A stretch of 64,000 bases of DNA. Origin: Octopus vulgaris (lineage: Eukaryota). Positions 1 through 64,000 of the stretch are shown here, piece after piece. The stretch spans positions 115,196,001-115,260,000 of the forward strand of contig OX597818.1 of the NCBI GenBank assembly GCA_951406725.2. Direction: 5' to 3'. The notes beneath the pieces were generated by a model. The model was not told the DNA's origin, searched no databases, and saw only the letters and a program-made list of their open reading frames with translations. Position 1 is the first letter of the stretch, and every line of letters begins with the position of its first letter. A program made the position numbers and the translations under genes.

Positions 1-125
1 ACTTATATAATCGACCCCGAATGAAAGGCAAAGTCGACCTCGGCGGAATTTGAACTCAGGACATAAGGACAGACGAAATACGGCTACGCATTTCACCCGG
101 CGTGCTAACGTTTCTGCCAGCTCGC
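1..125 (-). mobile_element. SINE type A (tRNA-like head, Deu/Nin-like central domain), partial
   Basis: Reverse complement has gagctggcagaaacgttagc (A-box-like), gagttcaaattcc (B box) and gcctttcat...ggggtcgat; more than 15 copies in the window. Confidence 0.75.
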
Positions 126-949
126 TTCTCTGTTGAGAAGGGATATTGTTACGTGTTTATTTTTTTCTGATTTATACTGGTATTGTTATAACCTTGTTGT
201 CCACTTTATAAAGTGAGATATAGAGTGAGGTCAAAGGACATAACAGTGTCGACGAGACACAACACGAGTAAAAAAAAAAAAAAAACAATTGTCAAAAGCA
301 GAGATAAACACATAGAGCGAACGACTATCAAGCAACAGCGTACGGACTGGTATATTGTATGATCACTATCGATCACATGGGAACTATATTAGCAGGGCTC
401 ATAAGAAGACGAGAACGGGTTACATTTAGGGTATATCATGTGTTATGTTCATCAGAATTATTTTGATGGAAATTTGTGAACACTTTTACAATCGAATATT
501 GCTTTTATGTCACGTTGTAGCTACAATTTCTGTTGATATCGTAGTCCATATTATAGCGTCGGTGTTTTTCCTGGTTTTTTCGTTTATAAATTTAAAACTA
601 TACTGAAATAAACATCGAAACACCCTTAAAACGTTTAGACAGCTGGTTAACATTGTAGAACATCTACCATGTTTTATATTTTATCTATGTTTACTTCTGT
701 TTGCAAGAAAAACATGAAGTATATTTAAGAATCAGGACATCTGATCCGGGTGACTTTATATTGAGTTTCTGGTGCTGGATAATGTGAAGGGAATGTGCTT
801 GATATCATCTAGAATTCATTCTAATAAAGTCTTCTATTTTGTATAAAGATTCATCTCCATACACCTTAATTATATATATTAATATACATAAGTGTGTTCA
901 TGTATGTTTGTGTGGGTGTACGTACGTATATACTTACGTATGTATATAT

Positions 950-1200
950 GTCATTATTCAGTTTATTTCAAAATTTCTTGCAACTGGAGAAAGAACCAGT
1001 TTCTATCCTAGATCCAAGGCTCTTTCACTGGAATTTCAACATCAACAACAAAGGTATTTTTGTTTGAATGTTCAGAGGTTGTACAAAATAATGGAAACAC
1101 TTAGCATCATTGCATCATAATACATGCCTGTATGTGCAGATTTGTATGCTTTATGTATGTGTTCTCATACATACAGTGGCATATCTAGACATGCACATAT
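950..1200 (-). mobile_element. R4/Dong-like non-LTR retrotransposon 3' UTR fragment
   Basis: Matches the 3' ends at 17590-17680 and 18400-18640 (ggatctagg.tagaaac...aagaaat.ttgaaataaactgaataatgac); next to (TATG)n. Confidence 0.7.
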
Positions 1201-1635
1201 AAATTTTTTGTTGTATAATTTTTATCATGCATGTATGTATGTATGTATGTATGTATGTATGTATGTATGTATGTATGTATGTATGTATGTATGTATGTGT
1301 GTGTGTGTGTGTGTATGTGTATGTATCATGTGTGTATGTATGTGTATATATATGCTGTATTTTCCAACTTACAAGTCGAATTTTCAGGCTAAAACTGATA
1401 GCGAAAAATTGTAGGTCGACTTATACAACACGATGACATTGGGAGAGTGAAAAGTCCATATGGAATGCAGCATCGATTGGAAGCCTAGTGGCGGTGGTTA
1501 ACTCTTTACTCTACATGCTTACACCATACACAACGTCGACTCATATGCTGGAAAATACGAGACGTACGTGTGAGAGAGAGAGAAAGAAAGAGAGGGCACG
1601 TGTGTGTGTGAGAGAGAGAGAGAGAGAAAGAGAGG

Positions 1636-1695
<60 letters not shown>

Positions 1696-1744
1696 ATAAA
1701 CTTAGACTCAGCGGTGTGTTATATTCTTTTCTACTCTAGATACC

Positions 1745-1937
1745 TGGCCCGAAATTTTGGGGAAGGGGGCCAGTCGATTAGATCTACCCCAATACGTAAC
1801 TGGTGCTTAATTCATCATCCCCGAAATGATGAAAGGCAAAGACGACCTCGGCGAAATTTGAACTTTGAACGTAACGGCAGACGAAATACTGCTAAGCATT
1901 TCACCCGGCGTGCTGACGTTTCTGCCAGCCCGCCGCC
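1745..1937 (-). mobile_element. SINE type A
   Basis: Homologous to the other type A copies. Confidence 0.75.
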
Positions 1938-1999
1938 TTGGTATGCGCGTTATATTAGAACGCAAATGTGTGTCTGTGTGGATATCTATGTTTGTATGT

Positions 2000-2720
2000 T
2001 CTTATTAAGTTTTATTTCAAGATTTCTTGCCAATAGAGAAAGAGCCGGTTTCTAACCTAGATCCAGGGTTCCTTCATTGGAACTTCAGCATCAACAACAG
2101 GGTATTTTTGTATGTTTGTGTATATATATATATATATATATATATGCAGATTTTTATATTTCATGTATGTATTCTCATGCGTATAGTTGCATATCTAGAC
2201 ATGCTCATGTATACTTAAATGATAAACTTCAGGAAAGTTTTACAGACTTTTACACTTCCAGTGATGGATTGGATCTGCAGTCTTCGAATTAGCTTTCTCC
2301 TTTCTGGTTTTGAGAAGCCTAATTTCTCAAGATTGGTATTTAGGCCGTGTGTTACACATCCCAGAGTCCCAATAATTACAGGTATGAACCTGAACTTGTA
2401 ACCTGGATAGAGTGACTACAGATTTTTCAATAGTTTGGCGTAGGTGTTCTCTTTTTCACTGATCTTCACCTTTATGTTAAAATCCGCTGGGCAGCTAATT
2501 TCCAAAACTGTCTACAGTTTCTCTTCTCTATCCCAAATCATTATATCAGGTCTATTGTGTTTACATTTTATTGAGGTCTTCACTGGGACATTCCACCAGT
2601 ATTTCTTTTTAGTATTAGTGGCTATGGCTTCTACTATATTGTGGCTTCTTATTTCTTTGTCCTCGGGGTTATCCATCCGACGTATTTCATTATATAGTGT
2701 CCTAGATAATACCGAGATAA
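2000..2720 (-). mobile_element. R4/Dong-like RLE retrotransposon, 3' part (degenerate)
   Basis: Minus strand reads YWWNVPVKTSIKCKHNRPDIMIWDREEKL*TVLEISCPADFNIKVKISEKENTY...FRFIPVIIGTLG: a PD-(D/E)xK restriction-like endonuclease with stop codons, followed by the 3' UTR. Confidence 0.85.
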
Positions 2721-3228
2721 CATTTTCGGACAGCTGCTTATGATGTGGGTGTTATCTTCAGTGTTAACTCCACAAAGTCTGCATCGGTTGTCACATTTTA
2801 CTGCTTTTCCTGTCATTTTTGTTGGTGTACAGTAATCACTCGCACATCGCGGTTCACCTACTGTTCCCTCAGTACATCGCAGATTTTTCTGGCTAATATA
2901 TATATAAATTTATATCGCGGACTCCACACGGCCGATAGGTTTTTATATTTTTCTATATTTTAATTATTTCTGTGATAAAATAAGCATTTTTACGCCTATA
3001 AATTAATAACTTAATAAATAAAAATACAGTACAGCACTGTATAACATATTAATTAGGATCTTTTCCTTTTGATGGACGGAATTTTCTAGTTAACTAAACA
3101 ATTTGAAACTTCGTATACTGGTAGAATGTGTCAAAAGAAAACATTACTGTAAACAAAATTGAAAACAAAACTGTAATTTGTAAGTTTAACGTAGTTTAAT
3201 TCTTCGAATTTTAACCAATGAAATCCCA

Positions 3229-3575
3229 GCAAAGTGTCTTCTGCTATAGCCCCGGGCCGACCAATGCCTTGTGAGTGGATTTGGTAGACGGAAACTGAAA
3301 GAATCCTGTCGTATATATGTATATATATATGTGTGTGTGTGTGTGTGTTTGTGTATATGTTTGTGTGTCTGTGTTTGTCCACCTAGCATTGCTTGACAAC
3401 CGATGTTGGTGTGTTTACGTCCCCGTCACTTAGCGGTTCGGCAAAAGAGACCGATAGAATAAGTACTGGGCTTACAAAGAATAAGTCCCGGGGTCGATTT
3501 GCTCGACTAAAGGCGGTGCTCCAGCATGGCCGCAGTCAAATGACTGAAACAAGTAAATGAGTAAAGAGTAAAGAG
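3229..3575 (+). mobile_element. SINE type B, 5'-truncated
   Basis: Matches 8950-9262. Confidence 0.8.
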
Positions 3576-4112
3576 ATTCAGTAAGACATTTAAATTTTTT
3601 GGTTTTCATGTTTATTATTTTTTTAAGTTTTGTATGATTTGTTATAAAAATATTGTCAGATTCAAAATGATGGTTCACTTCTTCACTTTTTATGTTTATT
3701 AATTTTTACATTTGTTTTATTGAGGGTTAAGCAATTTTTTTAATTGAAGGAGATAACCAAAAGTCCCGATATTTCTTATAAAACAGGGGGAGATAACCCA
3801 ACTTTTTAACCAAAAAGTACAAGAGATCTACCGTTGTCGATTTAATGAACAACGACCTTAAAGTGCATAATCTTGTGTCATAGAAATTACAATAAATTCA
3901 CCATTACAATAAATTCACTTCCGTGGTGGCATATGGTGATTTTCATTTTAATGTTACCCATTAATACAGAACACGGAGAGAATTTTTAAAACTGTTTTGA
4001 GTACATTAGAGTAATCGATATTTTTGCTATGCCATACACGTAAATAAAATACAGGCACACACAAGTTTCCTTTTCAATAACTGCATCAAATGTATTTGCC
4101 TATTATTATTAT

Positions 4113-4149
<37 letters not shown>

Positions 4150-4150
<1 letters not shown>

Positions 4151-4560
4151 AGGCGGTGTGCTGGCAGAATTGTTAGCACGTCGACTAAAATCGTCTGTCT
4201 TTACGTTCTGAGTTCAAATTCCGCCGAGGTTGGCTTTGCCTTTCATCCATTTTTTTGGTGGGGTGCGATAAATTAAGTACCAGTTGCGTACTAGGGTCGA
4301 TCTAATCGACTTCCCCCCCTCCTCCCACACCCCAAATTTCAGGCCTTGTGCCATGAGTAGAAAAGAATCTTTAGGGCGCTGGACGAAATGCTTAGCAGCA
4401 TTTTGCCCGTCGCTACGTTCTGAGTTCAAATTCCGCCGAGGTCGACTTCGCCTTTCATCCATTCGGGGTCGATAAATTAAGTACCAGTTGATTACTGGGG
4501 TCGATGTAATCGACTTAATCCCTTTCCCAAATTTCAGGCCTTGTGCTTATAGTAGAAAGG
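4150..4560 (+). mobile_element. SINE type A, two tandem copies between (TAG)n and (ATT)n
   Basis: Two gagttcaaattccgccgagg...aagtaccag units. Confidence 0.78.
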
Positions 4561-4599
<39 letters not shown>

Positions 4600-5103
4600 G
4601 GTAGTTGTTGCTTCCTACATTTTACCTTCTGATTTCAACTTCCGCCGGCATCAGCTTTGCTTTTTATCCCTCCGATGTCGATGAAATTATAAACATGAAC
4701 ATACTAATGAAGAACTGGAGGTGATGGTAATACTATCCATTATTCTCCTCAAAATTGCTGGCATCATGCTTAAGCTAGAAGCCATTATTTGTAACACGTT
4801 ATTTTTACATAATTCATTTGACGGACTCCAAACGTGTTTAGACGTTTAATCAAAACATAAGGTTTATTAAAGCATGCCACGTGTGGAACTGACAACATAA
4901 TTACCAAATTAATCCATCGCCATTTTTTATGTTTCTTATGCTACGATCCTTAAATACAATATCAAATGTTATTCTCTAAAGGTTACATACTACTAACATC
5001 CTGTGACCTCTGGTTTCGTCACTTCCTGTTGTTTTTTTACGACTCCGTCAATGTTTAAGTTGTGCCAAAATAGTCGAGGTTTTAGTTTTACTTTTTCATT
5101 TTA

Positions 5104-5574
5104 CTAGCACTATCGCCCGGCGTTGCTCGGGTTTGTTTCGACCCTTTAGAATTGGAATGTTTGAAAAGTAAAAATTTTGCATTATGTGAACATTTTTCTG
5201 GTTAAAATACACCGAAAAATGGCGACACAGCAAAAAATCGTACAAAATAGGGATTTTCATAGAAAAAAAAGCACCTTTTGATGTAAATAATTTTTGGTGT
5301 TAACATGGTCCGATTTGATTTGTTTTCTTCTACGGAATGAAGAGCAAGCTTTCTTTTATCATACTCTCAATTTTGGTCAACTTGCACCGCAGGGTCTCGG
5401 AGAAGATAGTGTTAGTTTTTTATGTTTGTTATGCTACGATCCTTAAATACGATATCAAATGTTATTCTCTAAAGGTTACATACTACTAACATCCTGTGAC
5501 CTCTGGTTTCGTCACTTCCTGTTGTTTTTTTACCAAACCTGCTATACACAGACAACTTCAGCTTTATATAGAGA
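5104..5574 (-). mobile_element. Non-autonomous Helitron
   Basis: Minus strand A|TCtctatataaagctgaag...cccgagcaacgccggg hairpin...CTAG|T; second copy at 27767-28136. Confidence 0.8.
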
Positions 5575-7754
5575 TTCGTAATGGTGTAGGATGTTTAGTG
5601 GTTGTTGTACTAAGGACGTTGGTTGTAGTTACGATTGCCGGTGGTTACTCGATTGCAAGCGCTGGTTTCTGTTACAATTGACGTACGATTCGAAATTGCT
5701 AAGAATCTAATTTGGGTTTCTAGGACACGAAGCTCCTAAAACCGAAAATTAAAAAAAAACTGGATGAGTAAGACATGAACTTGGCAGATATATAAATATT
5801 TCGACAAGATAGAAAAACTGAAACTGGATTCCTTTAATTACACCTCTTCTAGGTTCATTGATATTCTGTTTAAATTATTCATGTCGGTATTTCCGTTGCC
5901 GGCACGCAACGCTATTTCATTACGGAAAGAGAATATGATAAGGGAATATAATCAAACAAGTCACGCAACTACTAGAACTGCAACAATACTTACGACAGTC
6001 GTATTGTCATCGAAAGAGATCTACATGGTCGTGCGAACTGCTAGAAATAGAAACGAAATGTTCTTTACATTTTGCACAACACTCCATGAAAACAACACAT
6101 TAAATAATGCGAGCTTAGTTTAAACTGTGTCTGGATGAAAGCAGGGAAGGTCACAGGTGGAATGGCCGTCAAGATAGTATCTTTATGTAAATAACAGTTG
6201 CAACAGCAACAACACCGCATCAGTCAACATCATACCATTTGACTATCATACTACTACAGTTTCGGTACTTTTGGTTACCCTCGTACGAGAGGGGCGTGCG
6301 CGAGGTGGGTGAGTGCCATCACGAGCCGGCCCTCCCTCAAAGAGCATAAGCTCTCTCACCACGACAAGGTAGAACCGGAGTAGCCGCCTGCTCGTCACTA
6401 ATTAGATGACGAGGCATTTGGATACATTAAGAGCCTCAGCCACTAATACACTGCATGCCATTCCTAAAATGACCACCACAGTTGTACAGCTAGATCAGAT
6501 ATGAAACTGTAACACCGCCGCTTATTTGGCGTCGCAGATTCGGCGCTGGATTATTCGACATTAGACTTTTTCATGTTTCTCTCGTTCTCCACCCGCACAC
6601 ACACACACACTCTCTCCCTCCTGCCTACCCCCCTCTCTCTCTCTCTCTCTCTTCCTGTCTTTCTGTCTCTTTACTCTCTCAGTATATTTCTCTTTCTGTG
6701 AATGAGGACAGGGAAGGTGTTAGTCATATTCAGTCAATAAATTGTTAAATCCCTCTCTTTCTTTTTCTCTTTCTCTCACTCTAGCTGTAGCCGCTTATTT
6801 CTGCGTGCATGCGTGTGAGTATATGCATGTATGCATATGTGTGCGTGCATGTGTGTATGTGTGTGTGCACGCGCGCGCGCGTGTGTGTGTGTGTGTGTGT
6901 TTGCCTCCAGCGCTAAGACATACAATCGCGAAAACAGGTTCAATGCTCAATCAACCGTACCAGATCATCGGCGTCCAAACAGCTGCGCCCGATCGTCTCA
7001 ATCCGGATTTATAGATTTCATATTTACAATTGTAATCAGAAGGAGGGAAATATCAAGATCGCGGTTATCTTCACGGTAGGAGGACAAGTTAAGCAGCGAA
7101 AGTTGGCCATGAGCTTGGCTCAATAAAGGTGTGATATCATAATGGATATTAATATCTAACGTGAGAGTATCTGCGTTTGTTATGATGAATTAGGAGTCCA
7201 AGTTAAAATAGCTCCGAAAATGTGGAAGGATGGAACGATAATAGTTGTAACAATTTCTTTTCATGGGTCAGCTCATTTAAACCAGTCTGGAGTTAAACAG
7301 AAGTTGCAGTAAAAATAACAAAACAGCAAGAAAAATCACATGGAGTAACATCTTTGTGAATTGTCCCTTTATTAAGTTTCAAAAGACCAAGAAAAAAACA
7401 ACGTATGTTTCTATAATAACAGAAGGGATTTTCAGAAATAAGGATTGTAGTTTGACTATCAAGATATTGAAACTTGGTGAATAGTTAGTAAAATTTTTTT
7501 TAAATAAAACGTAGGAACAGCTGCCCCGGATAATAATAAGAAATAAGATACCATCTCGGTTTATGCTTATGTCAGTCGTAAATTGAACTGGAAACAGTTT
7601 ATTACACAATTTGGTTTACTCGCGAAAGAAAATAAAGCTAAAGTATCGAAGATGCGTCATAACGTGTGTGTTTGTGTGTGTGTGTCGATCAGCTACCTCA
7701 ATAGGTAACAGCTGATTCTTATTGTTCTTCTTAATTTTTCTTCTTTTTACTCTG

Positions 7755-8315
7755 GGCACAAGGCCCGAAACTTTTGGAGAGGGGACCCAGTCGATTACAT
7801 CGAACCCAGTGCGTAACTGGTACTTAATTTATCGACCCTGAAAGGATGAAAGGCAAAGTCGACCTCGGCGGAATTTGAACTCAGAACGTAACGGAAGACG
7901 AAATACCTATTTCTTTACTACCCACAAGTGGCTAAACACAGAGGAGACAAACAAGGACAGACAAACGGATTAAGTCGATTACATCGACCCCAGTGCGTAA
8001 CTGGTACTTAATTTATCGACCCCGAAAGGATGAAAGGCAAAGTCGACCTCGGCGGAATTTGAACTCAGAACGTAACGGAAGACGAAATACCTATTTCTTT
8101 ACTACCCACAAGTGGCTAAACACAGAGAGGACAAACAAGGACAGACAAAGGGATTAAGTCGATTACATCGACCCCAGTGCGTAACTGGTACTTATTTAAT
8201 CGACCCTGAAAGGATGAAAGGCGAAGTCGACCTCGGCGGAATTTGAACTTAGAACGTAACGGCAGACGACAACCCGCTAAGCATTTTGCCCTGCGTGCTA
8301 ACGTTTCTACCAGAT
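7755..8315 (-). mobile_element. SINE type A tandem trimer (unit about 181 bp)
   Basis: Three units joined at the identical junction gaaatac|ctatttcttt. Confidence 0.82.
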
Positions 8316-8870
8316 CACTTCCTTTTTTCTTCTTAATTTTGAAGAGTCAATGAGTTCAAATGATGTTATGAGACGCAATACTTTTGACAGAGATAAGACA
8401 CGTTTGAGCATTTGTATGTAGAAACCTTAATGAATCTCAAGAAGCATAAAATAAGATATTCTGAAGGAAACACCTTGTAGAATTTTTCTTTTTTTTTTTT
8501 GCTTTTTTATCAAAGATATAATGTCTGTCACGTATGCATAATGTTCTTTAGTGTTGCTACGTAGTTTCTCGACCTGCTAGTCCTATCACCCAAATTTCTT
8601 GGGACCTTCATCCTTCGTGGAAATATGGTGCATACGGAACTACCTTAAAGGCTAGGCTAGGCTAACTGCATATGTGTCACCTTAATCAAAGCTGGTTTAG
8701 TGTTGCACAAGAAACAAGAATATTCTAAATCTTAAAAACAAAATGGTCAGCGAACACAAAATTTCGTTCGTTACCAGCATTAAATCGATATTTGGAACAA
8801 ATATATTTTAATTATAGTTAAATATTTCTTTGTGTACTATTTTTTATTTTTTTTGCTTAAAAGGTATATA

Positions 8871-9262
8871 GGCGCAGGAGTGGCTGTGTGGTAAGTAGCT
8901 TGCTAACCAGCCACATGGTTCAGGGTTCAGTCCCACTGCGTGGCACCTTGGGCAAGTGTCTTCTACTATAGCCCCGGGCCGACCAATGCCTTGTGAGTGG
9001 ATTTGGTAGACGGAAACTGAAAGAAGCCCGTCGTATATATGTATATATATATGTGTGTGTGTTTGTGTGTCTGTGTTTGTCCCCCTAGCATTGCTTGACA
9101 ACCGATGCTGGCGTGTTTATGTCCCTGTCACTTAGCTGTTCGGCAAAAGAGACCGATAGAATAAGTACTGGGCTTACAAAGAATAAGTCCTTGGGTCTAG
9201 TTGCTCGACTAAAGGCGGTGCTCCAGCAAGGCCGCAGTCAAATGACTGAAACAAGTAAAAGA
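8871..9262 (+). mobile_element. SINE type B (tRNA-like head, CORE-like accttgggcaagtg, internal TA/TG microsatellite), full length
   Basis: ggcgcaggagtggctgtgtggtaag...gggttcagtccc...accttgggcaagtgtc...aatgactgaaacaagtaaaa; about 12 copies in the window. Confidence 0.82.
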
Positions 9263-9753
9263 TAAAATAAATAAATAGTAATGATGGTGGAAATATTGCT
9301 AAATATCAAACTTAAATTCCACCTTAAAAGATTAGAGGAAAGAGCGTGATGTCAGAGATGTATCATCGAGAGCAGTGGTTCTCAACGTGGACAGTATTGC
9401 ACCAGTGGTGGGATAGAAAGTCCCAAGGGGTCGTTGGAGAAAAGTGGAGTGATAATGGAGTAGAGATTCATGAAAAAAGCAACAAAATAATGGGTTGATT
9501 AGGTTAATTTTTACTTGTGAAATACAGTTGCTTTGAATTTGCTTTAGAAAGAGGTTTATGTTTGTGATGGTCAGTTGAGATGGTGGGGGTGCTATGAATG
9601 TGGGCTGGGTGTGAAGGGGGTGGCAGCTCGAAAGAGTTAGGGAACCACTGATCAAGAGAATCGGTAGCTTTAACTTCAAGTCAGAATTCATCAACTGATC
9701 ATCAAAAGTATTCCAGTCATGACAATCTCATTTTATTTATCTAAGGCTACACA

Positions 9754-10100
9754 GGCGCAGGAGTGGCTGTGTGGTAAGAGGCTTGCTTCCCAACCACATG
9801 GTTCAGGGTTCAGTCTCACTGTGTGGCACCTTGGACAAGTGTCTTCTGCTATGGCCTCGGGCCGACCAAAGACTTGTGAGTGGATTTGGTAGACGGAAAC
9901 TGAAAGAAATCCGTTGTATATATATATATATATATATATATACCAACTTCACGGCAGGAGGTGCAGATGAGGGCAGCTGCATCGAACTCTCTCATGCATC
10001 AGATGGCGTTTGCTAAAAAGCATCCGTGAGGTAAAATCGTGTAGCAAACCAAATGGCGGTGCCCCAGCATGGCCACAGCTCTTTAGCTGAAACTGGAAAA
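9754..10100 (+). mobile_element. SINE type B head with variant 3' half
   Basis: 5' half matches the 8871 copy; after the TA tract the sequence differs but ends in ggcggtgccccagcatggcc...ctgaaac. Confidence 0.7.
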
Positions 10101-10108
10101 ATCAAAAT

Positions 10109-10146
<38 letters not shown>

Positions 10147-10297
10147 AATATAAGAGAGTGGTCACTATATTGCTCACTCTAGCACCAGTTAATCCAAAAG
10201 GTTTCAACCACGAAAATACATGCTTACCATGAAAGTCAGTACGATTGTTAGCTCACACGGACAGGGCAAATAAAAAATAACAAAAATACAGATTATT

Positions 10298-10375
10298 TTG
10301 GGACAATTGTTTCGCTATTAATGAATTAAATGTAATTTTACTTACAAAAAAATCCATTTGTAGCTCGTCAGCCAA
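10298..10375 (-). ncRNA. Type I hammerhead ribozyme (predicted), inverted copy
   Basis: Reverse complement of the same motif in the left arm of the array. Confidence 0.83.
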
Positions 10376-11278
10376 GACTATCTGGATGAAATCCACTCAA
10401 TCACACGCCAGATTTTACCATAACGATAAATACGCGTGTGGTTCAATTGATTACATCCGACGTTATAATTCAAATGCCCCAACCAACAGCGCGCCAAACT
10501 TTCACGGAAAACAAATACAGCATTTAGAAATAAATGCAGCATAATTATAATTAATTAATAAGGGTGAGAGAATTAGATACTAATTTAATAGTATATTTAT
10601 TCAACACCAAGTGGCCTAGTGCTTCGAGAAACCTGGATTATTATAATATTTTATAACATATTATAATATTTTTACAAAATAAATATAAGAGAGTGGTCAC
10701 TATATTGCTCACTCTAGCACCAGTTAATCCAAAAGGTTTCAACCACGAAAATACATGCTTACCATGAAAGTCAGTACGATTGTTTTTCACACGGACAGGG
10801 CAAATAAAAAATAACAAAAATACAGATTATTATTTTTGTTATTTTTTATTTGCCCTGTCCGTGTGAGCTAACAATCGTACTGACTTTCATGGTAAGCATG
10901 TATTTTCGTGGTTGAAACCTTTTGGATTAACTGGTGCTAGAGTGAGCAATATAGTGACCACTCTCTTATATTTATTTTGTAAAAATATTATAATATGTTA
11001 TAAAATATTATAATAATCCAGGTTTCTCGAAGCACTAGGCCACTTGGTGTTGAATAAATATACTATTAAATTAGTATCTAATTCTCTCACCCTTATTAAT
11101 TAATTATAATTATGCTGCATTTATTTCTAAATGCTGTATTTGTTTTCCGTGAAAGTTTGGCGCGCTGTTGGTTGGGGCATTTGAATTATAACGTCGGATG
11201 TAATCAATTGAACCACACGCGTATTTATCGTTATGGTAAAATCTGGCGTGTGATTGAGTGGATTTCATCCAGATAGTC

Positions 11279-11357
11279 TTGGCTGACGAGCTACAAATGG
11301 ATTTTTTTTGTAAGTAAAATTACATTTAATTCATTAATAGCGAAACAATTGTCCCAA
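11279..11357 (+). ncRNA. Type I hammerhead ribozyme (predicted)
   Basis: ttgg-CTGACGA-gcta-[44 nt loop]-tagc-GAAA-caattg-TC-ccaa: intact core, stems I and II, palindromic short stem III; predicted cleavage after 11353. Confidence 0.85.
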
Positions 11358-11815
11358 AATAATCTGTATTTTTGTTATTTTTTTATTTGCCCTGTCCGTG
11401 TGAGCTAACAATCGTACTGACTTTCATGGTAAGCATGTATTTTCGTGGTTGAAACCTTTTGGATTAACTGGTGCTAGAGTGAGCAATATAGTGACCACTC
11501 TCTTATATTTATTTTGTAAAAATATTATAATATGTTATAAAATATTATAATAATCCAGGTTTCTCGAAGCACTAGGCCACTTGGTGTTGAATAAATATAC
11601 TATTAAATTAGTATCTAATTCTCTCACCCTTATTAATTAATTATAATTATGCTGCATTTATTTCTAAATGCTGTATTTGTTTTCCGTGAAAGTTTGGCGC
11701 GCTGTTGGTTGGGGCATTTGAATTATAACGTCGGATGTAATCAATTGAACCACACGCGTATTTATCGTTATGGTAAAATCTGGCGTGTGATTGAGTGGAT
11801 TTCATCCAGATAGTC

Positions 11816-11894
11816 TTGGCTGACGAGCTACAAATGGATTTTTTTTGTAAGTAAAATTACATTTAATTCATTAATAGCGAAACAATTGTCCCAA
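11816..11894 (+). ncRNA. Type I hammerhead ribozyme (predicted), second tandem copy
   Basis: Same motif as 11279-11357; predicted cleavage after 11890. Confidence 0.85.
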
Positions 11895-12172
11895 AATAAT
11901 CTGTATTTTTGTTATTTTTTATTTGCCCTGTCCGTGTGAGCTAACAATCGTACTGACTTTCATGGTAAGCATGTATTTTCGTGGTTGAAACCTTTTGGAT
12001 TAACTGGTGCTAGAGTGAGCAATATAGTGACCACTCTCTTATATTTATTTTGTAAAAATATTATAATATGTTATAAAATATTATAATAATCCAGGTTTCT
12101 CGAAGCACTAGGCCACTTGGTGTTGAATAAATATACTATTAAATTAGTATCTAATTCTCTCACCCTTATTAA

Positions 12173-12203
<31 letters not shown>

Positions 12204-12242
12204 GGTGAGAAAGTTGGTGTGTGAAAGCACGTGGTTGGATAT

Positions 12243-12658
12243 ATAGTAAAAAGTGAAAAAACTACAGAAGGCTTGTTTTATAAGGTTAAAGAATATATTT
12301 GAGTCATTATGTTGGAAGAATGTTATAAAATTTTTTCATACAGTAACATAGTTTTTGAGAAATTACCGGTTTCGTGTTAACTTTTCAAATTTCTCAAGTG
12401 TCTCTCAAGGTAACTACATCGTGTTATGTCTTCGTTATGAAGTGCAAAGAAGAGTTCTTTGCACTTCATAACGAAGATATAACACGATGTAGGTAAAGAC
12501 ACTTGAGAAATTTGAAAAGTTAACACGAAACCGGTAATTTCTCCTAAAACTATGTTACTGTATGAAAAAATTTTATAACATTCTTCCAACATAATGACTC
12601 AAATATATTCTTTAACCTTATAAAACAAGCCTTCTGTAGTTTTTTCACTTTTTACTAT
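12243..12658. repeat. Near-perfect fold-back element (arms about 205 bp) in (TA)n, with minimal hammerheads
   Basis: Arms 12243-12451 and 12455-12658 with a 3-nt loop (gag); flanked by TA tracts. Confidence 0.9.
12505..12543 (+). ncRNA. Minimal type I hammerhead with U3-A8 variant core (predicted); mirror copy at 12357-12395 on minus
   Basis: gagaaat-TTGAAAA-gt-taac-ac-GAAA-ccgg-TA-atttctc: perfect 7-bp stem I, 2-bp stem II, palindromic ACCGGT stem III. Confidence 0.7.
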
Positions 12659-13509
12659 TTTCTATATATATATATATATATACATATATATATACGTGTG
12701 TGTGTGTGTGTGTGTGTGTACGTGCGTGCGTGCGTGTCTGTGCTTGTCACCACAACAATCGCTTGGCAACCGATATTGGTATGCTTACGTCCCCGCATCT
12801 TAGCGGCCCAGCAAAAGAGACCAACAGAATAAGTACTAGGCTTACAAAGAATAAGTCCTGAGGTCGATTTGTTCGACTAAAGGCGGTGCTCCAGCATGAC
12901 TGCAGTCAAAAATGACTGAAACAAGTAAAAAAGAAAAAAAAAACTCAAGTGTGTTTAGATATCGTTATTTTTCTTGTTACTAACTTGGCCACAAATTTTA
13001 GCGAAGAATACTGGATAACTGTTTCGATCCCACTTCTTGGCTGCTATTTTATTTTATATCAACTCTACAAGAAGGATACTTAAACTCCTCTACTAATTCG
13101 ATATAGTGGAATGCCGAAAGACACTTTATCCGTTAACTGATGTTCTAACGGTCCTGTCACTTCACTGAAAGACCGATTGGCTCTAGTTTACTTTAGAAAA
13201 AATATTCTACGAACCAAACGAGAACGTTACATCTGCTGTGTTGGTTTTTAGCGGTGAAAATAATTATCTTGTTTCAAGCGATATGCTATTTTTTAATGGC
13301 AGCAATTAGATGATTAAAATAACTAGTGCACCAGTGCTTCAATAATATTTATCTTAATTAAATGCATTGAAAATTATTATAGACTAAAACGAAAACATAT
13401 GTGATTTGCTAATGATCATTGAAAATATATAAATAACAGGAAACTGATGTCCGTTTAAAATACAAGGAAGAGAGATATTGCTGAGTGTTACATTTAATCT
13501 TGGGGTAAA

Positions 13510-13591
<82 letters not shown>

Positions 13592-13679
13592 CCTACCTAC
13601 CTACCTACCTACATACCAACCTATTTATATATCTATCTAGCTGTCTATCTTTCTGGACCGCTGAAATCTACATTTTTTT

Positions 13680-13830
13680 CATTCTCTCTGTTTATTTTCT
13701 CTTATTCCTTGCTGTTGAAGAGCATAGGCTCGAAACGTAAAATACTTTTTCATTTTCTCGAGCGTCAAACTAATACACTTGCTTGTTGTTCATACACCTG
13801 TCTTCGTTTCTTAGTTTTCTATGTATTTCA
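13680..13830 (+). mobile_element. Penelope pLTR-like short repeat (ctgttgaagagc...gctcgaaacgta motif); relatives at 21478-21520(-), 22640-22760(-), 29830-30240(+), 47200-47390(-)
   Basis: Five dispersed homologous copies, mostly beside microsatellites; hairpin gagc-rtag-gctc followed by GAAACGTA, as in PLE termini. Confidence 0.55.
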
Positions 13831-13869
13831 CACACACACACATTATACATACATACATACATACATACA

Positions 13870-13905
<36 letters not shown>

Positions 13906-13986
13906 TATAATAAAGACTATTTGCCAACATAATGTGGAAGTACTGGAGGGCACGAATGTTACTGTAGTTTAGCCCAAGAAACCGTT

Positions 13987-14047
<61 letters not shown>

Positions 14048-14050
<3 letters not shown>

Positions 14051-14170
14051 TCGAGTCAATCTCTTGGTATCGGAGTTTCAACTGGTGCTCAGGTTCTTCG
14101 GGCAAGTTATGACTCATGACTTGCGCCGCTTACCGCTGAAACTCGGAGTAGCAGGAGACTGATGCGAGCA
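14048..14170. repeat. Decayed fold-back next to (TA)n with hammerhead-like motif (CCGAAGA core, minus 14063-14106)
   Basis: Minus strand cttgc-CCGAAGA-acctg-agcac-cagtt-GAAA-ctccga-TA-ccaag; homologous inverted arm tgaaactcgggagtagcaggag at about 14137-14160. Confidence 0.45.
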
Positions 14171-14247
14171 AAATTAAATATATTACTAATCTTTATTATG
14201 ATGCTGTGTACTCTTTTTTTCTGATAGTTACAACTAAACCAAGACAC

Positions 14248-14355
<108 letters not shown>

Positions 14356-14356
14356 G

Positions 14357-14667
14357 TGAAATTAACGTACAAGTGGCTGAACACTCCACAGACACCTGTA
14401 CCCTTAACGTAGTTCTCGGGGAGATTCAGCGTGACACAGAGTGTGACAAGGCTGGCCCTTTGAAATACAGGTACACTCAGAAACAGAAAGAAAGAATGAG
14501 AGAAAGTTGTGGTGAAAGAATACAGCAGGGGTCGCCACGACCCACTGCCGGAGCCTCGTGGAGCTGTAGGTGTTTTCGCTCAATAAACACTCACAACGCC
14601 CAGTCTGGGTATCGAAAGCGCGATCCTAAGACCGCGAGTCCGCTGACCTAACCACCGGGCTATTGCA
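14357..14667 (-). mobile_element. SINE type C, partial
   Basis: Matches 15610-15915. Confidence 0.8.
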
Positions 14668-14702
14668 TATAGATGTGCATATATATATATATATATATAT
14701 AT

Positions 14703-14927
14703 CTTTACTGCCCACAAGGGGCTAAACATAGAGGGGACAAACAAGGACAGACAAACGGATTAAGTCGATTACATCGACCCCAGTGCGAAACTGGTACTTT
14801 ATTTATCGACCCCGAAAGGATGAAAGGCAAAGTCGACCTGGGCGGAATTTGAACTCAGAACGTAATGACATACGAAATACCGCTAAGCATTTCACCCGGC
14901 GCGCTAACGTTTCTGCCAGCTCGCCGC
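14703..14927 (-). mobile_element. SINE type A, full-length monomer
   Basis: Head to ...gtgggcagtaaaga tail. Confidence 0.8.
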
Positions 14928-14931
14928 ATTT

Positions 14932-15086
<155 letters not shown>

Positions 15087-15533
15087 AACATACATACAAA
15101 CATACAGACAAACAGGCAGGCAGACAGACATATTAAAAGCATCAACTGACAACAAATACAGGCTATGGAACAGTAAAGAAATAAACTACATCGTTGCCAA
15201 CCGCGAAAGAATGTTCTCCAGATAAAACATAGCCGTGAGGAGGTGTGTAACGTTAACAAAAACATGTCTGAAATAAAAGACGAAAGAAAACAATAACAAA
15301 TAACGATGAGAATACTGGGACTGATAGTTCCAAAAATATTGGTTAAACCTAAGAATACGAGCAGGAACGAAATTAAATCTAACCTGATATTCTTGTTTGG
15401 GCTCACAAAATAAAACATGAACTGTTGTGGCAGTTAGCTGTATGACTAGACATAAGGCTGCTTAAATAAAATACAAGTGAAAGAAGACATCCCTGGGCTG
15501 TTAAGGAGCAGTCTACACATCATGCGAGATAAT

Positions 15534-15923
15534 GGATGGATGGAAGCACTCCGTCGGTTACGACGACGAGGGTTCCGGTTGATCCGAATCAACGGAACAG
15601 CCTGCTCGTGAAATTAACGTGTAAATGGCTGAGCACTCCACAGACACGTGTACCCTTAACGTAGTCCTCGGGGATATTTAGCGTGACACAGAGAGTGACA
15701 AGGCCGGCCCTTTGAAATACAGGTACAACAGAAACAGGAAGTAAGAGTGAGAGAAAGTTGTGGTGAAAGAGTACAGCAGGGATCACCACCATCCCCTGCC
15801 GGAGCCTCGTGGAGCTTTAGGTGTTTTCGCTCAATAAACACTCACAACGCCCGGTCTGGGAATCGAAACCGCGATCCTATGACCGCGAGTCCGCTGCCCT
15901 AACCACTGGGCCATTGCGCCTCC
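15534..15923 (-). mobile_element. SINE type C (tRNA-Arg-like head), full length with 11-bp TSD
   Basis: TSD tgcgagataat at 15523-15533 and 15924-15934; head ggaggcgcaatggcccagtggttagggcagcggactcgcggtc...ggtttcgattccc. Confidence 0.88.
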
Positions 15924-16982
15924 TGCGAGATAATATCCGTATGAATATCAAACTCGAGGTCTGTGCAGTTTTCTTGACTGGATCCATTAATCAACCCGCT
16001 TCCTGGACTATGGGCTTACCGGTGGAGGTAAAGGATATGGACCGCACCCCGTTTCGGTTATTTTTTATTTATATATTATTATTATTATTATTTCTACAGA
16101 AACATTTTTTCGACTGCGAAGATTCCGATTCCGAATCCGCTAAAAAATTAAAAAATCGGCATTTCAAAATTTTTATCCCCACCCCACTCTCCAATTTTTC
16201 ACTTTTTTAAGAATTTTTTGTTTGACGAAATGCGTAGTCTTCTCCCATCATTCATCTCATCAATGTTTCTGTCCAGCCGGCAAGCTACTCTCTGTTATGT
16301 CTTTATGGTAAAATTTTGGAATAACATTAAGTAAATAGAATAATGTTGCAACATTCTGGCTTCTTTTGGATACCCCCTCGTATGTATGTATCTATGTATG
16401 TATGTGTGTATGTATCAATGTATATGTGTATGTATGTGTGTATGAATATGCGCAGTCTTTATATGCAGACAATTAAAAATACATGCTAGATCGCGTATTC
16501 AGCGTTTTTATACGTGCATTTAGACCTGCAAATACGCATGCGCAGTTTCGCTGTTTACAAACAAACTCACATATTTTCAAACTACAATTACTGGCATACA
16601 CACACATACACTCTCTTCTATGTATATACATACATGTATACATGCTCATGCCAACACACAGAGGCGAACTGACACACATACCCACAGTGCTGTAGATTAA
16701 AAAAATGATGCAGCTGAATAGATATACACGTAAACATATATTTATACAGATGTCCGCACGTAGATATGCAAGCACATTCCCAGTTGCACACATTGGCGGA
16801 CAAATTCATAAATACAGAAACACAGATGCATGTGCGAATGGGTTATGCTGCCCTAAGAATGACCGCAATAGGGAACATCATTAAATGTCTTTTCCACGTG
16901 GTGCTATTAAATCAGTCATGTCCTGAGCCAATTCTGACCAAAACTTAACTAAATATTCTGAGTAGTACATATGCACAAGTGC

Positions 16983-17332
16983 ATACATACATACATACAT
17001 GCATAGATACATACATACATACATACATACATACATACATACATACATACATACATGCATGCATACATACATACATACATACATACATACATACATACAT
17101 ACATACATACATACATACATACATACATGCATGCATGCATGCATGCATACATACATGCATGCATACATACATGCATACATACATGCATACATACATACAT
17201 ACATACATGCATGCATACATACATACATACATACATACATGCATGCATACATACATACATACATACATACATACATACATACATACATACATACATACAT
17301 ACATACATACATACATACATACATACATACAT
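16983..17332. repeat. (CATA)n/(CATG) microsatellite
   Basis: Direct reading. Confidence 0.95.
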
Positions 17333-18645
17333 AAACACACTGCCTAAATATCAATAAACTTTGAATTAACTTTCTCCGGAAAAGAGAAAGTTAATTCGGA
17401 GACAACAGATCCAATCCATCACTGGAACTGTAGAAACCTGTAAAACTTTCTAGAAGTTTATCATTTAAATATATATGAGCATGTCTAGATATGTAACTAT
17501 ATGCATGAGTGTACATACATAAAACAAAGCATATAAACTGCACATATACATACATACATTCATACATACAAACAAACAAAAATACCTTGATGTTGAAATT
17601 CGAATCAAGGAAACTTGGATCTAGGTTAGAAACCAGTTCTTCCTCCTTTGGCAAGAAATCTTGAAATAAACTGAACAGTGACATACATACATACATACAT
17701 ACATACATACATACATACATACATTCAAGCAAAAATACCGTGTTGTTGATGTTGAAATTCCAATGAAGGAACCTTGGATCTATCTAGGTTAGAAACCGGT
17801 TCTTCCTCTTTTGGCAAGAAATCTTGAAATGAAACTGAATAATGACATACATATATGCATACATACATAATGGTAGAAGCCATAGTCACTCATAATAAAA
17901 AGGAGTACTGGTGAAAACCTCATTAAAATGTAACCAATGAAAACCTCAATAAAATCTAAGCACAACAGACCTGATATAATGATTGGGGATAGAGAAGAGA
18001 AACTGTGCACTGTTGTGGAAATTAGCTGCCCAGCGGATGTTAATATAAGGCTGAAGATCAATGAGAAAGAGAATACCTACACTGAACTTTGCAGTTACTC
18101 TATCCTGATTACAAGTTGAGGTTTATACCCGTAATTATTGGGACCCTGGGATATGTAACACACTGCCTAAATATCAATCTTGAGAAATTAAGCATCTCAA
18201 AACCAGAAAGGAGAAGGCTGATTCGAAGACTACAGATTCAATCCATCACCGGGACTGTAAAAATCTGCAAAGCTTTCCAGAGGTTTTTCATTTAAGTATA
18301 TATGCGCATGTCTAGATATGCAATTATATGCATGAGAAGACATACATGGAACAAAACATACAAATCTGCTCTTATACATATGTGCATGCATACATACAAA
18401 TATAAATACCCTGCTGTTGATGCTGAAATTCCCCTGATGAAGCCCTGGATCTGGGTTAGAAACCGACTCTTTTTCTATTGGTGAGAAATTTTGAAATAAA
18501 ACTGAATAACAACATACATACAAACAAACAAAAATACCCCGTTGTTGATGTTGAAATTTCAATGAAGTAGCATTGGATCTAGGTTAGAAACCGATTCTTT
18601 CTCTATTGGAAAGAAATCTTGAAATAAAACTGAACAATGACATAC
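17333..18645 (+). mobile_element. Four tandem 5'-truncated R4/Dong-like copies separated by (CATA)n
   Basis: Copies at about 17333-17680, 17725-17845, 17870-18510 and 18530-18640. ORFs 17937-18295 give KHNRPDIMIGDREEKLCTVVEISCPAD...LYPDYKLRFIPVIIGTLG; each 3' end runs into catacatac. Confidence 0.85.
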
Positions 18646-18652
18646 ATACATA

Positions 18653-19065
18653 GGCGCAGGAGTGGCTGTGTGGTAAGTAGCTTGTTAACCAACCACATGG
18701 TTCCGGGTTCAGTCCCACTGCGTGACACCTTGGGTAAGTGTCTTCTACTATAGCCTCGGGCCGACCAAAGCCTTGTGAGTGGATTTGGTTGACGGAAACT
18801 GAAAGAAGCCCGTCGTATGTATATATATATATATATATGTATGTATATGTATGTGTGTGTGTTTGTGTGTTTGTGTGTCTGTGTTTGTCCCCCTAGCATT
18901 GCAATTGTGTTTATGACCCCGTTACTTAGCGGTTCGGTAAAAGAGACCGATAGAATAAGTACTGGGCTTACAAAGAATAAGTCCCGGGGTCGAGTTGCTC
19001 GACTAAAGGCGGTGCTCCAGCATGACCGCAGTCAAATGACTGAAACAAGTAAAAGAGTAAAAGAG
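18653..19065 (+). mobile_element. SINE type B, full length
   Basis: Matches 8871-9262. Confidence 0.82.
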
Positions 19066-19632
19066 TATACATACATACATACATACATACATGCATACAT
19101 ACGTACGTACGTACGTACATACATACATACATACGTACGTACATACATGCATACATACATACATACCTACATGCATATGTGAATTTGTCTGTGTTAACTA
19201 CATACCAAAGCTGGAGCTTTGTACCTTCGTTGGAAACCGACTCCCTCCTCAGTGGAAGATTTATAATAATTAAAATATAGAAGAGACATACACACAGATC
19301 ACACACATATACGCAAGCATTAAACACATGTGCTTACACAACTCACGCATAGATAAACCTCTGATACGTCAATATTCACACACATGCATATTCACACACA
19401 TACACACACTTGTACATACACGTAATTATGTTATGCGTTGTATCTTATGATAGTTTATTTTATAAACAGGTAATAGAAAATTACTCAGGATGTGTTAGCT
19501 AAACTTTCTGCTACGTCAAATTATTTTTCCCAAAAATTACAAACACGTCATTTCTGTGGTTATGTAAACTTTATATCAAAAAAATGTTCGAAAGCAGTTT
19601 CGAGTCTGGACGCTTTGCGCGTGACATTATTC

Positions 19633-19690
<58 letters not shown>

Positions 19691-19801
19691 AAAATTATAA
19701 AGATAATAAAAATTATATATATATATATAGGTGCCAGCTCGCCACCTATCAATGATGACGCCACCTATCTATGATGACGCCACCTATCTATAATAAAAAT
19801 T

Positions 19802-19839
<38 letters not shown>

Positions 19840-19844
<5 letters not shown>

Positions 19845-20495
19845 GAGTGTATTTTTACCTTGTTAACAATTAACACGGAAAAATAAATAAATAGTTACCA
19901 GGGCAGCAAAAATCTCACAAGTAAAGATGTTGTAACTCCTTGTTTATAAAGGTTGAAACTTCGTGTTTACGTTGAATATTTTGAATAATATGAATAAAAA
20001 ATGGAGTTAAGGCAGGTTTAAACAAGTATTTTTACTTTCGACACATGTTTCGAAAATTCCACTGATACTATTCAAAAGAATAAATGGTATAAACAATGCA
20101 ATCTTCTCTTCGGGAAAATGAAAAAAACGAAACTCGTCAATACGACATTTTAGCAAAAAATGATGGATTTGTATAGCGATAGACAGAACGCTATTAATAT
20201 TGTTTAAAAAAACGTTATATGATATAACGTCATAAGTAGCTAACAGAAAGAGTAGGGATATTAATAGTGAATGTTAAATATAAAGGAAATTAAAGTTTAA
20301 ATTATATATAGTGATAGGGACTACTTATATGCACTAAATGTATGTTTCTGCCAATGCTTACATCTGTATGCTCGTTCTATAACCGTGTTTACTAGAGTAT
20401 TTTTAGAAAAAATAATGAAAAATAGCTCAGAATTGCAGAGAAGACAGAATTTCTTGCCTTTGTCATATGGTATCGAATGGTTGATCCTCTCAATT

Positions 20496-20500
<5 letters not shown>
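19840..20500 (-). mobile_element. Penelope-like retroelement 3' fragment (GIY-YIG C-terminus, 3' region and hammerhead) in (TA)n
   Basis: Minus frame 20321-20500 encodes ...PYDKGKKFCLLCNSELFFIIFSKNTLVNTVIERAYRCKHWQKHTF, matching the PY...C.LC..E...I......N...E....C.H..K tail of PLE endonucleases. Hammerhead downstream; TA tracts on both sides. Confidence 0.75.
20035..20118 (-). ncRNA. Type I hammerhead-like motif with CCGAAGA (U4C) core
   Basis: Minus strand ttttc-CCGAAGA-gaaga-[long loop]-ttttc-GAAA-catgtg-TC-gaaag; stems I-III can be formed. Confidence 0.62.
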
Positions 20501-20553
<53 letters not shown>

Positions 20554-20589
20554 AATTTTTATTATCTTTATAATTTTTATTATAGATAG

Positions 20590-21012
20590 GTGGCGAGCTG
20601 GCAGAAACGTTTGCACGCCAGGCGAAATGCTTAGCAATATTTCGTCTGTTGCTGCGTTCTGAGTTCAAATTCCACCGAGGTCGACTTTGCCTTTCATCCT
20701 TTCGGGGTACATATTTAATCGACCCTGGAAGGATAAAAGGCAAAGTCGACCTCGGCTGAATTTGAACTCAAAACAGCGGCAGGCGAAATGCCTATTTCTT
20801 TACTACCCACAAGGGGCTGAACACAGAGAGGACAAACAAGGACAGACAAACGGATTAAGTCATTTAATCGACCCCAGTGCGTAACTGGTACTTATTTAAT
20901 CAACCCTGAAAGGATGAAAGGCAAAGTAGACCTCGGTGGAATTTGAACTCAGAACGTAGCGGCAGACGAAATACCACTTAGCACTTCGCCCGGCGTGCTA
21001 ACGCTGCTGCCA
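20590..21012. mobile_element. SINE type A cluster: plus copy 20590-20710 facing a minus dimer 20712-21012
   Basis: Homology to the type A consensus in both orientations. Confidence 0.75.
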
Positions 21013-22205
21013 CCTTTATTGATGCAACTTATTGAAGATAAAAATTTTTCTCCTTTCGCCTTCTTCAGAAAATAAAAAAAAAACGTCCGTCCTTAGTCTG
21101 TTCAGTCGACACTCCGTCCCTGCTGCCATAACCACCAACGATGAATTTGGCCTATGAACAAATGCCTTCTATACACTTATATCAGCTTTCCGACAAAGCT
21201 GCAAATGCAAGCAGTATTCCGACTCCGACTGAGAACAGTCAGAACGGTTTCATCGCTCCATCGTCCTCGCGGACAGAATCGGTTGACAGACGCTCTATAC
21301 CTGAAGAATTTGCCATTAACTGTCAATATCCTCTATCCCGGTAGCATTGTCAGGTTATGGAATTCTGAAAGTTATCCATAGTTTCCCGTTTCAAAGTCCT
21401 CCCAAACAATCCAACCAGATGGTTCTCATCAATTCCCAGTATTTCCCCACAAATCGTCATTATTTCACGCAAGTCATGAAAAAGTCTTTTACGTTTCGAG
21501 CCTATGCTCTTCAACAGCCTCTTGTGTGTAGTAAAGAAACAGGTATTTCGTCTACCGGTCTGCCGCTACGTTCTGAGTTCAAATTCCGCCGAGGTCGACT
21601 TTGCCTTTCATCCTTTCGGGGTCGATTAAATAAGTACCAGTTACGCACTGGGGTCGATATAATCGACTTAATACGTAAAAAGCCAAGATGGAAGATTCAC
21701 CGATTACATAACCCAAGTGATAGAGGCATTTGATCGTCTGACAACGTTCCAGAGGCCAGTTACTCAGTCTGGGTCTTTGACTGATCAAGGGCAGCAGTTC
21801 TTATGAACAGATGGACTATGGAAAATGCGAGCATCATAAAAAGCAATTAAACCAGGATATGCAACTACAGTACTTTTCTGCACATCTCATCAGCTACGGT
21901 ACACCGAGTAATGTAGAGGTTGTTAACGGCAGATGGAATACACTCCTTCGAGTAAACACCTATTTTTGTAAGATACTTCGACGGTAAATTATTTTCCTGT
22001 TTCATTAACCGCACAAGTTTAGTTGTTTATAATCTGTCAGATACAAAATTAACGAGTTCCTTAATGTAATATTTTCCCGGACAGTTTGTGAATTTCTTAT
22101 CGTGTCTTTGGTATGTTTACGTACGTTGGTGTATGCGCGGGCGTGTGTGTATATGTGCGTGTGTAAGAGAGAGAGAGAGAATGGAAGAGAAAAAGAGAGT
22201 GTGGG

Positions 22206-22279
<74 letters not shown>

Positions 22280-22387
22280 CTGCTTACGTCTATACTTCCT
22301 GTTGTTAGGAAAGATGAATCTGATTCGAAACAATTCCGGGTGGACATGATGGCTGGATAACCATCAAACTATCTGACACAAAAAGGA

Positions 22388-22428
<41 letters not shown>

Positions 22429-22970
22429 AAGAGACAGATAGACAGAGAAAGAGAGAGGGGGAATGAGAGGCGCTAGAATTATGAGGTTTTGCATTTGCCT
22501 GTTACAAAATACAATTTTTGCTCCATCAAGTTTCTCTCCCTTCTTTTTTCTTTCTACTTGATGCGTATGCGTATATATCCTCAAATGGATGTGCCTACTA
22601 CACACACTCACACAGACACATATATACACACATATATAGTTGAAATTTATAGAAAAACAAAAGACAAAAACAGGTGTATGAACAACAAGTAAGTGTATTA
22701 GTTTGACGCTCGGGAAAAACGAAAAAGTCTTTTACATTTCGAGCCTATGCTCTTCAACAGCCTCTTGTGTGTAGTAAAGAAATAGGTATTTCGTCTACCG
22801 GTCTGCCGTTCTGAGTTCAAATTCCGCCGAGGTCGACTTTGCCTTTCATCCTTTCGGGGTCGATTAAATAAGTACCAGTTATGCACTGGGGTCGATGTAA
22901 TCGACTTAATCCCTTTGTCTGTCCTTGTTTGACCCCTCTATATTTTGCGTATGAATTCTGTTTATCAATA

Positions 22971-23220
22971 CAGGGTGTTCAGAAAGTTTCTCCGCATTTT
23001 CACCATGGCGCTACTCCAAGAGTGTCTCGGTGAACAGATTATTTCGAAGAAACTTATGCCACCAAGATCACCTGATTTAACACCGCCAGACCTTTTTTTC
23101 TCTTATAAAGTTTTTAAAGTCTGTTAATGTCTAATATATCCTTTTTTAGTCTTATACCATCTTATAAATATTTATTTTGCAATAAAATACTTACTGCTGA
23201 GAGACGTTTTGAACACCCTG
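22971..23220 (+). mobile_element. Deleted Tc1/mariner-superfamily element (maT/rosa-like MITE)
   Basis: TIRs ta|cagggtgttca...tgaacaccctg; internal PPRSPDLTPPDLFF motif. Confidence 0.75.
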
Positions 23221-23224
23221 CATA

Positions 23225-24324
23225 TCTATTATATAAAATCAGCTCTGTCTGTGTGTGTGTGTGTGTTTTCTAGGATCTCGGGCATCCGCTATCCGATTGC
23301 ACTCAAATTTGATATGTAGATACCGACGGTATCAGGGCGTGTATAAGTCTTGAAAAAATTACAAAAATTGATTCTAGGGGATCCCGGGTGAGAATGCGAT
23401 CGATAAAGCCGTGGGAACGTGCATTTGTACGCGCAAGTACATCAGCTGTTGCGATCAATACTACGCGTACGCGAGAAAAATGCACGTGCAGTTTGCACAA
23501 AAAAAGCCGGCTGGCTTGAAATAATGCCACAAAATGCAATATATTTAAGATGCAAAAGATATATTTTCTTCAAACTTGGCATGAAGGAAGGAAAGACTAT
23601 TTCTCAAGAATTTTTTTTTTTGCCTTAACTTCGTTTAACAAAACCAAAAATTTTATTGAAATAAAGGCATGCTTAATTATTTTTTAATGAAAAGAAAACA
23701 TTGATTGCTTTTTATTCAAGGAGGAAAATACTATTTTCTTGCTAATAAATGATTTCTGTTGTCTTACAGCTTTAAACCAAAAAAGTGTATTTTTTAGTGA
23801 AAGAAAACCATTACTGTATTCATCGCCTCAAGTTGATTTCCTACATCTTTTATCGGACAAACTTATTATCGTCCCAGGTACGTTCTCATAAATTCATCAT
23901 GCTTTTCCATCTAGATTTACCTCCAGCTAACCCATTTGCATGCATCGTTTTTCTCCTGCTTTCTTCCGTCAACCTGTACATAACTGCACCTTCCAATTTT
24001 TGCTGTTTTTGTACTGTTCAAAGGCACGTTTCTTTCCTGCCAAGCTTACTGTTTAAATCATGTTTGTGTTCTCCCAGTCAACAGCCTTTATCATTACTGG
24101 TACTTTAAACTCTTCGGTTGCATATTTGTTTGAATAAAATCGTTTTTCTTTAGAATAGAAAAACAGTCTATCTTTAGTTCTTCTGCTGGTGTCTCAAATT
24201 TAGGTTAAATCAGTGTTTCTCAAAAGGAAGGTCTATGGGACGGTCGGACAAGTTGCTTTGAGAAAATTTGGTTTAAATGTTTGACAACTCAGCACCGTCC
24301 ATTGGACGCGGGGCGTTTTGCTCG
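23225..24324 (+). mobile_element. Putative non-autonomous Helitron (second family)
   Basis: A|TCtattatataaa, 5' (GT)n microsatellite and ccgattgcactcaaatttg; 3' hairpin gtcca-t-tggac and degenerate CTCG|T end. Confidence 0.55.
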
Positions 24325-24442
24325 TACATATATATATATATATATATATACATAATAATTATTATTTGAGGGAATAACATCCAAACTTACAAGGAAAAAG
24401 AATTCAATTTAGATATACTAAATCAAATTCCACACAATATAA

Positions 24443-24768
24443 TATATATAAAATATTAGAAAAAAAACACCTTTTATCAATTCAAAATGAATAATTAAAT
24501 TACACCTTCTAGAAAATTACTTATAATAGAAAAGTTAAAATTAAAATAACAATTAAAAAGTAAAGATTAAGTAAATTACAAGAATAATGTAATGTATATA
24601 ATAGGTATTATATACATTACATTATTCTTGTAATTTACTTAATCTTTACTTTTTAATTGTTATTTTAATTTTAACTTTTCTATTATAAGTAATTTTCTAG
24701 AAGGTGTAATTTAATTATTCATTTTGAATTGATAAAAGGTATTTTTTTTCTAATATTTTATATATATA
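24443..24768. repeat. AT-rich near-perfect palindrome (arms about 160 bp) between TA tracts
   Basis: Centre ...gtatataata-gg-tattatatac... at 24604-24605; arms match almost base for base. Confidence 0.9.
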
Positions 24769-25140
24769 TATATACATATGTTATTTAGAGATAGAAGTCC
24801 GCATGCAATTCATCAAATACTAATATACATCACACCATATCATTGAATTTTATTTTAATACTTATTATTTCAGTTCTAAATTTCTCTTCTACACATGTTT
24901 CATGAGGTGCGTTTAACGTTCCTTAGATACGCAGTCTTTTACAGGAACATTTCTTAAACGCAACCCCATATATATTTCCTTGTCGAGAATTATCCATTTT
25001 ATTTGAATCACTGGGACGCCGGAATTTTTATTCCCTAATAAATAAAATAATCCATATATATCTCTGTGTGTGTGCGTGTGTGTCTATGTATGTATGTATG
25101 TATGTATGTATGTATGTATGTATGTATGTATGTATGTATG

Positions 25141-25173
<33 letters not shown>

Positions 25174-25834
25174 GTTTATGCATTCTCTATTTTGGCGCCG
25201 ATATTGATTTCGTTTCCCTTCGTCGTTCCGATTTCGTTTTTCTATCTTCCTCTTAACCGCATTTAACGTATCCGCAGGTAACATTACATATCTCATTAAT
25301 TTCATAGCACGAGTCCCTCTGGTAAGGACAGCTGGAAGCCATCTTATACGATTACAGTATTAGTACTTTAACAGTCATCCCTCATGTTCTCTCTCTTTCT
25401 CTCTCTCTCTTTCTCAGTATATATGTATGCGTGCGTGTGTGTGTCTCTCTGTCTGTGTCTTATGTGTGTGCGTGCGTGCGTATGTGTCTGTCTGTCTCTT
25501 TAACTGGCTGGCTTTCTGTGCGCACGCGTATGTGTATGTGTATTTTTGTTGTGTAATACTCTGAATTTCTCAAAATCCATCTAAATGATCTACTTGTCAT
25601 ACATGAGCAATTACCTTAAAAGTGTATTCTATTTAAATTTACTGATGTCTGATTGTTGGATATAGTGAACCAAATTCGTTTAAAACTGAATGCTAACATG
25701 CGTGCTAACGTTTCTGCCAGGTCGCCGCCTTACGAAAATAATGAAGGAGCCTCAACTTCACATCCGATGTACGGGAGAGGGCGGAGAAATCTTCCTTGAA
25801 ATCTATACCGTACCTTCTTTAAAGTAGTGGTAAT

Positions 25835-25926
<92 letters not shown>

Positions 25927-26419
25927 CAGCAGTACCACCACCAGCAGTTTAGGCAATGTCTATCCTGACTGGACATAACTATGACCAATTCAAAAACATT
26001 CCGCTTATGGCCATCCCTCCTTTTTCTGGAAATGGGTCATTCAAAAGCTACATTTTCAATATGTCTTTTTCCTTTTTTCTAGGAAGAAAGCTGTAATTTA
26101 GGAAAGATTTGGCTATTTTTTTCTCACGCGTCGGGCGACCATGAGTAAAATATTTCATGTTGGCCTCTGTTCACCGTTCCCTAAATCACAATGACATAGT
26201 CTCCATCAGGGTTTCCACGGAATTACAAAGCAGCTTCGTGATTCTTCCGTCTGATAGAATTAATCTTCTTGAGGAGACCATTGCGATTCATGATCACAAC
26301 GGTCCTTTAGGCATTGTAATTAATCTGAACATCTTGAAGACCTGCTACGGATGGTGGGTACGGACTGACTTGAGAGACGCTCATGGTCACAAGAGTTCTC
26401 TAGTGACAGCAATTAAACT

Positions 26420-26670
26420 GTTGTGACTCATGCCCAGGACAGCCTTATACATATAGAAATTAAACCGTTGTGGTTCATGGTCACAAGTCTTCATAAGCAT
26501 ACCGTTGTGACTCATGATCACAACAGCCTTATACATATAGAAATTAAATCGTTGTGGTTCACAGTCACAAGAGTCTTAATAAGCACACCGTTGTGACTCA
26601 TGATCACAACAGCCCCATCCATATCCGTTAGAGTGTTGTGGTTCATAATCACGAGTGTTATAAGCATACA
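26420..26670. repeat. Minisatellite of palindromic motifs (about 85-bp higher-order unit of two related hairpins)
   Basis: gttgtgRYtcatgRtcacaa-like motifs at about 26420, 26467, 26504, 26551, 26590 and 26635. Confidence 0.75.
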
Positions 26671-27766
26671 ATGCATGTCTGCTTTTATTTGCGCTAATTA
26701 GATACGAAAATATTTATTCACTGACGACAGGAGTCTATCTGCGGTCACTTAGTGTGTTAGATAAGCAAACAAATATTCCTCAAACCACACCCGACTCTCT
26801 TTATAACTATAGAGACTTATTTGACACAACGAGGTCCGGGGTATGTTATTTACGAAAATTACAAAAATAGATAAAATGGGCTTGACATGAATAAATTTGA
26901 TCGTTAATAAATTTAGTCATTAATCCGTTTCAACAGAACCTGTTTGGGGTTAAACAACAATAACGAAAACCAGAAGCTTATTTCAAACTTAATAAATGAA
27001 TCACTGTCGCGGTTAAAGTCTAGCGCGTTGAAACTGACGCAGGTGGGATTAAGAACTGGATAAAACCAGATAAAACCAGATACAACCACACAGCAACACA
27101 AAATATCTTGTAAGTTTCTCAAATGGATGTGATACGACCTTAAGTATCCCAGTCGGCCGTGACATTTTCAATTACTTTATCAAACCATTGATTCTGTTCA
27201 TCGAGGTTTTAAAACATGTCCTGACTGGCTCACGTCGGTGACATGCAATTCCCTTGTGTAAATTCTTCTTCTACGATATTGTTTCTCAGAAACTCTAACC
27301 TTCTTACTGAACTAAGTAATACTAGAAGTTTGTTTTTATAACACTTCAAACGACACTTTAATCTTTATACATTTATAGTTTTGTAACCGTTTTATTTTGT
27401 TTTCTTTTATTCCTCATTCACACTGATAATTTATGATAGTGATTTAATTATTTTTAAGCACATTTTTCCGTGTACATATTCTCGCTTAGCTAGGGAATCA
27501 TTGAAACGCCAGCTACATCGCTCTCAAGCCCCACACGTCTGTCTGACATTAAAAGGTGGAACTCATTAGACAATGTTATGACATAGGGAAATTTGATAGG
27601 TATACCTTTTGCATGAAAAACATATAGTTAAATAGAGCTACTTAACTAAGTATTTCCAAAAATGTTTTATCAATTAGAACAACACAGATAATCGAAAGCA
27701 ACGTTACTAGCGTTAATGATAATTCTTATTAAGGAATACAAGACAGATAATCCCAAGATACAAATA

Positions 27767-28136
27767 TTTATATATAAAGCTGAAGTTGTCTGTGTGCAGC
27801 AGGTTTGGTAGCCTTCAACTAACACTATCTCCTCCGAGACCCTGCGGCGCAAGTTGACCAAAATTGAGAGTATGATAGAAGACTTGCTCTTTCTTCCGTA
27901 GAAGAAATAATTCAAATCGAACCATGTAAATATTATTTACATCACAAAGGTGCTTTTTTCTATGAAAATCCCTATTTTTTTACAATTTTTTTTACTGTTG
28001 TATCGCCATTTTTCGCTGTATTTCAACTAGAAAAATGTTCACTTAAAGAGCTACATAATGTAAATTTTTTACTTTTCAAAAATTCCAATTCTAAAGGGTC
28101 GAAACAAACCCGAGCAACGCCGGGCGATACTGCTAG
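27767..28136 (+). mobile_element. Non-autonomous Helitron, same family as 5104-5574
   Basis: tatataaagctgaagttgtctgtg...cccgagcaacgccgggcgatactgCTAG|T. Confidence 0.8.
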
Positions 28137-28594
28137 TTTATAAAAAAATTATTTGAACTTGAAGCGTTGGCATGTAGTAGGGAGTGAATCCAAGCTCTGT
28201 ATGTACTGCAGACATATTCTATCTTATTGGAGTCTATTAGAGAAGTTTATGTATTTAACAAGACCTTCAAATGACTGGAAAAGTACACAGATTTTAAGCT
28301 AATATAAAAAAGTATATTTGTTAGGCATTTCTAATTTTATTACGTAAAAAATTTCGAAGAATGTCTTCTAAATAAAGAACATACAGTTAAATAGATGTAA
28401 AAGTACTTTATTTGCTGAGCATCGCACGAAATGTTTTTAATTATTTTCTTTTCACTAAGGATCTAATTTTAATTCGGTAAAACATTTTAAGCGGAGGAAT
28501 ATTCAATAGACTCGCTTCAACTTAATTGTATAATGTAGTCATGTGAACACTGTTCCTGAAAACAGAAGAGATTGCAATAACGTCACTGAATTTA

Positions 28595-29428
<834 letters not shown>

Positions 29429-29431
29429 CGC

Positions 29432-29594
29432 GGTGCAGCGCGGCTGTGTGGTAAGAAGCAGGCTTACCAGCCACTTAGATCTGGGTTCAGTCCCACTGCT
29501 TCGCACTTTTGACAGGTGTCTTCTACTATAGCCTCGGACCAACCAAAGCCTTGTGAGTGGATTTGGTAGACGGAAACTGGAAAGAAGCCCATCG

Positions 29595-29641
<47 letters not shown>

Positions 29642-29827
29642 CTGTGTTTGTCCCTTCCATCATCGCGTGACAACCGATGTTGGTATGTTTACGTCTCCGT
29701 ACCCAAGCTGTTCGGCAAAAGAGACCGTTAGAATATATACCAGACTTAGAAAGAATAAGTCCCGGGGTCGATTTCTTTGACTAAAAAGCGATGCTCCAGC
29801 ATGGCCGCAGTCAAATGACTGAAAACA
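29432..29827 (+). mobile_element. SINE type B
   Basis: Matches 8871-9262. Confidence 0.8.
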
Positions 29828-29933
29828 TTTTTTTTCCTCTCCTTGTTTCTTTCTCTGTCCCTTCTGTAGAAGAGCGTAGGCTCGAAACGTAAAAGACCTT
29901 TTCAATTCCTGAGCGTTATACTAACACCAATAA

Positions 29934-30165
29934 AGGCGGCGAGCTGGCAGAAACGTTAGCACGCCGGGCGAAATGCTTAGCGGTATTTCGTCTGCGTTAC
30001 GTTGTGAGTTCGAATTCCGCCGAGGTCGACTTTACCTTTTATCCTTTCGGGGTCGATAAATTCAGTACCAGTTACGCACTGGGGTTGATGTAATCGACTT
30101 AATACCTATGTCTGTCCTTGTTTGTCCCCGCTGTGTTTAGCCCCTTGTGGGTAATAAAGAAATAG
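29934..30165 (+). mobile_element. SINE type A, full length, with TSD, nested in a pLTR-like repeat
   Basis: Flanked by gttatactaa (29915-29924 and 30165-30174); the uninterrupted host sequence is seen at about 47200-47390. Confidence 0.85.
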
Positions 30166-30893
30166 TTATACTAATGCATCCATTTGTTTTGTATACCACC
30201 TGTCTTCGTCTTTTGTTTTTTGTTTTTTCGTGAACTCTCCCCCAAAATTTCAGCTTTTGTGCCTATAGAAGAAAGGATATATAGAGGAAGATCTTTAAGT
30301 TATTGTTCATAACAACCTTAATTGTGAATGTAACAAAATTTACAACAGAAGGTTACGGTGAGCACAGTCCTAGCACTGAGCTTTACGGAGACGAGGCACC
30401 ACAATCATGTAAGAATTTTGGATAAGTTCTTTGCCTTTCAAACAAACATTGATGATGACGAACTATAAGTGCCTTTATCTCCCCAAGTGCTTTTATCTCC
30501 CCAATGACTCTCATTCTGTCACCGCTCCTCAGACAGTATCGCCAAATTTTATAGTAAGCACGTACCCTACTACGATATTACAATCTGTATTTATTCCCCA
30601 GGAAATTTCGTATCAAATGCTTTTATGTATAAATATTCTATTGTATAAATTTATAGATACTTTAATGAAGTGGTCATGTTGCTCGTTTTGTTTTGCTTTT
30701 TTTGTATAAAATTTTGTTTCTTTTTCTTTTTGCTGTGTGTGTTTTATTTTTTAAATATCTGTCAGAACGCATTATCATTTTATAACATGAAAATCAGTGT
30801 CAAAATTTATTTTCACGTTATGCAAGTTTTCACGAGAGCATTACTCAAGTAACACGGTGGTTTCATGTATATATTTATTTATATATTTATATT

Positions 30894-30956
<63 letters not shown>

Positions 30957-31365
30957 CATATGTATGAATGTATGTGTGCACGTAAGTATGAATATATATG
31001 CATGTATGTACGTGTGTGTCTGTGTGTATGCATGTCTGCATATATTATGTAAATGTGAAGTCAAGGCCGATTTGAGCTGAAACAAAACAACATCAAAGCC
31101 AACCCCAAAACCCGACAATCAGAAAACAATATTTTTCTTTAGCACCAAAGATATACAATACCTTCTTTCAATTTATTCGCTTTTATCCCTTTATTTATTT
31201 GCGTGTTTAATCATTGTCTGCTTTACTTTTATGTTCTCATAAAATTTTATTATTTCAAAATATTTTTCTTTCATTTTTTATGACTCAGTTGAAGAAAAGG
31301 TTTGACTCCCTGTCGCCCTTTTGCTTCTAGCATGCCATTTATTTATGTTTTGTAGCCGATATACG

Positions 31366-31470
31366 ATATTGCTGCTGCATATTACGTTCTACAATCTAAA
31401 CATAGATTCGCACAAACGTTGCAAGAGTGTATATGCGTGTGTTGTGCATGTACATGTATGTGTAAGTTTA

Positions 31471-31530
<60 letters not shown>

Positions 31531-31650
31531 CATATTACATTCTACCATCTAAACATAGATTCGCACAAACGTTGCAAGAGTGTATATGCGTGTGTTGTGC
31601 ATGTACATGTATGTGTAAGTTTAGTATATATATATATATATATATATATA
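31366..31650 (+). repeat. Tandem duplication of about 125 bp unique sequence plus TA tract
   Basis: atattgct.ctgcatattac...gtgtaagtttag(ta)n occurs twice. Confidence 0.9.
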
Positions 31651-32013
31651 ATGTTGTAGTGCTCCTTATCTGTCTATCTCTCTTTCTCTCTCCCTTCTAC
31701 CCCCCCCTCTCTCTCTCTCTCTCTCTCTCCTTCTTTTTTTTTTTCTCCATCAGACATACTATTCTGAGTTTCATGACTATTGTTGATTATGTGACTGAAG
31801 AGTGAAATACGGAATACAAGATTTATGACAAAGATAAAAGAGTGATCGACGAGTAAACCTGATATAAAACACAAATAGAAACTTGCCTGGACTATAAATG
31901 AATAATTTTTTTTTTTCAAAAAAGGTAGAAAGTAGTAGTTTTTAAGAACATGAAAAATTAAAGTACGATTTAAAATATAAACACAAAAATCTATCACAAA
32001 CATATATGTAAAA

Positions 32014-32098
<85 letters not shown>

Positions 32099-32255
32099 CG
32101 CAGGAGTGGCAGTGTGGTAAGTAGCTTGCTTACTAACCACATGGCTCCGAGCACAATGCCACTGCGTGGCACCTTGGGCAAGTGTCTTCTACTATAGCCT
32201 CGGGCCAACCAAAACCTTGTGAGTGGATTTGATCGACAGAAACTGAAAGCCCATG

Positions 32256-32310
<55 letters not shown>

Positions 32311-32546
32311 CATATGTATATAATCATGAGTATCAAATCCAGATAAATCGTAGATCCGACCCAAGGTTGGTTCCAAGTGTTGCGTAGGAATAAAGAAGAA
32401 CAATGTCGACCTCGGTGGCATTTGAACTCAGAACGTTAAGCTGGAAAAAAATACTGCTAATCATTTTCCCCGGTGCACTAACGATTCTGCCAGTTCGCCG
32501 CCCTAAGGTGAAATGACTATCGATCCGTAATACGGAGCTCGTTTGT

Positions 32547-32927
32547 GGAGGCGCAATGGCCCAATGGGTAGAGCAGCGGACTCGCCGTCGTAGGATCGCA
32601 GTTTCGATTCCCAGACCGGGCGCTGTGAGTGTTTATTGAGCGAAAACACTTAAAAGCTCCACGAGTCTCCAGCAGGGAGTGGTGGCGAACCCTGCCGTAT
32701 TCTTTCACTACAACTTTCTCTCACTCTTTCTTCCTGTTTCTGTTGTACCTGTATTTCAAAAGGGCCAGCTTTGTCACATTCTGTGTCCCGCTGAATCTCC
32801 CCGAGAACTACGTTAAAGGTACACGTGTCTCTGGAGTACTCAACCACTTGGACGTCAATTTCACGAGCAGGCTGTTCTGTTGATCGGATCAGCTGGAACC
32901 CTCGTCGTCGTAACCGACGGAGAGCCA
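32547..32927 (+). mobile_element. SINE type C, full length
   Basis: Flanked by a gagctcgt direct repeat; matches the 15534 copy. Confidence 0.85.
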
Positions 32928-35344
32928 CGACTGAGCTCGTGTGAACCGCTTTAACACGCTTGAATTTATTGGGTTCGACACTCAGACATAACTCGCTAGG
33001 ACAGCGTGCACTTTTAGGGAAACTGTGTCAAGGACAAATATTGGAATATACCCCCTGAAAAAAAACAAAATACAACAGAAATTTCTGAAGAGAAGCCACA
33101 GTGAGATGGTGGATGGGTCGGGAGCTGGGAGGGGTGGCGGGAGCTGGAAGGGGTGGTGGGAGCGGGAGTGGTATTTATACATATCATGCACACACACACA
33201 CACAAAATACACACGCGCGCTCGTAAACTGCCATATTCTGGTATGGGAAAACAAACTAAATATACGAGGTCGAAGTGTGGGGACAGAAAAAGTAGTGAAA
33301 GTGTGAGAGAGAAAGAGAGAAAAAAAGAGAGAGGGGAGAGAGAGAAAGGGCGAGAGAGTGAAAGTTTTGTGTGTGAGTATTTTGGAGGTTGGGTAGAAAT
33401 GTAAAGAATGTGTGAAAATGTAAAAAAAGAAAGGAAGGAAGGAAGGAAGAAGTTCGTGCAGAACACGGTCAGATTAATTGTATGTATAATATTTGTAAAT
33501 GTTCTTGTCCTAATTACGGGATCCCGTAGCATTTCACACAATGTTACATATACACCCACAAAAAAACAAACATATATACATATACATGCACATACATACA
33601 TACATACATACATACATACATACATACATACATACATACATACATACATACATACATACATACATACAGGCATGCGTACATACCAACTTCTGTAAATATG
33701 TACATATGGCGTCAGTCACATCGACATAAGCAGACTATTCACCTTTCTGAAATAGATTCTATTCCCAAGAATTTCTGCCACTGATACAAGCATGGTAAAA
33801 GGAAATTGGTTATCTTTGAATAATTACAAAGAAGTACCCTTTCTTTACGGAAGATTCCAGCTGCTATCAAGTGAAAAAAAATTCAGTAAATCTCAACGTA
33901 TGAGATTACTACAATGTATGCCATGGCTGGACATGAAATTTGGGTCAGCTATCGCAGATTATGGGACTCTCGGGAGAAATTTCTGTAGAATTTTGAACTG
34001 AAACAAAATCCTTTAAAATTCTACAAAAAGAAGATTCTTCGATGAAAAGAATGAGGAATGGCTGGGATCTAAAGTATCCCAACAAATCGAACTTTAATAC
34101 CAAATAACTGCACCAGCAAGTAACGTTCGTGGAGAGAAAAAAAATTAGTCGTTATCCGCACAGACAGACGTTATCTCATGACAAATAAGAATTGGATTAA
34201 ACCAGCTACTTCTTTTCCGGAGAAGATCTTAAAGAATACGAAGCACAACAGAGATGCACATGGCTAGATGAACTACGGAGTCAACAGAGTGCAAACGTCT
34301 CACCCCAGACATTTAGTATCAACAGTAAAACGCTTTTTGGCAGTTGCTGCAAAAGTGCCGAACTGGGAAATCAACTGGGAGTTGTCTTGATAGTTGGATG
34401 TTTGTGCAGAAAGCTCACAATCTACAGGGAAGCCCTCGCTAACCTGTTTAAAAAAACAATGACCGTTAAGAGTGACTTGGTGAAGTGGTTGGCAGCTGTT
34501 TGTTCAACACCTGTAGCTAAAAACAAAGTGATGCATTTGACCAAAAGCTACAGGCCCATAACGTGTTTCAATGTACTGTATGAATTATGTGCTGCTTGTT
34601 TGAAAGCCTCCATTCAATATCACTATGTAGTAAATGAAGAGCAAACAAGAAGGACCTGTGCTTAAGGAAGTGTAGCAGCACCACCGAAACCTGGTGACTG
34701 TATGGCTAGACTATAAGGCGCTGGCGTCTATTCCTCACTCAAGGGTTATTCAGTAACGATGCCTTGCTAAGGCAGCAGCAGTTATAAGCAATGCTATTAA
34801 CAGTCTGACAACATGATCTACAGAGCTATTGTTACGTACTGAAACTACAGTTATAATCGCTAATAGAAGTGAGTTATTAACGGGAATATGTCAGAGCGAC
34901 AGCTTATCTCTAATGCATTTTGTCTTCGTAGTGTACCCCTCGTATGCCCTGTTAAGGAAATACAAAGGCTCCATAATAACAACTGCAGATGAATGAAAGT
35001 TTAACTTCACCCATATCCCTTTCCTTGATGACCTTCAGCTCTGCTCCAATAATATTCATGACACTAAAATGCAGTCAAATCAAGTCACATTCTCACGGGA
35101 CATGGGACGGAATTTAATCAGGGCAACTTTTCATATTTAACAGTGAAACGAGGAAAGATTTTTAACATAAATATCAAAGGTCTGTCTGTCTACCCTATTA
35201 CCGGTGATGAATGTTACACATACTTTGGAATCGACAAAAATATTGCATATATTGGTGTTGTGAGAGAAACTGGAGCAGCAAAAGAACTGTTCAATAGACT
35301 TGAAAAAATATAGAAATCAAAACTTTCTACATTCAATAAAATTA

Positions 35345-35910
35345 TTGGGTTGTCCGGAAAGTTCGTGCCGATTTTTAAGGAAAGAAAAAGGTCAATAAAT
35401 ACTTGCCATTACATTTTTAATCAACCAAATATGAACCATTTTGTTGCACAATGCGTCTCCATCTTTCCTTTAACTTGAAAATACCCTCTTCCCAGAATTG
35501 AGGTGGTTTCATGGCAAAAAATTCATCAAGGTATCTTTTTACGTCATCCAAGGAATTGAAATTTTTACCATTAAGACTATTCTGCAGAGACCTCAATAAG
35601 TGGAAATCCAAAGGAGCAATATCTGGTGAATATGGAGGGTGGGAGTAACACATCCCAGCCGAGCTGCAGCAATTTTTGTCTGGTTCCCAAAGCGTCAAGT
35701 GCCGCAAATGAACTTTCTTATCTTCCATTTTAAAGGGTTACAGAATTAACACAGGTTATATTAACATAAACCTTCTTCCACGAAAAGATAGCTTAAACTG
35801 TGCTCTAAATGGAGGTGTAGTCAAATCCTATTTTAAGGACTCAACCATGTTCTAAAATAAGTCGAAATGTAAGCGACTATAAATCGGCACGAACTTTCAG
35901 GACAACCCAA
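35345..35910 (-). mobile_element. Internally deleted mariner transposon
   Basis: 30-bp TIRs ttgggttgtccggaaagttcgtgccgattt / aaatcggcacgaactttcaggacaacccaa with TA on both sides. ORF 35417-35728 joins an N-terminal stub to HPPYSPDIAPLDFHL...GIFKLKERW. Confidence 0.93.
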
Positions 35911-36843
35911 TATATCTCACAATGTTTTCGCAGCGCCTGTGCTAGTATCAACACGTGGGATATTAAACTGGAGACTTGAAGAAATCTGAAGAAAATTAAG
36001 ATATTAACAGTTACTGGCAACTCGCATATCAACAGCGATGCTAACAGGAATCTATGTTAAAAGGAGGGACGGATGTAGAGAAGCACGATCCAGACGGCCT
36101 TTGAGTGTTGCATTGTGTCACTTAGACAACAACTACAGAACTGTGTAGAGAGAAATGAGTACATCGCATGTATACTCAACAGTGGAGGTAAGAATATCAT
36201 GAGATTAGGGGCAAAACTGAGACCCTGAATAATTCCAAGTTTATAGCAAGAATGGCTGAACAAACTTAAATAGAAACTTGAAAAAAAATATGCACGAACA
36301 CTTCCCGTACGATAGAGAATGCCATCAACATTGACAGGAATAACTTCCGCTCATAGACCTGTGATAAGCACATCATATCTTAAAGAACAGGAAACAGCTA
36401 CTAAATACTTGATTAACAAAAGCAATAAGATGTTTCTAAACCGGCACGCTGTGGTCGGAAGTAGAAAGATTGTCTAAAAAGTAACTGCAAGGTTCTACAT
36501 GACATTGTCGCTAAGACGGTCCTACAATGCCATACGCAGGAAGGGTTGTTCCGCCTGCCATAGCATTGTAGAGATCAGTTGCCCAGTGGATATGAATGGT
36601 TCTTTAAAAAATTAAGGAAATAAAGAACACCTATGATTAAGTGATTATAAACCTGTTATAGATTTTCATTTCTTCCCGTTATCATAAGTGTACAGGATTG
36701 TGTAACAACACAGATCTTCATAGAAACCTAGAAATGCTTGAGTTGTCCAAAAATAAGTTGAAGGTCCTACCTTCTCATGAGACATGACATTGTCCGACAT
36801 TCTACCCGATCTACCATTTGACTGTACTTACCTAAGTTTAGTG

Positions 36844-37186
36844 AAGGCGTATGGCTCAGTGGTTAGAGCGTCTAGCTTACGATCGTGGGTTTGTGAGCTC
36901 GAATCCCGGACTGGGCTGCGTGCTGTGTTCTTGAGCAAGACACTTTATTTCCCGTTGCTCCTGTTCACTTCACTCAGTTGTAGAAATGAGTTGCGACGTC
37001 ACAGGTGCCAAGCTGTATCGGCCCCTATGCCTTCTCCTTGGGTAACACTTGTGGCGTGAAGAGGGGAGGCCGGCATACATGGGCGACTGTTGTTCTTCCA
37101 TAAACAACCTTAACCGGACTTGTGCCTGTGAGGGTAACTTTCTAGGTGCAATCCCATGGTCAGTCATGACCGAAGGGGAGGGTCTC
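36844..37186 (+). mobile_element. SINE type D (tRNA head, gtgttcttgagcaagacac domain)
   Basis: A box tggctcagtggttagagcg and B-box-like gctcgaatccc; central domain shared with 51293. Confidence 0.72.
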
Positions 37187-37194
37187 ATATATAC

Positions 37195-37244
<50 letters not shown>

Positions 37245-37953
37245 CTTCAGTAGTTGTCTAAAAAATAACTTCAAGGTCTTACCTTCTCATGAGACATGAC
37301 ATTGTCGCTAAGACGGTCCTACAATGCCATACGCAGGAAGGGTTGTCCTGACTGCCATAACCAAAGGCACATCAAAACCAGAAGGTATCCACACTTTTAA
37401 AATTATAGAACACTGACAGGACATACCCATAAAACGGCGACCCATGAAAACACCTCAAGCCAGACACGGTTGAATGGGAGAAGGAGAAAAAGGCACGCAT
37501 CGTTGTATGACTCTTCAATGATCGGGGAAAGAAGAACTACTTTGAACAAAATGATGAGGAACCTGCAGCCTTTGTATCCATGTTATAGATTTCCATTTAT
37601 TGCTGTTACCATAAATGTCCAGGGCTTGTGTAACAACGGATATGCATAGAAACCTAGAAATGGTTGAGTTGTCCAGAGAAAGCTGATTCGCCTCCTCCGA
37701 CTACAATCGATGAGAGAAAACACATTTTCGGGATTCTCCGCTTGATGTTCCTGCCTGAACATATACACACAATTATATAGACATATGGAACAGACATGAG
37801 GGAGGGTGGGAGACACATATATAGTAATTAGGAGACACTCATAAACAGATATGAGGGGACACGCATAAACGTTAACGAAACAGAGTCTTGCGTTCTGTCG
37901 TGACACGCACACATACGAGTACAACTTTATCCACACACACATACATACATACA

Positions 37954-37984
<31 letters not shown>

Positions 37985-38073
37985 CTATGTGTATATGTAT
38001 ATATATATATATATATAAATACATACACATACATACATAGATACATACACATACATATATACATACATACACA

Positions 38074-38139
<66 letters not shown>

Positions 38140-39173
38140 CACATACATAGATATGTACAAATAAATGCCTAAATATACATATTCATAGGAATGTCTGTCT
38201 TTCTGTCTGTCTGTCTGTCTGTATGTATGTATGTATGTATGTATGTATGTATGTATGTATGTATGTATGTATGTATGCGCGAATGTCTGTGTTTATGGAT
38301 ACATACATATATATAGCTTTAAAGAGCAGCATACATCTCATACGCACATAGAAATAGCTAAAATGTTGCACAAGAAGTCAGGAACTATGGTAATGCAATG
38401 ATGAAAAGCAAAAGATTCGGTTCCAATTTCTGGAAAATAAATCAACAAAATTATGGGTGAGAGAGACAGAGAGGGAAAGAAAGCGAAGGAGAAAGAAAGT
38501 GGGGGTTCATATCTAAGAGTACGCGCGCTCAGACGAGAAAGATGAAAGAAAATGGGTGAGCAAAGAAAGAGAGAAGGTTTGTGAAGAATGAGAGTATAAG
38601 GAAATATAGAAACGGAGAGAAGAATACGGGAAAGAAACTAAAGATGGAATAGTTAATTAGAGACGATAATTATTTCTTGCGTAAATGCGATGTCTAAATT
38701 ACGATATTCAGTATTGAGTTTCGTATTTAAATATATCTTCAGTTCATATCTTGCTTCGGGTTATTTTGTTCTTCCAACCCTCTCACTGGTTCATAGAATA
38801 AGAACCAGGTAAATAGTAGGGTGTCAGGGTGTCGCAGTTGTAAAATTGAGTTCAGCAGTCTTTCTTCCAAACCCGACCCTCGCCTTCCGAACTTGTGGAT
38901 TTGTGCCAATGTTAGAAACCATTAATTATTCAAGTTAACGGCGGAATCTTCACACGATCACTTGACCCGCTAAAAATAGCAACCAAATATCTTTCAAATC
39001 ACTCACATATATATAGGCGCAGGCGTGGCTGTGTGGTAAGAAGCTTGCTTCCCAACTACATGGTTCCAGATTCAGTCCCACTGCATGGCACCTTGGGCAA
39101 GTGTCTTCTGCTATAGCCTCGGGCCAACCGAAGCCTTGTGAGTGGATTTGGGAGACGGAAACTGAAAGAAGCT

Positions 39174-39241
<68 letters not shown>

Positions 39242-40657
39242 AAATCGAAAAGCAAGATTGATATTAAAGTTACATTGAAGATTATAGCCGGCCGGTTGAG
39301 GCACCGCCTTGAAAGATTTATAGTCGAACGAATCGACCCCGGTACTTACTTTTTAAAGTTTGATACATATTATGTCGGCCTCTTAGGCCGAACTGCAAAG
39401 TCACGGGGAAGTAAACTCACCAACACCAGTTTTCAAGCAGTGGTGAGAGACAAATACACACATACACATATATATACAAATATATACGACAGACTAATTC
39501 AGCTTCCGTCTAGAAATCCACTCATAAAATTTTGGTTGAACTAGCTCCTCCATCTGTCCAAAGTCGGTGATGCTTATAAAAATGATCTATGGCAAAAAAA
39601 AAAAAATCGATGACAATCCAGTGCTTTACAAATTAAGTCTTTTTAATCACGATTTTTGTTCTGCTCCAAATGACAGATATTCCAGCACCGAAAGAGGTGC
39701 CATGAACCAGTAATGGCTCCTTTGGAAGTCTATAACCAACGTTACTATTTTACTAAAATTGCAATGCAAACATGATTAAAGAACTAAATAAGCCTTTCAA
39801 ACTGAATTCCAATCGCTTGAAGAACGTCAAAATTTTTTTAGTTGCTTTCCTTAGTTCTAGTTGATGTAACGTTAAGCCAGATGGAAAGGAATGTCTCCAG
39901 TGTTGAATCTCAAACTGGCTAGAACTGCACTCAGCTGTAAATATGATTCTCCGAGAAACACTTTTTTGTCTATCCTGCAACAATATACAGTTTAACAGAG
40001 CACTTCCTTTCTTCCCTCATAATATATTTCGAAGTTTTGCTGAAAGAGAATTCTTTGTGAAATACATACACACACCAAACTAAAACCGAATTGGCAATAT
40101 TCCATCGTAAACAAACACATAAACAGACAAATAAATAACATTGCCCAAAAGTTGAGGCTGAAGCTACAGATTCTGGATTCAACGAATACTTGGATATCAC
40201 ATCAAATTGTTCTTTTTGGTTTTGCATTTCGTTGCTTTTTTTGGTCAGGTTTCAATCGTTAGATAGAGGCCATGTTGGGACAAGGCCTTCATGCATATAT
40301 TTTGTTGACCACATCGGACACCCCAGTAATCGTTGGTGTTATTTTATTTCGGGCCAGCCTTGATTGAACAAGATTTACAATCAAAGGAATTCCGACTGTG
40401 ACCACTCTGTCCTTTTACTAAATGATATGAATCCAGAACCACATTAACCGATGTGTCGTTTTCCATGACTGTGGGATGTGATTTGAGATTATATATGTAC
40501 GTATGTATATATGTATGCATATATATATATATGTATGTATATATAGAAAGAGACCAAAGTGTACGTACGCCGCTATATTTGTATAAAAAGGAATACCCAA
40601 AATGGAATGTTGTCCCTTTTTGTATCATCTAACTGTCTGGATGTTTTGCGTTCTTGT

Positions 40658-41261
40658 CAAACAAGGACAGACAAAGAGATTAAGTCGATTACATCGACCC
40701 CAGTGCGTAACTGCTAGTTATTTTTAAAGTTTGATACATATTCTGTATCAAACTCTGTATTCAGATCCTGTATAATCGACCCCGAAAGGATGAAAGGCAA
40801 AGTCGACGGAATTTGAACCTAGAACGTAATGACAGATGAAATACCTATTTCTTTACTACCCACAAGGGACTAAACACAGAGAGGACAAACAAGGACAGAC
40901 AAACAGATTAAGTCGATTATATCGACCGCAGTGCGTAACTGGTACTTATTTAATCGACCCCGAAAGGGTGAAAGGGAAAGTCGACCTCGGCGGAATTTGA
41001 ACTCAGAATGTAGCAATGGGCGAAATACCTATTTCTTTACTACCCACAAGGGGCTAAACACAGAGGGGACAAACAAGGACAGACAAAAGGATTGAGTCGA
41101 TTGCATCGACCCCAGTGCGTAACTGATACTTAATTTATCGACCCCGAAAGGATGAAAGGCAAAGTGGACCTCAGCGGAATTTGAATTCAGAACGTAACGG
41201 CAGACGAAATACGGCTACGCATTTCGCCCGGCGTGCTAAAGTTTCTGCCATCTCGCCGCCT

Positions 41262-41298
<37 letters not shown>

Positions 41299-41520
41299 GG
41301 CGGTGAGCTGTCAGAATCGTTAAGGCGCCAGACGAAATGCTTAACGCTACATTTTGAGTTCGCCCATCGCTACATTTTGAGTTCAAAATCCTCCGAGGTT
41401 GGCTTTGCTTTACATCATCCCTGGGAGATTAAATAAGTACCAGTTGAGGACTGGGGCCGACGTAATCGACTTAGCCCCTCCCTTCGAAGTTGCTAACCTT
41501 ATTAAAAATTTGAAACCATT
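40658..41520. mobile_element. SINE type A minus trimer (40658-41260) and plus copy (41298-41520) around (ATT)n
   Basis: Same unit and junction as 7755-8315. Confidence 0.8.
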
Positions 41521-41778
41521 ATTAATCTGATGTTTTAACAAAATTTTGAAAGGTTTTAATATAGTCAACTTTAATATATAGTCAACTTTAAAGCCGGAAG
41601 GTTGCATTATAGAACCAAGAGCAGTCTCTGGCAGATTGGTATCAAAAAGGATATGCAATGTTGATATCAAACTGTCTTACAAGTGGCATGGTTTATTAAT
41701 AAGCATGCTTGTGTACAAGCTTCTTACCACACAACCGATCATACATAGGAATTAGCTTTTTATCACATAAGTGAAATA

Positions 41779-41941
41779 GAGTGGCTGTGTGATAAGAAGT
41801 ATGCCTCTCAACTACATGATTCCGGGTTCAGTCCCAGTACGTAGCACCTTGGGCAAGAGTCTTGTTCTATAGCATCGGGCCGACCAAAGCCTTGTGAGTG
41901 GATTTGGTAGACGGTATCTCAAAGAAGCCCGTCGTGAGTAT

Positions 41942-42022
<81 letters not shown>

Positions 42023-42228
42023 TGTGTGTGCTTGTGTTTATTCCCCACCACCACTTGACAACCGATGCTAGTGTGTTTATGTCCCCGTAAACTAGCGGTT
42101 CGGCAAAAGAGCCCGATAGAATAAGTACTAGACTTACAAAAATAAGTCCTGTGGTCGATTTCTTCGACTAGCATCATTTAAGGCGATGCTCCAGCATGAC
42201 CACAGTCAAATGACTGAAACAAGTGTAA
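41779..42228 (+). mobile_element. SINE type B; partial copies at 12735-12930, 32099-32255, 39016-39177, 39285-39540(-), 47050-47170(-), 47775-47920(-), 50834-51140
   Basis: Homology to the type B consensus. Confidence 0.78.
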
Positions 42229-42378
42229 AATAGTCATGTAGTTTCCTTAAGACTGTATCTTCCTCGTAATGAGTTTAAAATTTTTTGATGCCTTCGCTCC
42301 CGCTGACTTTAGAAGCTGGTTACGCTATTGCCTGCGCGATTTAGTTCGCCTGTAGTGGTAGTAGTATAAAGGAAGGTT

Positions 42379-42756
42379 GGAGGCGCAATGGCTCAATGGA
42401 TAGGGCAGCAGACTCGCGGTCGTAGGATCACGGTTTCGATTCCCAGACCGGGCATTGTGAGTGTTTATTGAGCGAAAACACTTAATGCTTCACGAGACTC
42501 CGGCAGGAGGTGGTGGCGAACCCTGCTGTATTCTTTCACTACAACTTTCTCTCACTCTTTCTTCCTGTTTCTGGTGTACCTGTATTTCAAAAGGGCCAGC
42601 CTAGTCACACTCTGTGTCACGCTGAATCTCCCCGAGAACTACGTTAAGGATACACGTGTCTGTGGGTGCTCAGCCACTTGCACGTTAATTCCATGAGCAG
42701 GCTGTTCCGTAGATTGGATCAACTGGAACCCACGTCGTCGCAACCGACGGAGTGCC
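42379..42756 (+). mobile_element. SINE type C, full length
   Basis: Matches the 32547 copy. Confidence 0.85.
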
Positions 42757-43875
42757 ATAGTTGTAATATGGAGGAAGGATATTGTGTTGCTGGTAATAAT
42801 TTATTCGTTCAGGGAAGGGTGTATCATGCTGTTCAGGCTGGGAGGTGGAGTAGCTAATACAGTTGTGATACAGTATTTCGGCGGTGTACAGGTGGGTGGC
42901 CATGTTGATGGTTATTGCTGGTATTGCGGGCGAATGTGGTTATCAGCGGTTTGAAATTATAGTAGTGTGCATGCGGCGGCGGCGGCGGCGGTTGTAGAGT
43001 CGGTGGTGTCGGCGGTGTTGGTAGCTATACGGCGGCGTCTGTGGTGGTGGTGGTGACGATGATGACGACGATGACGACGACGACGGTGATGATGATGATG
43101 GCGATGAGGATGGCGATAAAGACGATGGTGATGTGGTTTTGGCGGCGGTGGTAACGCTGTTTCTGGCTCTTGTGGTGGAGAAAGCTGAGCTGTTTCTCAG
43201 CTCTAGTTACTTAGACCTCGTAATACTAGTTTAAAGGAAGCGAGAGGCATATTTATACAGCACGACTGGAAGAGGAGGGAAGGGAAAAAGGTAAACAAGA
43301 AAAGAAATTAAATAGAGAAATAGACAAACAAATAGAAAGAAAGAAAGAACGAACGAAAAATTCCTTCGCGCCATTTGATTAAAAGCTACGTAACAGATTT
43401 TTACAGCGAAGTTTTTTCCAAGGAAAACATCAGGGGAGAACCACCAAATACGTGTGTGTATGTGTGTGTGTGTGTGTGTATTTGTGTGTGTGTGTGTGCG
43501 TGTGTGTACATATGTGCATACACACGCACACAAAGCTGAGGCAGAAATAAATATAAAGAAAATGAATAAACAAACGGGCTTTGTGTGTGTGTGTGTGTGT
43601 GTGTGATAGCCAGCAATTTGGGAAAACAACAATTCCGATGACCGCCGAGGAATGCAAGAATAAAATCGTAATTTAAAGGTTCATTGTTCCTCCCGCCATT
43701 TAGCCAAACGCTAAACATTGTAGTAGTTAAGTGTGGAGTTTATTAAGATACCAATGCTAAACTGTATTTAATAAAGTCTCCAACAAGTTAACTAAATTTG
43801 TTTTTGCTTGTGATTCTTCGTTTCTCTTGGTTTATACTGTGAAAGGCCTATAATTACGTGCTGCTATATGTACAG

Positions 43876-43911
<36 letters not shown>

Positions 43912-44398
43912 AGCATCTATGTGGGAGGATAATATATTATGCGCAACACAGCGGGGATCCGAAGGATTAAAATAAATATACAATGTCGAAAGTGTGGTCG
44001 TGAGAGAAATAAGAAAGAAAACATATTCCTTCTCTGATTTTCGTATACAAAATAAAGTGACGTGGAGTCTCCTAACAGACCGTTTTTACAATATTTTGAT
44101 GGCGCGTCAGAGAAAACGTGCAGTTTTCTTCCCTGCTCAAAAGCACAGAGTATCAAAATATGTAAACTAGACTACCCACCAGTGTGATAGCCTAATTCAT
44201 TATAGCTTTATATAGTAGCTGGATAAATCATATTTTAGACTGGGGAAGGAGACCGCGTGTGTCCATCAGAATATTCACCCCGCTTCATTCTTGCACATCA
44301 AAATCATAAGAGTATTACGTTTGTATTCCTATTTGCTTTATTGTTATCCTTTCTGTTTGATATATATATATATACATATGTGTATGTGTATCTGCGTG

Positions 44399-44471
<73 letters not shown>

Positions 44472-45404
44472 TAAAAGGCTGATCGTGGGAATCGAACACC
44501 CATCTGAAAACAAGAAAGGATTTCTACTATCCCATTGGATCAAACTACCCTTCGAATTTCTCTCTCCATGTTAAAAACCTATTCTTACCAGTAGGTATTG
44601 TATATTGTTGACCGTAGACGAATTTAAAAACTTCGAAAGAACCTCGAGTTGCTATCTCAACATCACTGAATATAAATTTTATTGAAATTTCGTCCTCACC
44701 TAAGCCTCTTATTAATTTGCTACTCGGCTGTAAAAGTTTTCCAGCAGAAATAACCTAACTTCAGATTTGTTTTAAGGCTGTAGATACAAAGAATGACCCT
44801 TTTCTTTACCTCAAAAATCCAATGCAAAGATAACCTACTAAAGATATTAATTGGAACGTCAACTCTTCCTAAATATTGCCTTGTTTTTCTAAACGTTTTT
44901 AATCTTTCAGTAAATATTCATACAAATTCATTTATATACCGATACATACACACGTGTACAAACATACATTAACACTGATACAGACACACATATACACGAT
45001 ACAGCTGTTACGCAAATATTATTGCATGCCTCTTGTGTACTTACAGCTAATCGGGAGTATTTAAGGGGATTTGCTAGTTTGATAAAACAGTTTTGGCTAT
45101 TCAGTAAGATAAAGCATCCGGGTGAAGAAGGATCGCTTTTGAAAAGCAAGTGTATTGGAATTAGCACTGTACGACACGATAACAGCGTCGCCGCTTAATT
45201 ACAACGAACTCCATGACCCAAATAGGACATAAGCTTGGTTGGCATTGCCATGCTTTGCTGCTCTTGCAAAAAGAAAAGACAGTGGACCTTGATAATGAAT
45301 GAAAGACATATAACAGGTTTTACTTTTTATCTAAAGCAAGTATGATGGCCGCATCAAAAGTTTCGGGAACTGAAACTCCAGGAACTAAATACTTCTTTTT
45401 AATT

Positions 45405-45817
45405 TAGGCACAAAAGCAGTAATTTTGAGGGGGTGGATTACCTATTCCTTTACTGCCGACAAGGGGCTACACACAGAGGGGGCAAACAAGGACAGATAAA
45501 CGGATTAAGTCGATTATATCGACTCCAGAGCGTAATTGGTACTTATTTAATCGACCCCGAAAGGATGAAAGGCAAAGTCGACCTCACAACGTAGCGACAG
45601 ACGAAATACCTGTTTCTTTACTACCCACAAGGGGCTAAACACAGAGAGGACAAACAAGGACAGACAAAGGGATTAAGTCGATTACTTATTTAATCAACTC
45701 CGAAAGGATGAAAGGCAAAGTTGACCTCGGCGGAATTTGAACTCAGAACGTAACGGCAGATGAAATACCGCTGAGCATTTCGCCCGGCGCGCTAACGTTT
45801 CTGCCAGCTCGCTGCCT
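45405..45817 (-). mobile_element. SINE type A multimer
   Basis: Two or more units with a gaaatac|ctgtttcttt junction. Confidence 0.78.
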
Positions 45818-46462
45818 TTGAAAACTTACACATTAAGATGGATTTTATCATTTAAAAAAATGGAATTTTCGGACAAAATTGTCAACTGTGCCAAATCTGC
45901 AACAAATAGATGACTATAGCTTTCATTTTATTTTATTTTATTTTGTTTTATTTTGCATTCATAGACTCCATAAAGACTACAAAAAGAGAGGATTGCATTT
46001 AGCAGGGATAATTATAGATACAAAACAGCAAAGTGATAAGAATCAATTAGGATCATTGCTTAAAGTTAGTAATTTCTATGGACGATCGTATTTCAGACAG
46101 TATAACGCCATTTGCATTATTTTGTAAACGCGGCGTCCATTTTCATGAAATATTCAGCAACAATAGGCATTGGAATATATAATCTGATGCCATTTAAAGA
46201 AGTTACCTGATACAAATAAATGTAAGAGAAATGTCTATGTCAACAATATAGGCACAAGATGGCCATCTTGAATTACAATTCTCGAGAGTATTAACCCGAA
46301 CTGAAATTGTAGCTAACCAACAGCGACATCCGCACGTAGCATGACATGACCTTACAGATGACAGCCATTAATTATCAAAATATCTAAACGTAAATGGATC
46401 TAAAATATCAAATGACGCATTATCTCGATTAGAATATATTAATGAAGCGGGATGGGTTGAAC

Positions 46463-46634
46463 GTGATGATGATGATGATGATGATGATGTTGATGACGGT
46501 GATGATGATGATGACGTTGTTGATGACGATGTTGATGATGATGATGATGACGACGACGATGTTGATGACGATGTTGGTGATGAAGATAATGATGATGATG
46601 ATGACGATGTTGATGATGATGATGATGACAATGT

Positions 46635-46667
<33 letters not shown>

Positions 46668-46786
46668 CAATGTTGATGATGATAATGACGATGATGATTA
46701 TGATGACGATGTTGATGGTGATGATGATGAAGATGATAATGATGATGAGGATATTGATGATGATGATGATGACGAGATGAAGATGA
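46463..46786. repeat. (GAT)n/(GAC/GTT) trinucleotide repeat
   Basis: Direct reading. Confidence 0.95.
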
Positions 46787-47169
46787 GTTTATCATCCATC
46801 TTGTTGTGACTAATCTTATAAACGCGGAATATAAAGTTCGAGATTGCCAGAAGTATTAATTTTATCTGAAATATGAAAAAAAGATATCTAAGTATAATAG
46901 GAGTGATTGTTGTTGCTGTTGTTGTTGTTGAAAGACCATTTAAGGTAATGAAAAATATGCCAACTGCTAATTATTGTTTCTTATGTAATGAAGATTTAAT
47001 TGTTCCACCAACCTAATAAGATTATCACTATATATATATATTAGGTCGTATATATACGACGGGCTTCTTTCAGTTTCCATCTATTAAATCTACTCACAAG
47101 GCTTTGGTCGGCCCAAGGCTATAGTAGAAGACACTTGCCCAAGATGCTACGCAATGGAACTGAACCCGC

Positions 47170-47200
<31 letters not shown>

Positions 47201-47401
47201 AGGAGAGTTCACGAAAAAAAACAAAAGACAAAGACAGGTGGTGTACAAAACAAACAGATGTATTAGTATAACGCTCAGGAATTGAAAAAGTCTTTTACGT
47301 TTCGAGCCTACGCTCTTCTACAGAAAGGGACGCAGAAAAAAACAAGGAGAGAAAAAAAGATGTGTGTAGTGGCCACCGATCTATCATGGCGATATATATA
47401 T

Positions 47402-47548
47402 TTTATTAATAAAGCTGCAAAGACATCACAAAAAACTGTTACTCATAGTTTCACTTTCTCCTTCGTCGGACACTAAAACCGTCCGACGAACGGGAACGTG
47501 AAACTCTGAGTAACTATTTAGTGATGTCTTTGCAGGTTTATTAATAAA
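47402..47548. repeat. Imperfect fold-back with hammerhead-like motif (CCGACGA core) in each arm
   Basis: Plus 47481-47514: gt-CCGACGA-acg-ggaa-cgt-GAAA-ctctgag-TA-ac; diverged mirror copy about 47437-47472. Confidence 0.6.
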
Positions 47549-47678
47549 GCATATTACTCTACCTCCGGTATTCGAGTACTATTTTTTCCAACTTGTTTCA
47601 CATTCATGTGCTTACTCTGGTATATACATATATATATACACACACACACACACGCACACGCACACTCACACACACACA

Positions 47679-47742
<64 letters not shown>

Positions 47743-48352
47743 CACACACACGCATATGACGATATATATATATTACAGTGTATCTACTAAATTCACTGAC
47801 AAGATTTTATTTCGCCCGAGGCTATAGCTGAAAACACTTGTCCAAGGTTCCTCGCCGTAGGACTGAACCCGGAACCATGTGGTTGGAAAGGAAACTTCTC
47901 TCAACACAGCTACTCCTGCGCGTATTAAAAAAAATATTCCACGAAGACAGCATAAAAAATATGCGACTCTATGTATACACAATCAACGGTCAACAACCTC
48001 AAAATAATGAGACAACCTCAAACACAATACACCAAGACCGCACACAACGGAAATCAAAAGAAGCAACAATTAAATAAGCCAGGAAACTTCGAATAAATAA
48101 ATAAAGCTGAGAAAAGCAGAAAACTGACAGATATTTACATACTTTATAAACTACGAAACTAACTGTTGAATACAGAACAATTAGAAATATAAACAACAGC
48201 TATGTAACATAACAACCTTTGTTAAAATAAAAACAAAAACTCAATTGATATAGCCATTCTACGACATTAAACAGACACCCTCATCAAACAGTTCTCAAAC
48301 ATAAGTTGCCGGAAATCAGTACAGTCAGTACATTGATTATATTATTAAGTAA

Positions 48353-48386
<34 letters not shown>

Positions 48387-48387
48387 T

Positions 48388-48455
<68 letters not shown>

Positions 48456-48459
48456 CCTC

Positions 48460-48838
48460 GGCACTCGTCGGTTGTGACGACGTTGGGTCCAGTTGATACG
48501 ATCAACGGAACAACCTGCTCGTGCAATTAACGTGCAAGTGGCTGAGCAATCCACAGACACGTGTATCCTTAACGTAGTTCTCGAGGGGAGATTCAGCGTG
48601 ACACAGAGTGTGACAAGACTGGCCCTTTGAAATACAGGTACAACAGAAACAGGAAGAAAGGGCGAGAGAATGTTGTGATGAAAGAATACGGCAGGGTTCG
48701 CCACTATCCCCTGCTGGAGCCTTGTGGAGCTTTAGGTGTTTTCGCTCAAAAAACACTTACGACGCCCGGTCTGGGAATCCGAACCGGGATCCTACGACCG
48801 TGAGTTCGCTGCCCTAACCACTGGGCCATTGCGCCTCC
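48460..48838 (-). mobile_element. SINE type C, full length
   Basis: Matches the 15534 copy. Confidence 0.85.
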
Positions 48839-48949
48839 ACTGATAGATAGATACATACATGCATACATACATACATACATACATACATACATACATACAT
48901 ACATACATACATACATACATACATACATACATACATACATACATACAAA

Positions 48950-49960
48950 ATAAATATATAAATGCAGTGCTGAAAAGTGAAGTGAGCAACATTGTACGAG
49001 TTAGCAGTGAGCTTCTTATGAAGCACTCTTTTCCTGATGATCTCCTATACAGCCCCCAAACAGCTGGGCTCTCTTACCTCAGAGAAGATCTCGATGGAAA
49101 GCACTCAGTATACAAAAAAAAAAAGACTATGCATGGGTATGTTGCCCGGAAGCTTGAAGAAGACAGTAGAATTGACACGAATCGTAGCCTCTCTTGGACA
49201 CAAGACCACTACATCACATCACACTTTGAAGGCCATGCGTTTGCAATCCAGGTACAGGAGATTGCCACAAAGCACCTGGTGAACAAGAAAGACAGTGATG
49301 TTCTTTTAATCCCAAGTGCAACCGCATGTATAAGCTATGTTATGTTCCTGTGGAAGACATTACACACGTGATTAGCAGCTGTCCTAAAATGCCCACATGG
49401 TTCTACCTCCCTATGCGGCACGATGTTGTCTCTAAAACAGATTACATTACCATCCGCAAGAAAGAATGTCTTGAAATAAACTTAGAAAATCCCTCTCTTA
49501 TGGAATACATTCATAAACACCAACTCAAGGAACACTGGTGGAATATTGCCAACAAAACATTCTGTCAAATGTAAACATAACATGCTGGATATCGCTGTTT
49601 GGGACAGAGGGGCAAGAGATCAGCTGCCTTGCAGATATAAATATCTCTTTGAAAATCAAAGTAAAAGAGGATATCCATGGACAACTGCATCGAAACCTCC
49701 AGCTTCTATATCCAGACTATGAATTCATATTCATACCGATAATAATTGGGGCACTAGGATTTGTTAGTAAATGCTTAAAGGAGAATCTGGATAAACTTGG
49801 ATTTTCAGAAAGAGAAATCGACCGACTAATTCGTACATTACAAGTTCAATCTGAGAGTGAAACAGTAAAAATATGCAATACTTTTCTCAAGTTCCAAATG
49901 TTAATTTGTCAGTGTTATCTACATCCCAGGGATGGGACCTTGTATCTTTGTTGGAAGAAC
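48950..49960 (+). mobile_element. R4/Dong-like retrotransposon 3' third (CCHC and RLE), frameshifted
   Basis: MHGY..., ITSHFEGHAFAIQVQEIATK, KLCYVPVEDITHVISSCPKM...YLPMRHDVV, EISCLADINI...LYPDYEFIFIPIIIGALG; flanked by (CATA)n at 48850-48946 and 49959-49973. Confidence 0.85.
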
Positions 49961-50329
49961 ATACATACATACATATAAGAAGAAAGAGAGACAGTGAGAA
50001 AGTCGCTTATGGCTCAGTCATCAGGGGAAGGGCAACCCTCATGAACATTTGTGCACGCTCAAGTGATGAGGTCAAACTAAAGGGGAAATTAGGGCTATCA
50101 CGAAAGAATAAATAGACTGTGATGGGTTATGTCTAACCATTTTCATTCATGAAACTAGGTTAATGTGGAAAGGCATGCGCCAGAGTGCCGTGATGTAGAA
50201 TCGAACCTGGAACCAGGCGAGAAGATTGCCAAGCTAAATTCAAATCTACATCCCATAGATAATATATATGCGTAGGAGTGTGTGTGCACGTCAGTGTGTG
50301 TGCGTGTGTATATTTGCTATATATATATA

Positions 50330-50560
50330 TTTCTTTATTGCCTACAGGGGGCTAAACATAGAAGGGACAAACAAGGACAGACAAAGGGATTAAATCGATT
50401 ACATCGAACCCAGTGCAAAACTGGTACTTAATTTATCGACCCCGAAAGGATGAAAGGCAAAGTCGACCTCGGCGGAATTTGAACTCAAAACGTAATGGCA
50501 GACGAAATACTGCTAAGCATTTCGCCCGGCATGCTAACGATTCTGCCAGATCGCCGCCCT
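50330..50560 (-). mobile_element. SINE type A; further copies at 21520-21670, 22765-22940, 56885-57100, 61370-61565, 62335-62705
   Basis: Homology to the type A consensus. Confidence 0.78.
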
Positions 50561-51292
50561 TATATTTGCTATATAAACGTAGTATGGGTCGTGAATAGCA
50601 AACACGTTAACATGACACGATTAAATAAAAAGTGTCGCTTTAACTTACGAAGACCAAACAATGTTGAATAACGAACTAAAGGTGTCAACGACATACATAT
50701 AGGGAATATTTACATAAACCATACTTACCTGTAGCGTATGTTTGATTAGGTCACCAGCAGGATATATTTCATGAGTCGTTTGGAAGAAGGGGAATTATCT
50801 AGCAATGCCATTTTAGGCATACACATACATATAGGCGCAGTCGTGGCTGGGCGATAGGAAGTTTGTTTTCTAACCATATGGTTCCGAGTTCATTCCCGCT
50901 GCGTGGCACCTTGGCCAAGTGACGTTTTATTAGAGCTTCGGGCAAGACCAAAGCTTTGTGAGGGGGCTTGGTAGACGGAGACTGAAAGAAGCCCATCGTA
51001 TATTTTGTGTGTGTGTGTTTGTCTTTTGATTCTATATTTGTCCCCCACCACTGCTTGACAACCGGTGCTGGTGTCTTTGAGTCCTCGTAACGCACCGGTT
51101 CTGCAAAACAAAGACCGGCGGAATAAGTGCCAACGGGCTTCTCGTAGTTCAGAATTTCTCGAATATGTGTCAAAATGTACGACAGCTAAAAAAGTCTCCA
51201 AATGGAATTACAGTCGTGGTGTAAGTTAGATAGCAATTCGAGTTTTCTATTGTTTTTACGGCATATTTTAATATCTGTAAGCTTTCAGACGT

Positions 51293-51553
51293 GGAGGCGC
51301 GTGGCTTAGTGGTTAGGGTGTCAGCATCATGATCGTAAGATTGTGGTTTCGATTCCAGGACCGGGCGACGCGTTGTGTTCTTGAGTAAAACACTTCATTT
51401 CACGTTGCTCCAGTCCATTCAGCTGGTAAAATTGAGTAATGCTGCGATGGACTGGCGTCCCGTCCGACTGGGGAACACATACGCCATTGAAACCGGGAAA
51501 CCGGGCCCATGAGCCTGGCTAGGCTTTAAAAGGGCGCTTTTATTTTTATTTTT
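51293..51553 (+). mobile_element. SINE type E, full length with 13-bp TSD
   Basis: TSD taagctttcagac at 51278-51290 and 51554-51566; tRNA-like A and B boxes; T-rich tail. Confidence 0.88.
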
Positions 51554-52108
51554 TAAGCTTTCAGACAGATTCTACGGCCTGATGATACGGTAAAATATGG
51601 TGTAGCTCTGCCAACAATGGTTGACGCTGTAATAGTATGAGGATATCTTTTGATCCCTGGGCTTCCAGATGAATTAGGACAGGGAAGTGGAGATTTTCCT
51701 GTTCATTTAAATGTCACTTTCCTTGTTTCTAAAAGAATACAGGTGTTGACTGTAACGTCCATTGATATGAGTAGTGAACTCTGTGCATAACGATAAAAAA
51801 TACGTAACTGAATTCTACAGGAGAATATATCTGACGGGTGAACGAGTATGTTAAATAAATCGATATCAATACGATACAAATAAAGTTAATATAATCTTAT
51901 GAAAATATATTTACATAAATGTTGTTTTTATTTATAATATATACATATATTTCAAATACATTGAACGAGCAAAAACAGGAAATATGTATTGGGTGTTTCT
52001 CTGCCTCACCGCATTCTCATTTCCTTCAATCACATTTCTATTTAATTTCATCATATATTAAGTATAGCACCTTATTAAGTTATATATTTCCACAGACACG
52101 TGTATTCA

Positions 52109-52111
<3 letters not shown>

Positions 52112-52150
<39 letters not shown>

Positions 52151-52193
52151 CACTTGGCATATACACATAAGTTATATATCATATATATACGTT

Positions 52194-52253
<60 letters not shown>

Positions 52254-52350
52254 AATATATACTTATATCTATATATATATATGTATATATATATATGTAT
52301 ATATATATGTATATATATATATGTATATATATATATGTATATATATATAT

Positions 52351-52403
<53 letters not shown>

Positions 52404-52470
52404 GTATATGTATATATGTATGTATATATGTATATGTATATATGTATGTATATATGTATATGTATATATG

Positions 52471-52507
<37 letters not shown>

Positions 52508-52522
52508 ATATATATATATATG

Positions 52523-52567
<45 letters not shown>

Positions 52568-52597
52568 GTAAGAAGTAAGTTTCCTCCATTTTCTGCT

Positions 52598-52634
<37 letters not shown>

Positions 52635-52966
52635 AGTGGTGTCTCTCTCATGAATGTGAGTCATGTAATGCTGTAATGCAATGCCTGAGATATATAAACG
52701 ACTGCAAATAACAAATCACATCACCCTATGAACCATTCCTTTTCATGAGAGACAGCTGCAACGGTGGAATATGCATACCCAATGTACGCCACTCACAACT
52801 ATACAACTTGGATTTTAAAAGCTGTACGCCCTCAATTTATGGTAGCACGGGATGTCTTACACCCAAACACACAAACACGAGGTTGCTATCACTTATACAT
52901 TCTTATACACATATACATAAATGTAAATATACGTATATACACACACTCATATATATATACATAAAT

Positions 52967-53014
<48 letters not shown>

Positions 53015-54223
53015 TTATATATATATATACATAAATTCATATATATATATATACATAAATTCATATATATATATATATATATATACATAAATTCATATAT
53101 ATATATATATATACATAAATTCATATATATATATAAACATAAATTTATATATATATATATACATATACATAAATTTTATTTATATGTATGTTTTACGAGC
53201 ATACAAACAGGACATACAAGTGTACATGCTTGCATAAGTTCATATATACATACATTTGTACATATACATCCATTTTTCATGTACTGTGTGAATATTGTAG
53301 ACACCGCTGTGAAAACTGATCAAGTTTTTCTCTTTATCATCGTGTTATTTTATTTATTTTATTTGTTGTATTTATTTATCTTATTCATGTTTTACTTTTT
53401 ATAATTATTATTTTTATTTATTTTATTTTTGTGATTTTTATTATGCTTTTTCTTTTCTTTTTTTTTTATTCTACACTTGCTATCTACTTTCTGCCCTCGT
53501 TTCAAAAACATTAAGCGGGAGGTAACTCCACATGAATCTCTAGAAATTCGAAATGTAAAGAAATATGTTTTATAATGTAACCTTAGTGTTTTTTTTTTCT
53601 TCTGAGGTGAGATTTATTCAGCTAAGTCACGTAGTTTTTATATCTACCCATTTTCGATCAACATCACAGAGTGTTACAATTAAAAATCCATTAAAGAAAA
53701 CTGAAGGAATATGAAATCGATAAAAATTGTTACATTTCTATATAAACAATCATGTTCCCTCGTTCTCCACCCACCCACCTCAGTCTTTATGTGCTTGTAC
53801 TTATATATATATATATATATATAATATATGACATATATATATATATGATATATATATAATATAACATATATATAATATATATAACATATATATAATATAT
53901 ATGACATATATATATGATATATATATAATATAACATATATATATATAATATATATAACATATATATAATATATATGACATATATATATGATATTAAATAC
54001 GATATATATATATATGAAATATATATATGAAATATATGTATGTATGTACGTATGTATGTATGAATACGCTAATATATGTATATCTATATTCGTGCATACA
54101 TACATGCATTCATGCAAGCACATACATTCATACACACATATAATATATACGAATAATCAAATATTTATAAGCCGTTTACTTTATATGCACATACGTATAT
54201 ACATATATACATACTCATACACC

Positions 54224-54293
<70 letters not shown>

Positions 54294-54313
54294 CATATAT
54301 ATAAATATATATA

Positions 54314-54365
<52 letters not shown>
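52112..54365. repeat. Large TA-rich microsatellite/minisatellite zone
   Basis: Several (TA)n, (TATG)n and ataaattc(at)n arrays. Confidence 0.85.
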
Positions 54366-54367
<2 letters not shown>

Positions 54368-54744
54368 TTATATATACCCATTCTCCAAAGAACACCATAT
54401 CTTTTCAGATGGGTAGAAGTGATAGAGCTGATGTCAAACTTGTGTATAAACCAATTAAGTAAAAGGAAAACAAATGTGAAGAGATCATTAAGCATTTGGC
54501 TTCAATAGCTGCATCCTTCCATGGTCCAGGTGGCGGTGCTCAAACGGCGCGGGCAGCGGTGAGATAGTTCTCCTACTCAAGTCATGACTTTCTGTGTCGA
54601 ATTCACACAAATTAGTATCTATTTTATCAGTATCTATGATAGAAGCAGATTCATGTAGATACTGCATATTGACTTATTATTTTTTTTAAACCCAAAATCC
54701 AGACCTCATCCATATTATGAAAAAAAAGATGAAAACATACATTA

Positions 54745-54776
<32 letters not shown>

Positions 54777-54925
54777 AAGACACATGCATACATGTAGGTA
54801 GATATGCGTGTGTTTGTGTAAGTTTTTAGTTATCTGTTTAAATGAGGATATATTTAAAATGGTGTCTGATTATGTACAAATACCTATCCATAAACCTGTA
54901 TGCATATTTACAAGCTGTGTATAAT

Positions 54926-55283
54926 TCAACTGTGAATGTGTGCAGAATGTATCTTAGCAGATCCAGTCGGCTGTACTTTACACGCTCTCAGACCAAAGAT
55001 CCAGTCTTTTACTTGACTCGGAAGCAACATGAGAATATTTGCACGTAAATTAGCTACCCAGTAAGGAATATAGCGTATCTTTGGTCTCTCTATACACACA
55101 GCTTCCGCCATCATCTCAACCACTTCGCTGACATTGCTACGGGCTCGTTTCAAGTGTGTCCTAATCGATTTTATGAAACTGTCGAAATATTCTTCGCCAT
55201 ACACTTCGGTGATGTCTTTTGGTGTCTCAGCCCAGCACTTCCTGTTCTTATTTTCAACGCTGTCTTCGTTTACAATTGGAGTC
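54926..55283 (-). CDS. SDR terminal coding exon
   Basis: Acceptor ttaactttgcag, then (K)TPIVNEDSVENKNRKCWAETPKDITEVYGEEYFDSFIKS...RPKIRYIP...LLPSQVKDWIF...HIHS-stop. The W..P....YGEEYF and P..RY pattern is typical of SDR9C C-termini; phase 2 fits the previous exon. Confidence 0.9.
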
Positions 55284-55289
55284 CTGCAA

Positions 55290-55362
<73 letters not shown>

Positions 55363-55363
<1 letters not shown>

Positions 55364-55950
55364 TGTAAGAAGGTCAGGCTTGTGTAGGATGAAAGATTGC
55401 AAAGATAAAGCACTGTACAAGCAATTGAAAACGAATGAAACTGAAAATAAGTAGGTAAAGAAAACAATGCATGGACAATTCCATAGGAATGTTGAAGATA
55501 AGACAGAGAAAAAAATGGCTGTGGATGACTAAAAGTGATTTAAAACCGGAAACGGATGCTCTAATCTGTGCTGCCCAAGAGCAAGCACTAAGAACAAACT
55601 ACATAAAATACAGAATAGACAACACATCAGAAAGTGATAAGTGCAGAATCTGTGGACAAAATGGTGAAACCGTAATGGCATATTAAAAACCAATGTACGC
55701 CACTATCCCAGAAGGAATATAAGAGACGCCACGACAATATAGCCAGGCTTGTCCATTGGACACTTTGCAACAAGTATGGACTTGGCAGGGGGAAAAATTG
55801 GTACAACCACAAACCCGAAGGCATCATCGAAAATGATAATGCAAAAATCCTATGAGAATAGGAAGCCAGACATAATCTTAGTTGAGAAAGAAAACAAACT
55901 ATGCTGGATATAGCATGCCCAGCTGACAACACGGTCTGCGATAAGGAAGT
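55363..55950 (+). mobile_element. Dong/R4-like retrotransposon fragment after a (TAA)n tract, in an SDR intron
   Basis: MHGQFHR, WLWMTKSDLKPETDALICAAQEQALRTNY, CRICGQNGETV.HI...C..L...YKRRHDNIARLVHW: the classic R4-clade zinc knuckle and RHD motif. Confidence 0.88.
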
Positions 55951-55959
55951 TTGTCCATC

Positions 55960-56300
55960 TAGCACTCTGCAGCACTATTGGACGACATGTACCTGCATAT
56001 CCAGGTGCCGAGCTGCAAGTCCAAACAATTCTCCTGGTTAATGTTTCTGTCTGTTACTACCTTGTATTTCCTTAGAGCAGTGCCTGTCACCTCGATGTGT
56101 TTGGTGTCCGACACTATTGCGGTGACGTCATCAGTATATGGAAACACGGATCTTCTGCATCCTAGTTCTTACGGGATGCCCCTCGAAACCTTAATTTCCT
56201 GACGTACAAAATGGAAGAGATGGAACATCCCTGACGGACTGAATGCATTATACTGAACGATTCCGACAATTGACCATTTACTCTGACCACCGAGCAAATG
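55960..56300 (-). mobile_element. Tx1/L1-clade LINE reverse transcriptase fragment
   Basis: Minus strand VRQGCSISSILYV and PYTDDVTAIVSD...INQENCLDLQLGTW, i.e. degenerate QGCPLS, YADD and IN.EKS.GL.LG.W. Confidence 0.7.
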
Positions 56301-57280
56301 TCACTGTACATAGCAGTGAGCTTCTGAAGGTATGCCCGAAATTAGCTCCTTGAAACATTTTGGAACTCTGCATTTAACAGTTATGGGCAGAGTATTATCA
56401 AAGTTGTCCCCCTTGTTCAGGTACTTTCTGTACAACACCACTACACCACAGCTCACATGACAAGGGGTTTTCTCGTTTACTGCCATATGAAGATTTTTAC
56501 CAAACGATCACCAAACAATTTTTGCTAGTAAGGGCAAACCATTCAAGCAAAGCATCCAACTCAGGTGACTACTGTACGCAGCCAGCCAACGTTCCTGTAT
56601 TTCATCCATAACCCCAGTAGAGAGCCGAGGAAAGCAATCGAGGTAGGCTGTAAAACTTACCGCTATATCCACCACCTACACGCCCCAAACAGTTGAGCAA
56701 AGTGCCATAGAAAAGCTACACACATTTGTTTTGAGCAGAGGCCACGTTCCCATCCCCGCCCACAAGACCGTATTATGCTTTTAATGTCACGTTGTTCGTC
56801 TGTCGCTCGTGTGCGTCAAATGGTTTTCATGACGTCAAGTATGAAAGCACACTCCTGACGAAGGGTCACCTCGGATATAGGTTTCAAATTTTGGGACAAG
56901 GCTAGCAATTTTAGTGGGAGGTGAAGGATGTAGGTCGATTATATCATCCCCTACGCTCAGCTGGTACTTATTTTATCGTCTCCTAAAGGATGAAAAACAA
57001 AGTCGGCCTCAGCAGAACTTGAACTCAAAACGTAACGACGGACGAAATATTGCTAAGCATTTTGCCCTGCGTGTTTAACAATTCTGCCAGCTCACTGCCT
57101 TAGGAAACCTTAAACATTATCACAAAATAAAAACAAAATCAAGTATAGTACTAAATGCGGATGTTTGAAATGACTATCATGTTTCTACAACAGTGAAATC
57201 TTTGAATTATAAAGGTATTATAATTATTTCTGAATTTATTTATTCCCCTCTTTTCAAGTGGTTCATAAGTTTATACATAC

Positions 57281-57413
57281 TTGTATAGTCCTGGCTCAAC
57301 CGTTATAACTTTAATTCCAAATTTGTTCATCTCTTGTCGCAATCCATCTGAGAAGGCAATGCATGCAACTTTGGACATAGAGTACGCCGAGAATGCTGGC
57401 AGCGTGAATCGAC
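57281..57413 (-). CDS. SDR catalytic exon (YxxxK), missed by the ORF track
   Basis: Reads (G)RFTLPAFSAYSMSKVACIAFSDGLRQEMNKFGIKVITVEPGLY(K). Acceptor aacaacag, donor aa|gtatgt; 133 bp, phase 1 to phase 2, in frame with both neighbouring exons. Confidence 0.93.
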
Positions 57414-57505
57414 CTGTTGTTAAATAAAATACAACAAATTATATTTCGTTTTTGGATTTGGTTTGCAAGATTCTTTATATCAGTTCGTGTGTTGAAGCAA
57501 AGTCT

Positions 57506-57836
57506 GTTGTGTCTGGGGAAAGTCATTTTCTTTTTGTGCCTTATAATGTAATACACTCACCGGTAAAATTTCCACTTATTTCTTATTTTTATTGTCCTAA
57601 AATTTTCGTTGCATCTTGTAACCTTTTCAATAGTTTTGACTCTAATTTTCCTAAAAACCTTTTCAATACTCTTGACTTTCTTAATTTCCTAAAATTTCCG
57701 TCGTGTCTTGCAAAAAGGTTGCAAGACCCAACGGAAATTTTAGGAAAAAAAAAAAAAAAAATACGTGGAAATTTTACCGGTTAGTGTGTTAAATTATAAG
57801 GCACAAAAAGAGAATGACTCTCCCCAGACACAACAA
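57506..57836. repeat. Imperfect fold-back element in an SDR intron
   Basis: ttgtgtctggggaaagtcatt...accggtaaaatttccac (about 57507-57625) is inverted at about 57717-57836; the spacer holds partial internal duplications. Confidence 0.75.
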
Positions 57837-58436
57837 TAAATTATATAATTAAAAGTAATAGATATTTCTAAACTACAATAGTTTTCTGACAGTTCCTTCA
57901 TTGTCTAATTATATGGTTTTAGTTTTACTTTTAGTCCCACTCTGCAACACCTTAGTAAAGTGTTGTCGACAAAAAACTTGAACCAAAAGATGTCTTCAGA
58001 ATACAATTTGATAAACAGAACGTGTTTAGAGCGACCAAGCTGTTTCTATTCCTAGGTGCTAGATTTAATCCGTTGACCCGTTTCATGCCACCGCTTGACC
58101 CATAGATAACATTTATCGGAATTTATTCTGACGTAAGAATTCGAGAAAAGTCTCCAGTCTAAGGAGAACATTCTCTTTGATTCACCAGCTTTGGAAGTCT
58201 TCCAAATCAGTAACTTGTGTTGGCCTTGTTCCTCTGATTAAGGCATTAAAAATTAAATAAAGCGTGATTACTTGAGACGTAATGCTATGATATAGAGGTA
58301 ACAAAATGGCTGCTATGCGGAAGTTAGCATCTAGTCAGTTCAGGAAGCAGATATTTAAGAACTCATTAGAAATACTTATGTGAAGAAGAACTAAGTTGTG
58401 CGTTGAGAAAAATGCAATATTAGTCTCTGATTAATA

Positions 58437-58437
<1 letters not shown>

Positions 58438-58471
<34 letters not shown>

Positions 58472-58720
58472 GTAACGTCCGTTCTCCATGCCAGCATGGG
58501 GTTGGACGGTTCGACCGGGGTCTGGTAAGCCATGGAGGCTGCACCAGGCTCCAGCCTAGTTTGGCAGTGTTTCTACAGCTGGATGCCCTTCCTAACGCCA
58601 ACCACTCCGAGAGTGAAGTGGGTGTTTTTTACGTGCCGCCGGCACAGGGGCCAGACGAGGCTGGCAAACGGCCACGGTCGGTTGGTGCTTTTACGTGTCA
58701 CCGACACGGACGCCAGATTC
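58438..58720 (-). mobile_element. Retroposon 3' fragment with (ATG)n tail (RTE-associated SINE-like)
   Basis: Minus strand ggttggcgttaggaagggcatccagctgtagaaac motif and a terminal (GAT)n run. Confidence 0.55.
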
Positions 58721-59129
58721 TGGCAAGTGCAAAAGGCAATTCCTGGGTGTTTCGTTTTTATTTGAACGAAAAATATCAGACTTTACTATAATTAGAATTT
58801 AAGCTTCACTGATAAGATTTAACAAGATGAAGAAAATGACCAGAGTTGACTCACATAAATAATTAAATTAAATTAACATCGGTCATTGACTTATTACGTC
58901 TTTTTCTCAACGTTTAATTATTTGTAATTAACTTTTTACTGCTGCACGAAATGTATTAGCATTAACTTAATTATTATTAACCATGTGGCTGCCATTTCTA
59001 AGTAATTCTGTTCTAAAGAATGATGTTAAAGGATTCGTAATGTCACTCTTTTGAATGGCGGATCAACACTCATATCGTATTACAAGCAACAGTTTTCAGG
59101 CTGAACATCCCAGGTCGTCGTCGTCGCCG

Positions 59130-59603
59130 TCTTCTTCTTCTTCCATTTGCCACAAAGAATAATCTCTAATTCGAGCCTACTCTAAGCTACTAAGAATGCG
59201 TGTGACAACTTGAAGATCTACCCACCACACGCGATAGATTAGCGGTTGCACGGGCGCGTAAGCTACGTTGTTATCCTCATTCCGTAAACGGTGGCTTTTA
59301 ATGGGTGAAGAGCTGAACCATCCTGGGGTAGAGAGGATTCGCAATCTAGACTAGGGTCTGAAAGTTTACCACACCATAGTGGGTTACACCACGGTCCCTC
59401 TGCTTTGTGGCAGAAGTAGGAAGAAAGAGTGAGAGAAAGGTGTGGTGAAAGAGTACAGCGGGGTTCACTACCCGCCCTCGACGGAGCATCGTGGAGCTTA
59501 GGTGTTTTTGCTCAATAAACATTCACAAAGCCCGGTCTGGGAATCGAAACTGCATTCTTACGACCGCGAGTCCGCTGCCCTAACTACTGGGCCATTGCGC
59601 CTC
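59130..59603 (-). mobile_element. SINE with type C head and a different tail
   Basis: 59415-59603 matches the type C 5' half; the downstream sequence is unrelated and ends in (GAA)n. The 3' boundary is uncertain. Confidence 0.6.
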
Positions 59604-60221
59604 AACTGCTGCTGTTGTTGGCATCGTTCTTGTTGTTGTTGTTGCTGTTTTGCTTCAGGTCAGTTATGATCAAGTATATTCATGACCTAAAATGTTCCAT
59701 CAGTCGACGTTACTTCTTTATTCCAGATATATTATATCTAAAACTACGATGATAGAGGATTAATAAAGGTTTTGACTTAGTTGATAATTCTAAAAGACCA
59801 GGCGATTGCTTCCGAGCTCCCTAGTGGACTTGGTCAATCGATTTATAACAAACAAGGTGTCTAATTTTACTTTTTAATGTAAAATATGATAGGGAGAAAT
59901 TTTACCGCTAATTCCAGCGTGTCGAGGGATCTAATATAAGATCGCTTCGATTCATTTCCAGAAGTGTTACTGCTTACTCTTAAGTTAGCTCTAGTCAAAC
60001 AGACCAATGTTCAAAGATTTCCCAGTCGAGATAATTCTGTCTTTTGCAGGTATCTTCATCTGCATTATCCAGTGCCATTTACTTTTTCCCTACGAGACAG
60101 AAATATGATTTGAAAGACATCTAGCTGTGGATTCTAACAGGTCGAGCGAAACCACATACAGGATTTTTCTTTGACTCTACTTAAAAGAAATAAGAGAAAA
60201 TGATTAAATTACTCCACTTAC

Positions 60222-60404
60222 CTGCAAGGCTGGCCACATTGACGACTCTGCCTTTTGACTCACGAAGTAAGGGCAAGAAAGCTTTCGTCACACGCACCAT
60301 TCCCATTACATTAACGTTCATGATATGCTGGAATTGGCTAACAGCACAAAATTCAATTTCTGATATTTCGGCAATTCCAGCGTTATTCACAAGAGCCCAC
60401 AGCA
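60222..60404 (-). CDS. Short-chain dehydrogenase/reductase (SDR9C-like, RDH/BDH1/HSD17B2 group), internal exon
   Basis: Encodes LWALVNNAGIAEISEIEFCAVSQFQHIMNVNVMGMVRVTKAFLPLLRESKGRVVNVASLAG (NNAG and GRVVNVxS motifs). Acceptor ttttacag and donor gcag|gtaagt; 183 bp, phase 1 to phase 1. Confidence 0.93.
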
Positions 60405-60439
60405 CTGTAAAAAAAAATAGAAAAGAGAAAAATAAACAC

Positions 60440-60507
<68 letters not shown>

Positions 60508-60861
60508 ATCAGCCATGTGTATTCGATCTTGAATGATTGCTTCGAAACACAAGGCATGATATATGAATATGCAAAGTTAGTGTTTCCACAGCATGAAACT
60601 CTTAATCATACTGTGATTAAATTATATTCATCTCTCACTGGAGGGATTACATTTTTTTGTTGATCCTGTTATTACTGGAACAGTAATCTATTTATCTATG
60701 GATACCCTTTACCGGTCGGTCGGTAGGTAAGTAGGGAAGGTACGTAGGTAGGTTGATAAGTAGATAGCTAGCTAGCTAGCTAGATATCTGATCCACTATA
60801 AGAAAGGTCAACAAAAAAGTACTCTATTCAGTGAGAGATAAATTTCATTTAATATACACGC

Positions 60862-60943
<82 letters not shown>

Positions 60944-62957
60944 ATCAACACAAAACAGGAGTTTATTATGACTAAATATCGTATTTAAAATCTGTTCTAC
61001 TTGGCTTCTTCTGTATACTCTCTGACCTCCAAAGCTAAGGATTCCAGCCAAATAAAACTCCGGCTACGGTACGTGTCCTTCTTAATTTTTCTTTGGATCT
61101 ATAGGAATACACACGGAGTTCTAATACCAGTTATTTTTCGTGTGGTTCAAATCGGTGAGTGCTATGCATAAGGTTTGATCGCATGCCACAAGGTTTCTCA
61201 GGAAGGGGATTTTGGTTCTGTTATTAATTTGCAACAGTCTTCTGATGTTCATTAAGAATATTGATGTGACATCTATGCTGATGCCCGTGGTGGACACCCT
61301 GGATCCATTGGCTGTGGTGGTCTTGTATGTTTGTTGGGATGGCTTCAAGGGATAGGGACACTCACGTAGTTAGAACCGTTAGCATGCCAGGAAAATGCTT
61401 AGCGGCACTTCGTCCGTCTTTACGTTCTGAGTTCAATTTCCGCCGAGGTCGACTTTGCCTATCATCTTTTCGGGGTCGATAAAAAGAGTACCAGTTTAGC
61501 ACTGGGGTCAATGTAATCAGCTTGCCCCTCTCTCCAAAATAGCTGACCATTTGCCAATATTTGAAGCCAAAAGAAGGGAAAAAAAGTTTCGAACTGAAAG
61601 TTATAAAGTACAACGTTTTGGACATAGTACAAAGAAGAGTTCAGGGAAGAAGAAAGAGAACTGAGAGAAGGAGGGAAGAAAAGAGTAAAGAAGGGACAAG
61701 GAAACCTCTGTCAACTGGCCGTCGTTGCATAATCACCTCTCAGCAATTTTCCTATTCTCTAACTCTTTAATTTTTATAAATAATAAAGCAAATAATGAAC
61801 CCATTTTTATTTTACTTTTTCAAGATTCTTCATTGAAAATCTTATAAACATCAGTCTTCTGTTCTTAAAAATAAACGTAGTTTCATATATTATATTTTCA
61901 TTTTATTTAACGTTTAAATTAAGACTATTACCTTCGGGTTGTGTACAGTCATTAGTGAAATAATTATAGACAGCAAAGGATACGAACTTGAGAAACGAAA
62001 ATAGATTTTTTTTTATGTGAAAGCCTTATTAAAAATGTTGAAAATATACACACATCCTCTTTACTCTAGATGTCAAAACCTACACACTGGATGGATAATT
62101 GCTTTTCTATATTCGGTTAAAAGCTTATCGAATACAGTTACGGAAGCTGCACTTAAAATCATCTCAACGAGAAGATTACAAAAATTTAAAAGCTGCGTAC
62201 ACAAAAAACATCTGGCATTATTCTTCCTTAAAAAGGCAGTAAATACGAACTGGACCATTGAAACCTTTCCTTACAAATATCTCGAAAATGGAGCTAGGTT
62301 TCATTCATGTGTGTTATAATCCTTTCTACTGTAAGCACAAGGCCTGAAATTTTGGGAGAGTGGTTTAGTCGATTACATCGACCCCAGTGCTTAACTGGTA
62401 TTTTTCATCGATCTTCAAGGGAATGAAAGGCAAAGTTGACTTCGACAGAATTTGAACTCAGAACGTCGAGCCGGAAGAAACACCGCTTAGCATTTTGCCT
62501 TGCGTGCTAACGATGTTGCTAACTCGCCGCTTTAATGTAACTAAATATTGCTATCGAATTTTTGTACGGGGTCAGTACTTTCCGAGGAGGGGGTCAAGTC
62601 GATTACATCGACCCCAGTGTTCGACTTCTACTTTTTTTTTAGTCTGCGATCCCTCGAAAGTATGCAAGGCAAAGTTGACCTCGGCTGAATTTGAACTCAG
62701 AGCGTAGTCGAGAGAAGACATTATTCAATACCGCTGATTCTTTATTTAGTCAATTCTAGAATGATGAACGGCTAAGTCAACCTTAGTACGATTTGAACAC
62801 AGTTTGTGAAGAGAAATTATTAGAAACATCTGCATCTAATCTGTCCGTATGCCTCTCAGGCTGTGTTTTGAATCTGGACTTTGCACCTGGTCATTCGAAC
62901 TTACTACCAGCGAGCCAGCGAGGAGGCACTATATATGTCCACTACATATTTGCGCGT

Positions 62958-63225
62958 GGAGGCACATGGCCTAGTGGATAGAGTAGCGGACTCGTGGTCA
63001 AGGGATCGCAGGTTCGAATCTCAGACAGGGCGATGCGTGTGTTTATGAGCGAAACACCTAAGCTCCACGCGGCTCCGGCAAAAGGTAATGGCGAAATTCT
63101 GCTGACTCTTTCGCCACAACTTTCTCTCACTCTTTCCTCCTGAATCTTGCAGCTCACCTGCGTCGGACCGGCGTCCCGTCCATGTAGGGGAATTATACGC
63201 CAAGGAAACCGGGAAACCGGCCCAC
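62958..63225 (+). mobile_element. SINE with type C-like head and type E-like tail
   Basis: Tail ggcgtcccgtcc...tacgcc...gaaaccgggaaaccggccc is shared with 51293-51553. Confidence 0.75.
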
Positions 63226-63680
63226 TTTAGATTATTATAAGACATATCCAAAGTGCTAGCATGCAGGATCGAAGCCAGGAATATGTAACAGCCTAATTGG
63301 TCTCTAATTACACGGCAGTGCCTGCACGAGAAGACATGTTTAGAGGATCCTCAAGTACTTTCGTTAGTTCTTCAAAACATGATTGCGTAGATTGTTGCTG
63401 TTTACTGTCGGCACTCGGCTAATACTACTCACAAAATAAATGTTGATTTGGAAGCAATTATTATTAATTGCCTTTCTAATTAAATCCATCCTAATTAATA
63501 CTTAATTGATGCAGCAATGGTGTCAGGGTACTTCCGCTGTGATGAAATATATAAATATAAAGGACACACGTATTGACATATACATACATATACATATATA
63601 TATACATATACATGCATACATACATACACACACATACATATACACATATACAAACATACATATATACATACATACATATA

Positions 63681-63715
<35 letters not shown>

Positions 63716-63753
63716 TGTGTGTGTGTGTGGGTCTGTGTGTGTGTGTGTGTGGT

Positions 63754-64000
63754 GGAGGCGCAATGGCCTAGTGGTTAGGGCAGCGGACTCGAGGTCGTAG
63801 GATCGCGGTTTCGATTCCCAGACCGGGCGTTCTGAATGTTTATTGAGCAAAACCACCTAAAGCTCCACGAGGCCCTGGCAGGGGGTGGTGGCGATCCCTG
63901 CTGTCCTCTTTTGCCACAACTTTGTCTCACACTTTCTTCTGTTGGCCTGCTCACTTAGCCAGCAGGGTGGCGTCATTTGAAGGCTAAAACAATGCGAAGC
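63754..64000 (+). mobile_element. SINE with type C head and another tail (runs off the window)
   Basis: Head matches type C to about 63940, then diverges. Confidence 0.72.

Follow-up and report, generated by a model that had tools for sequence, protein, structure and literature searches.

The window analysed here, a stretch of 64,000 nucleotides of the Octopus vulgaris genome (contig OX597818.1), contains between positions 10111 and 12203 an inverted array made of two arms of a 537-nt repeat (Table 1). Units were numbered from the base following the predicted GUC cleavage site (nt 1), with window positions 11354-11890 as the reference unit. In this numbering, the minus-strand arm starts at unit nt 5 and the plus-strand arm at nt 14, and both run outward into (TA)n, in agreement with the first-pass annotation of this sequence. 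A spacer of 8 nt interrupts the otherwise perfect palindrome at the junction, and the T at 10831 is common to both arms. At 10783-10787, 45 nt from the palindrome centre, arm A differs by a change of 3-4 bases from all other units of the locus, possibly through mutation or misassembly. The array is a recent copy, one of hundreds, of a hammerhead repeat of the non-LTR retrozyme type.

Table 1. Features of the inverted array and of the adjoining insertion (positions in the window).
Feature	Position	Strand	Remarks
Left (TA)n target tract	10111..10140		
Arm A, 691 nt, unit nt 5-537 then 1-162	10141..10831	-	3' end = fixed site A (nt 162)
Intact type I hammerhead within arm A	10289..10384	-	Predicted cut between 10302 and 10301
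Inversion junction, 8-nt spacer and one shared T	10823..10831		
Arm B, 1351 nt, unit nt 14 past two further GUC sites to nt 292	10831..12181	+	3' end = fixed site B
Type I hammerhead of arm B, core at 11283, palindromic 2-bp stem III	11270..11366	+	Predicted cut after 11353
Full 537-nt unit from one cut site to the next	11354..11890	+	No stop-free frame >69 codons
Second hammerhead in arm B	11807..11903	+	Predicted cut after 11890
'Tail' of 130 nt separating start sites A and B	12052..12181	+	At this end only
Right (TA)n target tract	12178..12203		Shared with the neighbouring Penelope-type insertion
Second inverted insertion, terminal repeat of an RT+GIY-YIG Penelope-type family	12204-12660		Shares the right TA tract

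Each unit presents the anatomy of a hammerhead, with a CUGAnGA + GAAA core, a 2-bp helix III with a palindromic loop and a long insertion in helix II. The core is invariant across 125 distinct natural units except at N7 (37) and U4 (10). In an alignment of 17 sequences, including relatives of about 70% identity, 94% of the cells are paired and two-sided changes occur at 6 of 13 pairs. Anatomy and covariation thus identify a real type I hammerhead, for which self-cleavage is predicted. An Rfam search gave no hammerhead match at gathering or E-value thresholds and only hairpin look-alikes of the palindrome, probably because of the long helix II insertion. Folded as a circle, the unit reaches -138.8 kcal/mol, compared with -104.0 +/- 5.6 for 15 shuffled versions. 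It lacks any long reading frame (longest stop-free frame of 69 codons, in a region of about 32% GC); no RT or GIY-YIG endonuclease ORF was found within the 537 nt, and the element is therefore non-autonomous. A splice-donor-like hexamer at 11310-11315 (unit nt 494-499) lies in hammerhead helix II and is invariant in 17/17 aligned relatives. Contigs of one sequencing run leave the unit just before this hexamer and continue into unrelated sequence; two contig tails leaving near the donor-like site had no exact match in this genome. Older retrozyme subfamilies, about 70% identical (L169-L195, L064:7095-7330), show compensatory changes in helix I and the same two end sites, and homologous motifs mark their outer ends.

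Exact matches in the genome amount to 1,182 for an internal 26-mer, 834 for the B-end junction and 432 for the A-end junction. The copies are 88-100% alike, dispersed and recently mobile, and they end at TA junctions; as read from these ends, the LTR/PBS/PPT organisation appears to be absent from them. Four sets of loci were mapped, taken from the best matches, from the first internal matches and from the matches to the B end and to the A end. Of the 185 loci in all, 122 are inverted, all head-to-head, and 63 have one arm of at least 25 nt. The first 40 loci are the best matches, biased to long arms, and the permutation of round classes was stratified accordingly. Set aside before counting were L152 and L154, the same insertion as L109 (found three times with identical flanks), the overlapping extensions L098-L105 and, within L064, L106, L144 and L286, secondary fragments. 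Four arms in which the template jumps at short microhomologies from one unit position to another (L061:2737-3418, L123, L156 and L309) were kept in the end counts and left out of the haplotype and microhomology counts (118 loci). Locus L144 also carries a tandem duplication of its junction region.

The stronger result of this analysis concerns the outer ends, with their fixed A/B pairing, and not the junction at the ribozyme site. One arm ending at about nt 162 (site A) is paired with one ending at about nt 292 (site B) in 117 of the 122 inverted loci, and A/A or B/B pairs are absent (0 of 122); of the five others, four have a single irregular end and one is truncated in the retrieved sequence. 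The same pairing holds in 40/40 loci not chosen by an end. Sites A and B are 130 nt apart, so that each insertion carries a tail of this length at one end. The proposal of the first-pass annotation that each strand of a TA tract primed one of two cDNAs is supported: TA adjoins 242 of 244 arm 3' ends, all 122 loci are head-to-head, and in 43 of them neither arm could be a copy of the other, some arms having no overlap at all (L140, L142, L146). Single-arm copies end at either site. Tiny inverted stubs of the other end site are present on five apparent single-arm copies (L118, L119, L162, L038 and L071), which suggests that second priming occurred there too.

In L1 twin priming, two target-strand primers on one RNA lead to a head-to-head inversion joined by microhomology. 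The octopus insertions resemble this process in their inversion from two target-strand primers and in the microhomology at the join; they differ from it in that both starts are fixed and internal, poly(A) is absent, and the cDNAs pass each other's start site instead of stopping. Arm B continues past A in 96/122 loci and arm A past B in 60/122. An L1-type stop at the other primer was rejected as a candidate, with only 5/155 and 7/152 ends located there.

The two arms of a locus carry one haplotype. No shared polymorphic site distinguishes them in 76 of the 85 loci that could be tested, nor in 17 of the 22 testable non-nested loci; arm-arm differences affect 9/1,521 sites within a locus, compared with 36% between loci, and 43 haplotypes were distinguished among 103 loci. 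Rare alleles are common to all units of both arms, successive rounds within an arm are discordant in 14/6,465 comparisons, and haplotype sharing extends to sub-unit inverted arms. Arms reach 15 units, those of 12-15 units being nearly or wholly invariant (one 15-unit arm has no substitutions), and array length is not linked to internal divergence (rho 0.00, n=104). Arm lengths follow a roughly constant drop-off of about 0.13% per nucleotide, with a mean of about 770 nt. In several long arrays, recurring alleles are confined to part of the units (L094, L112, L036, L046 and L053, the last with a period that is partly of four units), which may reflect multimeric circles or templates, or exchange after insertion; these mosaics show that some arrays are not pure copies of a monomer. 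The first-pass annotation had assumed a multimeric RNA template; a linear, cleaved multimer is less likely than a circular RNA.

Microhomology at the inversion joint (118 loci) is of 1-3 nt in 61 cases and at least 4 nt in 15, with none in 24 and inserts in 18. Near-symmetric junctions number 31 against 11.7 expected, about a quarter of the 122 loci, and this excess was replicated (13 vs 4.5). It is concentrated in class n=0, in which B, within the same pass, ends where A does (20 vs 4.9), with a modest one in class n=-1, in which A has come round the unit to B (6 vs 2.2, p=0.019); the other symmetric classes show none (5 vs 5.3). An excess in these two classes only is what collisions between the two RTs would be expected to give. 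The present locus falls in class n=+1, which is not enriched (3 vs 3.5) and for which a model of two RTs on a circle predicts no coupled stop. Local palindromic potential did not predict the symmetric centres (2.9 vs 3.1 bp), and symmetric junctions in the sample were not clustered at the ribozyme (11/31 in a 60-nt window, scan p=0.38). Release of both RTs after equal lengths was also considered and set aside (9 vs 5.1, p=0.06).

The first-pass annotation had further proposed that both cDNAs stopped at the ribozyme-made 5' end, the inversion point being a genomic footprint of self-cleavage in vivo. When breakpoints were placed relative to the GUC over the 185 mapped loci, 5' ends occurred all along the unit (chi-square p=0.16 for bins of 20 nt), with 17/307 in nt 1-20 for 12.4 expected (p=0.12) and 5/105 for 4.4 expected in the last, independent locus set. 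Inversion joints in an independent sequencing run are also spread (2/30 ends in nt 1-20, for the 15 joints listed out of 30). The ribozyme site was read through in 468/485 passages, with no indel at the GUC in 376/377; at this locus it was crossed once by arm A and twice by arm B before they stopped. The spread breakpoints and the read-through refute the stop at the cut end as a general rule, and the inversion point is in general not set by the ribozyme. Only this locus among the 122 has both ends in nt 1-20. From the observed marginals, 0.33 such loci are expected by chance (probability of at least one, 0.28), and the coincidence of junction and ribozyme at this locus alone lies within chance.

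A minority of copies may nevertheless record a ribozyme cut. In a genome-wide search for junctions with gapped patterns, the ends of matching loci being read by eye, both arms started near the ribozyme site at 12 loci. The 3/14 combination of ends was read at five of them and 2/1 at two; 1/4, 2/533 and 13/11 occur once each, an older relative has 1/13, and this locus has 5/14. At the present locus, a linear multimer with uncut internal ribozymes could have been the template, both cDNAs running off its ribozyme-made 5' end and being joined after small trimming. This scenario is in line with the position of both ends within nt 1-14 at 11 of the 12 loci, the crossing of the site by a single end out of 24, and the pile-up at nt 1-3; an end at nt 1-2 occurs in 5 of the 12 loci, an excess over a smooth null (p=0.005-0.02), and the blunt 2/1 and 1/4 joins are as expected if both cDNAs had run off at a cut 5' end. 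The sample of mapped loci adds 16 ends in nt 1-15 for 9.2 expected (p=0.027 uncorrected, one of eight windows tested). Against it, a control window yielded 9 loci, a number close to the 12 (p=0.66). The five 3/14 joins have a 6-nt microhomology, which makes them ambiguous and would favour this join anyway, and the control window too shows recurrence at palindromes; moreover, the repeated 2/1 and 3/14 joins may include duplicates of one event. Neither arm of this locus ends at nt 1-2, its junction corresponding to the recurrent 3/14 junction plus three extra bases, and about 98% of the copies would be left unexplained. Passages of PMC11167929 also describe the hammerhead as dispensable for insertion in vitro. 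We conclude that no more than about 1-2% of copies have a junction set by a ribozyme cut. For this locus, run-off at a cut end is a tentative explanation that we hold to be rather doubtful; the alternative is either a chance or a microhomology-favoured stop. The footprint idea therefore fails as a rule and may hold for a minority, as the 12 loci compared with 9 in the control and the excess at nt 1-2 allow.

Three further explanations address the arrays as a whole. The template might have been a long uncleaved linear transcript, with arrays grown and homogenised after insertion by unequal exchange and no circle involved. Dual priming would work equally well on such a multimer, some long arrays do carry mosaic and periodic alleles, and the bioRxiv preprint 10.64898/2026.07.22.740005 proposes that unequal crossover amplifies repeats locally. 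We regard this scenario as unlikely in view of the near-invariance of the longest arms and the independence of array length from divergence, to which are added the steady length drop-off, the haplotypes shared by sub-unit inverted arms, and the maintenance of the catalytic core with compensatory changes in the stems. Fold-back of one cDNA by self-priming, the hairpin then being resolved by the endonuclease at the second site to give an inverted arm and a tail, would account trivially for the shared haplotypes and for the 31 near-symmetric junctions (20 with A inside B), and self-priming with endonuclease resolution is suggested in passages of PMC3846280 and PMC8557442. It already fails as the sole mechanism at the 43 loci whose arms are not copies of each other; 91 of 122 junctions are asymmetric and single-arm copies end at either site, and we consider it a distinctly improbable account. 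That the palindrome is a long-read fold-back or an assembly artefact is very improbable indeed. The exact junction is uncovered in four public runs, where repeats are skipped and no empty target site was seen, and the base change near the centre of the palindrome is odd; these points are outweighed by unique flanks on both sides, by the 117 loci whose unequal arms have two different fixed ends, and by comparable inversion joints that the independent run shows at single-copy depth (15 of 30 joints listed).

We thus favour, as probable, an insertion of a non-coding 537-nt retrozyme whose arms were produced by a Penelope-type RT/endonuclease cutting both strands of (TA)n, with one cDNA per site from a single, probably circular RNA. 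The observations behind this model are the pairing of one A with one B end, the TA targets, the single haplotype, the constant drop-off and the read-through of the GUC. The retrozyme repeat would be transcribed, and the transcript would self-cleave and be ligated into a monomer circle. A dimeric Penelope-type enzyme acting in trans would nick both strands of a TA tract, and one cDNA would be started at each of the AT-rich sites A and B of the same RNA. Both RTs would then proceed by rolling-circle synthesis with strand displacement, until the two cDNA 3' ends are joined by a short microhomology. Part of the symmetric junction class possibly derives from self-priming, which would not apply to the 43 non-nested loci. 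The full version of this scheme, in which a dimeric enzyme uses two fixed sites of one ribozyme-made circle for a double rolling circle, with junctions reflecting RT collision or, in 1-2%, a cut end, has in our view about equal chances of being right or wrong.

Animal non-LTR retrozymes (Cervera and de la Pena, 2020; PMC7229834) are described with units of 150-450 bp, shorter than the 537-nt unit found here. The octopus family resembles them, as presented in passages of PMC7229834 and bioRxiv 10.64898/2026.07.22.740005, in its non-coding AT-rich tandem unit, its dispersed dimers to multimers and its single type I hammerhead per unit with a short palindromic helix III. In the same passages, circle-templated cDNA synthesis and mobilisation by PLEs are hypotheses, and inverted insertions or fixed ends, described here from 185 junctions, do not appear. 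Endonuclease-bearing PLEs share with our family a 5'-truncated inverted head-to-head copy and a tail at one end, AT-rich or (TA)n targets, a hammerhead upstream of the start sites and two internal RT starts (passages of PMC8557442, PMC3846280, PMC11167929 and PMC4209133). A Penelope-type protein cuts and extends both strands in vitro, with two internal start sites that bound the tail (PMC11167929, in part), and hypotheses of self-priming and of a circular template are found in passages of PMC8557442, PMC3846280 and PMC4209133. The tail of these PLEs is of 30-40 bp at one end of the inverted copy according to the same three sources, compared with 130 nt here. Our family further differs from them, as they are portrayed there, in having no ORF, in arms that are multimers of up to 15 units and in a strict pairing with one tail per insertion, which in PLEs is an optional extension.

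The neighbouring insertion also belongs to a Penelope-type family, for which Pfam support for RT and GIY-YIG is weak and below cut-off. In 9/9 inverted copies of this family, selected on the long end, that end is paired with a 39-nt shorter one. The neighbour itself has a 39-nt tail on one arm, a degenerate minimal hammerhead and a near-symmetric junction about 90 nt upstream of the putative cut. No autonomous element sharing the unit sequence was found among three PLE families (old, young and neighbour): the old and young families have short AT-rich matches only to the unit, and the neighbour, compared within the window alone, has no terminal sequence in common with it. The old family has the same helix III as the unit. 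The young family (L061:1-1602, L226-L255) presents stop-free RT and C-terminal endonuclease frames in copies mostly 92-99% alike, is (TA)n-associated and has its own ribozyme-like motif; it is a candidate source of the enzyme, though without sequence common to the unit.

The origin of the inverted ends and tail of PLEs is stated to be open in passages of PMC3846280 and PMC8557442, as is the role of retrozyme circles as templates of tandem insertions in those of PMC7229834 and bioRxiv 10.64898/2026.07.22.740005. Our literature search found no report of a strict A/B pairing or of a same-template test, and older reviews of PLE structure may describe the pairing qualitatively. The young octopus family offers hundreds of junctions that separate the models and point to two initiations per insertion, one per site, on one molecule, and its 537-nt unit is a short and defined RNA on which they could be tested in vitro. 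If the proposed mechanism is true, the tail and the inverted repeat of PLEs would be obligatory products of one mechanism, and each insertion would record the whole reaction.
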